DNA from: a virus
Taxonomy: Duplodnaviria > Caudoviricetes
IMG/VR virus record: IMGVR_UViG_3300013119_000806
Coordinates: 1-62,584 of that record
Reading direction: 5' to 3' (one strand)
Length of the DNA stretch: 62,584 nucleotides
Of this stretch, positions 1 to 62,584 are shown one piece after another (the stretch's first letter is position 1; every line of letters starts with the position of its first letter). The notes below the pieces were generated by a model that saw nothing but the letters and a program-made list of their open reading frames with translations, ran no database searches and was not told where the DNA came from. The position numbers were made by a program, and so were the translations under genes.

Positions 1-63
1 AATGGATATGGCAACTCACTTCTAATGAGTAGAATCCTGGTTCGAGTCCAGGCGGAAGTGCCA
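1..63 (+). tRNA. tRNA-Arg(TCT), 5' end truncated by window edge
   Basis: Anticodon arm ACTCA-CTTCTAA-TGAGT; T arm CCTGG-TTCGAGT-CCAGG; ends GCCA. Confidence 0.92.
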
Positions 64-65
64 AT

Positions 66-143
66 GCCGCTTTAGCTTAGTTGCTCCAAAGCACCCCACT
101 TGTAATGGGGAGATCCTGAGTTGGAATCTCAGAAGTGGCTCCA
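66..143 (+). tRNA. tRNA-Thr(TGT) with non-canonical C19/G56
   Basis: Acceptor GCCGCTT/AAGTGGC; D stem GCTT/AAGC; anticodon arm CCCCA-CTTGTAA-TGGGG; T arm CTGAG-TTGGAAT-CTCAG; encoded CCA. Confidence 0.9.
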
Positions 144-145
144 TC

Positions 146-175
146 AGTCCTGGTCATGACTATATAAACTGACTA
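146..175 (+). ncRNA. putative H-type pseudoknot in tRNA spacer (PK-a)
   Basis: S1 AGTC(146-149)/GACT(158-161); S2 TGGTCA(151-156)/TGACTA(170-175); A-rich L3 ATATAAAC. Confidence 0.55.
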
Positions 176-179
176 TTGT

Positions 180-255
180 GCGTCCATAACTCAATTGGTA
201 GAGTGTCAGCCTTCCAAGCTGAATGTTGTCGGTTCGAGGCCGACTGGACGCTCCA
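180..255 (+). tRNA. tRNA-Gly(TCC)
   Basis: Acceptor GCGTCCA/TGGACGC; anticodon arm TCAGC-CTTCCAA-GCTGA; T arm GTCGG-TTCGAGG-CCGAC; T73 and CCA. Confidence 0.95.
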
Positions 256-333
256 ATAATGCTCCTTGGTTCAAGCGACGGAAGGTGACTTTTCACCGCT
301 TTTTGTTGAATGCTAGAGCACAAACTACTCAGC

Positions 334-364
334 CATACTACATACTACATAATACATAATACAT
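334..364 (+). repeat. 7-bp tandem repeat (CATACTA x2, CATAATA x2, CAT)
   Basis: Read directly; flanked by the inverted pair ACTCA/TGAGT; lies just upstream of the HNH gene. Confidence 0.85.
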
Positions 365-383
365 TGAGTTAGGGGTCGATATA

Positions 384-731
384 ATGAATTATTGCAGGGA
401 ATGTAGCAAGGTGTTCGATTATACACCAGAATTGCGGAAAAAGGGTTATAGGAAGTCTCTCTGCAATTCTTGTTCTGTGACTCTAGCCAGACGCAGGCGT
501 AAACAGAAAGCAATAGATTATAAAGGGGGATGCTGTCAGGTTTGTGGTTACAACAAATATAATGGTGCATTACATTTTCATCATATCAAGCCAGACCATA
601 AGGATTTTGCATTCTCAGCTAAAGGTATTCCTAGAACCTGGGAGGCTCAGAAAGTCGAACTCGACAAATGCACCCTGTTATGTTCTAATTGTCACAGCGA
701 AACACACGCCGGTTTGCTTGATATTCACTAA
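384..731 (+). CDS. free-standing HNH endonuclease (homing-endonuclease-like) inside tRNA array
   Basis: N-terminal CxxC pairs, then CQVCG...LHFHH...LLCSNCH..TH (HNH zinc-finger motif); AGGGG SD upstream. Confidence 0.88.
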   Translation: MNYCRECSKVFDYTPELRKKGYRKSLCNSCSVTLARRRRKQKAIDYKGGCCQVCGYNKYNGALHFHHIKPDHKDFAFSAKGIPRTWEAQKVELDKCTLLCSNCHSETHAGLLDIH

Positions 732-741
732 CAGCCTTTTG

Positions 742-815
742 GGGGGATTAGCTCAGTTGGTAGTAGCGTTACCTTTGCAAGGTAAATGTCATCCGTTCGA
801 TCCGGATATCCTCCA
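742..815 (+). tRNA. tRNA-Ala(TGC), CCA not encoded (ends A-CAA)
   Basis: Acceptor GGGGGAT/ATCCTCC with G3:U70 and A73; anticodon arm TTACC-TTTGCAA-GGTAA; T arm ATCCG-TTCGATC-CGGAT. Confidence 0.93.
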
Positions 816-838
816 CAACAGAGTGCGATTCTGGCTCT

Positions 839-865
839 TGACCTTGGTAGGTCATAAAACTGCCA
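839..865 (+). ncRNA. putative H-type pseudoknot in tRNA spacer (PK-b)
   Basis: S1 TGAC(839-842)/GTCA(851-854); S2 TGGTAG(845-850)/CTGCCA(860-865); L3 TAAAA. Confidence 0.55.
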
Positions 866-869
866 TTAC

Positions 870-957
870 GGAGAGTTGGCCGAGTGGTCGAAGGCGGTTG
901 ATTAGAAATCATCTGTAGCGCAAGTTACCGAGAGTTCGAACCTCTCACTCTCCTCCA
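870..957 (+). tRNA. tRNA-Ser(AGA), A34 anticodon, long variable arm
   Basis: Acceptor GGAGAGT/ACTCTCC; Ser-type D arm GGCCGAGTGGTCGAAGGC; anticodon arm GTTGA-TTAGAAA-TCATC (one T.T mismatch); variable arm GTAGC-GCAA-GTTAC; T arm GAGAG-TTCGAAC-CTCTC; CCA. Confidence 0.88.
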
Positions 958-992
958 AAGAAGTTAGCTGATCTTCTTGATCCAAAATCAGC
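958..992 (+). ncRNA. putative H-type pseudoknot in tRNA spacer (PK-c)
   Basis: S1 AAGAAG(958-963)/CTTCTT(973-978); S2 GCTGAT(967-972)/ATCAGC(987-992); both are perfect 6-bp stems. Confidence 0.62.
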
Positions 993-997
993 CCTGT

Positions 998-1069
998 GCT
1001 CGCATCGTCTATCGGTTAGGACTCAAGGTTTTCATCCTTGCAAGTGGGGTTCGATTCCCCATGCGAGTA
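998..1069 (+). tRNA. tRNA-Glu(TTC), CCA not encoded (ends A-CAA)
   Basis: Acceptor GCTCGCA/TGCGAGT; anticodon arm CAAGG-TTTTCAT-CCTTG; T arm TGGGG-TTCGATT-CCCCA. Confidence 0.93.
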
Positions 1070-1078
1070 CAACAACAC

Positions 1079-1127
1079 TAAACCCACCCTTCTCATTAAA
1101 TTGAGTTGGGTGGGTTTTTCTTTTTTT
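1079..1127 (+). terminator. intrinsic terminator closing the tRNA operon
   Basis: AAACCCACCC...GGGTGGGTTT stem followed by a long T tract. Confidence 0.85.
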
Positions 1128-1139
1128 GTGCCCGCTTTC

Positions 1140-1146
1140 CTATTTA
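1140..1146 (+). promoter_or_regulatory. putative late promoter motif CTATTTA (first of many copies)
   Basis: Same 7-mer found upstream of genes at 2450, 3390, 4469, 5898, 9175, 13130, 42643, 47255, 50128, 53976 and 61523. Confidence 0.7.
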
Positions 1147-1150
1147 GAAC

Positions 1151-1375
1151 ATGAGTGTCCCCGAGATAGATTTACATGGACTACGACGCCGGCGAGCGGA
1201 ATCAGTCCTCAGGAGTTGGATCCCTCGCCAGAGGGTCCCTTTCCGTATTATCACGGGCAACGGAGGCACACTCGCCAAACTAGCGAAAGAGATTTTAGAC
1301 GCCAAAGGTTATAAATACCAAAACGCAAGTGATTGGAATTTAGGATGCCTTGTTATTTACGAAAGGAAGAGATAA
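1151..1375 (+). CDS. stand-alone Smr (small MutS-related) domain protein
   Basis: IDLHGL and FRIITGNGG motifs, C-terminal NLGCLVI strand; 74 aa. Confidence 0.8.
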   Translation: MSVPEIDLHGLRRRRAESVLRSWIPRQRVPFRIITGNGGTLAKLAKEILDAKGYKYQNASDWNLGCLVIYERKR

Positions 1376-1767
1376 TGGCAAACTTCGGAAAAGCATCAAA
1401 AAGCAGGCTTGCGACCTGCCACCCAGACCTACAAGCGATTTTCAACGAGGTCATCAAGATCGTTGATTGCTCAGTCCTTTGCGGGCACAGAAACAAAGAG
1501 GACCAAAATGAAGCAGTCCGCCAAGGACGATCAAAAGTCAGTTGGCCAAGAGGCAAACACAATACCACCCCATCCAACGCTGTCGATGTTGCCCCCTACC
1601 CAATTGATTGGCAAGACAAAGAGAGATTCTACTTCTTCGCAGGCGTAGTCCTTGCAGTCGCCAAACAACAAGGCGTTGATATCAGGTGGGGAGGAGATTG
1701 GAACAGCAACAACAACTTCAAAGACCAAACCTTCTTCGATCTCCCTCACTTTGAGTTGCGAAGTTGA
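1375..1767 (+). CDS. endolysin, peptidase M15 family (L-Ala-D-Glu peptidase-like)
   Basis: CHPDL, GHR..EDQ, GKHN....AVD, RWGGDW and FDLPHFEL motifs. Start moved to ATG 1375, which overlaps the Smr stop and follows AGGAAGAG. Confidence 0.9.
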   Translation: MANFGKASKSRLATCHPDLQAIFNEVIKIVDCSVLCGHRNKEDQNEAVRQGRSKVSWPRGKHNTTPSNAVDVAPYPIDWQDKERFYFFAGVVLAVAKQQGVDIRWGGDWNSNNNFKDQTFFDLPHFELRS

Positions 1768-1778
1768 AGGGAACCGAA

Positions 1779-1973
1779 ATGTCCCCAATCACCAGATATA
1801 CCTACCCTTGCCCTCACGCAACCAGCATCACAGCCACCATCGCCCACCCCGCCCCACCAAGAGTGACTACGGCTCCTCTACGAGACACTTACACGCCTAT
1901 TATCTCACCTAAAAAGGTGATGGGGGTCCTCTATGGTCCCTCGGGCAACAAAAGAAAGATAAAGACAAAATGA
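1779..1973 (+). CDS. hypothetical small basic protein
   Basis: Fills the operon gap and its stop overlaps the next ATG; no recognisable motif. Confidence 0.4.
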   Translation: MSPITRYTYPCPHATSITATIAHPAPPRVTTAPLRDTYTPIISPKKVMGVLYGPSGNKRKIKTK

Positions 1974-2431
1974 AACACCTATCCGCAAACAAATGGCGAT
2001 CACTCACAGGAGCCCCAGTCCCCGATATCCTAGAAGAAGTCCGCAAGCGAAACCTCGAAAACAAATACACAATCCACATCGGCACAGACAGCAAGCAATA
2101 CTCCTTCAATACAGTCATCGTCACAACCATCTGCTTCCGTGAAAAGGGTTATGGCGTCATCGTGTTCTTCCAGAGAAACGAGATCCCCAACTTCACCAAC
2201 ATCCCCGAGCGCCTCATTCATGAAACCATCGTCTCGCTGGAGTGTGCAGAGCTATTGAGAACCGAGGCGCATGTCTCCCCATCGGTCCATCTAGACATCA
2301 ACACCAGGGAGTCAGCCAGGAGCACTCGCATCCTCTCAGCTGCCTCTGGTATGGTTGAGGGTATGGGTTTCCCTGTGTCTGTGAAACCTGATGCTTGGGC
2401 TGCGGATATTGCGGATATGTTTACTCGTTAG
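1970..2431 (+). CDS. RNase H-like YkuK family protein
   Basis: IHIGTDS, RLIHET.VS, VHLDIN and GMGF.V.VKPDAWAA..AD motifs. Confidence 0.82.
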   Translation: MKHLSANKWRSLTGAPVPDILEEVRKRNLENKYTIHIGTDSKQYSFNTVIVTTICFREKGYGVIVFFQRNEIPNFTNIPERLIHETIVSLECAELLRTEAHVSPSVHLDINTRESARSTRILSAASGMVEGMGFPVSVKPDAWAADIADMFTR

Positions 2432-2480
2432 TTTTCTTTTTGTTGCCGCCTATTTATGGTAAACAATAAGGGCTCTATCA

Positions 2481-3383
2481 GTGACAGCTATTTCAGACAT
2501 CAATGCATTTTTGCTAAATCTCCGTAATGCGGGGACTTTGCCTACGACCCTGCATGACCAATCCCCTTCTGGTGCCTCCAACAAAAGGCAGAAGGTTATC
2601 GAGGAGTATCGTCAAGATCTCTCTGATGTTTCCTCCTATTTGCCTCTTTCCGTCTCTGCGCGATCTTCGGCAGACATCAACCAGCGTCCCATCAACACAC
2701 CTCACCTTGTCTCTGCTGGCGGCGAGCCTTCGTTAGGACTGGATGAGACGAGGACCAACCTGCTTCATGTCTTCCTCGGGACTGGGTTGTCGACTGAGAA
2801 CCTTCTGCTCCATCTTGTCGCTGATGAGTGGAGTGGCTCTGGAGCATGGGTTGATTTGTCGTCGAACGCATTCTCGCTTGCTCCGGGTGGAACAAACGCT
2901 CCATCGAAGGTCGTTGCTGGACTCGGCGGCTCGGCTGGCGTAGAGTTCACAGGAAACAGCAGTTACTTCGAGATCGATGGCCCTGATGCTGCCCTAAGCG
3001 ACCTCTCGGGCAAAGTCACCTACATCGTATTCACCGCTACAGAGCAAGTTGGGGTCACTGATGACGTCCCAAGCATCAATACCGACTCAAACAGCATAAG
3101 CAACATCTCTGGCGCTGGCGACTTCGAAGTATTTGCGGCAAGAAACATAAACGGAAGTATCTCGATCAAGACCCTGAGCGCCTACAACACCCCTGTATCA
3201 CTCGAAACAGGAGCCACATCACAAGGCAACGACTTGATCTTTATCGCAGACGACCCAACCACAAATAACCTAACAAACAAGAAGATGGCTGAAGTTGCGA
3301 TTTATTCAGCAACGCACACAGATGACGAGATGCTTACTAACCTAAACTCACTTTACAGCAAGTATTCACTCCAAACATCGTAG
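2481..3383 (+). CDS. putative virion protein with concanavalin/LamG-like C-terminal region
   Basis: W.DLS.N.F.L, GVEFTG and MAEVAIYS...L.SLYSKY pattern; CTATTTA upstream. Confidence 0.6.
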   Translation: MTAISDINAFLLNLRNAGTLPTTLHDQSPSGASNKRQKVIEEYRQDLSDVSSYLPLSVSARSSADINQRPINTPHLVSAGGEPSLGLDETRTNLLHVFLGTGLSTENLLLHLVADEWSGSGAWVDLSSNAFSLAPGGTNAPSKVVAGLGGSAGVEFTGNSSYFEIDGPDAALSDLSGKVTYIVFTATEQVGVTDDVPSINTDSNSISNISGAGDFEVFAARNINGSISIKTLSAYNTPVSLETGATSQGNDLIFIADDPTTNNLTNKKMAEVAIYSATHTDDEMLTNLNSLYSKYSLQTS

Positions 3384-3417
3384 TGATGACTATTTACCAG
3401 ACAAGAGGTACTAACAA

Positions 3418-4392
3418 ATGACAAAATTCATCATAGGCGACATCGGCGACATAGCGCCCTTCCCAGTAGCAGTCAACTCTGGAGAAGTTTCAGGGTCGCT
3501 CGTGATCGATAACACGGTTGGTCCTGCCCCTGCCGCCACCAATGCCCTCGAAGTGACGGGTAGCGTCTACATTGGCGGCGACTTGACTGTTGTCGGCTCA
3601 ACGACCACCATTGACGTGACAGAACTTCTCATTGACGACAAGCTACTCACACTCAATGATGGCGGGGTAGCAGGAAGCGGAACAGGCGCAGGCATCGAAA
3701 TAGAAGAAGATGGCGCTCCCACTGGCTTCATCAAGACAGACGGAACAGGAGACTGGACCTTCATGGGAGCAGGCACAGCCGCCGCAGCCACCCTAACCCT
3801 CGACATTGATTCCTCGGCAACAATAAACATAAATGGAAACCTAACCGTTGAGAGCGCATCAGCAATAAATCAAGACCTAACAACAGATGCCAGCCCAACC
3901 TTCAACGGTCTCACAGTCACCTCAATAACAGGTGACGGCTCAGGACTCACCAATGTCGGAGAAGTGAGCGCAATAGCCAACGGAGCAGACAACCGCCTCG
4001 TCACATTCAGCAGCACGAGCGCCCTAAATGGGGAAGCGAACCTTACATTCGATGGTTCAGTCTTCAATATCGCTGGTGGTATTCAGCACAAAAGGACCGC
4101 CTTTGTGGCGTCAGGACCGACAACAACCTACACACCTCTTACAACGGACTATGTCGTCGGGATAGACACGACCTCAGCAGCAGCGACGATCAACCTTCCA
4201 GCAGCAAGCTCATTCGAAGAAGGGCAACTGCTCGTCCTAAAAGACGAAGGTGGTAGTGCAGGCACAAATAACATAACGGTCAATAGGGCTGGTTCGGATG
4301 CTATTGATGCGTCCACTTCGATCACTCTGTCTTCCAACTATGCCGCTATTAGTATTTATTCTAACGGCACCGACAAGTGGCATATCTACTAA
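3418..4392 (+). CDS. tail fibre-like virion protein
   Basis: Gly/Thr/Ser-rich; GDLTVVGSTTTID..IDDKLLTLN, GDGSGLTN and LNGEANLTFDG motifs; C-terminal INLP...LKDEGG.A.TNNITV...W tip domain. Confidence 0.75.
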   Translation: MTKFIIGDIGDIAPFPVAVNSGEVSGSLVIDNTVGPAPAATNALEVTGSVYIGGDLTVVGSTTTIDVTELLIDDKLLTLNDGGVAGSGTGAGIEIEEDGAPTGFIKTDGTGDWTFMGAGTAAAATLTLDIDSSATININGNLTVESASAINQDLTTDASPTFNGLTVTSITGDGSGLTNVGEVSAIANGADNRLVTFSSTSALNGEANLTFDGSVFNIAGGIQHKRTAFVASGPTTTYTPLTTDYVVGIDTTSAAATINLPAASSFEEGQLLVLKDEGGSAGTNNITVNRAGSDAIDASTSITLSSNYAAISIYSNGTDKWHIY

Positions 4393-4645
4393 TTCAATAA
4401 GTTGCGATAGTCACCAAAAAGAAATAAAGAAAATACACATTTTATCGGTCATTTGCCCCATGAATAGACTATTTATCACGGTTGTAGAAACAGTTTCCAA
4501 CAAGTTCCAATAAAACAAATACTTATCCCTAAGGTCCCAGTTAAATGGTGGGACATGGTTACGATGATAGCGTGGGTTGCTCCACACAATAGGTTTCATC
4601 AATAGGTTACAACTTAACTAATAACCATATATAGGAGAAATTATT

Positions 4646-5794
4646 ATGGCTTATGGATTTTATAAAAGTCGTTCGATCGAGGCTGCTGCCATCGAGTCGA
4701 ACGCAATTACATCCAGCGAGATCGCATCAGGTGCAGTCGGCTCTGACGAGATTGAAGATGCAGCAATCGTTGATGGCGACGTTGCAGCTGGAACTCTAAC
4801 CTCTGCTAAGTTGGCTGAGTTTGTCGACGACGACGCAATGGAGACCGTCTCGACGACGTCAATCCACTCTGGCGCGTCTATCAAGGCTTATGTTGACGGT
4901 GAAATTACCGGCGTCAACTCTGGTGCAGGCAACATCCAGTCTGAACTAGATGCCACCCAAGCTGGTGCTGGACTAGGCGCCGATGGTGCATATAACGCCG
5001 ACGCTGCTCGTGCCTACATCGGCGCAGCGGTGTCCCTTGATGAGGCCGACGAGTTGCTGTCTGTCCAACTCGCGACCACCGCTGCCGGTCTTGCAGCGGA
5101 GATTACTGCCCGCGGTACCGCTGACAGCGACGAGGCGACCGCTCGCGGCGCCGCTGACACTGCGCTAAGTGGCCGCCTTGATGTTCTAGAGGGATCAGGT
5201 GCGATACAGGGTGTTGGAACAGGCAGCAGCCCATCCTTCACTGACCTCGTCGTCAGTGGCAATCTCACCGTGAGCGGCACAACCACTACCCTCGACGTCA
5301 GCGAGCTACTAGTAGAGGACGTACTCATCCGTATGGCTTCTGGCGCCGGCGCCCTCGCTGTGGGACAAGGTTTCGAGATCGGTGCGGACTTGGCATCGTT
5401 CAAGATCGACGCTAACGATTACTTCGCCTCATCTCAGGATATCGCGGCGAGCAACTTCCGCGGCAACCTAATAGGTGCTGTCACTGGCAACGTCACTGGC
5501 AACGTCTCTGGCAACCTCGCAGGTGAAGCTTCACTTACGAGCCTCAAGCTCGGAGCATTCGCTCAACCCGGAGCAAACACCAAATTCTCTGAGATGTCTG
5601 GGAACTGCATTGACCTCGATGGTGGATCGCTCGACCTTGATGTGGACCCTACCACCGCCGGTGGTAAAATGCTCTTCGTGCGTAACAGCGCGGCTGGTGA
5701 TGCCTCCATCACTGGTCGTCTCTCAGTCACTCTCCCAGAGGATGCTTCGGTTATGCTTATCGCTGATGCGACTGGCGAGTGGGTGATCTTCTAG
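4646..5794 (+). CDS. fibre-like virion protein (probably abundant)
   Basis: Pentapeptide-like N-terminal repeats, AEITARG..D coiled-coil and (VTGN)n repeats; strong AGGAG SD; has its own late motif and terminator. Confidence 0.75.
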   Translation: MAYGFYKSRSIEAAAIESNAITSSEIASGAVGSDEIEDAAIVDGDVAAGTLTSAKLAEFVDDDAMETVSTTSIHSGASIKAYVDGEITGVNSGAGNIQSELDATQAGAGLGADGAYNADAARAYIGAAVSLDEADELLSVQLATTAAGLAAEITARGTADSDEATARGAADTALSGRLDVLEGSGAIQGVGTGSSPSFTDLVVSGNLTVSGTTTTLDVSELLVEDVLIRMASGAGALAVGQGFEIGADLASFKIDANDYFASSQDIAASNFRGNLIGAVTGNVTGNVSGNLAGEASLTSLKLGAFAQPGANTKFSEMSGNCIDLDGGSLDLDVDPTTAGGKMLFVRNSAAGDASITGRLSVTLPEDASVMLIADATGEWVIF

Positions 5795-5854
5795 GATAAA
5801 CCCCTAGACGAGAATGTCCAAGGGTTAAACCTCGGACGAGAAAAACGCTATCAG

Positions 5855-5886
5855 CAAAAGGGGTGGGCTTCGGCTCACCCCTTTTG
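5855..5886 (+). terminator. intrinsic terminator (potentially bidirectional)
   Basis: CAAAAGGGGTGGGC-TTCG-GCTCACCCCTTTTG. Confidence 0.88.
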
Positions 5887-5923
5887 TTTGTGTGGACCTA
5901 TTTACATCAAAGAGGAGACACCC

Positions 5924-6529
5924 ATGACTTTTAACTACATTTCAGGCTCAATGCCAATCGACGAATTCACATCAGTCCATGATTCAGAGAAGAAGACGAA
6001 GGTTCGTTTTCTAGATAATCAATTGATTTTTGTTGCCGGAGGAAACTCGGTCCTTTCGGTCGCTTCGGCTGCCGCCATGATCCAAGGACACCTATCTGTC
6101 TCAAAGCAGTTCGCAGCAGGAGAGCAATCAATCGCCAGCACAGCAGGCGTCGGCGGCGCAAGTTCCAACACTATCCTCAACTTCAATGAGGGGAACACGA
6201 TCTATCTGTCCCTAGAACATAACAATGGTGTCATAACTGTGGATGAGAGTTCACTTGTGGTTGGCGCAGAGTACACTATTGTCCTACAACAAGACGCAAC
6301 AGGAGGCAACAGTGTCCTAATAGATACACTTGCGCACGCTGGCTCTTGGAACAAAGGGAGTTGGTCTGGCTGCCCCACACAACTCAACACCTTTATGTTT
6401 TCGGCAATGCCCACTATCTCCACAGCAGCAGGTGCGATCGATGTCCTCACCTGTAAGTGCGTCCAAGTAAACACGGGCTCTGGAAAGACTTCTAAACTCC
6501 TCTCTACCTTGACGAACAACTTCCAGTAA
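5924..6529 (+). CDS. putative virion/tail fibre-associated protein
   Basis: YTIVLQQDATGG...PTISTAAGAIDVLT motif typical of fibre tip domains; start at ATG 5924 after GAGGAG. Confidence 0.65.
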   Translation: MTFNYISGSMPIDEFTSVHDSEKKTKVRFLDNQLIFVAGGNSVLSVASAAAMIQGHLSVSKQFAAGEQSIASTAGVGGASSNTILNFNEGNTIYLSLEHNNGVITVDESSLVVGAEYTIVLQQDATGGNSVLIDTLAHAGSWNKGSWSGCPTQLNTFMFSAMPTISTAAGAIDVLTCKCVQVNTGSGKTSKLLSTLTNNFQ

Positions 6530-6530
6530 A

Positions 6531-7103
6531 ATGCTAATGTCTTCCTCAAAATCAGCCCCCCTTGGGATGCTAACTTCCCTAATGAACGAAGGCGGCTCTC
6601 CTTGGGACGACCCATCTGTCGCTGTGACCACTGACTCGTCCCTTTTAGTCCCCGTAAACTACTTTTACGAGATAGGAAGCGAGGAGATTTCGCTGTTTGC
6701 AGACAAGACCCTAACCACTCCCGCACCTAACGGCTGGTATCTCGAAAACAGAGCAGGAAGTCGGTGGATCTTTATGGTAAAGGGTGGGATAGTCCTCTCA
6801 CACACAGAGAAGATAGTTCCCGAACTCACCAAGTTTATGATCTACTGCCCAATAACCCCTGCTTGCAAAGCAAGACAAGACGGCACCCCCGTTTTGGTCT
6901 GGGCTAAGCTCATGCCTCCCCAAATCAATGACTACATCTACATGGACGCAATAGGCAACGCCCGACTTGACTCTGGTACCTATTGGTGCGAATCACATAA
7001 ACATGAAGGACACGTCTTCACGACCTCCGAAGTCCACTCAAGAGACAAACAGATAGGTCAAGTCGTAACCGTAATAGACTGCTCCGGCGGCAACCTAAAA
7101 TAA
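6531..7103 (+). CDS. hypothetical protein, probably virion-associated
   Basis: Two loosely similar modules (FADKTLTTPAPNGWY and YMDAIGNARLDSGTY); located in fibre operon. Confidence 0.55.
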   Translation: MLMSSSKSAPLGMLTSLMNEGGSPWDDPSVAVTTDSSLLVPVNYFYEIGSEEISLFADKTLTTPAPNGWYLENRAGSRWIFMVKGGIVLSHTEKIVPELTKFMIYCPITPACKARQDGTPVLVWAKLMPPQINDYIYMDAIGNARLDSGTYWCESHKHEGHVFTTSEVHSRDKQIGQVVTVIDCSGGNLK

Positions 7104-7117
7104 AGGGATAAAACCAA

Positions 7118-9154
7118 ATGGCTTACTTAACCTCCAAAGGCAACAGAAAGTTCGGAGACATCACATTCGAAGACGATGCCGACGGGAACACGAAAATAGA
7201 CTTTGACGAAGATCGCATTGACCTGGTGGCAGGTGGCGCAATCACATTCAGGATACAACCAAACACCGCACTGATGCCGTCAAGCGCCTATATAAACTTC
7301 AACACAACAACAGGCGCGACAGGGTACGGGATCAGAGAGAATGCTGGATCTGTTGAGTACAAACATAGTGGTGGGTCTTGGACCCCGATGAGTTCAGGAG
7401 GGGTCGGCTCATCTCCCGCCGGCAACAATAAAGAAATACAGTTCAACACAAGTGGATCATTCGCATCATCAGCAACACTGGTTTATGATGCCCCACAGGG
7501 AAGAGTAGGTATCGGAACAAGCGCTCCGTCAGCCCTTTTGCATGTGTCGTCATCATTAGACGGAGATGTGCTATTCCAAGCAACACCATACAACCAAACG
7601 AATGATGGCTTTATCATAACAGATAGGGCTGGGGCGACATACGTCACACTCAACAAAGCGGGGCAATCAACGTATCCGCTCGATGTCAACGGAAATATCA
7701 GAGGCATAGCGTTCATTTCCACAGTTGATAGTCCAAGTTACGGGTTTAGGGTTGGTCAATCTCAACACACCTTATATGGAGTAGCAGAAGGAAATACGGA
7801 CCAAGGAGCAGTCTTCTTGATGAAGGACAACGGAGGATTAGTTGTTAGTGGAAGCGCTACCTCAAGTCCGCTTCGAGTCCAGACGCCAAGCAACGCAAAC
7901 ATTCTCGTAGTGTCTGGCTCTGGAAATGTCGGCATAGGAACAAGCGCCCCCTTGTCAAAACTCGACGTGTCGGGGAAGATTGCCATCTCTGCTGAACAGG
8001 CTTCGACACCAACCGCTCCGGCGGCTGGGTCGGGCTGGCTCTATACAAAAACAGATGGGAAACTCTATTGGCAGTCGGGAGATGTGGCAGAGACAGATGT
8101 AACTTCGGCTGGCTCAAGCGTATTCGATGCAGCAGGAAACTTCTTGGTTGGAGGAGCAACTGTAAACGCCTCATCAGAAAACAATGTAATAATAAATGCG
8201 GGTGCTCTACCCACCTCGGCAGTATCTTCCCAATCTACGTTTACATCATATGAAGCCCCCACCGCCGTAGTGGCGAACACAGTATTTTTGGCTCACTGCG
8301 AAGATAGTACAGTAGCATATGGCTCAGGAACAATATCTCTTGGCGACGCGGCGTCATTCTCGACCGCCAAGAGCAAATTTGGGGGCTCGTCGTTGTACAT
8401 AGACGGAACTGACCTCGGTCCCATTATTATGCCAGCTGGGAGCGAATTTGATTTTAGTACGTCATCTGAATTTACAATTGAGTTCTGGTATTATCCTGTT
8501 TCGGCATCAACAGCAGCAGTATTTACGACAGGTGATTATGTATACAATTCCAACCAAGGAAGTGATTGGTTGCTTTATGGCAATGGTCGTCTTTACGATC
8601 ATTATACCTACACGGCAGGTTTCTACCCCAATATGCCTCCCGGCAACACTGGGTGGCATCATGTCGTGATCCAGAGATACAACTCGGGGATCGAATTCTA
8701 TTTGAATGGAACTTTAATGTCGAGGGATACATCTACATTTCACAATGACGACTTCGATTTCACCAATGGGATAAGATTTGGATCAGCGGCCAACGGGGCC
8801 TACCAGGGGGAAATGTACATAGACGAGATTCTTGTGATGTCTTCCGCCAAATATACGGGGAGCTTCGTCCCAGAGTCGACAGCATATTCGGTCTCCGCTG
8901 GGGACACCGACCCTGCTGAAATGTGGGTGGGCGACGGAAGCAATAATCTGACAAAGATATCTCCACACAACAGAGAGGATGAGTGGGAATTCTTCTCAAG
9001 GAATATAGAATCTGGAAAAGTAGTCAGGATCAACCTAGAGAAAACATTTAAGCGACTCGAAGAACTCCATCCGGGAGAGACATTCATCGAAGAGTTTAAT
9101 ATTGCCGAAGGTCCGGTTGTAGAGTCTGTCTCCGGAACTGATCCACCTGCATGA
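7118..9154 (+). CDS. tail fibre protein with LamG-like domain
   Basis: Repeated VGIGTSAP...L.V motifs; KFGGSSL, FTIEFW, WHHVVI and YIDEILV (LamG); conserved C-terminal ISPHN..EWEFFS module. Confidence 0.8.
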   Translation: MAYLTSKGNRKFGDITFEDDADGNTKIDFDEDRIDLVAGGAITFRIQPNTALMPSSAYINFNTTTGATGYGIRENAGSVEYKHSGGSWTPMSSGGVGSSPAGNNKEIQFNTSGSFASSATLVYDAPQGRVGIGTSAPSALLHVSSSLDGDVLFQATPYNQTNDGFIITDRAGATYVTLNKAGQSTYPLDVNGNIRGIAFISTVDSPSYGFRVGQSQHTLYGVAEGNTDQGAVFLMKDNGGLVVSGSATSSPLRVQTPSNANILVVSGSGNVGIGTSAPLSKLDVSGKIAISAEQASTPTAPAAGSGWLYTKTDGKLYWQSGDVAETDVTSAGSSVFDAAGNFLVGGATVNASSENNVIINAGALPTSAVSSQSTFTSYEAPTAVVANTVFLAHCEDSTVAYGSGTISLGDAASFSTAKSKFGGSSLYIDGTDLGPIIMPAGSEFDFSTSSEFTIEFWYYPVSASTAAVFTTGDYVYNSNQGSDWLLYGNGRLYDHYTYTAGFYPNMPPGNTGWHHVVIQRYNSGIEFYLNGTLMSRDTSTFHNDDFDFTNGIRFGSAANGAYQGEMYIDEILVMSSAKYTGSFVPESTAYSVSAGDTDPAEMWVGDGSNNLTKISPHNREDEWEFFSRNIESGKVVRINLEKTFKRLEELHPGETFIEEFNIAEGPVVESVSGTDPPA

Positions 9155-9203
9155 TGGTTATGCCATTTACCACACTATTTATTAGAAGCACAAGGAGAAT
9201 AAC

Positions 9204-9452
9204 ATGCCATCTTATATCAAATGGATAAATAGAGCCAAAGATGCGATCATCGAAGGCAAAACCGAGATAGCAGAAGACATCAAGTCTCGTCTATCCCACA
9301 CCTATGGACTATGGGAACAGGTCCTCGACCTCGTCGAGCACGAGAAAGCCCTCGCCAAAGAACGAGCAAAAGCCACAAAGGCAGCCAAAAAACCGGCACC
9401 AAAAAAGAAACAACAAAAGGTAAAACAAGATGTCAAAAACACTTCTAAATAA
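9204..9452 (+). CDS. hypothetical protein with Lys-rich tail
   Basis: AGGAG SD and CTATTTA upstream. Confidence 0.6.
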   Translation: MPSYIKWINRAKDAIIEGKTEIAEDIKSRLSHTYGLWEQVLDLVEHEKALAKERAKATKAAKKPAPKKKQQKVKQDVKNTSK

Positions 9453-9720
9453 AGCGATCAAGGCGATGATGCTCGGAGAAGCGTTCAAGCCAGATCACAA
9501 AGCATCACTACAGGCACTCGAAGAGATAATAGGGCAGATGAACCCAAGAAACTCAAAGGACAGAGCAAGACACCAACTCGCCCTGGAGCAAGTCGGCAAC
9601 CTAAAAAGACAATTCAGGAAACTTGAGGAAGAAAACTCCGATCTCAAAGAGCAACTCAACGTGATCGAAGAGGACGCCACAAACAAGCAGAACGACAGCC
9701 TCAACAAGGGACGCAAGTAA
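9430..9720 (+). CDS. hypothetical coiled-coil protein
   Basis: Overlaps the previous gene and abuts the next ATG. Confidence 0.65.
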   Translation: MSKTLLNKAIKAMMLGEAFKPDHKASLQALEEIIGQMNPRNSKDRARHQLALEQVGNLKRQFRKLEEENSDLKEQLNVIEEDATNKQNDSLNKGRK

Positions 9721-11775
9721 ATGGGTGGCTTAGCGGGACACATGAACCATCTCTATGATGATGCGGACCTAACATTCTCAAAGATGTATGAGATCATTTT
9801 GGCGGCATCAAATGGGAAGTTGACCGCGGAAGAGAAGGTTGACGGACAGAACCTCTTTGTCTCATACAATATCAAATCAGGGACGCCCGTGGCGGCACGC
9901 AACCTAACGAACATCAAAGAAGGCGGAATGGACGCTACGGCTTTGGCGACCAAGTTCGCTGGTCGTGGAGGTCTCACCGAAGCGTTTGTTGAAGCATTCG
10001 CCACCTTCGAGCGAGCCGTAGACGCTTTGTCCCCCGAGGTAAAGATCGGCATCTTCGGCAAGGACCTTGATTACTGGTACAATGCAGAAGTGATGAGCCC
10101 TTCCAACCCAAATGTGATCCACTATGACGAGAAGGTCTTGAAGATACATGACTCAGGGCACAAACGCAGAAACCCAGACACGATGCGCCCAGAGGACTTC
10201 GATTCCACAATTCCGCTCGGCATTCTAGATAGAAACCTTGAAGCCATGCAGGCTTCGGCGGCAAAGTCGGGCGATAGTTCATTTGTCCGTTCAGCAATAG
10301 TGAAGTTGAGGGCGATGTCTGACGATACAGCAGCCAAGCGAGCAATCAACCGAATCTCCTCTGCAATCAAGGTTGCCGGACTACAACCCGATGATACAGT
10401 AGCCTCCTACCTCGAAGCACGAGTACGACGCCACCCAGCCATAGCAGAACTCAATCTCCCCAAAGACAAAATCGAAGCCCTCACTCTCCGCACCCTCGGC
10501 TCCAAAGAAGCCCCCAATTTACGGCTCATAAAAAAAGGATTAGATGAGGAGCAATTAGAAGATGTAGTGGGAGTAGCATCCGCGTCAGCGAAGAGAGCCA
10601 TCTTGATAGATGCTATCAGACCTCTTGAAGAGGCGGTCCATGAGTTCGCAGTAGAGATGCTCGGAGCAGTCCAGAGCACCTTCGTCCTAAACCCCAAGAA
10701 GGAAGTTCAGCGCCTACGTGACACTTTGTCGGGAGCAGTCGCCGAAATAACCCAATTAGCGGATGACGGAGTGGTCAGCGGAAAAGAGATGGAAATGATG
10801 AGACATCAACTCCAAAAAATCAAAGACATAAAAGAGATCAATACCACCATGGAGGGGATCGTTTTTGACTATGAGGGGAAGGTTTATAAACTAACAGGTT
10901 CTTTTGCGCCCGTAAATCAGATCCTCGGCATCTTGACCTACTCTCGTGGAAAAAGAAACCAAGGGGTCCAAACGCAGACCGAGTCCCTCATCGACTCTAT
11001 GATCTCCTCCTTCCTTTTGAAAGAGAGCGCAGTTACAGGGGTAGTTACAGAGCAGGAAGGGCGACGAGTGGCTCTACTCCCTGGTGGCTTCAAGCCACCC
11101 CACGCAGGGCATTATTTGCTCGCTAAGTACCTCTCTAAGCAAAGCGACATCGACGAGGTCATCATCATCGTCGGCAAGAAAGACAGATGCGTAGAGGGAA
11201 CAGAGTTTTGCCTAACTGCCGAACACTCTAAATCTCTATGGGAACTCTACTTTGAGAGCGCAGGCGACAGCAACCTAAGTGTCCGCATCCAGGAGGGCAA
11301 AAGCCCAGTCGCAGATGTCTATGACTTCATCGCCGACCCGAGAATGTTCCATGATGGAGATACAGTTATTCTCGGCAAAGGAGAGAAGGACGCAGGGGAC
11401 ACTCGCTTCGACCGAGCGCAATCCTACGCAGAGCGCCATAACCCTGGTGTAAATGTCGAACAAGTCATCACACCAACCTTCGCTGGCGGAGTCTCGGGCA
11501 CCCAAATGCGCTCCTTCGTAGCCAACAACGACGAGACCTCATTCAAAGCCAACCTCCCAACTCACCTCACCGCTGAGGAACAACGCCAAGCGTGGAACAT
11601 CGTGTCCCCTTCGCCCCTCGAAGAGATCAGCGTAGCCAGCGGAGTTGAGGGCGCAGCAGGCGCTTGGGGACAACCCAACAACTACGACCCATATCACACA
11701 GCACGGAAATCCGGCAACAAAAAAAGAACATCTACAAGAAGACCTCAAAGCACCCGACCAAAAAGGGGGAGATAA
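9721..11775 (+). CDS. fusion of ligase-like nucleotidyltransferase domain and HxGH (cytidyltransferase-like) domain
   Basis: N-terminal EEKVDG (motif I), MEGIVF (IV) and YKLTGSF (V); C-terminal PGGFKPPHAGH and GVSGTQMR. Confidence 0.78.
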   Translation: MGGLAGHMNHLYDDADLTFSKMYEIILAASNGKLTAEEKVDGQNLFVSYNIKSGTPVAARNLTNIKEGGMDATALATKFAGRGGLTEAFVEAFATFERAVDALSPEVKIGIFGKDLDYWYNAEVMSPSNPNVIHYDEKVLKIHDSGHKRRNPDTMRPEDFDSTIPLGILDRNLEAMQASAAKSGDSSFVRSAIVKLRAMSDDTAAKRAINRISSAIKVAGLQPDDTVASYLEARVRRHPAIAELNLPKDKIEALTLRTLGSKEAPNLRLIKKGLDEEQLEDVVGVASASAKRAILIDAIRPLEEAVHEFAVEMLGAVQSTFVLNPKKEVQRLRDTLSGAVAEITQLADDGVVSGKEMEMMRHQLQKIKDIKEINTTMEGIVFDYEGKVYKLTGSFAPVNQILGILTYSRGKRNQGVQTQTESLIDSMISSFLLKESAVTGVVTEQEGRRVALLPGGFKPPHAGHYLLAKYLSKQSDIDEVIIIVGKKDRCVEGTEFCLTAEHSKSLWELYFESAGDSNLSVRIQEGKSPVADVYDFIADPRMFHDGDTVILGKGEKDAGDTRFDRAQSYAERHNPGVNVEQVITPTFAGGVSGTQMRSFVANNDETSFKANLPTHLTAEEQRQAWNIVSPSPLEEISVASGVEGAAGAWGQPNNYDPYHTARKSGNKKRTSTRRPQSTRPKRGR

Positions 11776-11776
11776 C

Positions 11777-12544
11777 ATGACCATCAATAGAGACGAATTT
11801 TACAAAGAACTTATCCTGAGAGAACACATCAGGAAACGCATACTGAAAAAACACAATGAGCAAATGCTGGAAGAGCAGAAGTTCCGCAAAGTAGTGCGGA
11901 TGATGCTGAAAGAAGCGGGGAACGAAGAGACTCCTCACGCAAGCACAGGGATCAACGTCCTCGCTGATCTGTTGAAGAAGATCATCCCCGTTATTGAGAC
12001 TGATTACAAGATGTTGACGACGAGCCCAGAGCAACGGGAGTCATATAGAGCACACATCATTCAGGCGGCGAAGAACGCTATGGCTCCTGTTGATGTGGTT
12101 AGTGACATTCAGAGTGAGAGTTTTGAGTATACGATTGATGCTGATGTTTTACTTGAGAAGGTTACAATAGAAGTTGGAGATGAAGATGAGAACGAAGAAC
12201 TCGAAGGTGAGTTTATTGACATTGATGATGAGCCTGTTGACGAGGAAGGCGAATTGGGAATTGATGGTCAGAACGAAACAGGTAGAAACTTTGCTCTCGA
12301 AACTTTTAAGAAGATAGAGAGTCAGATTGTTGACGCTTATGCTAAATTGAGTGATGATGAAGATAATAAATTGTTTCATGATTATCTCTTGACTAACTTG
12401 TTGTTATACTTTGATAAGTTTGAAGATCAGTTAGCGGAGGAGTTGCCAGAGCAGAGTACTCCGGAGTATGAAGAAGAGATATCAGGAGAGGACGAGGGCG
12501 GCTTGGGCGATGACGGAGGAGACCTCGAAGACATGGAGCTATAA
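11777..12544 (+). CDS. acidic hypothetical protein, possible head-internal protein
   Basis: Start at ATG 11777 after GGGGAGA; N-terminal ILREHIRK and RMMLKE motifs; very acidic C-terminus. Confidence 0.7.
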   Translation: MTINRDEFYKELILREHIRKRILKKHNEQMLEEQKFRKVVRMMLKEAGNEETPHASTGINVLADLLKKIIPVIETDYKMLTTSPEQRESYRAHIIQAAKNAMAPVDVVSDIQSESFEYTIDADVLLEKVTIEVGDEDENEELEGEFIDIDDEPVDEEGELGIDGQNETGRNFALETFKKIESQIVDAYAKLSDDEDNKLFHDYLLTNLLLYFDKFEDQLAEELPEQSTPEYEEEISGEDEGGLGDDGGDLEDMEL

Positions 12545-12562
12545 TTTATTTTCGAGTTACTC

Positions 12563-12590
12563 TTTACATCTCCTTGAAGTGATGTATAAT
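12563..12590 (+). promoter_or_regulatory. sigma70-type promoter upstream of repeat array and tmRNA
   Basis: TTTACA-16 nt-TATAAT. Confidence 0.65.
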
Positions 12591-12622
12591 GGCTGTAAGC
12601 CAAAGCCACCCAAAGAAACTAT

Positions 12623-12745
12623 AGAGACTATAAATAACTAATAAGAGACTATAAATAACTAATAAGAGACTATAGATACTGATAAGAGACTATAAATAAC
12701 TAATAAGAGACTATAGATACTGATAAGAGACTATAGATACTGATA
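12623..12745 (+). repeat. six-unit tandem repeat, order A-A-B-A-B-B
   Basis: A=AGAGACTATAAATAACTAATA (21 bp), B=AGAGACTATAGATACTGATA (20 bp); exact copies with no spacers; ends 1 nt before tmRNA. Confidence 0.95.
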
Positions 12746-12746
12746 T

Positions 12747-13089
12747 GGGGATGAAATGGATTCGATTGGGAGGAAGAGATAGAGTAGTGCAGGGGTGAGG
12801 GAAGCGTGGCTCACTAAAAACGCTTAAAAAGATAATTGCAAATGACAATTTCAACATGGAGATGGCGGCGTAAAAACCTAACCACTCTTGAGGCGACAAC
12901 TGCCGATAAACAGAAAGTTGCTTGAGTAAGAGAACCCTCGGATGTCAATAAAAACTTCAGTGCTCAGAGGCAAAACAAAGCAAAGAAGTATAGTCAATGT
13001 TGTAATGACGATAAAATACAACTAACCCTGTGAACGATTGTTTTATTGATACTTTCAACACGACGGTTCGATGCCGTCCATCTCCACCA
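12747..13089 (+). ncRNA. ssrA: tmRNA, tag (A)ANDNFNMEMAA
   Basis: 5' GGGGATG..GGATTCGA pairs with 3' CATCTCC-A-CCA (G3:U70); T arm GACGG-TTCGATG-CCGTC; PK1 GTGAG/CTCAC plus AAGCGT/ACGCTT; resume codon GCA at 12838 after ATAATT, TAA at 12871-12873. Confidence 0.95.
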
Positions 13090-13119
13090 AGGAGCCTCTT
13101 CGGGGGCTCCTTTTTCTTT
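13089..13119 (+). terminator. intrinsic terminator after tmRNA
   Basis: AAGGAGCCTC-TTCG-GGGGCTCCTT-TTTCTTT. Confidence 0.88.
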
Positions 13120-13170
13120 GATGTCCAACCTATTTATAGATATAGAGAACCCCTAACAGCGAGGAATAAA

Positions 13171-15726
13171 ATGAAGAAGACCTACCTCTTGGACACTAAT
13201 GTCTACATGACCGATGCTAATGCCCTCTTCAAATTCGAAGACAACGACATTATCATCCCCACGATCATCCTCGATGAGATCGACCGACACAAGAGCCGCC
13301 AAGATTCAGCAGGAGCCCACGCCCGCCAGTTCAATCGCATCCTCGACGGACTCCGCTCAGAAGGCTCCCTCTATACAGGGATCAGTCTCGGCGAGAACAA
13401 AGGCACAATCAAGGTAGTCGCCTGCGACAACGAGAACCACCTCCCAGCAGGTTTCGACAAAGGACACTCAGACAACAAGATGCTCGCCGCCGCCCTAAGC
13501 CTCACCACCGAGGTCATCATCGTCAGTCGAGACATCAACTTCCGTGTCAAGTGCGACGCAGTCGGCATTCCCTGCGAAGGCTACGAGAACGAGAAGGTCG
13601 TAGACAACGCAGACGACCTCTACTCAGGCGTAGCCGATGTCCTCGTCCCAAGAGAGCAGATAGACCTCATCTACTCAGGAGGCGAAGTCATCCTTTCGGT
13701 AACAAAAGAAAAAGACCTCTACATCAATCAATACCTCGTCCTAGGAGCCGAAGAAGCCCCAAGGCAGACTATCCTCGTCAGATACCAAGGTAAAGGACTC
13801 CCACTAAGACGCCTACATACCTCACGAGAAGAAGTATGGGGACTGAGAGCGAGAAACAAAGAGCAAGAGTTCGCAATAGACGCCTTGATGGACCCTAACA
13901 TTAAACTGGTGACCCTCGTAGGACGAGCAGGCTCAGGGAAGACCTTGATAGCCATTGCAAGCGGTATGGAACAAGTGATACAAGCAAGAAAGCACAAGAC
14001 ACCCTTCACTAAGTTGATGGTGTCGAAGCCAGTAGAAGCGGTCGGCAAGGATATTGGGTTTTTGCCCGGTCCGCAGCCACTTGACGCTAAGATACTCACC
14101 CCATTTGGATGGTCTACAATGGGCGAGATGAAAATTGGTTCTGAGGTGATAACAGAGGAAGGGATTTCCGCAGAAGTTTTAGGTGTATATGACCAAGGTG
14201 TGAAGGATATCTACCAAGTCAAGACCACCGATGGAAGGGTGACCGAATGTTGTGCGGACCATTTGTGGTTTACAACTACGAATGCCGAGAGAAGACGCCC
14301 AGGTAATAACGGAAAAGTAAGAACTCTATTAGAAATAAAAGACACCCTACATTCCACCGATAAGAAGTTTTATGGGAAATTAGAACATATTTTACCCAAG
14401 GTGTTACCTGTGGTTTATAAGACAGAGGGTATAACAACGAAGGACATCCCTCCCTATGTGATGGGTGCTTTATTGGGTGATGGCTCTTTTGGCAAGAGCG
14501 GTAAAGTGTGTATAGCCAGCATCGATGAGGAAATAGTGAATCGCATTAGACGAGAACTTGAACCCATGGGGTGTGAACTCTCAAGCCCAAAGTCAGGGAT
14601 AGTGTATTCTATAAATGGGAGACTCTATAATAATAAAACCGCCAAAAGAGTACAAGTCACAGGTGAGAGTGGAAGCGATATTTATCATTCGGTCGGTTTG
14701 GCATCTGCAAAACTAGGTGTTAGCAGCGGCACAATTGGTTATCGATGCAAGAATAATAGCACTATTGATGGTAAGCGGTATAATTTCTTAGAACCTTCAA
14801 CACGCTGGACGAACCCCGTCAGGGAACAACTCCATTTGCTTGGTTTGTTAGGGAAGACAGGACAAGACAAATTTGTACCAAGAAAATATATGACTGCCAG
14901 TATAGAGGATCGTCTGAATCTGTTACGGGGATTGATGGATACCGACGGAGGGGTCAATAAGAAGAAAGGTAGCGCCTGTTTTTGGAACACATCTTATCAT
15001 CTGGCGAGTTCTGTGTGTGAGTTGGTGAGATCACTTGGGGGGACAGCAAAGATATCAGAGCGCCACCCACGAAAATCCACCTTTTTGGATGGAAGAGAGA
15101 TAAAATCAAATAAAACTTGTTATGAGGTCAACCTCTCAATACAAGGGGGATATAACCCGTTCTACCTTGCCAGGAAAGCAAAATATTATAAATCTAAATA
15201 TTCACGGATGATTAAGATTGAAAGCATTGAGAAAATAGGGCTTAAGGAAGCGAGGTGTATTAGAATTGGTAGCACTCGACATCTTTATGTAACTGATGAT
15301 TTTATTGTCACGCATAATACCTTAGAAGAGAAACTAGGACCTTGGCTCGCTCCGATCAAGGATAACTTGGAAGCATTGATGGGCGACAAGGTGGCTATGG
15401 AGACCTATATGGAGCAAGGCGTCATCGAGATCGAGGCAATCACTTTTATCCGTGGTCGTTCTATCGCCAATGCCTATATGATCATCGATGAAGCTCAGAA
15501 CCTCAATGTCCACGAGATCAAGACAATCCTCACCCGAGTAGCTGACGGAACAAAGATCATCTTGACAGGAGACATCCAACAGATCGACAACTCGTATGTA
15601 GACGCAGAATCTAACGGGTTGACTTATGCTGTTGAGAAGTTCAAGTCATACGAAATCAGCGCCCACATCACCCTATCGAAGGGTGAGCGAAGCGAACTAG
15701 CAACGTTAGCGGCAGAGATCCTATGA
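13171..15726 (+). CDS. phoH: PIN-PhoH (PhoH2-type) protein interrupted by an intein
   Basis: PIN motifs LDTNV, EID, SDNKML, SRDINFR; Walker A GRAGSGKT; IGFLPG; IRGRSI; IIDEAQN; GDIQQID. True start is ATG 13171 after GAGGA. Confidence 0.93.
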   Translation: MKKTYLLDTNVYMTDANALFKFEDNDIIIPTIILDEIDRHKSRQDSAGAHARQFNRILDGLRSEGSLYTGISLGENKGTIKVVACDNENHLPAGFDKGHSDNKMLAAALSLTTEVIIVSRDINFRVKCDAVGIPCEGYENEKVVDNADDLYSGVADVLVPREQIDLIYSGGEVILSVTKEKDLYINQYLVLGAEEAPRQTILVRYQGKGLPLRRLHTSREEVWGLRARNKEQEFAIDALMDPNIKLVTLVGRAGSGKTLIAIASGMEQVIQARKHKTPFTKLMVSKPVEAVGKDIGFLPGPQPLDAKILTPFGWSTMGEMKIGSEVITEEGISAEVLGVYDQGVKDIYQVKTTDGRVTECCADHLWFTTTNAERRRPGNNGKVRTLLEIKDTLHSTDKKFYGKLEHILPKVLPVVYKTEGITTKDIPPYVMGALLGDGSFGKSGKVCIASIDEEIVNRIRRELEPMGCELSSPKSGIVYSINGRLYNNKTAKRVQVTGESGSDIYHSVGLASAKLGVSSGTIGYRCKNNSTIDGKRYNFLEPSTRWTNPVREQLHLLGLLGKTGQDKFVPRKYMTASIEDRLNLLRGLMDTDGGVNKKKGSACFWNTSYHLASSVCELVRSLGGTAKISERHPRKSTFLDGREIKSNKTCYEVNLSIQGGYNPFYLARKAKYYKSKYSRMIKIESIEKIGLKEARCIRIGSTRHLYVTDDFIVTHNTLEEKLGPWLAPIKDNLEALMGDKVAMETYMEQGVIEIEAITFIRGRSIANAYMIIDEAQNLNVHEIKTILTRVADGTKIILTGDIQQIDNSYVDAESNGLTYAVEKFKSYEISAHITLSKGERSELATLAAEIL
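14071..15318 (+). mobile_element. class 3 intein (416 aa) with LAGLIDADG endonuclease and NUMOD1-like insert
   Basis: Inserted at FLPG|TLEEKL. Starts PQPLDAKILTP; block B ADHLW; block F ARCIRI; block G IVTHN; LAGLIDADG motifs MGALLGDG and LRGLMDTDG. Confidence 0.9.
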
Positions 15727-15732
15727 TAATAC

Positions 15733-15761
15733 TTTACAAAAAACTATTCATACGGTAGAAT
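15733..15761 (+). promoter_or_regulatory. sigma70-type promoter
   Basis: TTTACA-17 nt-TAGAAT, followed by AAGGAG SD. Confidence 0.65.
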
Positions 15762-15786
15762 AAAGAATAATAAGGAGCGTCCAACG

Positions 15787-16473
15787 ATGAGTATAGAGAT
15801 AGAGCAGTACATAAAGGAGACCTCATTGTCAAAAGGGGGACAGATAGCCAAGATGGGCGAGGTAGACATCGTTGTCTCCTCACCACTACCAGACGAGATC
15901 AACCTATCTCGCGTAATTCACACCTTCCACAAGTCGCTCCCATCAGCCTACTTCCGTGGCTTGGACGCAATTTACGTAATGGAGTCTCCGATATTCAAGA
16001 AGAGGGAAATCAACGCCTTCTATCGAGACGCTGCACTTTTCATTTCTCCGGAACAAGAAAACGAACAGGATCTCGTCGACGACCTCGTTCATGAAATGGC
16101 GCATCACCTAGAGACAACTCACCCTGAGGAGATCTATGGTGATACGGCATTGACGCAGGAGTTCAGGACTAAACGGAAGCAGGTCCAATTCGAATTGGCG
16201 TCAGAGGGCTACAATACACAGGGTTTAGATTTCAGCGAAGTTGCCTATGACAAAGAATTCGATGTTTACATGTATAAGCGAGTTGGTTACCCGAAACTGC
16301 GTAACCTATCATCAGGCATCTTCCTGCGCCCCTACGCCATCACATCTGTCCGAGAGTACTTCGCAAGTGGCTTCGAAGCCTACTATCTCAAGGGCGGCAA
16401 AAAAGAAGACCTTTACAGAGTGAGTCCTGTGTTGTATAATGTGATAGAGAAACTTCACAACGACGCTTTGTAA
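15787..16473 (+). CDS. zincin-like metallopeptidase domain protein
   Basis: HEMAH plus downstream YA....REYFA third-ligand motif. Confidence 0.7.
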   Translation: MSIEIEQYIKETSLSKGGQIAKMGEVDIVVSSPLPDEINLSRVIHTFHKSLPSAYFRGLDAIYVMESPIFKKREINAFYRDAALFISPEQENEQDLVDDLVHEMAHHLETTHPEEIYGDTALTQEFRTKRKQVQFELASEGYNTQGLDFSEVAYDKEFDVYMYKRVGYPKLRNLSSGIFLRPYAITSVREYFASGFEAYYLKGGKKEDLYRVSPVLYNVIEKLHNDAL

Positions 16474-16488
16474 GCAGAAAGAGGCGAC

Positions 16489-17340
16489 TTGGCTGGAAAG
16501 CATATCTCCTATTCCGAGTGGAAAAACTGGTATGTATGCCCGTTCTACCACAAACTAACATACATCGATAAACTCTCGGGTTTCGAGGGTAATATCTATA
16601 CGGCATTCGGCAAAGCCCTTCATGAGGTTTGCGAGGTGTCTCTCGTCAAAGACGCTCTTCCAGAGCAGTCAGTCCTCGACAACCATTTCAAGATGGCTTT
16701 TGTCCGAGAGTTAAAGGATCTGCCAAAGAAAGAGCAACTACGAGCGGTCAACGAGTTCAAGCTCCCCAAATGGAAAGAGCAGGGACTTGAGATCGCCAAC
16801 GAAATCTTTGGTGCGATGAAGGAGAAGTTCGGCACTTTTGGCGAGGACTGGACTGTTCTGGCTGCCGAAGAGAACCTAATGGAACCCATCCGTGAGTTCG
16901 AAGCAGAAGAGAAGGACTTCAAGGGTTTCATCGATCTTGTTGTGGTGGAGAAGAACGGCAAGGTCCACCTCATTGATTGGAAGACATCTTCATGGGGTTG
17001 GGACGCTCGCAAGAAAAGCAACAAAGTCCTCGCCTACCAATTGGTGTTCTATAAGAAATTCTGGGCTCAGAAGCACGAAGGCGAAGAATGTTGCCCGACA
17101 AACCTCGACAACATCGAAGCCCATTTTGTCCTATTCAAGCGAACGGCCAAAGTAGGAAAGAAGATCGAGTTTGTCCGTGTCGCCATCGGCAAGAAGCGCA
17201 TCCAGAACGCCACCAACGAACTCACAAAAGCCTTGACTCACATCGTCAAGAAGAACTACACCAAAAAACGAACTGTATGTGTAAGTTGCCCTGATCGCTT
17301 CGGTCAGTGTGATTTCTACCGAACCGAACACTGTAAATAG
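16489..17340 (+). CDS. PD-(D/E)xK exonuclease, Cas4/AddB-like
   Basis: ISYS...CP, FG.ALH, E..L, GFIDLV, IDWKT and QL.FY motifs; C-terminal Cys cluster. Confidence 0.88.
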   Translation: MAGKHISYSEWKNWYVCPFYHKLTYIDKLSGFEGNIYTAFGKALHEVCEVSLVKDALPEQSVLDNHFKMAFVRELKDLPKKEQLRAVNEFKLPKWKEQGLEIANEIFGAMKEKFGTFGEDWTVLAAEENLMEPIREFEAEEKDFKGFIDLVVVEKNGKVHLIDWKTSSWGWDARKKSNKVLAYQLVFYKKFWAQKHEGEECCPTNLDNIEAHFVLFKRTAKVGKKIEFVRVAIGKKRIQNATNELTKALTHIVKKNYTKKRTVCVSCPDRFGQCDFYRTEHCK

Positions 17341-17348
17341 GAGCCAAA

Positions 17349-18611
17349 ATGACGGCAAAAAAGATAAAAGTCCTAACAATAGGCGACAACCCTCTATTTC
17401 CATCAGGAGTAGGAACTCAATCAAAATATATGATTGAGGCACTTCTTGACAGCGGGAAGTTTGAAGTCATTTCATTCGCAGGGGCGATGAAGCACAATGA
17501 CTACAAACCCATCCGCACTGACAAATACAAGGAGGAGTGGACTATCTTCCCAGTGGATGGCTATGGCGACCCAGATCGCCTTCGATCCATTCTACGCTTC
17601 GAGAAGCCAGACATCCTGTGGTTTATGACCGACCCTCGTTTTTATGAGTGGCTTTGGGCGATGGAAGACGAGATCCGCCCGCTTGTCCCAATGGTTTATT
17701 ATCATGTGTGGGACAACTACCCGATGCCGACATTCAACAAAGATTATTACGATTCAAATGATTTGGTCGCATCAATCTCGAAGGTCACAAGTGACATCGT
17801 TCAGAATGTGTCGCCAGAGGTTACCGAAAAATACATCCCTCATTCTGTTGACACAAGCGTGTTCTGTAAGTTATCAGATAGTAGTGATGAGATAAAGCAA
17901 ATTGTTTCAAACAATCCTGATATCAAAGACAAGTTTGTGTGCTTCTGGAACAACCGCAACGCTCGCCGCAAGCAATCGGGGACTCTGGTATATTGGTTCA
18001 AGGAATTTCTTGATAAGGTCGGGCACGAGAACGCCACGATGATCATGCACACGGATGTGAACGATCAACAGGGGCAACCCCTTGATCAACTCATACACGA
18101 GTTGGGTATTGTGGATGGGCAGATTCAATTCTCAACAGAGAAGTTGAGCCCAGAGGACCTAAACATCATGTATAACCTCGCTGATGTGACGATCAATATC
18201 GCCGACGCCGAGGGTTTCGGTTTGGCAACTATGGAGAGTTTGGCTGCCGAAACTCCGATCCTTGTCACTATGACAGGAGGTTTACAAGAACAGGTTACAG
18301 ATGGTGAATCATTCTTCGGCGTCGGTATTGAGCCAGCATCGAAGACAGTCATTGGGTCGCCTCGTGTACCGTTCATCCACGAGGATCGTATCAACAAGGA
18401 CGACTTTCTCAACGGATTGACTAAACTATATGAAATGAAAGCCGAAGAACGCCAATCGCTCGGCAAGGCAGGTCGAAAGCACGTAGTCACCAACTACAAC
18501 TTTGAGAACTTCAAGAACACCTGGGTCAAAACATTAGAAGAGGTCCATGAGAAGCACGGATCTTGGGAAACAAGAAAAGGATATAACAATTGGGAGTTAA
18601 TCAAACTATGA
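17349..18611 (+). CDS. glycosyltransferase, GT4/GT-B
   Basis: D.P..PSGVG, NRNARRK and AEGFGLATMESLA motifs. Confidence 0.9.
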   Translation: MTAKKIKVLTIGDNPLFPSGVGTQSKYMIEALLDSGKFEVISFAGAMKHNDYKPIRTDKYKEEWTIFPVDGYGDPDRLRSILRFEKPDILWFMTDPRFYEWLWAMEDEIRPLVPMVYYHVWDNYPMPTFNKDYYDSNDLVASISKVTSDIVQNVSPEVTEKYIPHSVDTSVFCKLSDSSDEIKQIVSNNPDIKDKFVCFWNNRNARRKQSGTLVYWFKEFLDKVGHENATMIMHTDVNDQQGQPLDQLIHELGIVDGQIQFSTEKLSPEDLNIMYNLADVTINIADAEGFGLATMESLAAETPILVTMTGGLQEQVTDGESFFGVGIEPASKTVIGSPRVPFIHEDRINKDDFLNGLTKLYEMKAEERQSLGKAGRKHVVTNYNFENFKNTWVKTLEEVHEKHGSWETRKGYNNWELIKL

Positions 18612-19822
18612 AAAAGGTTTTACTACGAGGACCTGTATTGACTCGTTCTGGTTACGGCGAGCACGCCCGCTTTGTTCTCAAAGCACTACAACAGAACGAG
18701 GACTACGACATTTATGTTGAGCCTCTCAACTGGGGCAAGTCCAATTGGCTCCATGAAGACACCGAATCACGCAGGGAGATAGACTCATTCATCTATAAGA
18801 TGGCGCAGAACCCATCAAACGACTATGACATCTCATTTCAGGTCACTATTCCGAATGAGTGGGTCAATGCTGCCCCTGTCAATGTGGGTATCTGTGCTGG
18901 CGTGGAGACCGATAAAATATCTCTGGCATGGCTCCAAAAGGCCAACGAGATGGATAGGATTATCGTAACATCTCAGCACGCCAAAGACGGATTTGTCAAA
19001 ACGACCTACGACCTCAAGCCCCAGGGCGTCGACGGCGACCCAATGCCCTACACCTGCCAGACACCCGTCGAGGTGGCTCACTATGGAGTCGGCGAGGTCA
19101 AGCCCAAGCCTCTCGCTTTGGAACTCGACGACGAGTTCAATTTCCTGACGGTAGCCCAGATGGGTCCAAGAAAGAATTTGGAGAACACCATCCGCTGGTT
19201 CTATGAGGAATTTGAGAACGACCAAGTAGGTTTAGTTATCAAAGCACATTGGCTCAACAACTCCCTCCTTGACCGCCGCAACCTAACCCGCACCTTATCG
19301 TCAATCAAGAGCCAGTACCCCTCCGCTAAATGTAACACATATCTTCTTCACGGCAACCTCACTGACGCCGAAATGCAAGGTCTCTACAACAACAGCAAGA
19401 TCAAGGCATACGTTACAGCCACTCATGGTGAGGGTTTCGGTCTTCCCATCTTCGAAGCAGCCAGCAACGGACTCCCAGTCGTCGCCCCTGTGTGGTCGGG
19501 TCAAGCCGATTTCCTCTACGCACCAGTAACCAACGAGAAGTCTGGCAAAACGAAGAGCACTCTCTTGTGTGAGAAAGTCGCCTATGACCTAGCACCCGTC
19601 CAGTCTGAATCGGTATGGCAAGGTGTCATCGAACCAGGGACGAACTGGTGTTACCCAAAGCAGGACAAGTTCAAAGCATCAATGAGGAGTGTGTTTAAAG
19701 CATATGCATCTAAAAAGAAGAATGCAAACACATTGATGGATTATCTCAAAGATGAGTTCTCTATGGAAAACAAACTAAACAACCTAACAAATCTAACAAC
19801 CTTCGAAGGAGAAGAAAAATGA
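18608..19822 (+). CDS. glycosyltransferase, GT4/GT-B
   Basis: RSGYGEHAR, PRKN and GEGFGLPIFEAA motifs. Confidence 0.9.
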   Translation: MKKVLLRGPVLTRSGYGEHARFVLKALQQNEDYDIYVEPLNWGKSNWLHEDTESRREIDSFIYKMAQNPSNDYDISFQVTIPNEWVNAAPVNVGICAGVETDKISLAWLQKANEMDRIIVTSQHAKDGFVKTTYDLKPQGVDGDPMPYTCQTPVEVAHYGVGEVKPKPLALELDDEFNFLTVAQMGPRKNLENTIRWFYEEFENDQVGLVIKAHWLNNSLLDRRNLTRTLSSIKSQYPSAKCNTYLLHGNLTDAEMQGLYNNSKIKAYVTATHGEGFGLPIFEAASNGLPVVAPVWSGQADFLYAPVTNEKSGKTKSTLLCEKVAYDLAPVQSESVWQGVIEPGTNWCYPKQDKFKASMRSVFKAYASKKKNANTLMDYLKDEFSMENKLNNLTNLTTFEGEEK

Positions 19823-20031
19823 AACTATCCAACCAAGCCCTCGGCGCAATCATGATGGCGCTACAAAACAGCCTAATGGAGCAGACGGACATCGTCCCGA
19901 TCCTCCAAGCATTTGAGATGGAGAAGAGTGAAGACACCAAGCGCTGGGGCACCAAGAACGGCGAACTTATTGTCAAGAACCCACCCACCGTCCGAGCGAC
20001 CAAGGTCATCGAACTGGAAGACGGCGAGTAA
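19819..20031 (+). CDS. hypothetical protein
   Basis: ATGA-coupled to the previous gene; AGGAG SD. Confidence 0.7.
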   Translation: MKLSNQALGAIMMALQNSLMEQTDIVPILQAFEMEKSEDTKRWGTKNGELIVKNPPTVRATKVIELEDGE

Positions 20032-20306
20032 TGCCGACCTATGCCTATCTTTGTAGCGAGTGCGGACATCAGTTTGATGTCTTCCATTCCTACAAAGATA
20101 GGCTTACCGATTGCGAAAAGTGTGATACAATAGGGACATTAGCAAAAATGCTAAACAAACCCATCCAACTCGTTTCTTCGGCAACAAGAAATAAAGATAG
20201 CAAAGAGAAGGTCGGGACCAAGGTGAACGAAGCCATAGAGGACAACAAGCAAAACCTCGAAGAACTCAAAAAAGACATGTATAAGAGGACAAACCCCAAT
20301 GGATAA
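20031..20306 (+). CDS. FmdB-type zinc-ribbon protein
   Basis: MPTY.Y.CSECGH.F...CEKC. Confidence 0.85.
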   Translation: MPTYAYLCSECGHQFDVFHSYKDRLTDCEKCDTIGTLAKMLNKPIQLVSSATRNKDSKEKVGTKVNEAIEDNKQNLEELKKDMYKRTNPNG

Positions 20307-20694
20307 AGCAGTAGCCGCAGTATTGGCGACTAGCGTCATCATCAACTCAGTAGCACTATGGCACATTTATGGATTGGTCGCCCTGCTATACTGGGGGGTA
20401 ATGCTAGTCAGCGTGGGGGCTAACTTCTTCGCCGCTTGGTATGTCACAAGAACGATAAAACGGATGTCATCACACGAAGAACTGCTTGATAGTTTCGTTG
20501 AGCACCTAAATACCTACGAAGAGCACCTAGGCGGTATAAATCAGTTGGAGCTATATGTTGGAGACCCTTCTATCGCGGGGTTGATCAAGCATACCAGGGA
20601 TTTCCGCACAACTTTACTTGATTATGCCCGAATATTTTACTTGGAGGAGGAGATAGATGTCCGAGACGAAGAAGCCAGCACCGAAGAGACGTAG
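20299..20694 (+). CDS. membrane protein with two N-terminal hydrophobic segments
   Basis: Hydrophobic residues ~3-48 followed by a helical soluble region. Confidence 0.65.
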   Translation: MDKAVAAVLATSVIINSVALWHIYGLVALLYWGVMLVSVGANFFAAWYVTRTIKRMSSHEELLDSFVEHLNTYEEHLGGINQLELYVGDPSIAGLIKHTRDFRTTLLDYARIFYLEEEIDVRDEEASTEET

Positions 20695-21442
20695 GAGAAG
20701 GCGCAAGGGGACACCTGGACGACAATATTTCACACAGGCTACGGAAGATGCTATTGTCGCATATTGCAAGACAGAGGATCTCAAAGAGCGGACTGAACTG
20801 TATGTAAAGGAGATCCGCCCAGCCTTTGACGAATTGGTCGACAAGATTGTATACACCTATAAATTTACCAATCTGAATAACGTGAACGTCCTAAAAGACG
20901 ACTGTAAGGTCTGGCTGACTACAATACTAGAGAAATATGACCAATCAAAAGGGACGAAAGCATTTTCTTATTTCACGGTAGTCACAAAGAACTGGTTTAC
21001 TCATCGTGCGAAACAGCAAACAAAGAAGAACAAACGAGAAGTAGAGTATGACTCTATGGTTCGTGAGGTTGATGCCATCACAGCCACGCAGGAGTTTGAT
21101 TTCCTCAAGGAGCAGGAAGAGCAGCAGTTTTGGCTCAATCTGTTACAGGAAATAGATACTTGGAAAGATTTAGACCTGAGAGACAACGAGCGCAAAGTGC
21201 TCGGCGCTATTGAAACTCTCTTTAAGAATATTGAAGATATAGAGATTTTCAATAAAAAGGCTATTTATTTATACATGAGGGAGATCACGGGACTTAACAC
21301 CAAACAGGTCGTGAGTAATCTTAATCGTCTGCGAGAGAAATATAGGGAATTTCGGGAAAACTGGAACAATGGCGAGGAAATTAAAGATGACGACGACACA
21401 GAGCATGAGCGACATACTGGCGAAAGCTCTGGCGAACATTGA
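20657..21442 (+). CDS. phage late-transcription sigma factor (T4 gp55-like)
   Basis: YFT...E.AI..Y and KYDQSKGTKAFSYFTVV.KN (region 2-like); C-terminal HTH-like IYLYMREITGLNTKQV. Confidence 0.75.
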   Translation: MSETKKPAPKRRRRRRKGTPGRQYFTQATEDAIVAYCKTEDLKERTELYVKEIRPAFDELVDKIVYTYKFTNLNNVNVLKDDCKVWLTTILEKYDQSKGTKAFSYFTVVTKNWFTHRAKQQTKKNKREVEYDSMVREVDAITATQEFDFLKEQEEQQFWLNLLQEIDTWKDLDLRDNERKVLGAIETLFKNIEDIEIFNKKAIYLYMREITGLNTKQVVSNLNRLREKYREFRENWNNGEEIKDDDDTEHERHTGESSGEH

Positions 21443-21686
21443 TGAGGATCGCCGAGAAACTGCGGAACTCCTGCTTGATATCAAGAGTTATTTAGCTGGG
21501 TCCCAAGATAGGTACTCTGAGGTTGGCTCTACCGCTGCTAAATTCGTAGAGACCATGCAGAGATCTAATGAGCAGTTGGTCAAGATTGCTAGTTTGATGC
21601 AGAAGAAAGAGGCCGCCAACCTCCCTGAATCATTGACGGACGGAGACAAGGACGATCTATTCGACCTAATTCAGAAGGTGGAATAG
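21369..21686 (+). CDS. hypothetical helical protein
   Basis: Between sigma factor and baseplate hub; start uncertain. Confidence 0.65.
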   Translation: MARKLKMTTTQSMSDILAKALANIDEDRRETAELLLDIKSYLAGSQDRYSEVGSTAAKFVETMQRSNEQLVKIASLMQKKEAANLPESLTDGDKDDLFDLIQKVE

Positions 21687-23915
21687 ATGTCTAAGGAAAC
21701 AGAGCTACTACAGACGCAGGGGTTGTTGAATAACATAGAATCTGCACCGCAACCTGCTGTTGTGCCTGGTCGTTCGTCTGTTGTCAACGACCTACAAGGG
21801 CAGGTAGTCAAATCCCGCCAGACCGATGCAGTCTCGGGCAAACGAGAGTTCCTAGCAGTTGTTTTGCGTGATGAGAATCGATTCCAAAAGACCGCTCCAC
21901 CGATTGGTTCTCCGCAACACATCGCTCCTGACTTCTTCGGGGCGGAGACAACGAAAGTCATAAAGGTGAAGGCGTCGATTCCAGAGATCCACATTGCCCT
22001 TCCATCCCCGGAAGATCAGAATGACCACATGGTTATTGGGTTGTATCCCACATTCGTCTGTGCCCCCGAAACCCTGTCGGGGAAAACACCAGCAGTAGGC
22101 GAAGTAATCCGTGTGTCCTTTGGCGACGTCGCCACCCAATCCAGTCCAACAATCGTCGGGCTGGCTACCAGCGGGAACAAGCAATCTGGTGCTGATGGGC
22201 AAGCACCCTGTAAAGACACTGCCAAAACAGCGATGCAAACAGTCCCACCCATAGGATCACCTCTCAATGTCTCCTCGTCTAGCGATGCCAAAACACCACA
22301 GGGTCCTTTGTCGGCAGATAAAGAAAAGAATATAAAAAGGGCGATTGAGGTGGCTCGTCAGGTCAAAGCAAAGAGCAGAGTAGACATACCTGTAGAGATA
22401 TTGTTGGCATTTATGTCAATCGAGAGCAAAGGAGACGCCTCGGCTATAAGATTCGAGCCTCACATCTTTGTGGGAAAAAGCCCACAATGGATGTCAGTCA
22501 CTGGGATGATCGACAAGACTACCACCCCAAAGAAGTTCGTACCGAGAAGAGGTGCTGGTATGAGGAAGATACATGGAAGGCGAGACGCTTGGGGTGAGAA
22601 GACGGCGGGAGTCCCCTACACTCGTCCGAAGAGGTCTCCCTATTATAGTAAAAAGACATCAGAGTCCAACAAGAGTGCGTTTGAGCATGCCTTGACTGTT
22701 GACCCATATTGGGCTGTATATGCGACTTCGTTCGGAACATATCAGGTTATGGGCTTCAATGTCTTGACTGATACGAACACGAAATATACAGGAAAGACCC
22801 CCAAGAAGTTCTATGAGGACTTTTTGTCCAATCCAGAACAGGTATCGGATGAGATGATGGTGAGTTGGATATCTAAGAAGCGTAGTTGGAGGAATACGGC
22901 AAAGCACCAGCGACGCCTGAGTCCGACAGAACTCAAAAAGTTGATTAAGTTATATAACGGCTCTGGGCAGGTTGACGCTTATTACTATCGAATAGGTGGG
23001 GGACTAAAAAAGGCATATGACCAGGCATTTTTGGATGTAGAGGCATACAGGCGGAAAGATGCTGTCGATAATCCACCACCCCCACCACCACTTAATCCCT
23101 CTCGTACAATAAGAGAGCACAAAAAGGCAGTGCGAGCATCAGAGCGATCTGAGAGAGATGCTCGCAGGTCTGAACAAGACGCCGACCAACTCGCTGCCGC
23201 CACATGTGCTGCTGGTGGGGTTTTACCTACCTCTTTGTCCTCTTCTTCTGCTCCGGACCTTAAGAATGTCCGAGGTGGCGAGCGACCAAACAATCACTCA
23301 AATACAGACAATGTTGCATGCGGTCAATCCGCTCGACTTGGGGATAGTTCTTCGACAACAAATAAGAAAGATCCAAAAACTGGCAAACTACATGAAACTG
23401 ACGAGGCGTTCAGGAAGGGTAAATCGCTAGGAGAGGTTCAGATAAGAAAGATCAAGACGAAGGGGAGAAAGGCCCATAACTTCGTGTTAGAGGTCGATGG
23501 AATATTCCCATCAGACTTGGTAGAAAAGATGATTTCTTCTGCTAAATCTGATGGTATTAATTTGCAAATCAATAGTGGCTTTCGCACAAATAGAAAACAG
23601 AAACAACTTTACGACAAATTCAAGCGCACAGGTTCCCCACCAACAGCGAGACCTGGTAGAAGTAAGCACCAGTCTGGAACTGCCGTAGATTTCCAAACTG
23701 GCGGCGGAACAAGCCCGGCGTATTTCTGGCTAGTAAGGAATGCGATAAACTTCGGTTTTGTTAGGACAGTGAAGAAAGAGACTTGGCATTGGGTGTACTT
23801 GCCTAATATCAATGACACGTTCAAATATGTCCCACGGAGTCACACAGAGGGCAAGGGCGCTTGGCCATCATTTGTAAAAGACACTAATAAAGTAACTGGG
23901 AAAAAGAATGGCTAA
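21687..23915 (+). CDS. baseplate hub/tail-associated lysin with N-acetylmuramidase and M15B peptidase domains
   Basis: OB-like N-terminus (P.VGEVIRVSF); AF..IES.G, IRFEPHIF, TSFG.YQVMGFN and YNG (DUF3380-type muramidase); INSGFRT, PG.SKHQSG.AVD and ETWHW (VanY/M15B). Confidence 0.8.
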   Translation: MSKETELLQTQGLLNNIESAPQPAVVPGRSSVVNDLQGQVVKSRQTDAVSGKREFLAVVLRDENRFQKTAPPIGSPQHIAPDFFGAETTKVIKVKASIPEIHIALPSPEDQNDHMVIGLYPTFVCAPETLSGKTPAVGEVIRVSFGDVATQSSPTIVGLATSGNKQSGADGQAPCKDTAKTAMQTVPPIGSPLNVSSSSDAKTPQGPLSADKEKNIKRAIEVARQVKAKSRVDIPVEILLAFMSIESKGDASAIRFEPHIFVGKSPQWMSVTGMIDKTTTPKKFVPRRGAGMRKIHGRRDAWGEKTAGVPYTRPKRSPYYSKKTSESNKSAFEHALTVDPYWAVYATSFGTYQVMGFNVLTDTNTKYTGKTPKKFYEDFLSNPEQVSDEMMVSWISKKRSWRNTAKHQRRLSPTELKKLIKLYNGSGQVDAYYYRIGGGLKKAYDQAFLDVEAYRRKDAVDNPPPPPPLNPSRTIREHKKAVRASERSERDARRSEQDADQLAAATCAAGGVLPTSLSSSSAPDLKNVRGGERPNNHSNTDNVACGQSARLGDSSSTTNKKDPKTGKLHETDEAFRKGKSLGEVQIRKIKTKGRKAHNFVLEVDGIFPSDLVEKMISSAKSDGINLQINSGFRTNRKQKQLYDKFKRTGSPPTARPGRSKHQSGTAVDFQTGGGTSPAYFWLVRNAINFGFVRTVKKETWHWVYLPNINDTFKYVPRSHTEGKGAWPSFVKDTNKVTGKKNG

Positions 23916-24828
23916 AATAAAAGCAGTTATACGCACGGGAATACCTGAGAAGAAGCGAAAGCACAGAGATAGGCTTGGGTCTCCTGATGCTGTCGGCGGC
24001 GGTATGTTCCAGGACAAGATACTGGAATCTCATCCAAACTACAACACCGCCGCATCGGAGCAGGTAATTGAGGGCGAGAATAATACCTATATCGTACTGG
24101 GTCGAGATCGCCCGGCGGGCTTCTCTTCTGGTTACGGAGGCAAGGGAGACACGCACGCAGGACGAATAGATATAATAGCGGGAATGCAAGGTATGAACGC
24201 CGCAGAAGAGAACGCAAATGGCGAGACCCTTTTCACAGATCCTTGCATGTTCAGGGACGCAGCCAGGATATACATAAGCCAAAAGACGGATGTAGATGAG
24301 AGCTTCAAAATACATACGGGCAGGATAGGCGAAGCAAAAACGAAGTCAGCGATTGCCCTAAAAGCTGATGGTGTTCGAATTATCGGGCGAGAAGGAATAA
24401 AGTTGGTCACAGGAACAGATAAGTTTAATTCCCAAGGGGTTAAAATACAGGGCATATCAGGAATAGACCTGATCGCAGGAAACCTAGGTGATGAATTGGA
24501 ACCTATTCCTCGTGGCAAGAAATTGACATCAGCACTAGAAGACATGGTAAAGCTTGTATCCTCGTTGAGTGACATCGTCACTAATCTAACAACCAACCAA
24601 GCAAAATTGATCACAGCATTGTCAACACATACCCACATGATGACTCCTGTCGGAATAGCCTCCCCGTCTCCTGACTTCGCACCGTCTGCCACCCTGCGCC
24701 TCGTGGAGACAGCCACGATCATAGGTAAGTTGGCGGCATATAAGGCTAATTGTGCCACCCACAAGATGAATCACTACAACCCGATTGGCAAGAGATACAT
24801 AAACTCTCGCTACAATAGCACGAATTGA
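23908..24828 (+). CDS. baseplate central spike (gp5 C-terminal-like)
   Basis: IVLGRDR, RIYISQKTDVD and KADGVRIIGREGIKL beta-repeats; HTH (His-Thr-His) metal-binding tip motif. Confidence 0.65.
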   Translation: MAKIKAVIRTGIPEKKRKHRDRLGSPDAVGGGMFQDKILESHPNYNTAASEQVIEGENNTYIVLGRDRPAGFSSGYGGKGDTHAGRIDIIAGMQGMNAAEENANGETLFTDPCMFRDAARIYISQKTDVDESFKIHTGRIGEAKTKSAIALKADGVRIIGREGIKLVTGTDKFNSQGVKIQGISGIDLIAGNLGDELEPIPRGKKLTSALEDMVKLVSSLSDIVTNLTTNQAKLITALSTHTHMMTPVGIASPSPDFAPSATLRLVETATIIGKLAAYKANCATHKMNHYNPIGKRYINSRYNSTN

Positions 24829-24834
24829 CATAAA

Positions 24835-27800
24835 ATGACATATAATTTATCAAACTGGATAGAAAATGTGGATATACCACAAGGGGATACTCGCCCTGCC
24901 TGGTCTGTGTACTACAACAGTCAAGACAAGCATCATTATGCTGTGAGGTTGTCCCCATATCCAATAAGAGAAGATCTTCACGAGTCGGACCTGCACACCG
25001 TCTATGCAGATCGGTTTGGCCATCTTGCGCTGTGGGAGATAATGGATAAGTTTTTCCCCGACAAGAATTACGATGATGATGAGATGTTCGCACAAGGGAA
25101 CCTGGTGCAGTGGGGCGATGTAGATGTAGCTGAGAAGATGTCATATGAGTGGTTCCGTCCGCTTGTGCCGAATAGTAAATATTTGTTCTGCCTGAGAGTT
25201 AGTCCGCACTTTATGAGGAATGTGATGTTCGCTCCTGAGTCAAACACAGGTGAGGCTCCACCCAGGGAAGACCCAGTCCAAGACGCAGCAAATCGCAGGC
25301 AGACAAGGAGACAAGAGCTTGACAACCAAACTGAACAAGCGGTCAATCAGGTCAAAAAGACACAAAGGGGAGAGAGCGAAGCGCTGTCGCGTGTCAAGGT
25401 GGTCATCAAGCTTGATGAACTATCCTCTAAAATAAAGGACATGACACCAGTACTCAGGAGCTATAGCAAGGCGATACGAAAAAGCCAACTAAAACCAGAA
25501 GATATTGGAGGATTAGACCTGGCGAAGGAGGTGTTGAGACTCAAGACCACCGAGAAGCAAATACAGAAACTTCTTGTATCTAATAATATATTGTTTGATA
25601 AGAATGCCTGGAAACCAAGCGACATAATCGAAATGACTTTCGATACAAATTATGAACTAATCCACTTTACCTTCAATGACGGATCAGGACAAACGGGCGT
25701 AGAGCCACCGACTGATCTTCCTGCGGGCAGTGCCGAGCCTGGAGATGAATCGCTCCCAGTCTCGCAAAACCCGTCAGCACCAGGGCGCACCGAGCGTGTT
25801 GATGCGATCTACTATAATGGCTTCGGACGGAGAGATATTCCAGGCGCGACCGCGCCAGTCTTTATTCCAAAAGACTTTTCAGAGGAAGAAGAAAAGGCAT
25901 ATTTGAGGCCACCCGGCGATGACAACCGTCTTCTTCGTAGAGTTAGAAAGGCGACAGTTCTCCGTCGAAAAAGAGATGTGTTTAAGAGGTGGAACTCTAG
26001 AACATTTAGTTTGTTGGCAAACATAAATAAGATAACGAAACAGAAAAGTAGTCTGCCTGATTCACTAGAGCCTTGGACAGAGTTCTTGCCTAAGTGTGTT
26101 TATCCAAACCCATGTGCTTTCCCAGAGAAAATAGAGGCTAAAAAACACACAGCAACCCAAGCAACCCCGACGACTGGCAATCCCAACGAACTGGTTGCCT
26201 ACAATATTGACGGCTCAATAAGGTCCCTGGACGCCAAGGCAGTCAAAACAACTAACGAGACAAACAAACAGAGGAAAGCGACTCCTGACCCGATGAGGGA
26301 GAAGTTAGCTGCTGCAAGGGCGAAAGCGACAAATGTAGTTGCCGATCCAATTTTGGGGTGTGATAATGACATTTCGGAACTGATAAGAGATCTGTCAGAT
26401 CTATACTCCATGGTACTAGATCGTGTCCCATTCTCAGAGTTGATGGCTCAGGCTGCTAACGATATAAAGAAGGACATGAAGTCTCAAGTTGCCTCAGCCG
26501 GGGAGAACTTGACGAACGGAGTAACGGCGGAACTAGATCGAATACTTAAAGAGGTTGAGTGTGCCACAGATATAATATCTGGCGAGTTAGAATCCAAGGT
26601 GTTGAGCGCTATCCCTGGCTACATCAAAGATGTCCCAGGTGTAGATGAGTTATTATCACAATTTGATCTAAATCCCATGCAGTTTGATTTCTCATCTATC
26701 GACATAACGAGTATGCTATCCTTTATCCAAGATGCTATCGAGAAGATAATCATCGAGACCATAGAGGAGATATTAACGACCCTAGTAACAGATGCGATTA
26801 AGTCGCTTTGTGACGCAGCCCAATCGGTAGACCTTGACGGACTCAAAGACAATTTCCCACTAGATAGTCCCCTTCTGAAGGTTGCCTTTGGCGCTGTGCC
26901 GCTGTCTTCGTTGGTCGACGAAGAGGCAATCAAAGACTTGGCCGAGCAAGCAGGGATTGACCCGGATAAAATCCAAGATATAAACGACCGAATATCTTCA
27001 CTTACAAACCCCGAAGAACTGAAATCCCTCTTGTATGGAGAGGCGTCCCTTGCTCTCACTGACCGCTTGTTTGACTTGGTTGATGGCGTCACCTCTACTG
27101 ATTTGGCATCCTATTTGGATGCGGTTGGCAGGAGAATACCAAAGTCAACCATGGACAACGCCTTCATACCACCTGCCCCGTTCATGTGTTTGGATGATGA
27201 ATACCTCGAAGCCGCCGGCATAATGAAGGACCTGCTCGGAGCCGGCTCCGTCGCACAGGCAAAGTCTGGGCTAGAAAGAAATAAAGATAGACTAAAATCA
27301 ATATGCGCTGCGATGAGCGGCCAGGCGATAAAAGATGCACAAGACAAAATAAACAATCTCCCAGCACCAAAGAGCGTAATGGATGAAATAGCAGCCATCA
27401 AGAGATCGGCAGATGCAAGCATGATAGGTTTGTTGGATGGTCCATTGGGGGCATTTACGAACCCATTTGAACAGTCTTGGGGGTCGGCTCCCGACTGGAA
27501 TGGAAACTTGCGCCTTTATACGAACGAATCAGAGTATCCGTCCATCAAGGGTGACACTGAGAACCTATCTCGCTATAGGTTGGGAAAGATGGCGTTGTCA
27601 GTCTACGTGGGAGAGGAGGATGTTACATATAGGATCAGCTTGCGAGCAGGACCAACCAGACCTGCTCGCATAGAGTTCCACAGGTCGATGAGTTGGTCGC
27701 AAAAGATACACCAAGAGCCATCCAGGACAGCAACGCCGGCTGATATCATTCAGATAAACAGAGATTTTAAAGCTCATCTTGATTCTTATGATGCTGTCAC

Positions 27801-28719
27801 AGCAAGTACGATAAAGTGGCTTATGTGGACGGCATACAGCAAAGAGGAATACAGGGGGGACCGAGAAACACATTCGTCATCTATACGAGAAACCCTAGGA
27901 GACATATTGGGTGCAATTGGCAAGGAGGGACAAACACCTCTAAGGGATATGGGAAAAGATACTGACGCAATGTTCCATAAAGCCTTGTTTATGTCTTTAT
28001 ATGGGCATATTCTTCCATTCTTGACATCACTCTTTTATTCCACGATGTGGAGGAGGACTGCGCTGTTGAATATTCCTAGTTGGGGCAAAAACGATGAAGT
28101 GGTGAACCGATTAGTCACAAACTATCTCTACACTCTTTTGATGGGTCTGCCGGGTCAACCAGCCGTGTGGCAAAATGTCATAGACTTCGCTGAACAATAT
28201 GGTGGGACACTCAAACAAAACTACACCAGGACTGCAACCTTTGGGGAGAGTCTAGCAGACCCAACACTCAGGAACGACCTGTTGAACAATGCAGAATTTA
28301 TCTACTTCAAGATGAAGCAAGACAAAGAAATAATAAAGAGTTTTGCTAACAAAGATGAGAGCACTGACGAGTGGTCTAAAAAGGACTTCTTGAAGGGAAT
28401 CTTGTCTACGACATTAAATATGGTTGTGGGGGCAAAAAACAGAAGCACCACCCTGGAGACTATGATGAGCGAGAAAGTAGACGGATCTCTAGGTGTGCTT
28501 GATTTCCAAACCCAAATACCAGCGGAGGCACTTGTTGCTCTTTATATAATCCAAACATTCCATGATAGTAATGGGTGGAGACAGGTGACTTACATACCGT
28601 CTGCTGCTGGTGAAGTGGCGGGTAGGAACCCTGTCGTCGACATCAATTATCGAAATTTTAGAAGAAGTACGGAGAAACTACTTATAGAGAGCCGAGCAGA
28701 CCAGGAGGAAGACGAATGA
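24835..28719 (+). CDS. large hypothetical virion protein (1294 aa)
   Basis: Long ORF between spike and gp25; no recognised motif. Confidence 0.7.
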   Translation: MTYNLSNWIENVDIPQGDTRPAWSVYYNSQDKHHYAVRLSPYPIREDLHESDLHTVYADRFGHLALWEIMDKFFPDKNYDDDEMFAQGNLVQWGDVDVAEKMSYEWFRPLVPNSKYLFCLRVSPHFMRNVMFAPESNTGEAPPREDPVQDAANRRQTRRQELDNQTEQAVNQVKKTQRGESEALSRVKVVIKLDELSSKIKDMTPVLRSYSKAIRKSQLKPEDIGGLDLAKEVLRLKTTEKQIQKLLVSNNILFDKNAWKPSDIIEMTFDTNYELIHFTFNDGSGQTGVEPPTDLPAGSAEPGDESLPVSQNPSAPGRTERVDAIYYNGFGRRDIPGATAPVFIPKDFSEEEEKAYLRPPGDDNRLLRRVRKATVLRRKRDVFKRWNSRTFSLLANINKITKQKSSLPDSLEPWTEFLPKCVYPNPCAFPEKIEAKKHTATQATPTTGNPNELVAYNIDGSIRSLDAKAVKTTNETNKQRKATPDPMREKLAAARAKATNVVADPILGCDNDISELIRDLSDLYSMVLDRVPFSELMAQAANDIKKDMKSQVASAGENLTNGVTAELDRILKEVECATDIISGELESKVLSAIPGYIKDVPGVDELLSQFDLNPMQFDFSSIDITSMLSFIQDAIEKIIIETIEEILTTLVTDAIKSLCDAAQSVDLDGLKDNFPLDSPLLKVAFGAVPLSSLVDEEAIKDLAEQAGIDPDKIQDINDRISSLTNPEELKSLLYGEASLALTDRLFDLVDGVTSTDLASYLDAVGRRIPKSTMDNAFIPPAPFMCLDDEYLEAAGIMKDLLGAGSVAQAKSGLERNKDRLKSICAAMSGQAIKDAQDKINNLPAPKSVMDEIAAIKRSADASMIGLLDGPLGAFTNPFEQSWGSAPDWNGNLRLYTNESEYPSIKGDTENLSRYRLGKMALSVYVGEEDVTYRISLRAGPTRPARIEFHRSMSWSQKIHQEPSRTATPADIIQINRDFKAHLDSYDAVTASTIKWLMWTAYSKEEYRGDRETHSSSIRETLGDILGAIGKEGQTPLRDMGKDTDAMFHKALFMSLYGHILPFLTSLFYSTMWRRTALLNIPSWGKNDEVVNRLVTNYLYTLLMGLPGQPAVWQNVIDFAEQYGGTLKQNYTRTATFGESLADPTLRNDLLNNAEFIYFKMKQDKEIIKSFANKDESTDEWSKKDFLKGILSTTLNMVVGAKNRSTTLETMMSEKVDGSLGVLDFQTQIPAEALVALYIIQTFHDSNGWRQVTYIPSAAGEVAGRNPVVDINYRNFRRSTEKLLIESRADQEEDE

Positions 28720-29117
28720 CTAGCAAGTCGGGAATTTCAGTGAAACTACCACTAATCTATGACGGGATAGATGGACCATACCAACTAAACAAAACAGCGA
28801 AGTCGGCGATACAGCAGAATCTCAAAAACCTCATACTGACGAACCCGGGAGAGAGAATGATGGACCCGTCGTTCGGCGTTGGTTTGAGAGCTTTCTTGTT
28901 CGAGCAGATAGGAAACGAGACTTATGCAAAAATAGCAGACCGAGTGCGAAAGCAGATACAGGCGTACATGCCGTTCATAAATGTGCGGGGGTTATATTTT
29001 GACGATAATAATACAGATAGGGAAATCTCCACTAATGAGGTGAGGGTTGCGTTGGCATATAACATCGCACCCCTAGATATAAATGATACTTTATCAATAA
29101 CCACGCTTCTAAACTAA
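28716..29117 (+). CDS. gp25: baseplate wedge protein gp25-like
   Basis: NLKNLILTNPGER.MDPSFGVGL..FLFE. Confidence 0.93.
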   Translation: MTSKSGISVKLPLIYDGIDGPYQLNKTAKSAIQQNLKNLILTNPGERMMDPSFGVGLRAFLFEQIGNETYAKIADRVRKQIQAYMPFINVRGLYFDDNNTDREISTNEVRVALAYNIAPLDINDTLSITTLLN

Positions 29118-29147
29118 CTATTGTAACCAAGAGGGAAATCTTACAAG

Positions 29148-30935
29148 ATGGCAAAGAGACCAATCAGTTATACAAGTCGTGACTTTGAGACAATCAAAGC
29201 ATCCTTAGTTGACTATGCAAAGCGATATTACAGCGAGAGTTACAAGGACTTCAATGAGGCTTCTTTCGGCTCACTCATGTTGGATACTACAGCCTATGTT
29301 GGCGATATCTTGTCGTTCTATTTGGATTACCAGACTAATGAAAGTTTCCTCGACTCAGCAATAGAGAAGGCGAACATAGAGCGAGTAGGGAAGCAGATGG
29401 GATATAAAACGACGGGGTCCCCTTCCTCAACTGGCGTGATCGCATTTTATGCTGTAATCCCCTCGACTGCCTCTGGGACTCCGGACATGAATTACCTCCC
29501 TGTGTTGTCAAAGGACTCAGCCATAGCTTCTGACACTGGTGCAAACTATCTCCTCCTAGAAAATCTTGACTTTTCGAACCAAGACAATGAGGTTGTTGTT
29601 GCAAAGGTAAATGACAATACAGGTCAACCGACACACTTTGCGGTCAAGGCATACGGGAAAGTGATCTCTGGTGAATTGAGAGCAGAGACATTCACTGTTG
29701 GAGAATTTGAGAGGTTCAAGAAATTAGAATTAGAGACCCCCAACATTTCAGAGATAGTGAAGGTGGTCGACACCGATGGTCGTGAATATATAGAGGTGCC
29801 TTATTTGTCTCAAGATGTAGTATACTCGCAGGTGATAAACTCTGATACAACTACTCGAAATGAATCACCCTATTTGCTCAAGGCTCGTCCTGCTCCTCGC
29901 CGCTTTACCCTTGATTATGTTGACGATATAGCAACTTTGCAATTTGGCTTCGGATCACCAGAGAATGAAACAGTAGATTTAGTTGCAGATCCTTCTGATG
30001 TGGTTTTGCAGTTACATGGAAGAGATTTTGTCGCTGATGAGTCATTTGATCCTTCGAAGATGCTTGAGACTGACAAATTCGGAATAGCACCATCCAACAC
30101 TACTATCACTGTTGTTACAAGATCAAACACAGTAGACAATGTAAATGCCTCTGTCGGAGCAATAAGAACCCCAGTGTCCATAGACGTTACATTTGCAGAT
30201 GCGAGCCTCCTAAACGCTTCTATACAGCAAGAGGTAATCAGTTCAATTGAGTGTTTTAATGAGGAGCCTATTCTCGGTGATGTTTCGACCATCACACCTT
30301 CAGAGATGAGGATACGTGCTTATGACTCTTATGCAACGCAGAACAGAGCAGTTACGAAGCAAGATTATGCCTCAATCGCTTATCGTATGCCATCTAAATT
30401 CGGGGCAATAAAAAGAATAAACATAGCACAAGACAGGGATGCGTTCAAACGGAATTTGAACCTCTTTGTTTTGTCGGAAGATTCAGCGGGCAACCTAACA
30501 ACAGCGAACAACACAATAAAGAACAATTTAAAAACTTGGCTTATAAACTACAAGATGATCAACGACACTATCGATATTCTAGATGGCAAGATAATAAATC
30601 TCCAAATAGATTATGAGGTTGAGTCTGATTTCGATGTCAATAAGCATGACCTGTTGGCAAGATGTAACGAGGCGATAGAGAAGAAGTTCAACTCCAAGAT
30701 GAACCTGGGAGAGAGGTTTTATATATCGGATATTTACCTAGTATTGAATTCTGTCCCGGGCGTGATTGACACCACTGAGGTTGCTGTTCTTCCCAAGCGT
30801 TCTGCTGGATATAGTCAATATCCATTTTTGATTTCCGAGCACCTATCTAACGACGGGCGATCAATTAAAGCCCCGGAGAATGCTGTATTTGAGATCAAGA
30901 ATTTTGAAGCGGACATATCAGGAGTAATCAACTAA
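29148..30935 (+). CDS. gp6: baseplate wedge protein gp6-like (baseplate J family)
   Basis: RDF.TIK.SL..Y, DFNEAS.G, AYVGD.LSFY.D, LQFG.G and QNRAVT..DY motifs. Confidence 0.9.
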   Translation: MAKRPISYTSRDFETIKASLVDYAKRYYSESYKDFNEASFGSLMLDTTAYVGDILSFYLDYQTNESFLDSAIEKANIERVGKQMGYKTTGSPSSTGVIAFYAVIPSTASGTPDMNYLPVLSKDSAIASDTGANYLLLENLDFSNQDNEVVVAKVNDNTGQPTHFAVKAYGKVISGELRAETFTVGEFERFKKLELETPNISEIVKVVDTDGREYIEVPYLSQDVVYSQVINSDTTTRNESPYLLKARPAPRRFTLDYVDDIATLQFGFGSPENETVDLVADPSDVVLQLHGRDFVADESFDPSKMLETDKFGIAPSNTTITVVTRSNTVDNVNASVGAIRTPVSIDVTFADASLLNASIQQEVISSIECFNEEPILGDVSTITPSEMRIRAYDSYATQNRAVTKQDYASIAYRMPSKFGAIKRINIAQDRDAFKRNLNLFVLSEDSAGNLTTANNTIKNNLKTWLINYKMINDTIDILDGKIINLQIDYEVESDFDVNKHDLLARCNEAIEKKFNSKMNLGERFYISDIYLVLNSVPGVIDTTEVAVLPKRSAGYSQYPFLISEHLSNDGRSIKAPENAVFEIKNFEADISGVIN

Positions 30936-32407
30936 TGGCAATTAAACGATTTACGGCGTCAGCCGACACGACGATCACCAATGCTTATGAAGCAAACCTC
31001 TCGACGAGGGGCACGGGAGCCAACATGGGCGCTTCCGACATATTGGAAGCGTTCGTCATCCATGGACAAGCAAAATCAGAGGTCAGTTCAGCAAATGCGG
31101 AACAAGCTCGTGTACTAATCAAGTTCCCAACGACAACTATAAGCACTGCAAGAACGAATAATGAAATACCCACCTCTGGGAATGTCAAGTTTTTTCTTCG
31201 CCTCTTCAATGCGCCTCATGGCAATACTCTCCCAGAAGATTTCACCTTGGAGGTTAACAGGATCACTTCCGACTGGGATGAGGGTCGAGGGCTAGATATG
31301 GACGAATATACAGACCTCGGGCAGGCTAATTGGACCGAGCGCAAACCATCAACAGATTGGACCTCTGACGGAGGAGACTTTTCGACACCTACCTTCACAG
31401 TGAGTTTCCCCAAGGGAACAGAGGATGTTGAGATCGAGATAACCTCACTTGTCGAGGACTGGTTGGACGCCACCTATGACAATTACGGGCTAATAATAAA
31501 AAACATAACAGCAGACATCGACGGGGATAGTGGTTCTCTTTATACTAAGAAGTTTTTTGGCAAAGGGACAGAGTTCTTTTTCAAAAAACCTACGATAGAA
31601 GCTAGGTGGAATTCTGCCAGAAAGGATAACCGATCGAATTTCGCTCTGAGTAGTTCTTTGGCACCAGCGGCAGACAACCTCAACACTATTTATCTCTATA
31701 ATCGTGTCCGAGGGGAACTAACAGATATTCCGGGACTAACAAACAACACACTTGATGTGACAGTGTTCTCATCTTCTGTTGACGGTGTTCCTGTTGGGGA
31801 CCCTGTGTCATTAGTTCGACAGGATGGAGTTGTAGTTACGAAGGTCGTAGCCAGTCGGGTGACAGAACTAGGTTCAAACCTTACTGGGGTATATTCTGCC
31901 ACCTTCGCCACGACGAACACAACGACCCCTCTGGCTGATGTGTGGAGCACGGGCAGCGCAGGGACGCTGGTGAATTTCCACACAGGCTCAGTAGATACCA
32001 GCGCACAGTCGGCAACCACAGTCGATTCTGTTGTCTCGTATGTTTCAGAGATATCAAACCTGAAATCATCCTATACGACGAGCGAGAATCCTCGCTTTCG
32101 TTTGTTCATTCGTAGTGCTGATTGGTCACCGACGATCTATACGGTCGCCAACGCCACCAGCGAAACCTCTATACTAGAGGCTGCCTATTATGAAGTATTC
32201 CGAATAACCGATGATACGCTCGTTGTTCCGTTCGGGACAGGATCCAGCGATGAGACAAAGATGTCTTACGACACGGACGGGAATTACTTTGACTTCGACA
32301 TGTCTATTTTAGAGAGCGGCTATGCCTATGGAATCCGTCTTGCCTACTACTTACAAGGACAATACAAGAAACAGTCAGAAGTATTCAAGTTTAGGGTCCA
32401 GGACTAA
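30935..32407 (+). CDS. virion protein with DNRLRE-like domain
   Basis: ADTTI...ARVLIKF, WDEG.G, W..DGGDF, EITSLV.DW and NYGL motifs. Confidence 0.7.
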   Translation: MAIKRFTASADTTITNAYEANLSTRGTGANMGASDILEAFVIHGQAKSEVSSANAEQARVLIKFPTTTISTARTNNEIPTSGNVKFFLRLFNAPHGNTLPEDFTLEVNRITSDWDEGRGLDMDEYTDLGQANWTERKPSTDWTSDGGDFSTPTFTVSFPKGTEDVEIEITSLVEDWLDATYDNYGLIIKNITADIDGDSGSLYTKKFFGKGTEFFFKKPTIEARWNSARKDNRSNFALSSSLAPAADNLNTIYLYNRVRGELTDIPGLTNNTLDVTVFSSSVDGVPVGDPVSLVRQDGVVVTKVVASRVTELGSNLTGVYSATFATTNTTTPLADVWSTGSAGTLVNFHTGSVDTSAQSATTVDSVVSYVSEISNLKSSYTTSENPRFRLFIRSADWSPTIYTVANATSETSILEAAYYEVFRITDDTLVVPFGTGSSDETKMSYDTDGNYFDFDMSILESGYAYGIRLAYYLQGQYKKQSEVFKFRVQD

Positions 32408-35400
32408 ATGAGTATAAAAAAGCTATTCGATGCCAGGCAAAATAAGAAGACAGGCAAACTCCTCACGAAAACAACAGCGAAAGCCGTTGGTGATGAGATA
32501 GAATCCTTTGAACAGGTTAAGTCGGCACTAAAAGAAAGAAACGAGTTTGTCCCTGGGCTGGATTATTCAGATCCAGCTAATTTTGTCAAGTTCGGTTCAG
32601 CAGAGCGATACTATGTGGATGCCATGAAATATGTCATCGATTTCTACCCCTATGACGGCACATCGAAAGAGAAGATAGACTTTCGCCTCTCGTTGAATCC
32701 ACTCGAAAAGTACATATTTGATAAAAAACACCCATCATCCACAGGGTATGTGACGCTTGGATCACAAAATGGGACACCAGTACAATATCTTACAACAGAG
32801 TACTACAAGCAAGAAGATTCAGTAGATAGTTTTATTCACATACAGGGCGGACCTAACGCCAGCATCACAACACGCCCAGACGGCGACCCAGACTATCGAG
32901 ACGCAACAGCAAACGTCTTTTATGACGGAAGTGACTATTCTCGCAGAGCAAACAATCTTGAATTCGGCGGTCCCAACGGAGCGACCATCGAGTTTTTCCT
33001 CAAGAAAGATGGAATCGCCGCAACAACCAGGGAAGTAATATACGATGCTTATAATGGACTAGCCAGTAATGTTGCTGGCTATGGGCGATTCACCATTGAG
33101 ATGGACGCTGACGATTTCTACATAACATATCGCCACACCACTGACGGGGTTGTGTTTACGGGTTTCGAAAGGCAAGAATTACCTGCTGCTGCCGCCGTCC
33201 TTTCGCCTTTGGTCACAGATAATAACTGGCATCATTATGCGTTTGTAATAAGCGAAAGCGGCGCAGACACGCTCATTACCCTGTATCGCAACGGGGTCCT
33301 CACCTTAACCGAAACTATCGCCACCCAGCAGATTCCACTGGTCACGGGAGCCCTCGAAGCCCGCATAGGTGCATTTGTAACTACGACCCAAGTTGGCGGA
33401 GACACCGTTCCTGCTGGCTATGGCGTCCTTGTAGCTTCAATTGATGAGTTTCGGGTCTGGAAAGACGCCCGCACATCAGAAGAGATCGGTCGAAATTGGT
33501 TCACCAACCTAAACGGCGGCACAAATACAAAAACTTCAAATGTTGGCGAAGCCATCGCTGATGTAAATCTCGGGGTTTATTATAAATTCAATGAAGGTAT
33601 TACGGGCGACGACTCATTAGATGCATTGGTGATGGACTACTCGGGAAGAATATCGAACGGAGTGTGGTCTGGGTATGTCTCTGGTGATCGATCCACAGGT
33701 TCAGCTATTGTTGATTCGGGCGCATCAACAAGGGAGGCGGGGGATCCGATAGTTCGCTCGTCTCACCCTTCGTACATATCAGCAAAAGATGAGCTTGAGT
33801 CGCAAGGTCGTCACTATGACTATTCGAACAATTCCAGCCTATATCATTCCATGCCATCTTGGATCATAGAGGAAGACGAGACTAACGACGGGGATCTACA
33901 AAAACTAACACAGATTATGTCGAGTTATTTTGACACTTTATACGCACAGATTACAACTCTGTCTCGGGTCAAGGATACGACATATACGACTGGCGACAAT
34001 AAGCCCTTCCCTCACACCGAACGACTTTTGCAGTCGATGGGCTTTGAGACTCCCGAGATATTTTCAAATGCAAATCTGATTTCACAATTCTTGCAGAAGG
34101 ACGACAAGCGATTAATAGAAGAGAAGTTACACAACATAAAAAACGAGATATACAAGAATATCTACAACAACCTCAATTATGTGTATAAGTCGAAGGGCAC
34201 TTCCAAGGCATTCAGGAACCTCATTCGATGCTATGGCGTCGGCGACGAGATATTCAAGATAAATGCCTATGTCGACAACCAGTCCTACAAACTGGAGGAC
34301 ACCTACGCCCCGACGACCTCAAAGAGTAAATACATTGACATGTCGGGTATGTCGAGAAGCGACGATCGAAATGCTTTCGTGACCCAGTATTTCCAAGGAG
34401 TTGCGGGAGATACTCATGGACTGATAATTGGAGACAGCACGCTCGACAGTTTTGAATTCACTTTGGTCGGAGACTTGTTTTTCCCGGAGTTTCCAAGTCC
34501 TGGCGATGTAAACTATGTATCATACTCGAACGAGACCTCCTCTATGTTCGGCTTTCACACTCCCTTAGACACGGCGACGAACTCAACAACATTGACTTGG
34601 GCTGCCGCCGAAAGCGATTTTGGTCTACAAGTTGTCACAGAGAGAAAACTATCGGAGCACCCAGAGATATCAGAGCCTCTTGCATCATCAAGGGATGCCA
34701 GGTTTGTTGTAAAGAACAGGGCGGGCGAGGTGTTGTTGACTACGGATATTCTCAAGAATATCTACAAGAACAAACGATGGGTAGTTTCACTATCATTGAG
34801 ACCTGCTCGCTATCCGTTTGCCGAATCACTTACAGGAACAGCAGGTCAGGAATATACCCTTACCTTAGTCGGGGTGAACTCTTTGTTGGGTGAGGAACAA
34901 GACTCATTTGAGGTGACACTGACTAGCGCTGCTGGAACATCATTTACAATCGCTGATGCCGAGAATATCCTGAGATCCTACAAGCGAATCTACGCTGGGG
35001 CGGATGTGACTGATTACTCCACTCTCGGCGGCGTCATCAACCCTACCGACATTCGCCTCGGCGGATTGCGCTATTGGAACTCCTACCTCCCTAAGAGCAC
35101 TATCACTCTCCATTCTCGGGGAACAGAAATATATGGTAGTGAGCACCCAGCCGAGAACGCCTACCTGTATCAGACAAACTCCCCGGCGGCATATGTACCA
35201 AACGTAAAAACGCTGGCTCTAAACTGGGATTTCACGCAAAACAATAACGCCGCCGCTGATGGTACCTTCTCGGTGAGTGATTTCTCCTCCGGATCGATGC
35301 CGACAGGATACGAGGGAAGCAACCAGGGCACTATATTCAGCAACCTAAATCTTCGACACCACACAGGTAAGGGTTTCGGATTCGCTTCGGGTGCCTCGGT

Positions 35401-38400
35401 GGCAAAGAAGGAGTATGTATACTCTGGGCAACAGAGGCTACCAGAGCAAGTATATCCAGAGGACATGATTAAGGTCCTTGATGCCGACGACGAGATATTC
35501 ACCCCTCACACACGACCCACCAAGTTCTTCTTTGCTGTTGAGAAGAGTATGTATGACTCTATATCGCAGAAGATGTTGGAGTTGTTTGCCTCCATAAAGG
35601 AGTTCAACAACCTCATTGGCGACCCAATACACAAGTATCGCCAAGACTACAAGTCTATGGAGAAGATGCGGGACATTTTCTACGCCAACGTTGGCAACGA
35701 TCCTGATCTCGATAAATACCTTGACTACTACAAGTGGCTAGATTCTTCTATGGGCGGAATGATCGAGCAACTCTTCCCCGCCTCAGCGCGGGTTGCCGAT
35801 GATATTCGTGTTGTCGTTGAGTCACACATTTTAGAAAGAAGTAAATATCACCACAAGTTCCCAACCTTGGAACCTCGCCCTCATGATCCTGAGACTAGCT
35901 TCCGAGGGGTCGGTTGCGGAAACAAGTATTCTTGGAAATTCAACCATGCCCCACTAGACACGAGTGTTGTCCCTGTCACAGAGGGGACAGACCAGTCTGT
36001 CAATTGTGGCTGGTGGAACTCTCGTTGGGAGCGAACTCACGCCAACCCTGCGGTACAGACTGCCATCCGCACCCTTGACGACAGAATCAGCAACCTTCCA
36101 TATCCCTACCGCAACAAAGGCGAGACAATTCCATTTGAGGCAACAGCCCCTGTGTGTTTGACGGCGGGCATAGAGAATAGTTATGCTGGCGGAGTCAATC
36201 AGGAGAGAAACAAGGTTCGAAATGTGACCGACATAGTCATCGACAACATAGAGCAACCAGTTCCTTTGTGTGGGGACGAGCCCACCCCAAACAAGCAACG
36301 AGTCGTGACTTTTCGCTCTACGAAAGACGGCAAGTCCTATGCTGGCGACCTCCTTTCCCCGTTCAGTCTATATTCATCAAGTGTGGATACGGGCTACCGA
36401 GCATATCTCGAAACCCAAGGTTTCTCCGACATCGATTTCACCAACATCCACGAGGATTCCTATCACAATACTCGCTATGAGGTCCCGATGCAGGGACCAT
36501 TCACAAGTCAACATGTTGGCGGACTACTCTATCGCAACACGGTGGCACTAGACCCAACCACAACGGGACGCCGAGAGGCACATGTCGGGACATTTGCCGC
36601 TGGCACAGCATCCTTTGTCTCAATCACCACACAAGAGGGGGCATCCTCACCTGCCAAGGGGCAATATTATCGCGACAATGTATCCAAATCCCCGGCAAAC
36701 ATAAAAAACATTAGAACAACAAGTACCAACAGGATACTTGGCAACTTCACCAAGAACTACGAAGTGGTACAAACGCAGGACAGGAGCATCAACAACCTTG
36801 ACCTCCGCCTAAACACATCAAACTACGATGTCACGGGGTCTCTCTCGACAGTCATCGGCGGACTAGTAGATTACGAGATCCCTCAGCGCAAGGCGAACTT
36901 CGTAGCCAACGACACGGTGATCGTGGAGCGATTCGCAGCCCCTGGCGGACCATCGGTCAACACACCACACCACCTCGACCTGACATCACTCCAATTCTCG
37001 CCAAACAACGCACTCCCATTCAGGAACTTGATTGTCCGCACTCCATTGCGCGATGCTCTAACCAAGGCTCATTCGTGGGGCGGCTTCATCGACGGTGTGT
37101 ATCCAGAAGTAATTGATGACCCAGGAACGGCAGTCACTTTGCCAGACCTCAACGAGGCAGGTTATAGCACAAATATCACCTCAATTCACAAGACCCCACA
37201 GAACGGGCTACAAAGGATCAAGAAAAGCGGAGCATCGTTCGTTACTGCCTCTGTAAATGACAATGCTTTCATAAATCACGCAGTCCCGCAGGGTGATCGC
37301 TATCACTGGTTTATGTCATTGAGCGGTAGTGATGTCGCTCACGTCGAATACGACCTTCTCACCCCAGGCACTTATGTCGCGGGTTATGGAGCGAATAGAA
37401 CACTTCATGATGAGTTCATCAACAATAACTCAACATACCCCAGCCGTGAGAATCGCCATGGCATAGCGCTTCCCGTTTCTGAGCCTGTTGGGGCTGGACT
37501 CGTCGGAGCCCTCTCTGTTATCGGCACAGATTACCGCTCTGCCGACGCTCAGGACGGGGCTTATACAAAAACCTCAATAGGTAACCCCACAGAGTTCAAA
37601 TACAAGTGGGCTGCCGACTACCACGACCGAGTCGGCGTTTGGTCCCCGGTGTCCCAACTCCGTGTTAGTGAGACGCCCCTTGGTCGCATCCCTCGTCAAA
37701 CCAACGAGATCACGGCATATAAAGCATCACTCAACGCCGATGGAACCGAAACTATAACCACCGAGGTATATCGTGAGCCAGTAGTCATTTCCAGGCACAG
37801 ACCAATGAAGCACCTTGTGGTTGCTTATCTCGGCACCGCTGGTCGTGATGCCGCCAACAGGTTCGGCGATGTCGCTTTGGAATATTCCTATGGAAACATC
37901 AAGCAGGGTTTCGCTTATGATGAGGCAAACAACGACTTCAATTTCAACCCAAACTCCGACCCTCGCCCATTCGATGTAATCTCACGAGTATCAAGAGAGT
38001 TCAACGAAGGCAACGAGTCTGCTTATCGAGTAGCCGGCATAAAAGAAATAAAAGAGTTTACATATGAAGAGGTGATATATCCGAAGAGCGAATACGCATA
38101 CCTACCAGAGACCCGAACTCGAATAAGTGGGTCCTCGGCTGTAGCCTATTGGAGAGACAATGGGTTTGAGATGACCGAGGCGGTTTATGAGACGAAACGG
38201 ACAGAGTTGAGTGCGAGGTTTATTGATGAAGCATCGTGGTCAGTATCTGGAAACCTCGCTCATTTTGTCAATGAGGTATCACAATCCGTCACTAATCCAG
38301 AATATACTCGTTTGGTTGAGGGAAAGGCGACAAGCCAAGGAACTGTTATTCCCAAGAAGAACCAGGTGGCGAGGTGGGCCCTCGCAGCCGAGGTAACAGG

Positions 38401-41400
38401 TGACGGCTCATTGTCCAGGTGGCCACTAGACTCTTATCAGTATTCGAGGTACGCTCGAAGATCACCGTGGGACGGAACAAGTACAGGATCATCATCATCG
38501 GACTTCAGTCCCTCTAATGTGTTGCTGCAAGTCGCTGCCGGATATATGCCAGCCGGCGAACTTATGTCCCTGCCTCCCGGATATTATACACCCACCCACA
38601 CTGAGAATCCGATTTCTAACGCTGACTTATATGAAGGCTCCGAGAAGCCATCGAATAATTACGCCATGGCAAAGTATCTCCACTCCACTGTCGTTGTTCC
38701 TGCTCCGTCATCACCCACGAATTATTACACTGTGGGTTCGCTCAATCTGTTAAATCATGTGGGCGATTCTCAAACACGTCCGACTTGGACAGCAGGCGAA
38801 CGCCGCCGCAAGATAGCGGGGTCGTCGAGGGGGGAGTTGATTGCGCAGAGAATGCCATTTTATGACACATATGAGGATTTCGTCAACGAGGTTAGGGTTG
38901 GTGGGCAATCTTATTCTGTCATCCCTGAATATAGGGCTAGCGAGAGCGTGCCCCACATGATAGCGAGCGACTCTGACTCGCTCATTACTAACACGTTGGC
39001 GCTCCACGGAGCGAAGACCGGCAAGGCTGATTCGAGTGAACTTGGGACCGCTGGTGATCGCACGGATCCGTCCTTTTTGGAGAGGTACGCTACGACCAAT
39101 CATTTTGAATCGTTAGAGTTGGTATTGGGTGATGCTACCTCTGGGTCCCCTACTGATTTCATGCTTTCAGTGGATACGACCCAGAAGCTACTACCTTATG
39201 ACGATTTCTATCCGGTAATGCGCACTTTGACCTTGGCTTCTCTCTTTTCGGGTTCATTCGGACCAACGGCGAGGTATTCTGGAGCACAAACAAATAACTA
39301 TTGGTTTGAGATGCCAGATCCCACCTATGAACGAACAGAGGTCGCAGAAGGAGACAAGTTGGCGTGGCAAATGACTCTGGCTCCTTATTTCGCTCCGGGA
39401 ATTCTTTTTAACTCGATCAAGGCAGGGATCGCAGTCGATTATCCCGTGAGAACGAACTTGATGCACGTCGACCATGATAACCAGTTTGACACATACCAGA
39501 AACACAACTACACTAAAGAGGGAGCAAGCGACTTTAATGATTATTATGTTAAAAGCGCACCTCTTCATGGGGTCCTTTCGGGGAGTATTTCGACAACGGG
39601 ACCCCTGCCTTTATATGATACCTCAACGGCAGATGCTGCTAGACTTTACTGGTCTGAGCGGCTTGCATTCGAGAAGATATTGGAACCACTAGAAGAAGAT
39701 GGCTATTCGCCATCTATTAAGTGCTCCAGCATTCACAGGATGACGAAGTATGATATGACTAGTTCTTTGGGTGAGGGCGTGCAAGATGCATATACAGAAT
39801 ACAAGATGGCGATAGGGAACTTTCTCGGAGGCACACCTGAGTTCTTTCTAGAGTCTTCAAGACTCTCGTCAATCAGGAGTAGCGTTGTGGATCCCGACAA
39901 GATAGCAGTGAGAAAGGGTGTTACCTATGCTATGGAGATAGTGTTGCGTCGCACGGATGAGTTTAATCAATATAGTAATCCTTATGCTTTTGGGCAACCG
40001 ACTTCGACAGGTTCTGCGGCATGGGAGGATTTAACTACTGACGGTGCTTTGCCACCCCAGATGAATTGGCCACTTCATCGTGCAGAGATTGCCCCCTTTA
40101 CTCCTCCATACTATTATGGTGATTCGATAGCGAGAATCACGTATACGCCAAAAGACAGCCTGTTTACGAGAGACCAAAACCCTGGTTTGACATCATTAAG
40201 TGAGATATTATCAGACATACAAGCAGTGGATATCACGGGTAGTGGCGTAACCTATCATAATTCTGGCGATGCCTATTATGACGTTGATCCAGAGGAGGCC
40301 GTCGCCCCGGCATATGGTTGGAATCGAGCCTGGATAAACAAGATGAACATCACTGCGAGCCTGATAATAGACAATGACTATTCATCAGTGATGGGGACCT
40401 CGACACCGGAGTTGAACCAATGGGTAATAATGCCAAAATGGGAGTGTCCCATCCTCGATTTCCCAAGAGAGTTTAAAGATGGCGTAGCGTCCCACCCTGG
40501 CAAATACGATTTCTCATCATCTATCGACGATGGTTACTATGGCACTGGCGACGCCCCCGAAAAGACATATGGAATGTGGCATCAATATGGTGTCGAACCA
40601 GCTTCGAACCAGGGAGTTCAGATGGTTGTTCGTCCTGTGCCATCAGATCCTGCTGAGCGAACAGAAACATATTTATCTACCTCGCAGGGCGGCAAGCATA
40701 TCAAGTATGAGATGGAGTTCTCCAATACATCGGAGGCATCGGCGTTAGTCGCATCTGACTGGGTCTCTGACAGGTTCAGTCGGCGATATGTCACTTTTGC
40801 CGAGACAGATGGCACTGATACATCTAGTCCAAACTCCAATATAACGAACAGTTACTATGTTTGGTACCAAGATACATCAGCGGGCTTAGGAGAGGATCCG
40901 TTGAGTTGGGATGTCGTCGGCACATCCACATCCGGATTTGACGTGTTCACAACATCAGATACTACTGGCATAGCACAATATGACTATGTATATCTAACTA
41001 ATGCGTTTGGGGCTGGGTCCCACATAGCTAGAGTCACAGCTGTTGTTACGAATACAAGTGTCACGGTTGATCTCAATTTCCAGATTAGTTTTACCGACGA
41101 CACGCTACGCATCATTAAGAGCGATGCATACCAGCCTGACGGCGCATCAAATCCTGTGCCATATTCATCCATTGGGATCGGAGTTGATCTTAGTGACCAC
41201 GAAACCAATGGCGAGGCTATCGTTGCTACTCATAAAGCGATAGGGGCAAAATTTGATGTTTTGGGTACTACTGATTTATCCTTGGTATCTGATTTGGGAT
41301 CTATTCCAAAGAAGATAGTAATTAATGGCTCTGCGCCTACACCAACTGACATTCTGGCACACGGCAGTACTGCTTCAATGCGCATCGGCGCTGGGGTCGG

Positions 41401-42628
41401 TAGTCTAGCAAACTATAATGCCTGGCCGGACTCCGCTGGCATACAGGACACTCAAACGTTTGCTGGGGTGTTCCCTGCTGGGCACTATTATGTAACCAAC
41501 GTAGGTCACACTTCCACAGCCATCCTCGAATCCACTCGAACAATCCTCTCCGCTCATGATAGCCTTGGTGACCTATCTGCTCTCCTTGGTTTCACTGGTT
41601 CCGAGGACGAGGGTGGAATAGCAAAAACCACCCTTGGTCGCCTAGCTTCCGAGAAGAAGGTTCATGAAGCCGTCATTGCCATTCCGTTCTATGCCGACAA
41701 GAGCGGCACAAATTACATCAGAATACCAGAGCCCACCAACGGCGAGGACGGACCAAGAACTAAAGAGTTGGCAGACAAGTTCCAAAAATACAGCCTCCCT
41801 CCGGCACTAAGAAAAGATTTAGAAGAACTCTTGAAGCCCGCCGAGCAAAGAGAAAAACAACCAGTATCTTGCTATCTCTTTGAATTCTCAACCACATTCT
41901 CTAAGCAGGACCTCGCAGACATCTGGCAAGGTATAATGCCAGAACAGTCCGTGCGGATGCAAGGTAAAGCCGGCGAAGTGACCGTTACAAGTGTAGACCA
42001 CGCTATGCCAGCACAAGACTTCAAGGATTTCGCAGACGCAAGAAGCCGAGTCGACGAAAGACTCAGGGATCTGCTCGATGTTACAAACCCCCAACTCTCT
42101 GGCTTCCAAGCAGACATCCAGTGGATGGTTTTCAAAGTCAAGCAAAAAGGTATCAGCACTCATAGTGACATGATCAAGAAGACCCTCGGTGATGCTGTTG
42201 TGGGTCCTCGCCTCGCGCTGACAACTATGACATCACAAACCCAACAGGTGGTGGGAGACTCGATTACAAGTACAGAACCAGAGCTATACTATAACTGGCC
42301 CTATGATTACTTCTCGCTCATTGAATCGGCAAAGATAGTAGGCAAGGTGAAGTTCCGCCCGAACGCCAAAGAGATACACCCCAATGTGATCAATTACGAC
42401 GACTTGGGCGGGCTCGCAGAGTTAGGAAACTTGGATGCAGTAACCACGGCGGACCTCTCTGCGCTCGCCTCAACCTTACAGGGTGGAATCTTACAGAGGG
42501 TCGCCGAAGCCCAGGCGGAAAATGTGGTAGTGTCTGTCCCGAGATTGTCCCCACAGGCATCCACTATCACTAGTCGCCTTGACCTAGGAAGCCTCTTCCC
42601 GGGCATCAGTCGCCTACCAGGCTTCTAA
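32408..42628 (+). CDS. giant baseplate/virion protein (3406 aa) with LamG domain
   Basis: LamG motifs TIEF, WHHYAF and IDEFRVW; YKSKGT..FRNLIRCYG (gp7/tail protein I-like); located in baseplate operon. Confidence 0.8.
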   Translation: MSIKKLFDARQNKKTGKLLTKTTAKAVGDEIESFEQVKSALKERNEFVPGLDYSDPANFVKFGSAERYYVDAMKYVIDFYPYDGTSKEKIDFRLSLNPLEKYIFDKKHPSSTGYVTLGSQNGTPVQYLTTEYYKQEDSVDSFIHIQGGPNASITTRPDGDPDYRDATANVFYDGSDYSRRANNLEFGGPNGATIEFFLKKDGIAATTREVIYDAYNGLASNVAGYGRFTIEMDADDFYITYRHTTDGVVFTGFERQELPAAAAVLSPLVTDNNWHHYAFVISESGADTLITLYRNGVLTLTETIATQQIPLVTGALEARIGAFVTTTQVGGDTVPAGYGVLVASIDEFRVWKDARTSEEIGRNWFTNLNGGTNTKTSNVGEAIADVNLGVYYKFNEGITGDDSLDALVMDYSGRISNGVWSGYVSGDRSTGSAIVDSGASTREAGDPIVRSSHPSYISAKDELESQGRHYDYSNNSSLYHSMPSWIIEEDETNDGDLQKLTQIMSSYFDTLYAQITTLSRVKDTTYTTGDNKPFPHTERLLQSMGFETPEIFSNANLISQFLQKDDKRLIEEKLHNIKNEIYKNIYNNLNYVYKSKGTSKAFRNLIRCYGVGDEIFKINAYVDNQSYKLEDTYAPTTSKSKYIDMSGMSRSDDRNAFVTQYFQGVAGDTHGLIIGDSTLDSFEFTLVGDLFFPEFPSPGDVNYVSYSNETSSMFGFHTPLDTATNSTTLTWAAAESDFGLQVVTERKLSEHPEISEPLASSRDARFVVKNRAGEVLLTTDILKNIYKNKRWVVSLSLRPARYPFAESLTGTAGQEYTLTLVGVNSLLGEEQDSFEVTLTSAAGTSFTIADAENILRSYKRIYAGADVTDYSTLGGVINPTDIRLGGLRYWNSYLPKSTITLHSRGTEIYGSEHPAENAYLYQTNSPAAYVPNVKTLALNWDFTQNNNAAADGTFSVSDFSSGSMPTGYEGSNQGTIFSNLNLRHHTGKGFGFASGASVAKKEYVYSGQQRLPEQVYPEDMIKVLDADDEIFTPHTRPTKFFFAVEKSMYDSISQKMLELFASIKEFNNLIGDPIHKYRQDYKSMEKMRDIFYANVGNDPDLDKYLDYYKWLDSSMGGMIEQLFPASARVADDIRVVVESHILERSKYHHKFPTLEPRPHDPETSFRGVGCGNKYSWKFNHAPLDTSVVPVTEGTDQSVNCGWWNSRWERTHANPAVQTAIRTLDDRISNLPYPYRNKGETIPFEATAPVCLTAGIENSYAGGVNQERNKVRNVTDIVIDNIEQPVPLCGDEPTPNKQRVVTFRSTKDGKSYAGDLLSPFSLYSSSVDTGYRAYLETQGFSDIDFTNIHEDSYHNTRYEVPMQGPFTSQHVGGLLYRNTVALDPTTTGRREAHVGTFAAGTASFVSITTQEGASSPAKGQYYRDNVSKSPANIKNIRTTSTNRILGNFTKNYEVVQTQDRSINNLDLRLNTSNYDVTGSLSTVIGGLVDYEIPQRKANFVANDTVIVERFAAPGGPSVNTPHHLDLTSLQFSPNNALPFRNLIVRTPLRDALTKAHSWGGFIDGVYPEVIDDPGTAVTLPDLNEAGYSTNITSIHKTPQNGLQRIKKSGASFVTASVNDNAFINHAVPQGDRYHWFMSLSGSDVAHVEYDLLTPGTYVAGYGANRTLHDEFINNNSTYPSRENRHGIALPVSEPVGAGLVGALSVIGTDYRSADAQDGAYTKTSIGNPTEFKYKWAADYHDRVGVWSPVSQLRVSETPLGRIPRQTNEITAYKASLNADGTETITTEVYREPVVISRHRPMKHLVVAYLGTAGRDAANRFGDVALEYSYGNIKQGFAYDEANNDFNFNPNSDPRPFDVISRVSREFNEGNESAYRVAGIKEIKEFTYEEVIYPKSEYAYLPETRTRISGSSAVAYWRDNGFEMTEAVYETKRTELSARFIDEASWSVSGNLAHFVNEVSQSVTNPEYTRLVEGKATSQGTVIPKKNQVARWALAAEVTGDGSLSRWPLDSYQYSRYARRSPWDGTSTGSSSSDFSPSNVLLQVAAGYMPAGELMSLPPGYYTPTHTENPISNADLYEGSEKPSNNYAMAKYLHSTVVVPAPSSPTNYYTVGSLNLLNHVGDSQTRPTWTAGERRRKIAGSSRGELIAQRMPFYDTYEDFVNEVRVGGQSYSVIPEYRASESVPHMIASDSDSLITNTLALHGAKTGKADSSELGTAGDRTDPSFLERYATTNHFESLELVLGDATSGSPTDFMLSVDTTQKLLPYDDFYPVMRTLTLASLFSGSFGPTARYSGAQTNNYWFEMPDPTYERTEVAEGDKLAWQMTLAPYFAPGILFNSIKAGIAVDYPVRTNLMHVDHDNQFDTYQKHNYTKEGASDFNDYYVKSAPLHGVLSGSISTTGPLPLYDTSTADAARLYWSERLAFEKILEPLEEDGYSPSIKCSSIHRMTKYDMTSSLGEGVQDAYTEYKMAIGNFLGGTPEFFLESSRLSSIRSSVVDPDKIAVRKGVTYAMEIVLRRTDEFNQYSNPYAFGQPTSTGSAAWEDLTTDGALPPQMNWPLHRAEIAPFTPPYYYGDSIARITYTPKDSLFTRDQNPGLTSLSEILSDIQAVDITGSGVTYHNSGDAYYDVDPEEAVAPAYGWNRAWINKMNITASLIIDNDYSSVMGTSTPELNQWVIMPKWECPILDFPREFKDGVASHPGKYDFSSSIDDGYYGTGDAPEKTYGMWHQYGVEPASNQGVQMVVRPVPSDPAERTETYLSTSQGGKHIKYEMEFSNTSEASALVASDWVSDRFSRRYVTFAETDGTDTSSPNSNITNSYYVWYQDTSAGLGEDPLSWDVVGTSTSGFDVFTTSDTTGIAQYDYVYLTNAFGAGSHIARVTAVVTNTSVTVDLNFQISFTDDTLRIIKSDAYQPDGASNPVPYSSIGIGVDLSDHETNGEAIVATHKAIGAKFDVLGTTDLSLVSDLGSIPKKIVINGSAPTPTDILAHGSTASMRIGAGVGSLANYNAWPDSAGIQDTQTFAGVFPAGHYYVTNVGHTSTAILESTRTILSAHDSLGDLSALLGFTGSEDEGGIAKTTLGRLASEKKVHEAVIAIPFYADKSGTNYIRIPEPTNGEDGPRTKELADKFQKYSLPPALRKDLEELLKPAEQREKQPVSCYLFEFSTTFSKQDLADIWQGIMPEQSVRMQGKAGEVTVTSVDHAMPAQDFKDFADARSRVDERLRDLLDVTNPQLSGFQADIQWMVFKVKQKGISTHSDMIKKTLGDAVVGPRLALTTMTSQTQQVVGDSITSTEPELYYNWPYDYFSLIESAKIVGKVKFRPNAKEIHPNVINYDDLGGLAELGNLDAVTTADLSALASTLQGGILQRVAEAQAENVVVSVPRLSPQASTITSRLDLGSLFPGISRLPGF

Positions 42629-42653
42629 ATACCACCAAGAGGCTATTTACAAT

Positions 42654-43715
42654 ATGGCAAACTTTTTCGATAAAAAACAAGATGTAATAGAACTCAAGAT
42701 GACCTCTTATGGTCAGTATCTCTACTCTCGTGGTGAGTTCTCTCCCGACTCCTACTCTTTTTATGACTCAGACATCACTTACGATGCCACATACATCAGC
42801 GAAAACACCGATGCCGAACAGAACGCCGCCCTAGATAGGATAAAGGGCTCTATCCGCACAAAGGTCTCTAATCGAGTCTCGGAAATTTCCACTTCAAAGA
42901 ACGCTTTTTGCGAAGGTTCTCGTTCTGTCTATGAGCGCAATTTCCTCACTAGTCCTCTCGGAACAAGCGACTTGAGGAGAGAGAAAGCACCATCTTGGAA
43001 CATAGAGGGGCTTCTCGGCACAGCGCACCTATCTTCCGACGCATCCTATAAAGCCTATGGGAACAAGAGCACACAGCGAACCCCAGTCATAGCATTTGAG
43101 CCACTAACGAGGTATTTGACGACAACGATACCCATCGACGATGAAGGTGGCACCACGACCGAGAAGGAAGTGGAAGAAGAGGGATACGTCGCCTTATCTG
43201 TCATAGAAAACAACACAAAACAGAAAATCAAGGGGAACTTCGAGATCGAGGTTTATAAGTCCTCATATGTTTTCCCCACCAATACTATCTCCACCACAGA
43301 GGGTAGCAGCCAATTCACGAGAGATGCCCTCGTAGCGGCGAAGTGGTTCGTGGGTGATAAGATACAATGCGCTGATTTCCCCCAAGACACCTTCATCGTC
43401 TCTATCGGGGCAGACACTCCATCCACCATAACTCTATCCCAGGTCGCCACCGCCACGAGCGCTTCAACGAACATAAAGGTGAGGTTCCAAACCGAACGCC
43501 TCCATTTCATGTCTCACGATTTGCCAACCTCATTGAGGTCGGGCATCACAGAGGCAGACATCGAAGCCGAAAACCCGGAACCAAAAGAAGATAATGTAGA
43601 GTACTGGCTAGATATTAGGGTTGATGATGAGATAGTAGAGCGAGACCTCGACGGAGGCATCTTGACACCCATCGGACCAAGGTCAGAAGACACTAATATA
43701 GGGGAATGCGACTAA
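42654..43715 (+). CDS. putative virion structural protein
   Basis: FFDKKQDVIELKMT.YG..L...F.P..Y.F.DSDI.YD N-terminus resembles that of 50163; CTATTTA upstream. Confidence 0.65.
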   Translation: MANFFDKKQDVIELKMTSYGQYLYSRGEFSPDSYSFYDSDITYDATYISENTDAEQNAALDRIKGSIRTKVSNRVSEISTSKNAFCEGSRSVYERNFLTSPLGTSDLRREKAPSWNIEGLLGTAHLSSDASYKAYGNKSTQRTPVIAFEPLTRYLTTTIPIDDEGGTTTEKEVEEEGYVALSVIENNTKQKIKGNFEIEVYKSSYVFPTNTISTTEGSSQFTRDALVAAKWFVGDKIQCADFPQDTFIVSIGADTPSTITLSQVATATSASTNIKVRFQTERLHFMSHDLPTSLRSGITEADIEAENPEPKEDNVEYWLDIRVDDEIVERDLDGGILTPIGPRSEDTNIGECD

Positions 43716-46700
43716 TGGCTTGTGAGAACTTCTCAGACCTTTTACCTGATGTATATTTCAGTCGCGTCGAGTTAGACAAGAGTAACACATCTGACGATCA
43801 TTTCGCCCAAGTGACCATAGGTTTCCAGGAGGTCGTGGATACGGAAGTTGAGCGAGCGTGGTTTGACAATCTGGACGGACAATTGGGCGAGTTCGAAGGT
43901 TTGAGCATCAGGGTGGTCCAATCGACGAGCAGAGAGGTGACCGAGGGGATACTTGCCTTTCTGGACGATCTTCGCCTCAATGACCTGGGACCAGAGGCAC
44001 CATCTTATGTATCTTTGACCCAGAGGACCATAAACTCTGCCGGGGTTTACGCCAGCATGATGACCCCTGCGGCTCCACAAGACGATCCTGATTCGTTTTT
44101 CCTTGATAAGGGACTACCACAGTTCTTGGTCGACGGTGCAGTGTCTAGTCGTATGACTGGCGCACAAATCACCAAGGGTTTCGAAACAAGGGTCGCTGGT
44201 TCGACCGACAAAACTGATCACCTCACATATTTCGCATTCACCTATATTGACTATGACTCTCTGCCCCTCGATCTCCGACCAACAGATTTCTCTTCGCTGA
44301 CATTGCGAGAATCATTCCCGATTGGCAATGTTTCTATGGTGAATCTGAAAGGGGAATACAACACAGTGCAGGGAGGATTAACCACTGGACCCGGAAGGGA
44401 TCTATTCACCGATCTGACTCCCATTCGCAATTTCAAGCAGTCCGCGCCAAGCATCGTAAGCACTCCTGAAATAGACATCTACGACGAAATAGGCACAAAC
44501 TTAGGATACGAGCGAGAGGCGATCAAGGGGCTCAAAGACCCAGTGTTCTCTGTGTTGTGGAATTCAAGGGATTTAAATGAGGACACTCGCCTCACTTTCG
44601 CCATAAACCAAGCAGTCCTCGCCAAACAAAACATCAAGATAGCGTTGTTTTCCAAGTCAGCCATTGCTGAGAAAGTTGCCTCTATGGGGTTGGGACGGAT
44701 AATAAAGACAGAGAGAATAGAACTACAAAGGAAAGAGATCACTGGTAAATCCCCAACTCTCTTGGTTGCTGGCGAAGCACCAGAGTATGAAACCATAGCA
44801 TCCCACCCATCAGCAGGTCTCCACTCAGACGCTCGCCTGGATGCCGCATACGAGCATGACTTTCGCTTCTACACAGCAACAGACCGTATGGCGAAAACAT
44901 CAAGAGCAGCAGCCCACAAATATCGAGTAGTTGTAACTCTAAAAGACAACTCCTTCGAGGTACTATCTCGCATGTATGAACTCACTGCCACTGCTCGAAG
45001 TGAATTCACGGCAACAAAAAGAAAATTAGAACTCTACGGAAACAAACCTTTGAGTACCCGAGCGACAAACACCCCCGACTACCGAGATGAGCTAACAACA
45101 GTCCTCGCCCCAGTAGTGGATATAATAGATATTATATCAGCGTGCAACGATGAAGAGTCACTTGAAGGACCAGTTGGAGCGTATATCAACAAGCTCCAAG
45201 TAACGCAAGGACCTTCTCTAAACCTCTCCATCCTAGAAGAGTTAGAAACCGTCATCATAGACACACAAGACATCCTCTTGAAGGCGTTAAAATCCATCAG
45301 TCCTAACTTCGCCCCACAGGGCAATATAAGTGTAACGGGTGCCCAACCAGGACAGAGACCCCGAAACCCAATCACCCAAGTCATCCATGACTTCGAAGTC
45401 CCCATCAAGAACAACGCAGGAAACAAAACGGGTCTAGAATACCTAAGCCTAACTGGTGTCCAAAATGGCGGCGCAGGCTTCCCTGGATACACAAAGGACA
45501 AATTCCAAACTCGGGCAACAAAAGAAATAGAGAAGTTTTATAAGGATATAACCCTACCCAACCAAGAGTCCAAATACACCTTCTTCACGCCAAGTATCAT
45601 CAGAGCCGAAGATGGCAACGGGGAGATGGAGATAATTCAGACGTCAACAAGAGGATCCACTGGGACATATGATTACAACAGGTACGCCGAGTTGTCTATG
45701 AAGTTATACACCAAAGCGTTGGGTTCGGCCTCCCCAGAGTCCTTCTATTCGAACCACGACCCGTCGAAACAAGAGCCGAGAGAACAGACACCGGCAACCT
45801 CGTTCCGACGTAGGCTGGAAGAGACTAGTTGCGTGGCGAGGACCTCGGTAGATGGAGCAACAAGATCGACTCCATCTCTTTCGTTTGATTTCTTTGGTAC
45901 TCCTGGCGAAGGCGAGAGCGATACTTCGGATAGTATCATTGGTGGTATGAGTTCTCCTAGGGTTACAAACTGGACACCAACGACAGCTCAAGACGATCCC
46001 GAGCCGACTCGTTTGTTGATGACGCTCTCGGGAGAAATGACGCAGGGCATCGAAGATGACGACCCGAGTAAGACCTCATACAACTCCTTCGCCATGGTTG
46101 ATGACAAGATGTATATGGGAAGCGACAGAGCGGGAGTTGAGCAGGAGAATCTTGAACGTGCCTATCGCGAACGGCGAGCCTTGGTGCTTGAGCGGTTTTA
46201 TGGAAATCCAGAGGCAGTTGAGTGGTCGCGGCGGGTGAGAGAATACCTCAGGGATATTTATGCCGCATTTGGAGAACCGAGTAACGAGCAGACCCGGGTC
46301 TGGTATGTTGAATTAAATCGCTTATCTAACGAGGTGGAAAATAATGGACAACTAAGTAGCTACATCGCCGCTCTACACTCCTACTGGGTAGAGTCTCTCT
46401 CATTTGAATATTGGGTCGGCGATGGAACACCTCCCACACAACACACTCCTGGGGTCTTACACTATAGAGGTATTGCTATGGCGGAAGAGGAAAGAGGACG
46501 CAACCGAGGTGAGGGTTTATATGTTGAGTCGGGGAGGTGGGAGTCCATCCTTCGTTTGGCTGCTGGTTATCCGTCACTGGTCCTGCCAGACGCAGAGGAC
46601 GCCGAAGTCGTCGACACTGCAAGTAGGTTATTCCGTCCCATCTCGCTCCAAGCCCTCACTGACATGTCTTTCTATGTTGGAGATGGAAGCACAGACCCCT

Positions 46701-47347
46701 CCAAAATAAAGCAACCCACATACCAAGACAAGCCGTTCGAAGTTTCTGACCTAACTCGTGAAATGCAAGCAATTGACCTCAATGGCGGACACAAAAAAGT
46801 ATATGACCTGATGAAAGACTACTCAAAGTTCGCCGCCTTCTGGTTCAATTTCAAATCAATAATGAAAGTGGAACAACTGACAAGTTTCAGGGAAGGGAAC
46901 ATCAAAGACCCAATATGGGAGAGGTATGTCGGAAGGGAAGATAGCCACAAACCAGACGGCTTATGTCGCCTAGCCTCTTATGACAATAGTCAATATGGAG
47001 TTATGACGAGAAGCGTGGTGTCTATACCAACTTATAACGAATATTTCCTCATTATAGAGAACTTAACAGGTCTGGCTGAGTCTGACCTCACTTTGGGGCA
47101 AGGCGGACTCCAATCTTCGGTCCCCCGAGGCGCAGATTTAGCTGCGGCGGGCGGTTTACTGCCTGAGGTCGCTAGCGTTGAGATGAATGTGTCCGAACCA
47201 CAAATGACCCCGACAGGGTTTGCGCCTCCTTTTATGCAAGTATCTCCCACCAACCTATTTAATGTCGGGCAACAAGAAGTAAATATGATAAACAGACCAC
47301 CACCAGCGGCAGTAGGTCCCATCGGCGGAAGGTTTGGGAGTAGTTAA
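43715..47347 (+). CDS. large hypothetical virion protein
   Basis: About 1210-aa ORF, TAATG-coupled to the previous gene. Confidence 0.7.
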   Translation: MACENFSDLLPDVYFSRVELDKSNTSDDHFAQVTIGFQEVVDTEVERAWFDNLDGQLGEFEGLSIRVVQSTSREVTEGILAFLDDLRLNDLGPEAPSYVSLTQRTINSAGVYASMMTPAAPQDDPDSFFLDKGLPQFLVDGAVSSRMTGAQITKGFETRVAGSTDKTDHLTYFAFTYIDYDSLPLDLRPTDFSSLTLRESFPIGNVSMVNLKGEYNTVQGGLTTGPGRDLFTDLTPIRNFKQSAPSIVSTPEIDIYDEIGTNLGYEREAIKGLKDPVFSVLWNSRDLNEDTRLTFAINQAVLAKQNIKIALFSKSAIAEKVASMGLGRIIKTERIELQRKEITGKSPTLLVAGEAPEYETIASHPSAGLHSDARLDAAYEHDFRFYTATDRMAKTSRAAAHKYRVVVTLKDNSFEVLSRMYELTATARSEFTATKRKLELYGNKPLSTRATNTPDYRDELTTVLAPVVDIIDIISACNDEESLEGPVGAYINKLQVTQGPSLNLSILEELETVIIDTQDILLKALKSISPNFAPQGNISVTGAQPGQRPRNPITQVIHDFEVPIKNNAGNKTGLEYLSLTGVQNGGAGFPGYTKDKFQTRATKEIEKFYKDITLPNQESKYTFFTPSIIRAEDGNGEMEIIQTSTRGSTGTYDYNRYAELSMKLYTKALGSASPESFYSNHDPSKQEPREQTPATSFRRRLEETSCVARTSVDGATRSTPSLSFDFFGTPGEGESDTSDSIIGGMSSPRVTNWTPTTAQDDPEPTRLLMTLSGEMTQGIEDDDPSKTSYNSFAMVDDKMYMGSDRAGVEQENLERAYRERRALVLERFYGNPEAVEWSRRVREYLRDIYAAFGEPSNEQTRVWYVELNRLSNEVENNGQLSSYIAALHSYWVESLSFEYWVGDGTPPTQHTPGVLHYRGIAMAEEERGRNRGEGLYVESGRWESILRLAAGYPSLVLPDAEDAEVVDTASRLFRPISLQALTDMSFYVGDGSTDPSKIKQPTYQDKPFEVSDLTREMQAIDLNGGHKKVYDLMKDYSKFAAFWFNFKSIMKVEQLTSFREGNIKDPIWERYVGREDSHKPDGLCRLASYDNSQYGVMTRSVVSIPTYNEYFLIIENLTGLAESDLTLGQGGLQSSVPRGADLAAAGGLLPEVASVEMNVSEPQMTPTGFAPPFMQVSPTNLFNVGQQEVNMINRPPPAAVGPIGGRFGSS

Positions 47348-49159
47348 ATGACAGCCGAACCAAAGAGATATAGAAAGCTCGCATTTGACGATGGCACATC
47401 ATCGGAGTTGTTTAGTCAATATCATGGAGTCGCCGAGTTTGTGAAGACAGATAACAGGGTAACTATGTCCGTCGACGGAGAGGTCGAGGGTGAGTACACA
47501 GTAGAGAGGGCGTTGGCCGGAGGCGCAGGTGAGTTCTTGGAGTATTTCGCCCATCGACGAGATTTCACACATCGAGCCGGATTGAGCTGGGCAAATAAAG
47601 TTCAAAGATATGTTAGGACAATTCTTTCCGACACCCCCAGCCTGATTACGACACCGGGGGAGACAAGTCAGGCCGGATGGGATACGGGTACTTGGGTAGT
47701 AAAGGTCGACCAATTGGCCAAACAAGCAATTGACAGTGAGGACTATTCTGATGTTTGGAAACTGTTTCTGTATATGACGGAGAACAAATCTACCCACTCT
47801 GCTTTACAATTCGCTGTTCGTCTGGAAAAACAGCATATTTCTGAGGCAAACGAGAGACAAAGAGAGTCAGACGGTCCTCAGCTATACAACAGACCATACG
47901 AAGAGGCGATAGAGTATCTTATAGAGAACAACCCAGGGGATTACCCCGCGGATAGTGAGGAAGTTTCAAACGCCCTGATGCTCCTGCTGCGAGATTCCGA
48001 TCGCATCCTGTTGGTGACCAGAGACGGCAGCTCTGCCGATGAGCCCTCCGCAGGCGACGGCACAACATATCAACAATCCCGCACCTGGATAAAGACCCCG
48101 GTAGTCGACAACAACTGTGAGACTTTTGCCTCTCAGAGGGAGTCTGGTCCCCCGATGGCAACCTTAAACTACGATTATCTATCTACGCCACCAGGTCGCC
48201 CTAGCGATGTAAGCCCAGAAATCTGGCGTGATGATCACCGACGCTTCGGTGTTGAATATTCCCACGTTGAGTTGAGTGTGCCGATTTTCGATGCCGGACC
48301 AACAACCGCCCATTTGGAGGGGCTAGTTAATTCAATAAGGACATCTTATCCGTCGATGCTGGAGGGTACTGTTGAGTCTTTGTCTGGGTCATTGGTGACC
48401 GAGGTGTATAATCAAGTTAATTCCGACTGGATCGAGTTGGGTATAACGCCGAACGGCAGCGACTATATATTAGCCAAACGAGCCCTGGACTTCGCTAATA
48501 CCAGCGCACCAACAAATTCGAGCTATTTTGATCTGGGTTCACCTGGTCTAGACTCGGAAGAGGTCAGGCGAATTCTCGCAGACCAACCTGCGATTCTCGC
48601 AGACCAACCTGCGATGGAATGCCACAACTTCGCTAGTACCTTGAGACAGAACATCCAAGTCCGCGAGCTTGAACGAAGCATAAGATCAGCAACACGAGCT
48701 AGAAAAACAGACATAGAGATGGCACTAGACGAGATAATGGGAAACCCCGCCCCCGCCGAGCCTTTATTTTATGAAGTCGAACGCCATGGTGGACCAGAGA
48801 AACCAAGAGTGGGAATACCCTCAGATGATTTTCCTCATCTATTGTTACCTCGTCCTGGGGGTAACCCTCTCTACTACAAAAATTCTACCACAGAAAGTAA
48901 TTTTACCTTTGTTGATAGTTTTATAGAATACGGAGAAGAATACAATTATAATGTGTATGCCTATGCTTCTCGGCGGATATCACACTATAAATTGGTCGAA
49001 ATCCCCTCAAAGTATGTTGGATATTTCACATCAGAGCCTCAACAGGTATCTACTAGGCGATATTATTTGATGGCTTACGAAACAACAGATACGATGGATC
49101 TATTGCGCCTACCCTACATACATGGTGACTTACGACCGACCAGAAGGGAGATGATCTAG
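47348..49159 (+). CDS. hypothetical virion protein
   Basis: C-terminal FTFVDSFIEYGEEYNYNVYA resembles a fibronectin-III-like strand. Confidence 0.65.
   Translation: MTAEPKRYRKLAFDDGTSSELFSQYHGVAEFVKTDNRVTMSVDGEVEGEYTVERALAGGAGEFLEYFAHRRDFTHRAGLSWANKVQRYVRTILSDTPSLITTPGETSQAGWDTGTWVVKVDQLAKQAIDSEDYSDVWKLFLYMTENKSTHSALQFAVRLEKQHISEANERQRESDGPQLYNRPYEEAIEYLIENNPGDYPADSEEVSNALMLLLRDSDRILLVTRDGSSADEPSAGDGTTYQQSRTWIKTPVVDNNCETFASQRESGPPMATLNYDYLSTPPGRPSDVSPEIWRDDHRRFGVEYSHVELSVPIFDAGPTTAHLEGLVNSIRTSYPSMLEGTVESLSGSLVTEVYNQVNSDWIELGITPNGSDYILAKRALDFANTSAPTNSSYFDLGSPGLDSEEVRRILADQPAILADQPAMECHNFASTLRQNIQVRELERSIRSATRARKTDIEMALDEIMGNPAPAEPLFYEVERHGGPEKPRVGIPSDDFPHLLLPRPGGNPLYYKNSTTESNFTFVDSFIEYGEEYNYNVYAYASRRISHYKLVEIPSKYVGYFTSEPQQVSTRRYYLMAYETTDTMDLLRLPYIHGDLRPTRREMI
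48572..48613 (+). repeat. exact in-frame 21-bp tandem duplication (ILADQPA x2)
   Basis: ATTCTCGCAGACCAACCTGCG twice. Confidence 0.95.
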
Positions 49160-50103
49160 TGGCAAGCAGAGGCACAAACGAACAAGGTTCGAACCGGGAG
49201 ATGATGAGCCAGCAACTCACCGAGGCTCGTCGTCTCTTGGTAGCATCTCATATCAATCCGCTAGGAGCATCATTCCCTCCTGTCCGAGTATTCGACAGCC
49301 CTCCTATTCCGCCGGAGGTCACCATCGTCCCGCTACGAGATGACCCCACAAAGTTGATGATAATGCTTCAACAGGCGACAGATAAAATTGTCCTCCCATA
49401 TGTCGCCCTGACAACGGGTGAACAAAGAGACTTCGAAAGGATAAGAGACCAGCAGCGTCATAAATGCGACCTCCTTTGTGCTCCAAACACCATAGAGTTC
49501 AAATCAGAGGGCAACGATGTCTTAGAATGGGAAGTATTCCGAACCACCTCCATGCCAGCCCGAGCGTTCGAAAAGCAACCCCAAATCTGCGGCAACGAAA
49601 AAGAAGATTGTATAATAAGAGAGAACTTCGCAGATGATTATAGACGAACATTTGGAAGCCAGCCATACAGAATAGTGGAAACATCAATGGCCTCAGCACT
49701 CACTGACACCATAGAGCCAAACAAGAAGTACTATTACATGTTCAGGACGAGAGACAGACACGGACATATCTCAAACCCTTCTGTGGTATTTCAGGTCGAA
49801 ATGGTGAAGGATGGCGAAATGTTCTTTCCTATCATAAAAACCTATGAATCAGATCCGGACAAACCTAGACGCTCCAGGGAGTTTGCGAAGACGATAGATA
49901 TACGTCTGCCTCGTTTGTCGTCACAGCCTCAATGGGCTGATGGAGTGTGGAAGACAGGAGCAAGGACCGAGAATGCCTACGGAAAGAGTTTCCTTGTGAG
50001 GGTGATATCAAAAGATACGGGACGCTCATTTGATATTGAGGTAGAGCCAAAATACCTATCAAGAGAGGTTGAATACGGCGTAGATAGTTTAGAAGAAGAG
50101 TGA
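49159..50103 (+). CDS. hypothetical virion protein, FN3-like motif
   Basis: WEVFR...DTIEPNKKYYYMFR..D.HG.ISNPS; start codon uncertain. Confidence 0.65.
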   Translation: MASRGTNEQGSNREMMSQQLTEARRLLVASHINPLGASFPPVRVFDSPPIPPEVTIVPLRDDPTKLMIMLQQATDKIVLPYVALTTGEQRDFERIRDQQRHKCDLLCAPNTIEFKSEGNDVLEWEVFRTTSMPARAFEKQPQICGNEKEDCIIRENFADDYRRTFGSQPYRIVETSMASALTDTIEPNKKYYYMFRTRDRHGHISNPSVVFQVEMVKDGEMFFPIIKTYESDPDKPRRSREFAKTIDIRLPRLSSQPQWADGVWKTGARTENAYGKSFLVRVISKDTGRSFDIEVEPKYLSREVEYGVDSLEEE

Positions 50104-50162
50104 ATATAGACATTTTGAAACGAGGCACTATTTAGTAAGAGCTTCAATGGAGAGAATAAACG

Positions 50163-51155
50163 ATGGCTTTTTTAGATAACAGCGGAGATATAATCCTCGA
50201 CGCAGTATTGACCGATACTGGCAGGATGTTGCTTGCGCGGGGCGACGGCTCCTTTCGCATTACGAAATATGCGTTCGGCGACGACGAGATCAACTATGAG
50301 TTGTTTTCTGGCAGTCATGCCAGCGGCTCTGCATACTATGACCTTGACATCTTACAGACTCCAATCTTGGAGGCGTTTACTAGCAACACTTCTTCTATGA
50401 AGTCTAAACTCATAACTCTCTCCAATAACCGCTTGAGTTTGTTGCCTGTGATAAAACTGAATACTAATAACGGCAGAATGCCACTACAAGCATTCAGCAC
50501 GATCACACCCACCACCGCCTCCGACGGGTCTTATTGGATACTTGCGGATGCTAATACAGCCGGGACCGACTTTGATCCTATTGCTGGCAAGGTCAATCAC
50601 GGATATTCCGGTACTGGTACAAACATCCCTGCCAACAGGTACAAGAACGCCGGTTTCAACCCTTTCTTCCGCCTTGATCAGGGGCTAAATTCCGCCCAAG
50701 AGGGAACAACCCCCTTGGTTCAGGGGAATGACCTGTTTGAGACTCAATACTTAGTCGAGATGGATAATCGATTCCTAGAGTTGGTCGGACCCACCGACAC
50801 AGCCACCCTCGCTCCCAAGTCATTTGTTGACGACGACAATATCGCCAGTTATTTCCTAGCGATGCAAGGGGGCACCTCACCCTTCATCAACTCCATCGGC
50901 GAAGACGCCGACGACGTCCTCACTGGACGCCCAGGGAGCAAGTTCGAATTTCGCCTCAAAGTCACGCAGGACATCGAAAACAGCACTGGTGCCGCAAACT
51001 ACCTATTTCAAACCTTTGGTAATGCCATCGCCCACGCCACCGTGAGCGGCTCCGGCGACGACCACCACACTATTGACACAATGGTCCGAGTCACTGGTTT
51101 CACTACTGGGTATCGTGTCGATATTCCAATCAAAATAATCAAGAAGGACGCATAA
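50163..51155 (+). CDS. virion structural protein (tail/baseplate)
   Basis: MAFLDNSG.IILDAVLTD.GR.LLA...FRITK.AFGDDEINY; GGAG SD; CTATTTA upstream. Confidence 0.7.
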   Translation: MAFLDNSGDIILDAVLTDTGRMLLARGDGSFRITKYAFGDDEINYELFSGSHASGSAYYDLDILQTPILEAFTSNTSSMKSKLITLSNNRLSLLPVIKLNTNNGRMPLQAFSTITPTTASDGSYWILADANTAGTDFDPIAGKVNHGYSGTGTNIPANRYKNAGFNPFFRLDQGLNSAQEGTTPLVQGNDLFETQYLVEMDNRFLELVGPTDTATLAPKSFVDDDNIASYFLAMQGGTSPFINSIGEDADDVLTGRPGSKFEFRLKVTQDIENSTGAANYLFQTFGNAIAHATVSGSGDDHHTIDTMVRVTGFTTGYRVDIPIKIIKKDA

Positions 51156-51158
51156 CCA

Positions 51159-52241
51159 ATGGCTACCACATTTAAACGCCTTTTGCCCGAAGACATCATC
51201 CAAGCGAGAAATGTTCTCCATGAGTCAATCCCGATCACAGGCTCCATTGTTTCAGGAACATATGTAAGTGCTGGTGTTGAAACGAATATCAAGGACTACG
51301 CCCATGGTATGTTCCAATCGGTGTATGATTACCCGTACTTATCTTCCTCAGCTAATCACATCTTCGATATTACGCTCGGCATCTCCAAGTTAGCCGGTCA
51401 TGTCTCGTCTTACGGGACTAGTGTAGAGGGTACACAAAAGAACAACATTTATGCTCAAATGGCACAGACGCTCTGCGGCCACAAGTCCGACGGCTCGATC
51501 CGCCCCTTTGACCAGGACGGCGATCTTTCTGGCGGCGACAAGTTCATAGAGACGTACTTTATCAACCTGTCGCGCCTATTAGTGAAGGATGAGATTAAGA
51601 AGGGAACCTTTTCGTTGGAACTTGGTGCCACACAGGACGATACAACCCCAAACACCACTTCAGTATTTATCAAGGACACTGGAGCATCAAGTGCTTACAA
51701 GGTCAACTCTCCAGCCGGCGAGTATGGGATTTTAAAGCTAACAACAGGGAACGGGTCACCTACACTAGGTTCTGTTGGAGCTGACGGACCAATAGGTATC
51801 ATCTATTATCAAGCCGGTGTTGTAGTTTTGGATGCTAACGTCTTTGGGTCCGCAGGATTAGATACAGTGGCGCATATGGATAACGATGCTTCACCAGGAG
51901 TTGCTGATCGTTTCGACACAGCCACTATAGCTACCAACGCAGATAACCTTCGCAACCGCATCATAAACATCTCGTTCAACAACACAACAGAATTAAACTC
52001 AACCGTATATTTCTGCCGAGCCAACGCCAACGAGTTCAATTACAGTAGCAACCCAACCTATCTTGATGGAAGTCAAATACGCACCCGCCCCGCAGGTTCA
52101 GACACAGAGCCATCGGCATACATCACGACCGTAGGTCTCTATGGTGCAAACAACGAATTGTTGGCTGTTGCGAAGTTGTCAGAGCCTCTCAAGAAATCAC
52201 CATCCAACGAGTTGACTCTTCGTACACGACTAGATTTCTAG
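51159..52241 (+). CDS. virion structural protein (tail collar/fibre-attachment-like)
   Basis: EFNYSSNPTY...YITTVGLY...ELLAVAKLS.P.KK. Confidence 0.7.
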   Translation: MATTFKRLLPEDIIQARNVLHESIPITGSIVSGTYVSAGVETNIKDYAHGMFQSVYDYPYLSSSANHIFDITLGISKLAGHVSSYGTSVEGTQKNNIYAQMAQTLCGHKSDGSIRPFDQDGDLSGGDKFIETYFINLSRLLVKDEIKKGTFSLELGATQDDTTPNTTSVFIKDTGASSAYKVNSPAGEYGILKLTTGNGSPTLGSVGADGPIGIIYYQAGVVVLDANVFGSAGLDTVAHMDNDASPGVADRFDTATIATNADNLRNRIINISFNNTTELNSTVYFCRANANEFNYSSNPTYLDGSQIRTRPAGSDTEPSAYITTVGLYGANNELLAVAKLSEPLKKSPSNELTLRTRLDF

Positions 52242-52259
52242 TTCCACAGGAGGAAACAG

Positions 52260-53396
52260 GTGTCTTACCTCCATAGGTTCCGATCAGACGATATATTCGT
52301 AAATGAGATAGAGACTCATCCTCACTTTTCGGTGACGATGAGTAATGGCTCGATGTATCTAAACAACCGCACCAATGACGGTGAAAACATAGTGGATGGC
52401 ACAGTCAATCTCTATGAGTTGAATGTCAATCGTGGCGCTGGCGTTGAAAAGATATTTCCATTTGTGTATAAAGATGCTACACTTACAGGGATGAACACCA
52501 CATCACCAGAAGACTTCGAAGCCGCCTCTTATGGTGATGTAATAACGGGCTCGTATCCGTTGTCGGCATCAGTGAGTCGAGAGAGCTTTGTCACAACGGT
52601 CGCAGGGCTCGAAACAGCCCAGAGGCGACATCTCATCTCACTCAAAAACACCTTGAATTACTACAAGTTTATGTCCCCCAGTTACGAGTATGACAACTAT
52701 GCCGCCGAGGCGGTCTCACTAGTCAGCATACCCAGCATAATGTTCGGTTCGGGGATAAAGCGAGGCAGCCTCGCCCTTCGCATGTACCATACGGGCACTC
52801 TTGTGGCAGAAGCCACCGATTATCGAAGAAACGGAGAACTGGTATCCACGATGGGCGACACCAGTGGTTCAATAATCGGCGTCGCTCTCTACAACGAGGG
52901 CTTCCTTGTCTTGAATTCGACAGACACGCTCACAGCAACAACCGATGCCTTCGCTGGTGGAGGTCAAGACTTCTACCGCTGGATACATTATGGGGCATAT
53001 AATGTCGGCGGACCAGGCGCAATGGCATCAGCCTCCGTGTTTACATTAGACTTCGAAGGCACCCATCGCATACCGACTTTGACTATGTTTGCGAAGGCGA
53101 GAGAGGGCGAGCTAAACAACTCACAAAACCCAACATTCCTAACTCACGGGCAGTCCCCATACGCATCGGCCCCTTCTGGCTCAACGGGGTTCAGCGAGTC
53201 AGATAAGTTGGCAATCAAAAACACGATCAAGTCCCCATTCGACGGACATGAGGCAGACTTCAAGAAGCAGACCTTCATCTCCGAGGTCGGCATTTATGAC
53301 GACGAGCGCAACCTCATCGCCGTAGCTAAAGTGGCAAACCCTGTCCGCAAGGTCGAAGACAACTCCTTCACGTTCAAGATCAGGATGGATTTATGA
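52260..53396 (+). CDS. virion structural protein, paralogue of previous gene
   Basis: NNSQNPTF...FISEVGIYDD..NLIAVAKVANP.RK. Confidence 0.7.
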   Translation: MSYLHRFRSDDIFVNEIETHPHFSVTMSNGSMYLNNRTNDGENIVDGTVNLYELNVNRGAGVEKIFPFVYKDATLTGMNTTSPEDFEAASYGDVITGSYPLSASVSRESFVTTVAGLETAQRRHLISLKNTLNYYKFMSPSYEYDNYAAEAVSLVSIPSIMFGSGIKRGSLALRMYHTGTLVAEATDYRRNGELVSTMGDTSGSIIGVALYNEGFLVLNSTDTLTATTDAFAGGGQDFYRWIHYGAYNVGGPGAMASASVFTLDFEGTHRIPTLTMFAKAREGELNNSQNPTFLTHGQSPYASAPSGSTGFSESDKLAIKNTIKSPFDGHEADFKKQTFISEVGIYDDERNLIAVAKVANPVRKVEDNSFTFKIRMDL

Positions 53397-53971
53397 TAAT
53401 CGGTTTAGATATTTCAACCTCATGTGTCGGCATCGCCCTTGTAGATCCCGAAACAAAGAACCTAGTAAGTACCGAAGCAATAGACCTCACCAAAATAGAC
53501 AGCGTATTTGAGAAAGCCGAGCGAGTAGGGTCAGCCCTTTGGGAGATCAGCCAAAGCAACGACATTACGGACATCTTCATCGAGACGGCTCTCAAGCGCT
53601 TTATTCCGGGTCGTTCCCGAGCAGACACCATCGTCAAACTAGCCAAGTTCAATGGCGTCATCTCGTTCCTCGCCTTCGATTCGTTTGGCGTAGAGCCCAC
53701 CTACCTCAACGTCAATGCTGCTCGCTCCTACTATGGTCTGTCCTTCCCCCGAGGCACCAAAGGTCCGGCAAGAAAGAAAATGGTTATAGAAGCGGTAATA
53801 GAGAGAGAAAAGACAGCATTCAAGTGGGAAATGGCTCGTGGCGGAAAGAACTACAAGAGAACGACAGATGACAGGGCAGACGCAGTCGTAATAGCGAGAG
53901 CAGGCGAGTACATCCTCAGGAATGCAGACAACGAAGGCTTTTTGACCGAAAAGATAATCTTGACCGAGTAG
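53393..53971 (+). CDS. RuvC-like Holliday junction resolvase
   Basis: IIGLDIS..CVG, IFIE and D.ADA catalytic pattern. Confidence 0.85.
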   Translation: MIIGLDISTSCVGIALVDPETKNLVSTEAIDLTKIDSVFEKAERVGSALWEISQSNDITDIFIETALKRFIPGRSRADTIVKLAKFNGVISFLAFDSFGVEPTYLNVNAARSYYGLSFPRGTKGPARKKMVIEAVIEREKTAFKWEMARGGKNYKRTTDDRADAVVIARAGEYILRNADNEGFLTEKIILTE

Positions 53972-54007
53972 GGCACTATTTAGTAGAGCACCACAGGAGC
54001 ATCACAA

Positions 54008-54988
54008 ATGAAAATCACAAAAACCAGAATGAGACAGATAATCAAGGAAGAGGTGGAGCGTCGCCGCAACTGCCTCACGACGCTCAGCGAAGTAGCTATA
54101 AGTGAGTTGCCAGATGAACTACAAGACGTCGAGAAAGAGGTGATCACACTTTACAAGAAGTTGGTGGGTTGGTCGAAAAAGACAGCCCAAGGTGTTGAGG
54201 ATAAAGAAGCCAAAATGACCTTGATGAAGGTCCCAATTGCTATCAAGATCGCCGCCCAGAACATCGCCAAAATAGCAAAGACAGATAACGAGGCACTTTT
54301 AGCAGCGCTGGGTTCCGATGAGGGGGTAGATACGAACTCTGTCTCTGAGGACGATCTGGAACCAACAGAGAATCCAGAGGAGGCACCCAAGCCAAACTCT
54401 GGTGATGAAAACATCAAAGCAAGAGAGTTAGAGGCAGGAGACACCTACCAATATACATCCAAGAAGGGGAACAATTCTGTTGTCAAGGTCGAAGATCCGA
54501 ATAATGATGTCGGCGCAGTGGTGTTACAGAAGGTCAACCCAGAAAAGGGATGCAAGCCCGCAGGTCAGAAGTTCGCAACCAACCCAGAGACCTTTGCATC
54601 AGCCATCGACGACGAAGTCGAAAATTGCGAAATACCAAAACCAGAAGCAAAGCAAGCCCAACGCCATGGCGGTGGGAAGTCCCGAGGGAAACAAGTCTCG
54701 CCCAACGCCGCCAAGAAGCGCAAAGCAAAACAGAAGCAACAGAAGGTTAGTCGCAAGAAGAACCGCCCAGGCAACCGACAAGATGACTTAGGTATTTCGG
54801 AGACACTCGAAGCCCTAATCCGCCAAGCCATAGACGAAGAGGTCGCTAGTGACCTAGAAGAGTGTGGCATGTGCTCTACCTGTGGCGACCCAAGTCACGA
54901 TCACACCCATGACGCCCAGGGCATCCGCATCACTATAGGCACCGAGGACGACGAAGAATACGAAATCGACCCAGGTTCCCTCATTTAA
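54008..54988 (+). CDS. putative head-internal protein
   Basis: MKITKTRMRQIIKEE N-terminus, Lys/Arg-rich tract and C-terminal Cys/His cluster; late motif upstream. Confidence 0.65.
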   Translation: MKITKTRMRQIIKEEVERRRNCLTTLSEVAISELPDELQDVEKEVITLYKKLVGWSKKTAQGVEDKEAKMTLMKVPIAIKIAAQNIAKIAKTDNEALLAALGSDEGVDTNSVSEDDLEPTENPEEAPKPNSGDENIKARELEAGDTYQYTSKKGNNSVVKVEDPNNDVGAVVLQKVNPEKGCKPAGQKFATNPETFASAIDDEVENCEIPKPEAKQAQRHGGGKSRGKQVSPNAAKKRKAKQKQQKVSRKKNRPGNRQDDLGISETLEALIRQAIDEEVASDLEECGMCSTCGDPSHDHTHDAQGIRITIGTEDDEEYEIDPGSLI

Positions 54989-54991
54989 AGC

Positions 54992-55020
54992 TTGACAGAT
55001 AGACAAAACCCCTGTATTAT
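54992..55020 (+). promoter_or_regulatory. sigma70-type promoter of primase-SbcCD operon
   Basis: TTGACA-17 nt-TATTAT; ATG follows after a 6-nt gap. Confidence 0.75.
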
Positions 55021-55026
55021 GGGGCT

Positions 55027-55956
55027 ATGCTAGAACACAAAAAGCGACAAGTCATCAATAGCGTCCTAGGTTCTGCTCATCGAGTAGGGCAGGAACATCT
55101 CTACGCTTCCAGGTGTTGCGGTCACCACAAGCCCAAGCTCTCCATCAACTTTGAGAAGGGTCTCGCCAAGTGTTGGGCGTGCGACTGGGCGACAAAAGAC
55201 CTCGGTCGCATCGTATCCCGTTGGGGACGCCCATCTCACAAAGACACATGGGCTCAATTCACAGGCTTATCCGACGGAGGCTCCCTAGACGACCTTTTTC
55301 GGGAAGAAGAAAAAGAACTACAAAGGGTAGAGCTACCGGAGGAGTTCAAGACCCTCACGGGACGCCCAAGCATCTACGACAGAGCCCCAAGAGACTACCT
55401 AGCCAAAAGAGGTCTAACAGAAGAGGACATCCTCAAATTCCGCATAGGTTATTGTAGTTCGGGGGAGTACGAAGGACGCATCATCCTACCCTCGTTCAGT
55501 ATAGACGGCTATTGTAACTTCTTCACTTCACGCACCTACGGACGGGACTGGCCTCCCTACAAGAACGGACCCGGAGGCAAGGACATCATCTACAACGATC
55601 TAACGATTGACTGGGCGAAACCAATCACACTTACAGAGGGGGTATTTGACGCTGTTGTCGCAGGGGAGAACGCAGTCCCCATCCTGGGCTCAACTCTCCG
55701 TAAAGACGGCATTTTATTCTCTAAACTCGTCTCTAAGGGTTCTATCGTTTATCTCGCTCTTGATCCCGATGCTGACAAGAAGGCTTTACAGATAGCCAAA
55801 GATCTGTTAGAATACGGAGTAGAGATTTACAAGATCGACGTAAACCCTTACAAGGACATCGGCGAAATGACAAAAGAAGAGTTCGCCACCAGAAAAAACG
55901 AAGCCCAGCCAATCACGGCAGACGGCTTCTTACTAACTGCCGCTTTACGGGCATAA
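55027..55956 (+). CDS. DNA primase (zinc finger plus TOPRIM, gp61/DnaG-like)
   Basis: CC.H...CWAC zinc-binding domain; YLAKRG, RIILP, EGVFDA, LDPDA and KDIGE motifs. Confidence 0.9.
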   Translation: MLEHKKRQVINSVLGSAHRVGQEHLYASRCCGHHKPKLSINFEKGLAKCWACDWATKDLGRIVSRWGRPSHKDTWAQFTGLSDGGSLDDLFREEEKELQRVELPEEFKTLTGRPSIYDRAPRDYLAKRGLTEEDILKFRIGYCSSGEYEGRIILPSFSIDGYCNFFTSRTYGRDWPPYKNGPGGKDIIYNDLTIDWAKPITLTEGVFDAVVAGENAVPILGSTLRKDGILFSKLVSKGSIVYLALDPDADKKALQIAKDLLEYGVEIYKIDVNPYKDIGEMTKEEFATRKNEAQPITADGFLLTAALRA

Positions 55957-55964
55957 GGAAATAA

Positions 55965-58900
55965 ATGAAGAAGACCCTCACAATCGCCCATATTAGCGAC
56001 ATCCACATCTACAACCGACGCTACCACAAGGAGTTCCTCCAAGTAGCCAACAAACTCTACACGAAGATAGTCAAACAACGCCCAGATCACATCCTCATCT
56101 CAGGGGACATTTTTCATGTCAAAGGTACGATGAGTCCCGAAGCCGTCCAGATCGCTGGCGACTTCTTCCGCTCCCTCGCCGATCTCGCTCCGACCATCGT
56201 GACGGTCGGGAATCATGATTGTCTCCAAAGCAACCTTGGTCGCCTAGACAGCATTAGTCCGATCATCTCCGCCCTCGACCACCCCGATCTCACCTATGCC
56301 AAATACACTCAAATCATTGAACTCAGCGAGGACTACGACCTCACCATCCTCGGCATCCTTGACGAAAACGAGTGGGAGAATGTAAAGCCACGAGACAACG
56401 GAAAGACGCACCTCGTCACCTTCCATGGCTCAGTCACCGGAGTAACCAGCGACACAGGCTGGGTTCTGGACCATGGCGACATCGACTTCGAGGTCCTAAC
56501 CCAATACGACTATGGTCTCCTCGGCGACATCCACGAGAGTCAAAGCGTCAACGAGGACGAACGCTTCCGTTATGCTGGCTCTTTGTGCCAAAACAACCAT
56601 GGCGAGAAAAACAACAAGGGCTACCTTTTGTGGCGGTTCGGCATTGGCGACGAGTGGCAATGCTCCCATCATCACATCCCGAACCCCAAGCCCTTTATGA
56701 CGATTGAGTTGACGGAGAAAGGAAACCTACCCCGTTCAGCAAACCCACCAGAGGGAGCCCGCCTTCGCATCGTAGCGAACCACTTGATCTCACTTGACAA
56801 GATCCGCAAATCTATGGATGTAGCCCGCTCCAAGTTTAACCCAGAGAGCCTCGCCTTCGTAAATAAAGCGGGCACAAAGAAATCGGATGTAAATTTAGAT
56901 GGGATTACAAACACAGAGAACCTCCGTGATCCCAAGGTCCAACAACAATTCATCGGGGATTACCTAAAAGACTACGACCCAGACCCAGACACCTTGAAGC
57001 GAGTGTTTGAGTTGAACGGACGCCTAAACACCCTCACCAACATTGATGCAGACATTATGCGAAATGTGAGATGGAACCTTCAATCAGTTGAGTGGGATAA
57101 CACCTTCAACTACGGCAAGAGAAACAAGGTCAATTATGAGAAATTAGATGGTGTTGTGGGATTATTCGGTCCCAATAGGAGTGGGAAGTGTGTCGACAAA
57201 AACACATTAATTGAGGTAGAATATGATGCGGAGCAAATTCGCCGCCTTCTGGGGTATTTGCCTGACAAAATGAAAAAGATGATGACAATTGGCGAGGTTT
57301 ATGAGATTTTCCTGAAACACGGATCCAGATTGGGGATGAAAGTGTCAACTCCATATGGTTATCGTAAGATTGAAGCCTGTGCTATCACAGCTAAACAGAG
57401 CAAGATAATGAGAGTGACGACACAAGGGGGTAAGACGCTAGATACTTCACCAGACCACTTGATTAAAACAAAGAACGGACAATTTCAGAGCGTCGTGAGG
57501 TTGCTGCCGGGCGACATCATCCAGACCATCACCGGCAATGATGCTGTTTTGTCGACGGAGATGCTCCCGCATACTGATGACCTATATGATATACAGGTTG
57601 CCGGCGAGGAGCAATATTACTCCAACGGCATCGTCTCGCACAACTCATCAGTCCTAGACACTTTGCTCTATTGTCTCTACAACACAACGAGCAAGAACAA
57701 CCGCAAGAACTTCAACATCATCAACCAGACCCAGCCCTATTGTTCGGCAAGAGCCAAGATCGAAGCCAACGGCAAGATTTATACGATCGAGCGGAAGAGC
57801 GAGAAGTACGAGAAGAAGCTCAAGGGGCATATCACCCTCGAAGCCAAGACCTATGTAGAGTTCAGCGTAGAAGACCCATCCACGGGAGAGACAACCAACC
57901 TCAACGGAGCCGACCGCAACGCCACCGACAAAGAGATCCGCAAGATCTTCGGCACGATTGACGACTTCCTCCTAACCTCTATGAGTTCCCAGATGGACGG
58001 ACTACGCTTCATCAACGAGGGTTCCACCGAGCGCAAGAAGATCCTCGCTCGCTTTTTAGATTTGGAGATCTTCGAAAACAAGTTCAAGGTCGCCAAGGAC
58101 GAGAGCGTCGACATCCGAGCCCTCCTCAAGAAGTACGAAGAAAACACCTTTGACGAGGACACCCTAACCCTCACCCAACAACTCGCCACAAACGAACAGG
58201 AGCGCGAGAACCAGCGCTCTAAATGCGATACAATCAAGGGAAACATCGCCACCCTAACCACCACCCGTCAAGACATCCAGTCCAAACTAGACGCAGTCCC
58301 AATCCGCCACATCAACATCGCCCAAGAGCGCCAATCCTACACCACCACCCACAAGCAGATCACCACCCTCGCCGGACAACTCGGCTCTACGATGAAGCAG
58401 AAGCTCGACCTCCTCACCTCAATTTCTCGGCAACAAAAAGAAAGAGATGAAATCAATGAGGAGGAACTAACCACAAAGTTCGAAGAGTTAGAGAAATACG
58501 AGAAGCAGAAGCAAGCACTAACCGCGGGCATCAGCAAAGCAGAGCACGAACTCAAAATCCTCTCCAAGAGCACAAAGGTGTTAGGGGATGTCCCATGCAA
58601 TGACGGCTACCCGACCTGCCCCTTGTTGAAGAACGCTCACACAGCGAAGCAGAAGACCGAGAAGATCAACAAGGGTTTGATGATGCACAAGGACAGCCTT
58701 GAAAACCTGGTTAAGAACATTGACTTGATGAACCCAGAGCGACTACGGAGAGAAAGGGTGGCGTTAGTGACCTTATCCGACAGCATCGCCGCCGACCAGC
58801 GCTCATTGTCCGAAAGGGAACTCCGAATTGAGAAGATGAAGGTCGAGAACCTCTCTTTGGACTCTAAATTGAAGGAAATCCAGGGTCGCATAGCCACTTA

Positions 58901-59585
58901 TGAGGAGAACAAGGAGGCAATTGAGGGCAAAGAGGAGCTTTTGCAACAAATTGTAGCCCTCGACATCGACATTCAGGCTGGGGAGACGGAATTAGGCCGT
59001 TGCGACACTAAAATCCTTGATTTGGTGAAGTCTCACGGCTCTTTGGAGCAGCAAATCGTCCAAATCGCCGAAAAGAAAGCAGAATTGCTTGATTTACGTG
59101 AGAAATACACTGCATACGACCTTATGATGCGGGTTTTACACCCAAACGGCGTCTCCTACCAGGTTATCAAGTCTTTGTTGCCCCTTATCAACGACGAGAT
59201 CAACAAAGTGCTCGCAAATGTCGCAGAGTTCCAAATTTTGATGTCTGCGGACGGCAAGAAGCTCGATGTCCAGATCAAACACCCCAAATATGAGCCCCGA
59301 GCGATTGAGATGGCTTCGGGAGCCGAAAAGTCGCTTGCTGGTTTAGCATTACGCATCGCCCTAACAAATGTGAGCACTCTCCCTCGTCCGTCCATTATGA
59401 TCTTGGACGAGCCAGCCACAGCCCTCGACGACGAAGGCATGGTCGGCTTCGCTCGTGTCTTGGATCTTTGCAAGTCCTATTACGACAAGGTGATCCTCAT
59501 CACCCATCTCCAAGCCTTAAAAGACTCAGCAGACTGCTCCATCGACATCGAACGCCGAGGAAGCTTTGCCTACATCAGTCAATAA
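55965..59585 (+). CDS. sbcD-sbcC: fused SbcD/Mre11 nuclease and SbcC/Rad50 ATPase (gp47-gp46-like) with mini-intein
   Basis: SDIH, GDIFH, GNHD, FHG and GDIH motifs; Walker A GPNRSGK|SS; coiled coil; ASGAEK signature; LDEP; ITH. Confidence 0.92.
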   Translation: MKKTLTIAHISDIHIYNRRYHKEFLQVANKLYTKIVKQRPDHILISGDIFHVKGTMSPEAVQIAGDFFRSLADLAPTIVTVGNHDCLQSNLGRLDSISPIISALDHPDLTYAKYTQIIELSEDYDLTILGILDENEWENVKPRDNGKTHLVTFHGSVTGVTSDTGWVLDHGDIDFEVLTQYDYGLLGDIHESQSVNEDERFRYAGSLCQNNHGEKNNKGYLLWRFGIGDEWQCSHHHIPNPKPFMTIELTEKGNLPRSANPPEGARLRIVANHLISLDKIRKSMDVARSKFNPESLAFVNKAGTKKSDVNLDGITNTENLRDPKVQQQFIGDYLKDYDPDPDTLKRVFELNGRLNTLTNIDADIMRNVRWNLQSVEWDNTFNYGKRNKVNYEKLDGVVGLFGPNRSGKCVDKNTLIEVEYDAEQIRRLLGYLPDKMKKMMTIGEVYEIFLKHGSRLGMKVSTPYGYRKIEACAITAKQSKIMRVTTQGGKTLDTSPDHLIKTKNGQFQSVVRLLPGDIIQTITGNDAVLSTEMLPHTDDLYDIQVAGEEQYYSNGIVSHNSSVLDTLLYCLYNTTSKNNRKNFNIINQTQPYCSARAKIEANGKIYTIERKSEKYEKKLKGHITLEAKTYVEFSVEDPSTGETTNLNGADRNATDKEIRKIFGTIDDFLLTSMSSQMDGLRFINEGSTERKKILARFLDLEIFENKFKVAKDESVDIRALLKKYEENTFDEDTLTLTQQLATNEQERENQRSKCDTIKGNIATLTTTRQDIQSKLDAVPIRHINIAQERQSYTTTHKQITTLAGQLGSTMKQKLDLLTSISRQQKERDEINEEELTTKFEELEKYEKQKQALTAGISKAEHELKILSKSTKVLGDVPCNDGYPTCPLLKNAHTAKQKTEKINKGLMMHKDSLENLVKNIDLMNPERLRRERVALVTLSDSIAADQRSLSERELRIEKMKVENLSLDSKLKEIQGRIATYEENKEAIEGKEELLQQIVALDIDIQAGETELGRCDTKILDLVKSHGSLEQQIVQIAEKKAELLDLREKYTAYDLMMRVLHPNGVSYQVIKSLLPLINDEINKVLANVAEFQILMSADGKKLDVQIKHPKYEPRAIEMASGAEKSLAGLALRIALTNVSTLPRPSIMILDEPATALDDEGMVGFARVLDLCKSYYDKVILITHLQALKDSADCSIDIERRGSFAYISQ
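57189..57644 (+). mobile_element. mini-intein (152 aa, no endonuclease) in the Walker A motif
   Basis: Starts CVDKNT; block B TSPDH; block F LYDIQV; ends IVSHN followed by Ser. Confidence 0.92.
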
Positions 59586-59604
59586 CCGGCAACAAAAGGA
59601 AACC

Positions 59605-59632
59605 TTGACAAAGCCATAGAAGGTGCTATTCT
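59605..59632 (+). promoter_or_regulatory. sigma70-type early promoter (extended -10)
   Basis: TTGACA-16 nt-TATTCT with TGc; resembles the promoter at 61531. Confidence 0.65.
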
Positions 59633-59651
59633 GAGGTAGAAGGAGAACAAC

Positions 59652-59951
59652 ATGAGCGGAGGACACTGGGATTACGTACAATACCGACTTACTGACGTCA
59701 TCGATGAACTGAAAGGAATCGTCAGCGGGGAGATCAAGACAACCGATTGGAGCACGGGCGAGGAGGTCCTTGAACGAGACAACTATACACAGGTGACCCT
59801 CGAAGCGTTCAAGCGAGCGACCAAAGCCATCGAGATCGCCCAGACACACATCCAACGCATCGATTGGCTCTTGTCGGGCGATGACTCTGAGGAGAGTTAC
59901 TATAGGCGTCTTCATACGGAGTTAGAGAAGTTCGAAAATGACAAAGTATAA
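59652..59951 (+). CDS. hypothetical phage protein
   Basis: MSGGHWDY...RIDWLLSGDDSEES; AAGGAG SD. Confidence 0.75.
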   Translation: MSGGHWDYVQYRLTDVIDELKGIVSGEIKTTDWSTGEEVLERDNYTQVTLEAFKRATKAIEIAQTHIQRIDWLLSGDDSEESYYRRLHTELEKFENDKV

Positions 59952-60132
59952 AGCGGGCGACCTAGTGGTGTGGGAGACCCTGAACGACCTCCAAGACGAG
60001 GAGACGACCCTCTTGACTGGTTTGGTCGTAGAAACAAACCTAGACAACCCCGACCTCACCAAGGTGTTGTTCCCTGGTGAAGAGTCATTTTGGCTCCCGA
60101 CTATGGATTTGATATTAGTTAGTAAAACTTGA
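59938..60132 (+). CDS. small SH3/KOW-like protein
   Basis: YKAGDLV...GLVVE...KVLF...W pattern. Confidence 0.6.
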   Translation: MTKYKAGDLVVWETLNDLQDEETTLLTGLVVETNLDNPDLTKVLFPGEESFWLPTMDLILVSKT

Positions 60133-60167
60133 AGACCCTCGACTAATTAGTGAGTGGAGGGCAACAA

Positions 60168-60782
60168 ATGAAAAAGATGCTAAATGAGTGGAAGAGTTAT
60201 ATGGAAGAGAAGGTAGAACTCCCACAAGGGGAGTGGACCGAAGTCACTCCTGCCGAAATTAGATCTACAAAGGGCGACGAAGAAGTTGACCTCACCCAAG
60301 AACTATTCAAGTTGATCCAGAATGCCTACTCTTCCATCGGTGGGAACTTCAAGTACTCCTCCCCGGGCGACGTACCAGGCAAAGAAGATGTCTGGGGACT
60401 TCTCGATATAGATGGCGACGACACCCCGGATGCCCTCCGTGGCGGAAAGTCCGGACCTCACGGGACAAAGCTGACCCTAGCGGGACACAACGGAGCAAAG
60501 GAAGCCGTGGCTGCTTATCTTCAGAGAACTGCCGACCTCCTAAAACAACCAGGCAACTATGCCGAAATGAGCAAAGCAATCGCCCACATTATGATGACGA
60601 GACATGGTGTCCCCTTCGTCGGGTCTCCCGAGCAGGTCCAGCGTGTCCTTGGTCCCACCCGCCCCATCGAGTGGGTGGGGCTCAACCCAAACGGAAAGTA
60701 CCCAGAGTATCCGGGTTGGTACAAGAGAGAGATCGCAGGACGCAAGGGTGAGATGAAGATAATGCTCGGAATGCTCAAATAA
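60168..60782 (+). CDS. hypothetical protein with head-protein-like N-terminus
   Basis: MKKMLNEWKSYMEE; GGAGG SD; CTAATTA variant motif at 60143. Confidence 0.7.
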   Translation: MKKMLNEWKSYMEEKVELPQGEWTEVTPAEIRSTKGDEEVDLTQELFKLIQNAYSSIGGNFKYSSPGDVPGKEDVWGLLDIDGDDTPDALRGGKSGPHGTKLTLAGHNGAKEAVAAYLQRTADLLKQPGNYAEMSKAIAHIMMTRHGVPFVGSPEQVQRVLGPTRPIEWVGLNPNGKYPEYPGWYKREIAGRKGEMKIMLGMLK

Positions 60783-60785
60783 GTC

Positions 60786-60813
60786 TTGACTCTCAGCCAC
60801 CTTGTGGTATTGT
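60786..60813 (+). promoter_or_regulatory. sigma70-type early promoter
   Basis: TTGACT-16 nt-TATTGT with TGg. Confidence 0.55.
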
Positions 60814-60853
60814 AGTCAAGCGGGGAGATGGTCTCCCACCGAAAAGGATCCAG

Positions 60854-61321
60854 ATGAAAATTGTCTATCTTCACGGCATGCTAAGCAGTCCCGATAGTTC
60901 CAAGGCATCAGCATTGCGAGAGGCGGGACACGAAGTGTTTGCCCCTGCGCTCCCTAAGGATAGTTGGGATGTGAGTATGATGCTCGCCCAGCGAGCCATT
61001 GACGAAGAGGATCCCGATGTCGTTGTTGCCTCTTCCCGAGGTGGTGCTTTGGCCCTCAACATCAACACGGGTCGCCTCCCTCTTATTTTGATTGCTCCGG
61101 CGTGGAACAAGTTTGGACACCAGAGTCCCGAGGTGTTGGAGCGGATCAACTCTTGTCACATCACGCTCCTCCATTCCCCTTGCGACAATGTCGTATCCTA
61201 CGAGGACAGCCTTGTCGCCAGCGCCCACCTTCTCAATTCTGTGTTGATTCCAGTCGGTTCCGAACACAGAATGAACGACCAGTTAGCCATCCGTGCGATG
61301 CTGGATGCGGTGTTCCTATGA
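60854..61321 (+). CDS. alpha/beta hydrolase (YqiA-like esterase)
   Basis: YLHG..SSP.S.K, ASSRGG nucleophile elbow, LIAPA, H...D.VV and EH motifs. Confidence 0.85.
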   Translation: MKIVYLHGMLSSPDSSKASALREAGHEVFAPALPKDSWDVSMMLAQRAIDEEDPDVVVASSRGGALALNINTGRLPLILIAPAWNKFGHQSPEVLERINSCHITLLHSPCDNVVSYEDSLVASAHLLNSVLIPVGSEHRMNDQLAIRAMLDAVFL

Positions 61322-61530
61322 GGGCAGGAGATCTCGTAATAGTTCATTCGCCCATTTGAAGTTGAGTTAGTTTCCGGCACATAGAAAAAAGATAGATTGC
61401 GCTAGGTGAGAGACACACAGGGTTCTACTGATCTGAAAAGTATATACGACCCGACGATGCATAATGAGAGATTAGGAAGGCACGTCATTCACTGGTTCAA
61501 ATCCAGTAGCGCAATCTATCACCTATTTAT

Positions 61531-61558
61531 TTGACAAAGGCACAAACCGTGCTATTAT
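61531..61558 (+). promoter_or_regulatory. sigma70-type early promoter (extended -10), adjacent to CTATTTA at 61523
   Basis: TTGACA-16 nt-TATTAT with TGc. Confidence 0.7.
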
Positions 61559-61575
61559 GACGCAGAGGAAAGAGT

Positions 61576-62313
61576 ATGAGAATTCTATTAGCAAGCGACA
61601 TACACAACGAGCATCACAATGACCTTCCCCAATTCATCAGCCAACTAGACAAGACGGTTGATGTGTTGGTGTTAGCGGGTGACATTGATAGTCATGAGAT
61701 GATCGGCGAGACGCTGGGTGCTTTTAGCGAAGCATTCAAGAGTGTAGTTTATGTACCAGGCAACCATGAAGCATTTGGGACAACCCCGACGAAACTTCAC
61801 GAGGTCCTGTTGGACGCCGAAGAATTCAACATCAATCTTCACTATCTCCATCCGGAGGATCCAGAGGTCACTATCGACGGACAGCATTTCCTCGGTTCAA
61901 CTCTGTGGTATCCAGACCTTCCCGACAACTTCGCCCACAAGTCCCGAATGGCGGATTTTCGCTATATCGAGGAGTTTGAGCCGTGGGTCTATCAGCAGAA
62001 CGCCAAGTTTATGGAGAACTTGCGAGAGTTGGCTACCAGCGACAGCATCATCGTGTCGCACCACCTTCCCTCATATGACTGCGTAACGCCATTTTGGAGG
62101 AACAGCGGACTCAACAGGTTCTTTGTCTCAGAGTGCAAGAAGGAGATCGAAGAAATCCAGCCCAAATATTGGCTCCATGGGCATTCTCATACGAAGAGCG
62201 AGGTTCTCTTGGGAGAGACAAGGGTGGCTCTGGCACCGAGAGGCTACCCAAATGAGAGGTCATATAACGACCTATCTCTCTCCTATGACCCTAACTTCAT
62301 TATAGAGGTATGA
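61576..62313 (+). CDS. calcineurin-like metallophosphoesterase
   Basis: SDIH, LAGDI, PGNHE, SHHLP and HGHSH motifs. Confidence 0.92.
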   Translation: MRILLASDIHNEHHNDLPQFISQLDKTVDVLVLAGDIDSHEMIGETLGAFSEAFKSVVYVPGNHEAFGTTPTKLHEVLLDAEEFNINLHYLHPEDPEVTIDGQHFLGSTLWYPDLPDNFAHKSRMADFRYIEEFEPWVYQQNAKFMENLRELATSDSIIVSHHLPSYDCVTPFWRNSGLNRFFVSECKKEIEEIQPKYWLHGHSHTKSEVLLGETRVALAPRGYPNERSYNDLSLSYDPNFIIEV

Positions 62314-62314
62314 G

Positions 62315-62514
62315 ATGCCCTTCCAACCAGGCGACCTCGTGAAAATGAAGCGAGATAAATACCACCGGCTAGGAACCTACGGAGGGCTGACCCCGAAGGG
62401 TGAAGTTGGGCTTGTTTTGAAGATTGGCACAGCGCTTGATATTGAACCCTTATGTTAATCAATAATATTGTTTATTCCCCGGAAGAGTGGGAATTCGTGG
62501 AGGAAGAGAAGTGA
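62315..62514 (+). pseudogene. small GDLV/SH3-like gene apparently frameshifted
   Basis: MPFQPGDLVK...EVGLVLKI stops at TAA 62458; a plausible C-terminus LINNIVYSPEEWEFVEEEK continues in the -1 frame to TGA 62514. Confidence 0.4.
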
Positions 62515-62584
62515 AAATCACAGAAAAAGAGTTCGAAGCAATTGAATTAGCACTCTATGCTGCTGCCGAGGAAGGGGTGCTTCT
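62511..62584 (+). CDS. partial hypothetical protein (runs off window)
   Basis: GTG start after GGAGG; MKITEKEFEAIELALY. Confidence 0.45.
   Translation, partial: MKITEKEFEAIELALYAAAEEGVL

Follow-up and report, generated by a model that had tools for sequence, protein, structure and literature searches.

The elbow pair G19-C56, which joins the D loop of a tRNA to its T loop, is usually taught as virtually invariant, and its outer face serves as a handle for RNase P, the L1 stalk, protein L5, T-boxes, and several enzymes. A tRNA-Thr(UGU) gene at the start of a viral contig carries this pair in the opposite orientation, C19:G56. Two questions follow: whether such a gene encodes a working tRNA, and what, if anything, the exchange is for.

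The window, by which we mean the whole stretch of 62,584 bases analysed here, is an IMG/VR virus record with an estimated completeness of 33%. Its baseplate-wedge, SbcC-like, and PIN-PhoH genes indicate a T4-like myovirus, here an uncultured marine one. The tRNA-Thr gene belongs to a tRNA cluster that lies where the 5' end of the contig is cut. The features of this cluster are as follows.

1–63, + strand: 5'-truncated tRNA, anticodon loop CTTCTAA (Arg-UCU, by eye), canonical GG / TTC elbow; RF00005 39.9 bits, the contig end cutting the gene
66–143, + strand: tRNA-Thr(UGU) gene with encoded CCA; ARAGORN, cloverleaf drawing, Rfam RF00005 61.8 bits
79–88, + strand: D loop of the tRNA-Thr, AGTTGCTCCA, with G18 at 83 and C19 at 84; sequence and ARAGORN bracket string
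101–103, + strand: anticodon TGT of the tRNA-Thr, reading ACA, and ACG by wobble
121–127, + strand: T loop of the tRNA-Thr, TTGGAAT, with U54 at 121, U55 at 122, G56 at 123, G57 at 124, and A58 at 125; sequence and ARAGORN bracket string
180–255, + strand: tRNA-Gly(UCC), canonical elbow; ARAGORN, RF00005
384–731, + strand: small ORF within the tRNA cluster, weakly matching an HNH endonuclease (19.7 bits to Pfam HNH, under the cut-off of 21.4) and resembling large-phage HNH genes by blastn
742–1070, + strand: tRNA-Ala(UGC), tRNA-Ser(AGA), and tRNA-Glu(UUC), canonical GG / TTC elbows; ARAGORN, RF00005

The elbows of the other five tRNAs in the cluster are thus of the ordinary GG / TTC kind. One of them is unusual at its anticodon: the tRNA-Ser at window positions 870–957 carries AGA, as does a tRNA-Ser at 1854–1941 of L347, a metagenome contig described below. 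In bacteria, A34 is normally confined to tRNA-Arg(ACG), and a serine tRNA with A34 is out of the ordinary; without inosine formation, such a tRNA would be limited to UCU. Farther along the window, ARAGORN places a tmRNA gene with the tag peptide ANDNFNMEMAA at 12747–13089; it lies just upstream of PIN-PhoH (13030–15726). The 898-aa PIN-PhoH protein has LAGLIDADG / Hom_end matches at about residues 616–703, which probably mark an intein; the PhoH homolog of L347, at 433 aa, is free of such matches.

A tRNA-Thr gene with an inverted elbow pair

Infernal matched RF00005 to window positions 66–143 from end to end with 61.8 bits, compared with a gathering score of 29 (E = 1.2e-12). The six tRNA matches in window 1–1300 scored 67.7, 61.8, 56.4, 52.6, 50.8, and 39.9 bits, the last belonging to the 5'-truncated gene, which places the tRNA-Thr(UGU) second best. 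The initial annotation had warned that tRNA scanners may under-score this gene; ARAGORN calls it, and with the second-highest covariance score of its cluster that concern can be set aside.

The cloverleaf drawn by ARAGORN comprises a 7-bp acceptor stem, a 4-bp D stem, a 5-bp anticodon stem, and a 5-bp T stem, together with a 10-nt D loop, a 7-nt T loop, a 5-nt variable loop, and the anticodon loop CUUGUAA. A single G4.U69 wobble occurs in the acceptor stem, and the remaining stems are fully paired. The 3' end consists of U73 followed by CCA, encoded at 141–143. The four stems and the CCA are therefore intact, as had been described. Numbering of the D loop (79–88) gives A14, G15, U16, U17, G18, C19, U20, C20a, C20b, and A21, and that of the T loop (121–127) gives U54, U55, G56, G57, A58, A59, and U60. 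Accordingly, the elbow of this tRNA consists of C19 (window position 84) and G56 (window position 123) in place of the canonical G19 and C56, and the inversion originally reported is exact. Because no second G follows G18 in the D loop, a slipped GG cannot restore G19. The two bases are nevertheless capable of Watson-Crick pairing, as C:G.

Apart from positions 19 and 56, every conserved tertiary position of the tRNA-Thr is canonical. These include U8-A14, G15-C48, G18, A21, U33, and A37 (after U36), as well as U12-A23 with A9, G53-C61, U54-A58, U55, and a purine at position 57. The decoding end is equally ordinary: ACA, which the anticodon reads directly, is the commonest Thr codon of the phage, accounting for 34% of the 1307 Thr codons counted across 26 long ORFs. 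G1-C72, C2-G71, G35, and U36 are all present in the sequence; work in E. coli and Thermus established these as the identity set of bacterial ThrRS. By bacterial rules, the tRNA would be compatible with ThrRS.

Thermodynamic folding of the gene proved uninformative. The minimum free energy (MFE) fold differs from the exact cloverleaf (z -1.76), as often happens with tRNAs, the cloverleaf having an energy of -24.2 kcal/mol versus -25.6 for the MFE structure, a gap of 1.4. However, the canonical tRNA-Gly next door behaves alike, with -26.8 for the cloverleaf versus -29.6 for the MFE structure and a gap of 2.8 kcal/mol, so the imperfect MFE of the tRNA-Thr says nothing about its integrity. Taken together, window positions 66–143 encode a genuine tRNA-Thr and not a pseudogene.

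Reproducibility and relatives of the gene

Logan contigs of two sequencing runs (X1 and X2) cover window 1–234 with 0 differing letters; the two runs are two samples of one study, and one of them may be the source sample. The initial annotation had named GG and TTC at the elbow positions as the finding that would speak against the swap, and neither contig has them. The stretch is found in runs from marine or seawater metagenomes, with no RNA run listed among them; runs X3 and X5 gave no cover over the tRNA-Thr.

An ortholog of the tRNA-Thr is found in L347. Positions 929–1012 of that contig match window 61–144 with 96.4% identity over 84 nt (blastn), or 97% over the tRNA, and both C19 and G56 are kept in an identical D loop. 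Only two differences separate the ortholog from the window gene: G4.U69 becomes A4-U69, and G57 becomes A57, a purine-to-purine change that gives the T loop TTGAAAT. These changes are of the kind that a working tRNA tolerates, with the flipped pair kept in a diverged relative. The remaining blastn matches between L347 and the window, in the PhoH gene and the tRNA-Ser, are 71–74% identical. The contrast between 96% in the tRNA-Thr and 71–74% in its surroundings could reflect stronger constraint or recent transfer, and a purely neutral picture does not predict it. The canonical state of the other tertiary positions and the retention of C19/G56 in L347 both support the earlier proposal that selection maintains a functional tRNA.

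L347 has two further features near this gene. A tRNA-Met(CAU) at 135–211, upstream of the flipped tRNA-Thr by about 720 nt, has an A19:U56 elbow (D loop AATTGATTA, T loop TTTGAGC); since the window is cut short of the position that would match this gene, the window phage may carry more swapped tRNAs. A contig of run X1, 1246 letters long, reaches beyond window position 1 into that upstream part. In addition, an ORF with a sub-threshold HNH_3 match begins 47 nt after the tRNA-Thr.

More distant relatives were sought through neighbouring proteins. For a 300-aa protein encoded nearby, no relatives were found. An RNaseH-like neighbour protein led to 25 loci, and no tRNA lies within 10 kb of it in any of them. 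Five of these loci come from more distant relatives (G001–G005), whose whole records contain tRNA-Thr(UGU) genes, all with canonical elbows. Relatives bearing the same swap, as foreseen in the initial annotation, thus exist in the form of the L347 ortholog, while the canonical genes of G001–G005 show that the phage group does not require C19:G56. One of these five, G005, also contains an odd tRNA-Gly(ACC)-like gene (locus L045, 1580–1654, minus strand) whose D loop is AGGGATCA and whose T loop is TGAGAGT; it lacks both U55 and C56 and adjoins canonical Arg, Met, and Thr tRNAs.

Alternative 19:56 pairs in viral and cellular tRNAs

To place the exchange among other tRNAs, IMG/VR viral contigs were scanned for a common D arm with any base except G after G18 and position 56 left free. 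At least 150 loci, in which ARAGORN called 972 tRNAs, supplied 102 distinct pattern-matching tRNAs among the matches listed. The 19:56 state of these 102 was A:U in 64, U:A in 14, and C:G in 10, the rest being C:C (nine), A:C (two), U:C (one), or unclear (two). Co-occurrence of C19 and G56, for which a search of phage tRNAs had been suggested, is therefore found repeatedly, and 88 of the 102 non-G19 viral tRNAs among the matches listed have the complementary base at position 56. The nine C:C cases, with D loops of the form ..TGCG.., are probably G18-x-G19 bulges and not mismatches.

A second choice of viral tRNAs was made on the T loop alone, using the remaining 726 distinct tRNAs of the same loci. 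C56 was absent from 31 of them, and 25 of these 31 have a G followed by the complement of position 56, with no GG in the D loop. One viral tRNA, a tRNA-Lys(UUU) in L108 (D loop AAAGTAA, T loop TTGAAGT), pairs U19.G56 as a wobble, which is the step expected to link the U:A state with C:G.

The C19:G56 state itself is spread over several tRNA identities. Other tRNA-Thr(UGU) genes with this pair occur in L199 and in L118 and L191, the latter two sharing 95% identity; all are 65–67% identical to the window tRNA. Further viral or metagenome contigs have it in tRNA-Arg (L144, L150, L184, and L200), tRNA-Cys (L154 and L115), and tRNA-Pro (L351). The L351 metagenome cluster combines this tRNA-Pro(UGG) with an A19:U56 tRNA-Thr(UGU), and another metagenome cluster, L345, holds a tRNA-His with U19:A56. 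An exact search of IMG/VR with the 17-nt T arm of the window tRNA returned 13 stretches, none of them a tRNA, and a search for identical D and T arms with any bases at 19 and 56 found only a T5-like tRNA-Lys.

Cellular genomes were surveyed with one genome per prokaryote species, using the same D-arm pattern and the added rule that position 56 not be C. All 122 cellular tRNAs among the matches listed are Watson-Crick at 19:56 (A:U 99, U:A 16, C:G 7), with no mismatch; as three bases are possible at each of the two positions, chance alone would make roughly a third of them complementary. Together with the viral tally, this result upholds the initial view that the double change is compensatory. 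The cellular cases listed are mostly tRNA-Arg, mainly tRNA-Arg(ACG). Bacteroidota make up the majority of the record titles listed, alongside Saccharibacteria, Planctomycetota, and others. Because 93 of the 120 cellular loci among the matches listed hold a lone tRNA, these genes are ordinary chromosomal ones. Of 151 Bacteroidota genomes sampled evenly, 13 (counting the centre genome) have A19:U56 tRNA-Arg genes, whereas a reversed-pattern control in the same 151 genomes gave none.

The two surveys are not measures of relative frequency: both sets of scan counts are lower bounds, from which phage and cell frequencies cannot be compared. Among neighbouring unselected tRNAs, C56 was absent from 3 of 54 at cellular loci versus 31 of 726 at viral loci, samples to which the way of finding the loci lends a bias and from which we claim neither an excess nor its absence in phages.

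Meaning of the exchange and comparison with known systems

The literature explains why the elbow attracts attention. RNase P, T-box RNAs, the L1 stalk, and protein L5 are described as stacking on the flat distal face of the Watson-Crick 19:56 pair (PMC4810234), and the elbow anatomy is given likewise in another source (PMC7912444). Two sources call G19 and C56 conserved or virtually universal (PMC7912444; PMC4117946), and the latter reports a yeast suppressor screen that did not tolerate single changes at either G19 or C56. The literature searched yielded no account of natural swaps at 19:56 in the tRNAs of phages or bacteria, the one match for C19-G56 concerning tmRNA; older tRNA compilations, outside that scope, may list cases.

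We consider it quite probable that the gene encodes a functional elongator tRNA-Thr(UGU) with an isosteric C19:G56 pair at the outer corner of its L shape, and that selection acts on the pairing and not on the bases. The flipped pair would keep the lock that joins the D loop with the T loop (G18-U55, U54-A58, and purine 57 stacked between) as well as the flat outer face on which RNase P, the ribosome, and other partners stack. The tRNA should then undergo processing, accept threonine from ThrRS, and serve to read ACA. That the flipped pair keeps the geometry would also explain how 19:56 can covary like a helix pair despite the intolerance of single changes, and in many phage tRNAs and some bacterial ones it seems to evolve in just this way. 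The counts may reflect the available routes. A:U could be reached from G:C through a G.U wobble, in keeping with its being the commonest state, and U:A and C:G could interconvert through U.G but would be reached from G:C only by transversions, in keeping with their lower counts. By default, the swap is taken to be near-neutral once compensated.

One consequence may lie in T-loop modification. TruB, the Psi55 synthase, contacts C56, which is described as 'strictly required' (PMC3973310), and C56 is named as a determinant for 2-thiolation of m5U54 in a further source (PMC7912444). Since the tRNA-Thr has G56 (window position 123) where TruB is reported to need C56, it is probably a poor TruB substrate that either lacks Psi55 or is modified by another route.

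Several other accounts of the exchange can be weighed against this reading. It is an established idea that altered sequences let phage tRNAs evade defences that cut tRNAs, and the initial annotation offered such an escape as an example of what the swap might serve. In this view, the flipped pair would hide the phage tRNA from a T-loop-reading or C56/G19-reading nuclease or toxin of the host, so that tRNA-Thr is spared. Nothing in the window bears on this proposal, a search of 20 window ORFs having given no nuclease or toxin candidate linked to the tRNA-Thr. Swapped elbows do recur in phage clusters (3 of 25 tRNAs in a T5-like phage, the 31 of 726 neighbours at viral loci, and L347, L351, and L345), but no viral excess over the 3 of 54 cellular neighbours was seen in these biased samples, and the same kind of swap occurs in chromosomal tRNA-Arg genes of bacteria, whose housekeeping role means that the swap needs no defence setting. 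The tRNA-Thr is unusually well conserved between two diverged phages, as a counter-defence trait might be; G001–G005, on the other hand, use canonical tRNA-Thr, and no literature on elbow changes in phage tRNAs was found. We therefore regard escape from a host defence as unlikely. There is also a small chance of an 'orthogonal-elbow' class: phages, along with some bacteria, would preserve the fold of particular tRNAs but replace C56/G19, so that a factor reading these bases no longer acts on them. Such a factor could be a T-loop or elbow nuclease, a homing endonuclease, or a C56-dependent enzyme such as TruB that marks self and non-self; if so, conservation of the tRNA-Thr between phages that are otherwise 71–74% identical would mean that a useful cassette has been positively maintained or transferred.

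Selection might instead have acted on the DNA, with a T-arm change blocking a homing endonuclease that targets tRNA genes and a D-loop change later restoring the pair. HNH-like ORFs lie within the window cluster (384–731) and 47 nt past the tRNA-Thr of L347, and HNH endonuclease genes annotated as F-TflII adjoin the T5-like tRNA-Lys. Both of the former matches, however, fall under Pfam cut-offs, the cleavage site is not known, and the bacterial tRNA-Arg cases are mostly lone genes (the 93 of 120 cellular loci among the matches listed), which leaves this route very improbable. Even less credence is due to a decaying pseudogene or an assembly or sequencing artefact. The description of positions 19 and 56 as virtually universally conserved (PMC4117946) and the departure of the MFE fold from the exact cloverleaf might suggest one, but the two changes are exactly complementary, the stems are intact and CCA is encoded, the contigs of two runs are identical, and the same pair recurs in the diverged L347 ortholog.

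The swap is thus real but fairly ordinary, being one of several recurrent alternative elbow pairs, and the practical course is to annotate the window gene as a genuine tRNA-Thr. That A:U, U:A, and C:G all occur both in phage clusters and in bacterial housekeeping tRNA-Arg indicates that the pair is kept and the bases are not, which fits shape-based recognition of the elbow through stacking. The same finding predicts a set of natural tRNAs without the C56 that TruB is reported to require, which would be ready test cases for the roles of Psi55 and of C56 recognition.

Comparison with named systems locates the window tRNA among its kin. It shares with canonical tRNA-Thr(UGU) (RF00005; for example, those of G001–G005) the cloverleaf, anticodon, CCA, G1-C72, C2-G71, and the tertiary positions besides 19 and 56, but differs in having C:G in place of G:C and a 10-nt D loop with a U-C-C stretch after position 19. 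The other viral and metagenome tRNAs with C19:G56 have the same flipped pair, several with the T loop TTGGAAT or a one-base variant of it. Except for the L347 ortholog (96–97%), none exceeds 67% identity to the window tRNA, so they are not close relatives of it.

The best database match of the window tRNA is a tRNA-Lys(CUU) of a T5-like Epseptimavirus (MT074447.1, 80744–80819; 82% over 74 nt). The two hardly differ in D arm, variable loop, and T arm, and the elbow of the tRNA-Lys is likewise non-canonical yet Watson-Crick. It is, however, A19:U56, with a D loop (AGTTGACCA) one base shorter and the T loop TTTGAAT, and the anticodon arm, acceptor stem, and amino-acid identity differ. This cultured T5-like phage has a replaced, complementary pair in 3 of its 25 tRNAs: Met (U19:A56), Lys(CUU) (A19:U56), and Ile (A19:U56). 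Three other cultured phages gave 0 of 14, 0 of 10, and 1 of 26, the last being an odd T loop of another kind. Finally, the chromosomal tRNA-Arg genes (ACG, CCG, and UCU) with A19:U56 differ from the window tRNA in being cellular housekeeping genes of another identity, with a purine19:pyrimidine56 pair reachable through a G.U wobble; what they have in common with it is a compensated replacement of G19:C56, here in a tRNA needed for normal translation.

Follow-up and report, generated by a model that had tools for sequence, protein, structure and literature searches.

The window analysed here, a stretch of 62,584 nt from a marine tailed virus (Caudoviricetes; IMG/VR record IMGVR_UViG_3300013119_000806), carries a tRNA array in which three spacers appear to fold into small H-type pseudoknots (PK-a, PK-b and PK-c). 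What are these knots, and what do they do between tRNAs? A letter-by-letter check confirmed the coordinates and stems given for all three in the original prediction, and ARAGORN and Rfam confirmed that the knots end 4, 4 and 5 nt before tRNA-Gly, tRNA-Ser and tRNA-Glu (Table 1). The stems of PK-c are Watson-Crick throughout, and its first nucleotide adjoins the CCA of tRNA-Ser. S2 of PK-a includes one G-U pair among 6. PK-b as first drawn has its S2 at 845-850/860-865 with one U-G pair, and a nested 6-bp hairpin (839-854) is a competing fold. After tRNA-Glu the array ends in a strong hairpin and a U-run (~1080-1125; nested fold -24.5 kcal/mol). PK-a and PK-b both sit at boundaries between co-oriented tRNAs.

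Table 1. Features of the tRNA array and its three pseudoknots (positions in the window)
Feature	Position	Strand	Details and evidence
tRNA-Thr(UGU)	66..143	+	encoded CCA; ARAGORN; Rfam tRNA 61.8 bits; 2 nt upstream of PK-a
PK-a, family-1 (coremin-like) H-type pseudoknot	146..175	+	letter-by-letter check, shuffles, covariance models
PK-a parts			S1 146-149/158-161; L1 C150; S2 151-156/170-175; L2 U157; L3 162-169
Linker UUGU	176..179	+	4 nt, single-stranded, from PK-a to the RNase P site of tRNA-Gly
tRNA-Gly(UCC)	180..255	+	encoded CCA; ARAGORN, Rfam
HNH ORF	384-731		ends 10 nt before tRNA-Ala
tRNA-Ala(UGC)	742..816	+	no encoded CCA; ARAGORN, Rfam; 22 nt upstream of PK-b
PK-b, family-1 pseudoknot, S1 variant	839..865	+	letter check, shuffles, R2
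PK-b parts, family frame			S1 839-842/851-854 (UGAC/GUCA); L1 C843; L2 G850; L3 855-860
PK-b S2, family frame			U844 and 846-849 pair with 861-865; U845 bulged (model alignment)
Linker UUAC	866..869	+	4 nt, before tRNA-Ser
tRNA-Ser(AGA)	870..957	+	encoded CCA 955-957; ARAGORN, Rfam
PK-c, family-2 pseudoknot module	958..992	+	letter check, shuffles, recurrence in L325/L329
PK-c parts			S1 958-963/973-978; L1 964-966; S2 967-972/987-992; L2 0 nt; L3 979-986
Linker CCUGU	993..997	+	5 nt, before tRNA-Glu
tRNA-Glu(UUC)	998..1070	+	no encoded CCA; ARAGORN, Rfam

Such knots could be chance complementarity in unconstrained spacers, or decayed relics of tRNA genes. The descriptor of the original prediction was written after the data were seen, which favours this account; on the + strand of the whole window it matches 20 loci (0.32 per kb), 3 of them within 130 nt of spacers. 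Dinucleotide shuffles of each spacer match it in 24/5000 (PK-a), 56/5000 (PK-b) and 10/5000 (PK-c) cases, and in the tRNA-array spacers of other phages it performs at chance (2/95 observed versus 2.15 expected). A generic H-type search, run without tuning to the descriptor, returned PK-a, PK-b and PK-c as the best pseudoknots of their spacers, and the shuffle check proposed for the knots came out in their favour, with equal pseudoknots in 80/6000, 125/6000 and 1/6000 shuffled spacers, respectively. A compact pseudoknot of equal strength was present in one of 41 control spacers from other phage tRNA arrays. Nested minimum free energies are unremarkable (fraction of shuffles at least as stable: 0.62 for PK-a, 0.18 for PK-b and 0.19 for the PK-c spacer). 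The generic energy (sum-of-helices) statistic was never used alone, because single strong hairpins inflate it on natural spacers (7/41 at p<=0.02 and 8/41 at p<=0.05); that natural spacers are so often structured also speaks for chance. As a positive control, PK1 of the phage's own tmRNA (RF00023; 12747-13089, 343 nt) was recovered at 12794-12825 with 0/300 shuffles as good, and its two 6-bp stems and A-rich L3 bear out the earlier remark on its topology.

As to relics, the Ala-Ser spacer weakly resembles a T-arm plus acceptor at 818-845 (score 28; 3/60 shuffles as good). This marginal likeness involves only the 5' part of the spacer, and a tRNA relic was rejected. A promoter was likewise rejected, as the + strand of the spacers has no sigma-70-like site.

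PK-a and PK-b align without gaps across S1, L1, the 5' strand of S2 and L2, and have the AAAC-UG 3' part in common (the rest of the window shows no repetition of this motif, with 20 matches versus 15.4 expected). Scans seeded with an exact 14-mer gathered at least 81 distinct members of what we call family 1, and the counts below refer to those listed. The consensus is N-GUCC-UGGGUA-U-GAC-N'-UUAAAC-UGCCCA, in which C-G closes a 4-bp S1, L1 is a single invariant C, S2 has 5-6 bp and L3 ends in AAAC. The R2 covariance model, built from 66 sequences of other phages with the window sequences left out, was searched against both strands of the 62,584 nt with filters off. It ranks PK-a first (27.6 bits, E 5.5e-5) and PK-b second (19.4 bits, E 6.5e-3), and the next match scores 10.1 bits; with the R1 model PK-a scores 22.5 bits (E 1.6e-4). 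R2 does not match PK-c in the window. On the model matches and the alignment, we assign PK-a and PK-b to this one widespread family as two diverged copies, not independent inventions. The claims that these two are divergent in sequence, and that one fold recurs with unrelated stems, thus do not hold: PK-a and PK-b are related in sequence, and PK-c falls in a different family.

The details of the helices agree with this assignment. S1 and L1 are AGUC/GACU and C150 in PK-a, and UGAC/GUCA and C843 in PK-b, the GAC/GUC form of S1 being found also in L247, L034 and L042. PK-c differs here, as its S1 is closed by G-C and its L1 is UUA. All 6 pairs of S2 in PK-a are standard, two of them differing from the consensus (G-C to U-A and U-G to C-G), and S2 of PK-b keeps 5 pairs. 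The pair G850-C860 drawn earlier for PK-b lies outside the family fold, where G850 makes up L2 and C860 provides the conserved C of the L3 AAAC.

Covariation, the other check proposed for the knots, supports the fold of family 1. In a 30-row alignment (A4; 27 rows picked independently of the 14-mer), 94.8% of cells pair, versus 26-43% with the partners slid. Two-sided changes occur at 7/10 pairs, including 4/6 within S2, and the covariation score of 0.486 (0.195 for shuffles) was equalled in 0/500. Columns 6, 7 and 17 are invariant or nearly so. At one S2 position U-G is the commonest pair (46/66), which fits an RNA read from this strand only. Unpaired positions are conserved like the stems: the L1 C, the closing C-G and the L3 AAAC hardly vary, if at all, even between phages whose hosts differ greatly. 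Together, the R2 ranking and the covariation refute chance for PK-a and PK-b.

Among the contigs compared for strain variation, those that cover PK-a and PK-c are identical to the window. One variant contig alters three PK-b positions, a point for chance; in the family frame, the changes fall on the bulged S2 position, L2 and the outermost S1 pair (unpaired in 12/66 family-1 members), so the conserved core of PK-b is unbroken. We dropped the reading that the variant breaks 3/10 pairs of PK-b as first drawn, because the family frame puts the changes on variable or unpaired positions.

PK-c recurs in two viral contigs, L325 and L329, where copies 35/36 identical lie between other tRNA pairs, directly after one tRNA and with linkers of 4 and 5 nt to the next. 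The remaining 12 kb of these contigs bear no resemblance to the window. The whole module is present in 2/5 loci that contain its 17-mer, giving family 2 three instances in all, with stems that do not vary. L325 encodes a tRNA-Gly 86% identical to that of the window, yet it is preceded by a knot of the PK-c type, not the PK-a type. In cultured phages, searches for PK-c gave chance matches inside genes only. A descriptor modelled on the units of wcaG RNA (see below) matched 10/1033 flanks after tRNA 3' ends versus 5.8 expected, with PK-c alone strong. Judging from this recurrence, we place PK-c in a second, rarer family of the same topology.

The R2 matches from unrelated phages, the covarying helices and the recurrence of PK-c stand against chance or relic origins, to which we give a negligible likelihood overall, and support the proposal of a conserved, functional RNA module of ~30 nt at a fixed short distance from a tRNA 5' end. 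We conclude that the spacers are co-transcribed with the tRNAs in a single precursor and that each folds into the compact H-type pseudoknot of its family, very probably in the case of PK-a and PK-b and probably in that of PK-c.

Searches with the endolysin, ORF 3418, the baseplate protein and tRNA patterns found no close relatives bearing a tRNA array. The endolysin led to 3 loci and the baseplate protein to 5 short contigs, all without tRNAs. ORF 3418 led to 4 loci, with tRNAs only in one large contig (spacers of 10-22 nt). DNA patterns from the window tRNAs gave more than 120 unrelated loci among the matches listed, 0 loci and 13 chance loci, and metagenome scans gave 0 loci and 1 distant locus.

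Neither family is present in Rfam 15, which has no match for the spacers, canonical members or bacterial loci; the earlier statement that no named family fits is therefore borne out. At E<=10, the isolated spacers gave only short chance matches to snoRNA and lncRNA models and none to riboswitch or ribozyme models, including preQ1-I, which had been suggested for comparison; canonical family-1 members gave none at E<=5. The searchable literature describes neither knot family, and the motif string appears there only within unrelated primers. What that literature offers on coremin together with bacteriophage is plant-virus work only, and what it offers on pseudoknots or tRNA-array spacers is silent on the element.

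Several known RNAs are similar in part. The wcaG RNA (RF01761) is an orphan structured RNA of marine cyanophages; its S-RIM2 copy, which scores 56 bits, reads by eye as two tandem mini-pseudoknots of the same topology. In each unit S1 is short and rich in purines, L1 is U-rich, S2 has 4-5 bp, and L3 closes with a run of A just ahead of the S2 3' strand. PK-c looks similar (AAGAAG, UUA, and CCAAA before AUCAGC), a likeness of architecture only. The wcaG units stand in tandem in front of a gene, whereas the knots are single and lie between tRNAs. RF01761 gave no match to 958-997 at E<=10 (its sole hit on the contig is 36031-36098 on the - strand, E 0.55), and R2 does not match wcaG RNA. PK1 lies within the tmRNA, an RNA of 343 nt whose function is known, and shares only the generic topology; R2 has no match at the tmRNA, and there is no knot upstream of its gene. 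The 3'ETS-leuZ sponge of E. coli and species 1 and 2 of phage T4 are non-tRNA RNAs freed from tRNA precursors by processing enzymes, but these are longer, and they either pair with targets via single-stranded segments or are not known to adopt a fold such as that of the knots. PreQ1-I and other small pseudoknot aptamers are, like the knots, ~30-35 nt long and H-type with an A-rich L3; family 1 in phages differs in lying mostly 3' of genes, and the Rfam models are silent.

The nearest known element is coremin, the xrRNA of plant viruses (xrRNA-C; beny-, cucumo- and other RNA viruses). Coremin stalls Xrn1 and scanning ribosomes and stimulates -1 frameshifting (PMC10520033, PMC10321173), and a flaviviral xrRNA stops bacterial RNase J1 in vitro (PMC5760640). 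The resistance of coremin needs a second hairpin (hp2) directly downstream. Family 1 has the same 4-bp first hairpin with a GUC/GAC core, a pyrimidine 1-nt L1, an A-rich crossing strand, the 3' strand letters GUUAAACU(A/G)C and a non-coding site at RNA-unit boundaries. The coremin 20-mer given in PMC10520033 and the family-1 consensus have GUCC, GAC and GUUAAACU(A)C blocks in common. Among family-1 members, 21/81 carry GACGUUAAACU and 5/81 carry GACGUUAAACUAC. The coremin spacer as described there (8-10 nt, ...AAACUAC after the 4-bp hp1) has its counterpart in the family GAC-G-UUAAACU(G/A)C and, in the window, in GACU-AUAUAAAC-UGAC of PK-a and GUCA-UAAAAC-UGCC of PK-b. Family 1 also resembles xrRNA-WCC in being H-type with a loop that pairs with the 3' strand (PMC10520033, PMC10321173, PMC6546385).

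There are also differences. The YGAD/YGNNAD pattern of the coremin loop lp1 is absent from the loops C-UGGGUA-U (family), CUGGUCAU (PK-a) and CUUGGUAG (PK-b), the first letter in family 1 being Y and the second U instead of G. Unlike coremin (YGAD tetraloop, non-canonical contact) and xrRNA-WCC (3 pairs), family 1 has an 8-nt loop that forms 5-6 Watson-Crick or wobble pairs. An hp2-like hairpin 0-8 nt downstream is not enriched (8/67 non-tRNA members versus 9/67 in a control window and 9.3 in shuffles); each of the three knots studied here is followed after 4-5 nt by the acceptor helix of a tRNA. Family 1 is carried by DNA phages, by a microvirus and by bacteria, none of which has Xrn1. PK-c has only topology in common with coremin.

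Where family 1 occurs bears on its use. No same-strand ORF of >=70 aa contains a member (0/81). The knot starts 4-14 nt past the stop codon of such an ORF in 40/81 members, and 4-8 nt past it in 33/81. Only 13/81 have a tRNA start 3-7 nt downstream, and 68/81 have no tRNA within 100 nt. The module is therefore not specific to tRNA spacers, the setting in which the original prediction described it. Genes upstream are of many kinds, too varied for the mobile-element RNA tied to one protein that we considered and rejected. The knot is present in tailed phages whose hosts are actinobacteria, firmicutes or cyanobacteria, in a microvirus and in bacterial assemblies. Cultured carriers include Microbacterium phage Count, Corynebacterium phage phi673 and Nostoc phage NMeng1, and in cultured phages all four copies are co-oriented with the adjoining genes. 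A -10-like hexamer lies within 45 nt downstream in 27/64 members versus 12/64 and 9/64 in control windows. U-runs after the knot are not enriched (15/64 versus 18/64 in controls), and an intrinsic terminator was rejected.

The tRNA-adjacent members invite the view that the knot is a determinant of tRNA processing: on the multi-tRNA precursor it would position or time RNase P, or else the 3' endonuclease that acts on the upstream tRNA. The linker is 4, 4 and 5 nt in the window, exactly 4 nt in 8 of the 13 tRNA-adjacent family-1 members and 4-5 nt in the PK-c copies, and in NMeng1 the knot ends 1-2 nt before an annotated tRNA-like gene. Small pseudoknots can serve as RNase P substrates, although those substrates need an RCCA that is missing from the 3' tails of the knots (PMC12710915). 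The large majority of members far from any tRNA also argues against this view. Since 10/13 tRNA-adjacent cases represent one locus type (tRNA-Asn in related contigs), few of them are independent. Two tRNAs of the window lack a knot: tRNA-Thr, with its 2-nt spacer, and tRNA-Ala, which begins 10 nt past an ORF. R1 has 3 matches among 100 control loci of phage tRNA arrays; the module is so rare there that tRNA processing can do without it. We regard a role as processing determinant as improbable.

The position behind stop codons suggests instead that the knot acts on the terminating or post-termination ribosome, blocking read-through, sliding or re-initiation, or coupling translation of the ORF to the fate of the RNA. 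The interval of 4-8 nt seen in 33/81 members is the spacing used by recoding pseudoknots. In bacterial assemblies, 20/52 loci have a tiny conserved ORF whose stop codon lies inside the knot or at its start, either as a UGA formed by L2 and the 3' strand of S1 or as a UAG at the first nucleotides of the knot. A stop codon within the knot would make translation and folding mutually exclusive, and these loci suggest that the knot is tied to translation and not to decay. The tiny ORF has no significant match in Pfam or NCBIfam (the sole row has E 0.03, far under the model cut-off). The frameshifting and ribosome stalling reported for coremin (PMC10321173, PMC10520033) fit the same idea. In the window, however, the knots follow tRNAs and none follows an ORF (PK-a by 2 nt, PK-c by 0 nt, and PK-b after tRNA-Ala), and the PK-c copies of L325 and L329 also lie between tRNAs. 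Thus, one function common to all contexts cannot rely on the ribosome, and a translation-linked role has a low probability in our estimate.

The knot might also be a binding module: either an aptamer that recognises some protein or small ligand, or a small stable RNA freed by tRNA processing that acts in trans as a decoy. This is favoured by the unpaired positions being conserved as strongly as the stems, which a mere obstacle would not need. The knots in the window are each flanked by two tRNA processing sites, which makes a free RNA of 36-54 nt plausible. A phage-encoded pseudoknot RNA reportedly mimics the ToxI antitoxin, and would be a precedent. In 8/10 bacterial loci tested the knot precedes an Rrf2-family regulator, where a sensor would sit; the order of tiny ORF, knot and Rrf2 gene suggests an additional regulatory use in bacteria. 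Copies in phages, on the other hand, mostly follow genes, about half of them just past a stop codon, the upstream genes are diverse, and the riboswitch models are silent on the isolated spacers. Moreover, two unrelated knot families fill the same kind of site, as the exchange in front of the L325 tRNA-Gly illustrates, and a generic structural role fits this better than a single ligand. We therefore consider a binding module unlikely.

RNase P needs a few unpaired leader nucleotides, and exonucleases need a minimum tail length. From the conserved fold, its placement at boundaries and the analogy with coremin, our best but tentative guess is that the knot may be a passive mechanical roadblock to nucleases, set where one unit of a multi-gene transcript meets the next. 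RNase P would cut with the 4-5 unpaired leader nucleotides left by the knot. After the cut, the upstream fragment would be capped by the knot, its tail too short to be gripped by a 3'-to-5' exonuclease; before the cut, the knot would keep 5'-end-dependent degradation, by RNase J or by scanning RNase E, away from the pre-tRNA that follows. We lean slightly toward the 3'-end cap as the protective direction. Fold, conservation and placement are observed, and each enzyme step is what we infer from them.

Some features of the knots run counter to a roadblock. PK-c and PK-a start 0 and 2 nt past an encoded CCA, so close that a stable knot should be expected to hinder exonucleolytic trimming of the upstream tRNA. 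Neither coremin's hp2 nor U-runs are enriched in family 1, and the nested hairpin rivals PK-b. The rarity of the module in phage tRNA arrays and the tiny bacterial ORFs that end in or at the knot weigh against a roadblock as well.

It is possible, although we hold it with considerable doubt, that the coremin-type knot is no peculiarity of plant viruses and halts processive RNA machines universally, as a minimal stop sign in DNA phages of many hosts, in microviruses and in bacteria. If so, a ~30-nt fold with a near-fixed core would be common to plant RNA viruses, tailed phages, a microvirus and uncultured bacteria, and PK-a and PK-b would represent the first class of exonuclease-resistant RNAs among prokaryotes and their phages. 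The knots would form a new family for RNA catalogues, and engineered RNA arrays punctuated by tRNAs would gain a tiny part for stabilisation or insulation. With PK-c, evolution would have arrived independently at a second solution, interchangeable with the first at such sites. How the ends and lifetimes of the pieces of multi-gene transcripts are fixed in phages and bacteria without protein factors would become directly testable, as cultured carriers exist. The roadblock would account for the long, conserved spacers in some phage tRNA arrays, and by having their transcripts cut at tRNA processing sites, phages would obtain long-lived pieces capped with knots.

The three H-type pseudoknots (PK-a, PK-b and PK-c; stems S1 and S2, loops L1-L3) lie in spacers of the tRNA array within which this 62,584-base piece of an uncultured marine phage, the whole record, begins. 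All twelve stem strands of the original prediction are at their positions in the sequence, and the knots stop 4, 4 and 5 nt upstream of the next tRNA, as claimed there. The predicted descriptor has 20 matches on the window + strand, three of which are the spacers. Of 5000 dinucleotide shuffles of each spacer, 24, 56 and 10 matched it. Because this descriptor was made post hoc, the best generic two-helix H-type knot was also sought (stems of 3-8 bp, wide loop ranges). This search selects the same three knots, which shuffles equal in 80, 125 and 1 of 6000 cases, and as a positive control it recovers PK1 of the phage's tmRNA (equalled by 0/300 shuffles). Nested folding energies of the spacers are ordinary. 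Among 95 distinct spacers from ~120 other phage arrays, the predicted descriptor occurs at chance (2 matches vs 2.15 expected). Of 41 control spacers, 1 holds a compact knot whose two helices match those of the window in strength; the sum statistic is inflated in natural spacers (7/41 at p<=0.02) because these often contain one strong hairpin.

A descriptor based on coremin (xrRNA-C, an exonuclease-stalling RNA of plant viruses) gave 6 matches in 120 unrelated control loci (1.06 Mb), four of them near-copies of PK-a. The 14-mer GTCCTGGGTATGAC is present in at least 118 IMG/VR contigs, and among the matches listed a matching 3' half (A's, then C, then U(G/A)CC) follows it in 96 of 119 instances. 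The 81 distinct members taken from the 14-mer matches listed constitute family 1, a coremin-like phage pseudoknot. Two covariance models, R1 (49 sequences) and R2 (66 sequences, 17 without the 14-mer), were made with the window sequences left out, and each was searched against the whole window on both strands with filters off. PK-a is the top match of R1 (22.5 bits). The two best R2 matches are PK-a (27.6 bits, E 5.5e-5) and then PK-b (19.4 bits, E 6.5e-3), E-values of both models being rough owing to short calibrations; all other R2 matches in the window score <=10.1 bits. R2 gives no match to PK-c, from which the family-1 invariants are absent. Thus, the view of the knots as divergent in sequence applies to PK-c and fails for PK-a and PK-b, which belong to one family.

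Covariation was assessed in an alignment of 30 sequences (PK-a and PK-b included, 27 chosen without the 14-mer). In it, 94.8% of the cells pair, vs 26-43% with the partners slid, and both sides change in 7 of 10 pairs (44 cells); the covariation score was reached by 0/500 shuffles. A chance origin of the knots is extremely improbable. Relative to the consensus, two S2 pairs of PK-a carry compensated changes. Two S1 pairs are flipped in PK-b, as they are in another locus (L247), and PK-b keeps five S2 pairs, with U845 bulged in the model alignment. Diverged members found by R2 in control arrays have S1 GAC/GUC, CUC/GAG or CAC/GUG and S2 UGAGCA/UGCUCA or UGGACA/UGUCC. In one S2 pair, U-G is the most frequent state (46/66), so the fold is read as RNA from this strand. 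A weak family-1-like knot (AGUC-C-CGAG-AU-GACU-UGAAA-CUCG; R2 9.8 bits, E 0.35) lies in the spacer after tRNA-Leu in Synechococcus phage S-RIM2 (KX349229.1; L271, 365-396). Family 1 may be wider than R2 reaches.

The window stretch is present in five marine metagenome runs, which come from two studies; none of the five is registered as an RNA run. PK-a and PK-c are identical to the window in contigs of four runs. One contig of run X3, spanning 810-1360 at depth 5.4, lacks base 837 and carries T845A, G850A and A854C. It was considered as evidence against PK-b, three pairs of the knot as originally drawn being lost and none compensated. This objection lost its force in the family-1 frame, where the changes fall on the bulged position, L2 and the outermost S1 pair (unpaired in 12/66 members). 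The changes avoid conserved core positions, and the variant is therefore uninformative.

A 17-mer from the 5' half of PK-c is present in 5 viral contigs. Two of these (L325 and L329) hold the whole module, 35/36 identical to PK-c with the sole change in L3. In both, the module follows the 3' end of a tRNA without a gap, and 4-5 nt separate it from another tRNA downstream: tRNA-Met then tRNA-Arg in L329, and an uncalled tRNA-like end then tRNA-Gly(UCC) in L325. The latter gene (1232-1309, - strand) is 86% identical to the tRNA-Gly of the window; outside it and the module, the 12-kb loci are unlike the window. Recurrence between tRNAs in dissimilar loci makes PK-c a second conserved module, on which covariation is silent since its stems are invariant. 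The knot upstream of tRNA-Gly is of PK-c type in L325 and of PK-a type in the window, which suggests that the two types are interchangeable in this slot. PK-c looks similar to two tandem units discerned in wcaG RNA from cyanophage S-RIM2: S1 is purine-rich, L1 is U-rich, and an A-run immediately precedes the S2 3' strand. No model match ties PK-c to wcaG RNA.

Other features of tRNA arrays were also identified (see table). In four other phage arrays, spacers preceding tRNA-Leu or tRNA-Ala share an element with an 8-bp long-range helix whose strands change in step (UUGUAUGC, UUGUUGAC, UUGAUUGA and partners) and which encloses a conserved GUAUAAU stretch. In the window, CCA is encoded in tRNA-Thr, tRNA-Gly and tRNA-Ser; tRNA-Ala and tRNA-Glu lack it, both having discriminator A then CAACA (815-822, 1069-1078). 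A terminator-like hairpin and U-run follow tRNA-Gly (284-307), so the array may comprise two transcription units. DNA similar to the HNH ORF occurs in Lak megaphages and Yersinia phage fHe-Yen9-04. Upstream of this ORF is a 7-nt tandem repeat (CATACTA / CATAATA, ~4.5 copies, 335-365), and contig depth in the bin holding it is erratic among metagenome runs. Positions 818-845 resemble the T-arm and acceptor end of a tRNA (best match tRNA-Cys of locus L046; score equalled by 3/60 shuffles) and may be what is left of a tRNA gene that was lost upstream of PK-b. The tmRNA leader (12700-12746) consists of the 20-nt sequence ATAAGAGACTATAGATACTG directly repeated in two copies, and no pseudoknot lies upstream of the gene. 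An 898-aa ORF (13030-15726) joins PIN and PhoH domains and is split at residues 616-703 by an intein-like LAGLIDADG homing-endonuclease segment. No related tRNA array turned up when neighbouring proteins or patterns derived from the tRNAs served as queries.

Coordinates of array features, spacer elements and tiny-ORF examples
Feature	Sequence	Position	Strand	Remarks
Partial tRNA	window	1-63
tRNA-Thr	window	66-143		followed by 36-nt spacer
PK-a	window	146-175
tRNA-Gly	window	180-255
HNH endonuclease ORF	window	384-731		115 aa, within tRNA array, 10 nt upstream of tRNA-Ala; Pfam HNH E 9.5e-4, below curated cut-off
tRNA-Ala	window	742-816		followed by 53-nt spacer
PK-b	window	839-865
tRNA-Ser	window	870-957		followed by 40-nt spacer
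PK-c	window	958-992
tRNA-Glu	window	998-1070		followed by strong hairpin and U-run
Spacer element	L019	2507-2561
Spacer element	L039	3950-4006
Spacer element	L061	1575-1630
Spacer element	L083	204-256
Tiny ORF and knot	L276	5918-5992	-
Tiny ORF and knot	L301	1818-1892	+

Same-strand ORFs contain the family-1 knot in 0/81 members and opposite-strand ORFs in 1/81. The knot starts 4-14 nt past a stop codon in 40/81, most often at 5-6 nt, and the next ORF lies at varying distances. A tRNA starts 3-7 nt downstream in 13/81 (at 4 nt in 8 of those), 10 of the 13 being tRNA-Asn loci of related contigs; a role as an RNase P guide is quite unlikely. Upstream genes are varied (by eye, putative small heat-shock protein, catalase-peroxidase, AhpD-like protein and secreted peptidase). 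Unannotated copies co-oriented with their neighbours occur in a rodent-gut microvirus, Microbacterium phage Count, Corynebacterium phages phi673 and phi674, and Nostoc phage NMeng1, where a tRNA-like gene adjoins the motif; four of these copies score 39-46 bits with R2. That the knot is a binding or decoy RNA, amid such varied neighbours, is unlikely.

We suggest, tentatively, that the knots could be mechanical roadblocks. As a 3'-end cap, the knot would be left with a 4-5-nt tail by the RNase P cut, shorter than the 3' tail that RNase R, RNase II and PNPase need. Its anchoring to the upstream stop codon is consistent with this version, as are promoter-like hexamers downstream (-10-like, <=45 nt away, in 27/64 vs 12/64 and 9/64 in controls). 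U-runs are not enriched downstream vs controls. As a 5'-side shield, the knot would guard the downstream RNA from 5'-side attack. Here the shared core argues in favour: according to PMC10520033 and PMC10321173, coremin stalls Xrn1. It is built of a hairpin of 4 bp with a YGAD loop and of the spacer of the 20-mer GUCCGAAGACGUUAAACUAC, and it needs a second hairpin; in the Watson-Crick variant, a 3-bp S2 joins loop and spacer. Precedent comes from a viral xrRNA that also stops bacterial RNase J1, according to PMC5760640. Against both versions, the helper hairpin that these coremin accounts describe as required is missing, hairpins downstream of family-1 knots not being enriched (8/67 vs 9/67), and knots 0-2 nt past CCA should impede trimming of the upstream tRNA.

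The bacterial copies also count against both versions. A 25-letter pattern finds the family-1 knot in 52 prokaryote-assembly stretches (L273-L324) from many phyla, nearly all MAGs. In 20 of the 52, a tiny ORF (18-31 aa) with a strong ribosome-binding site and the peptide core RYMLRPVAHCKEGC lies upstream, its stop being UGA within the knot or UAG at the knot's first bases, which points to translation. The peptide has no significant Pfam or NCBIfam match, and the next gene encodes an Rrf2-family regulator in 8/10 loci tested. A ribosome-linked role, to which these stops point, is nonetheless rather improbable for the knots, and the roadblock reading is kept as the tentative one.

No Rfam 15 model matches the spacers, seven loci with family-1 copies or 18 bacterial loci, in line with the original prediction, which assigned the knots to no named family. 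Literature searches, among them ones on the motif string and on coremin in bacteriophages, found no description of the element in the papers covered. The present analysis adds an independent test of family 1 and assigns PK-a and PK-b to this family. It also contributes the PK-c module, statistics on stop codons and promoters, the negative result for the second hairpin, and the gene order in bacteria in which a tiny ORF, the knot and an Rrf2 regulator follow one another. On these sequence comparisons, the phage carries two conserved RNA folds, predicted to be transcribed with their neighbours, which are placed at unit boundaries and separated from the RNase P site by a linker of 4-5 nt.
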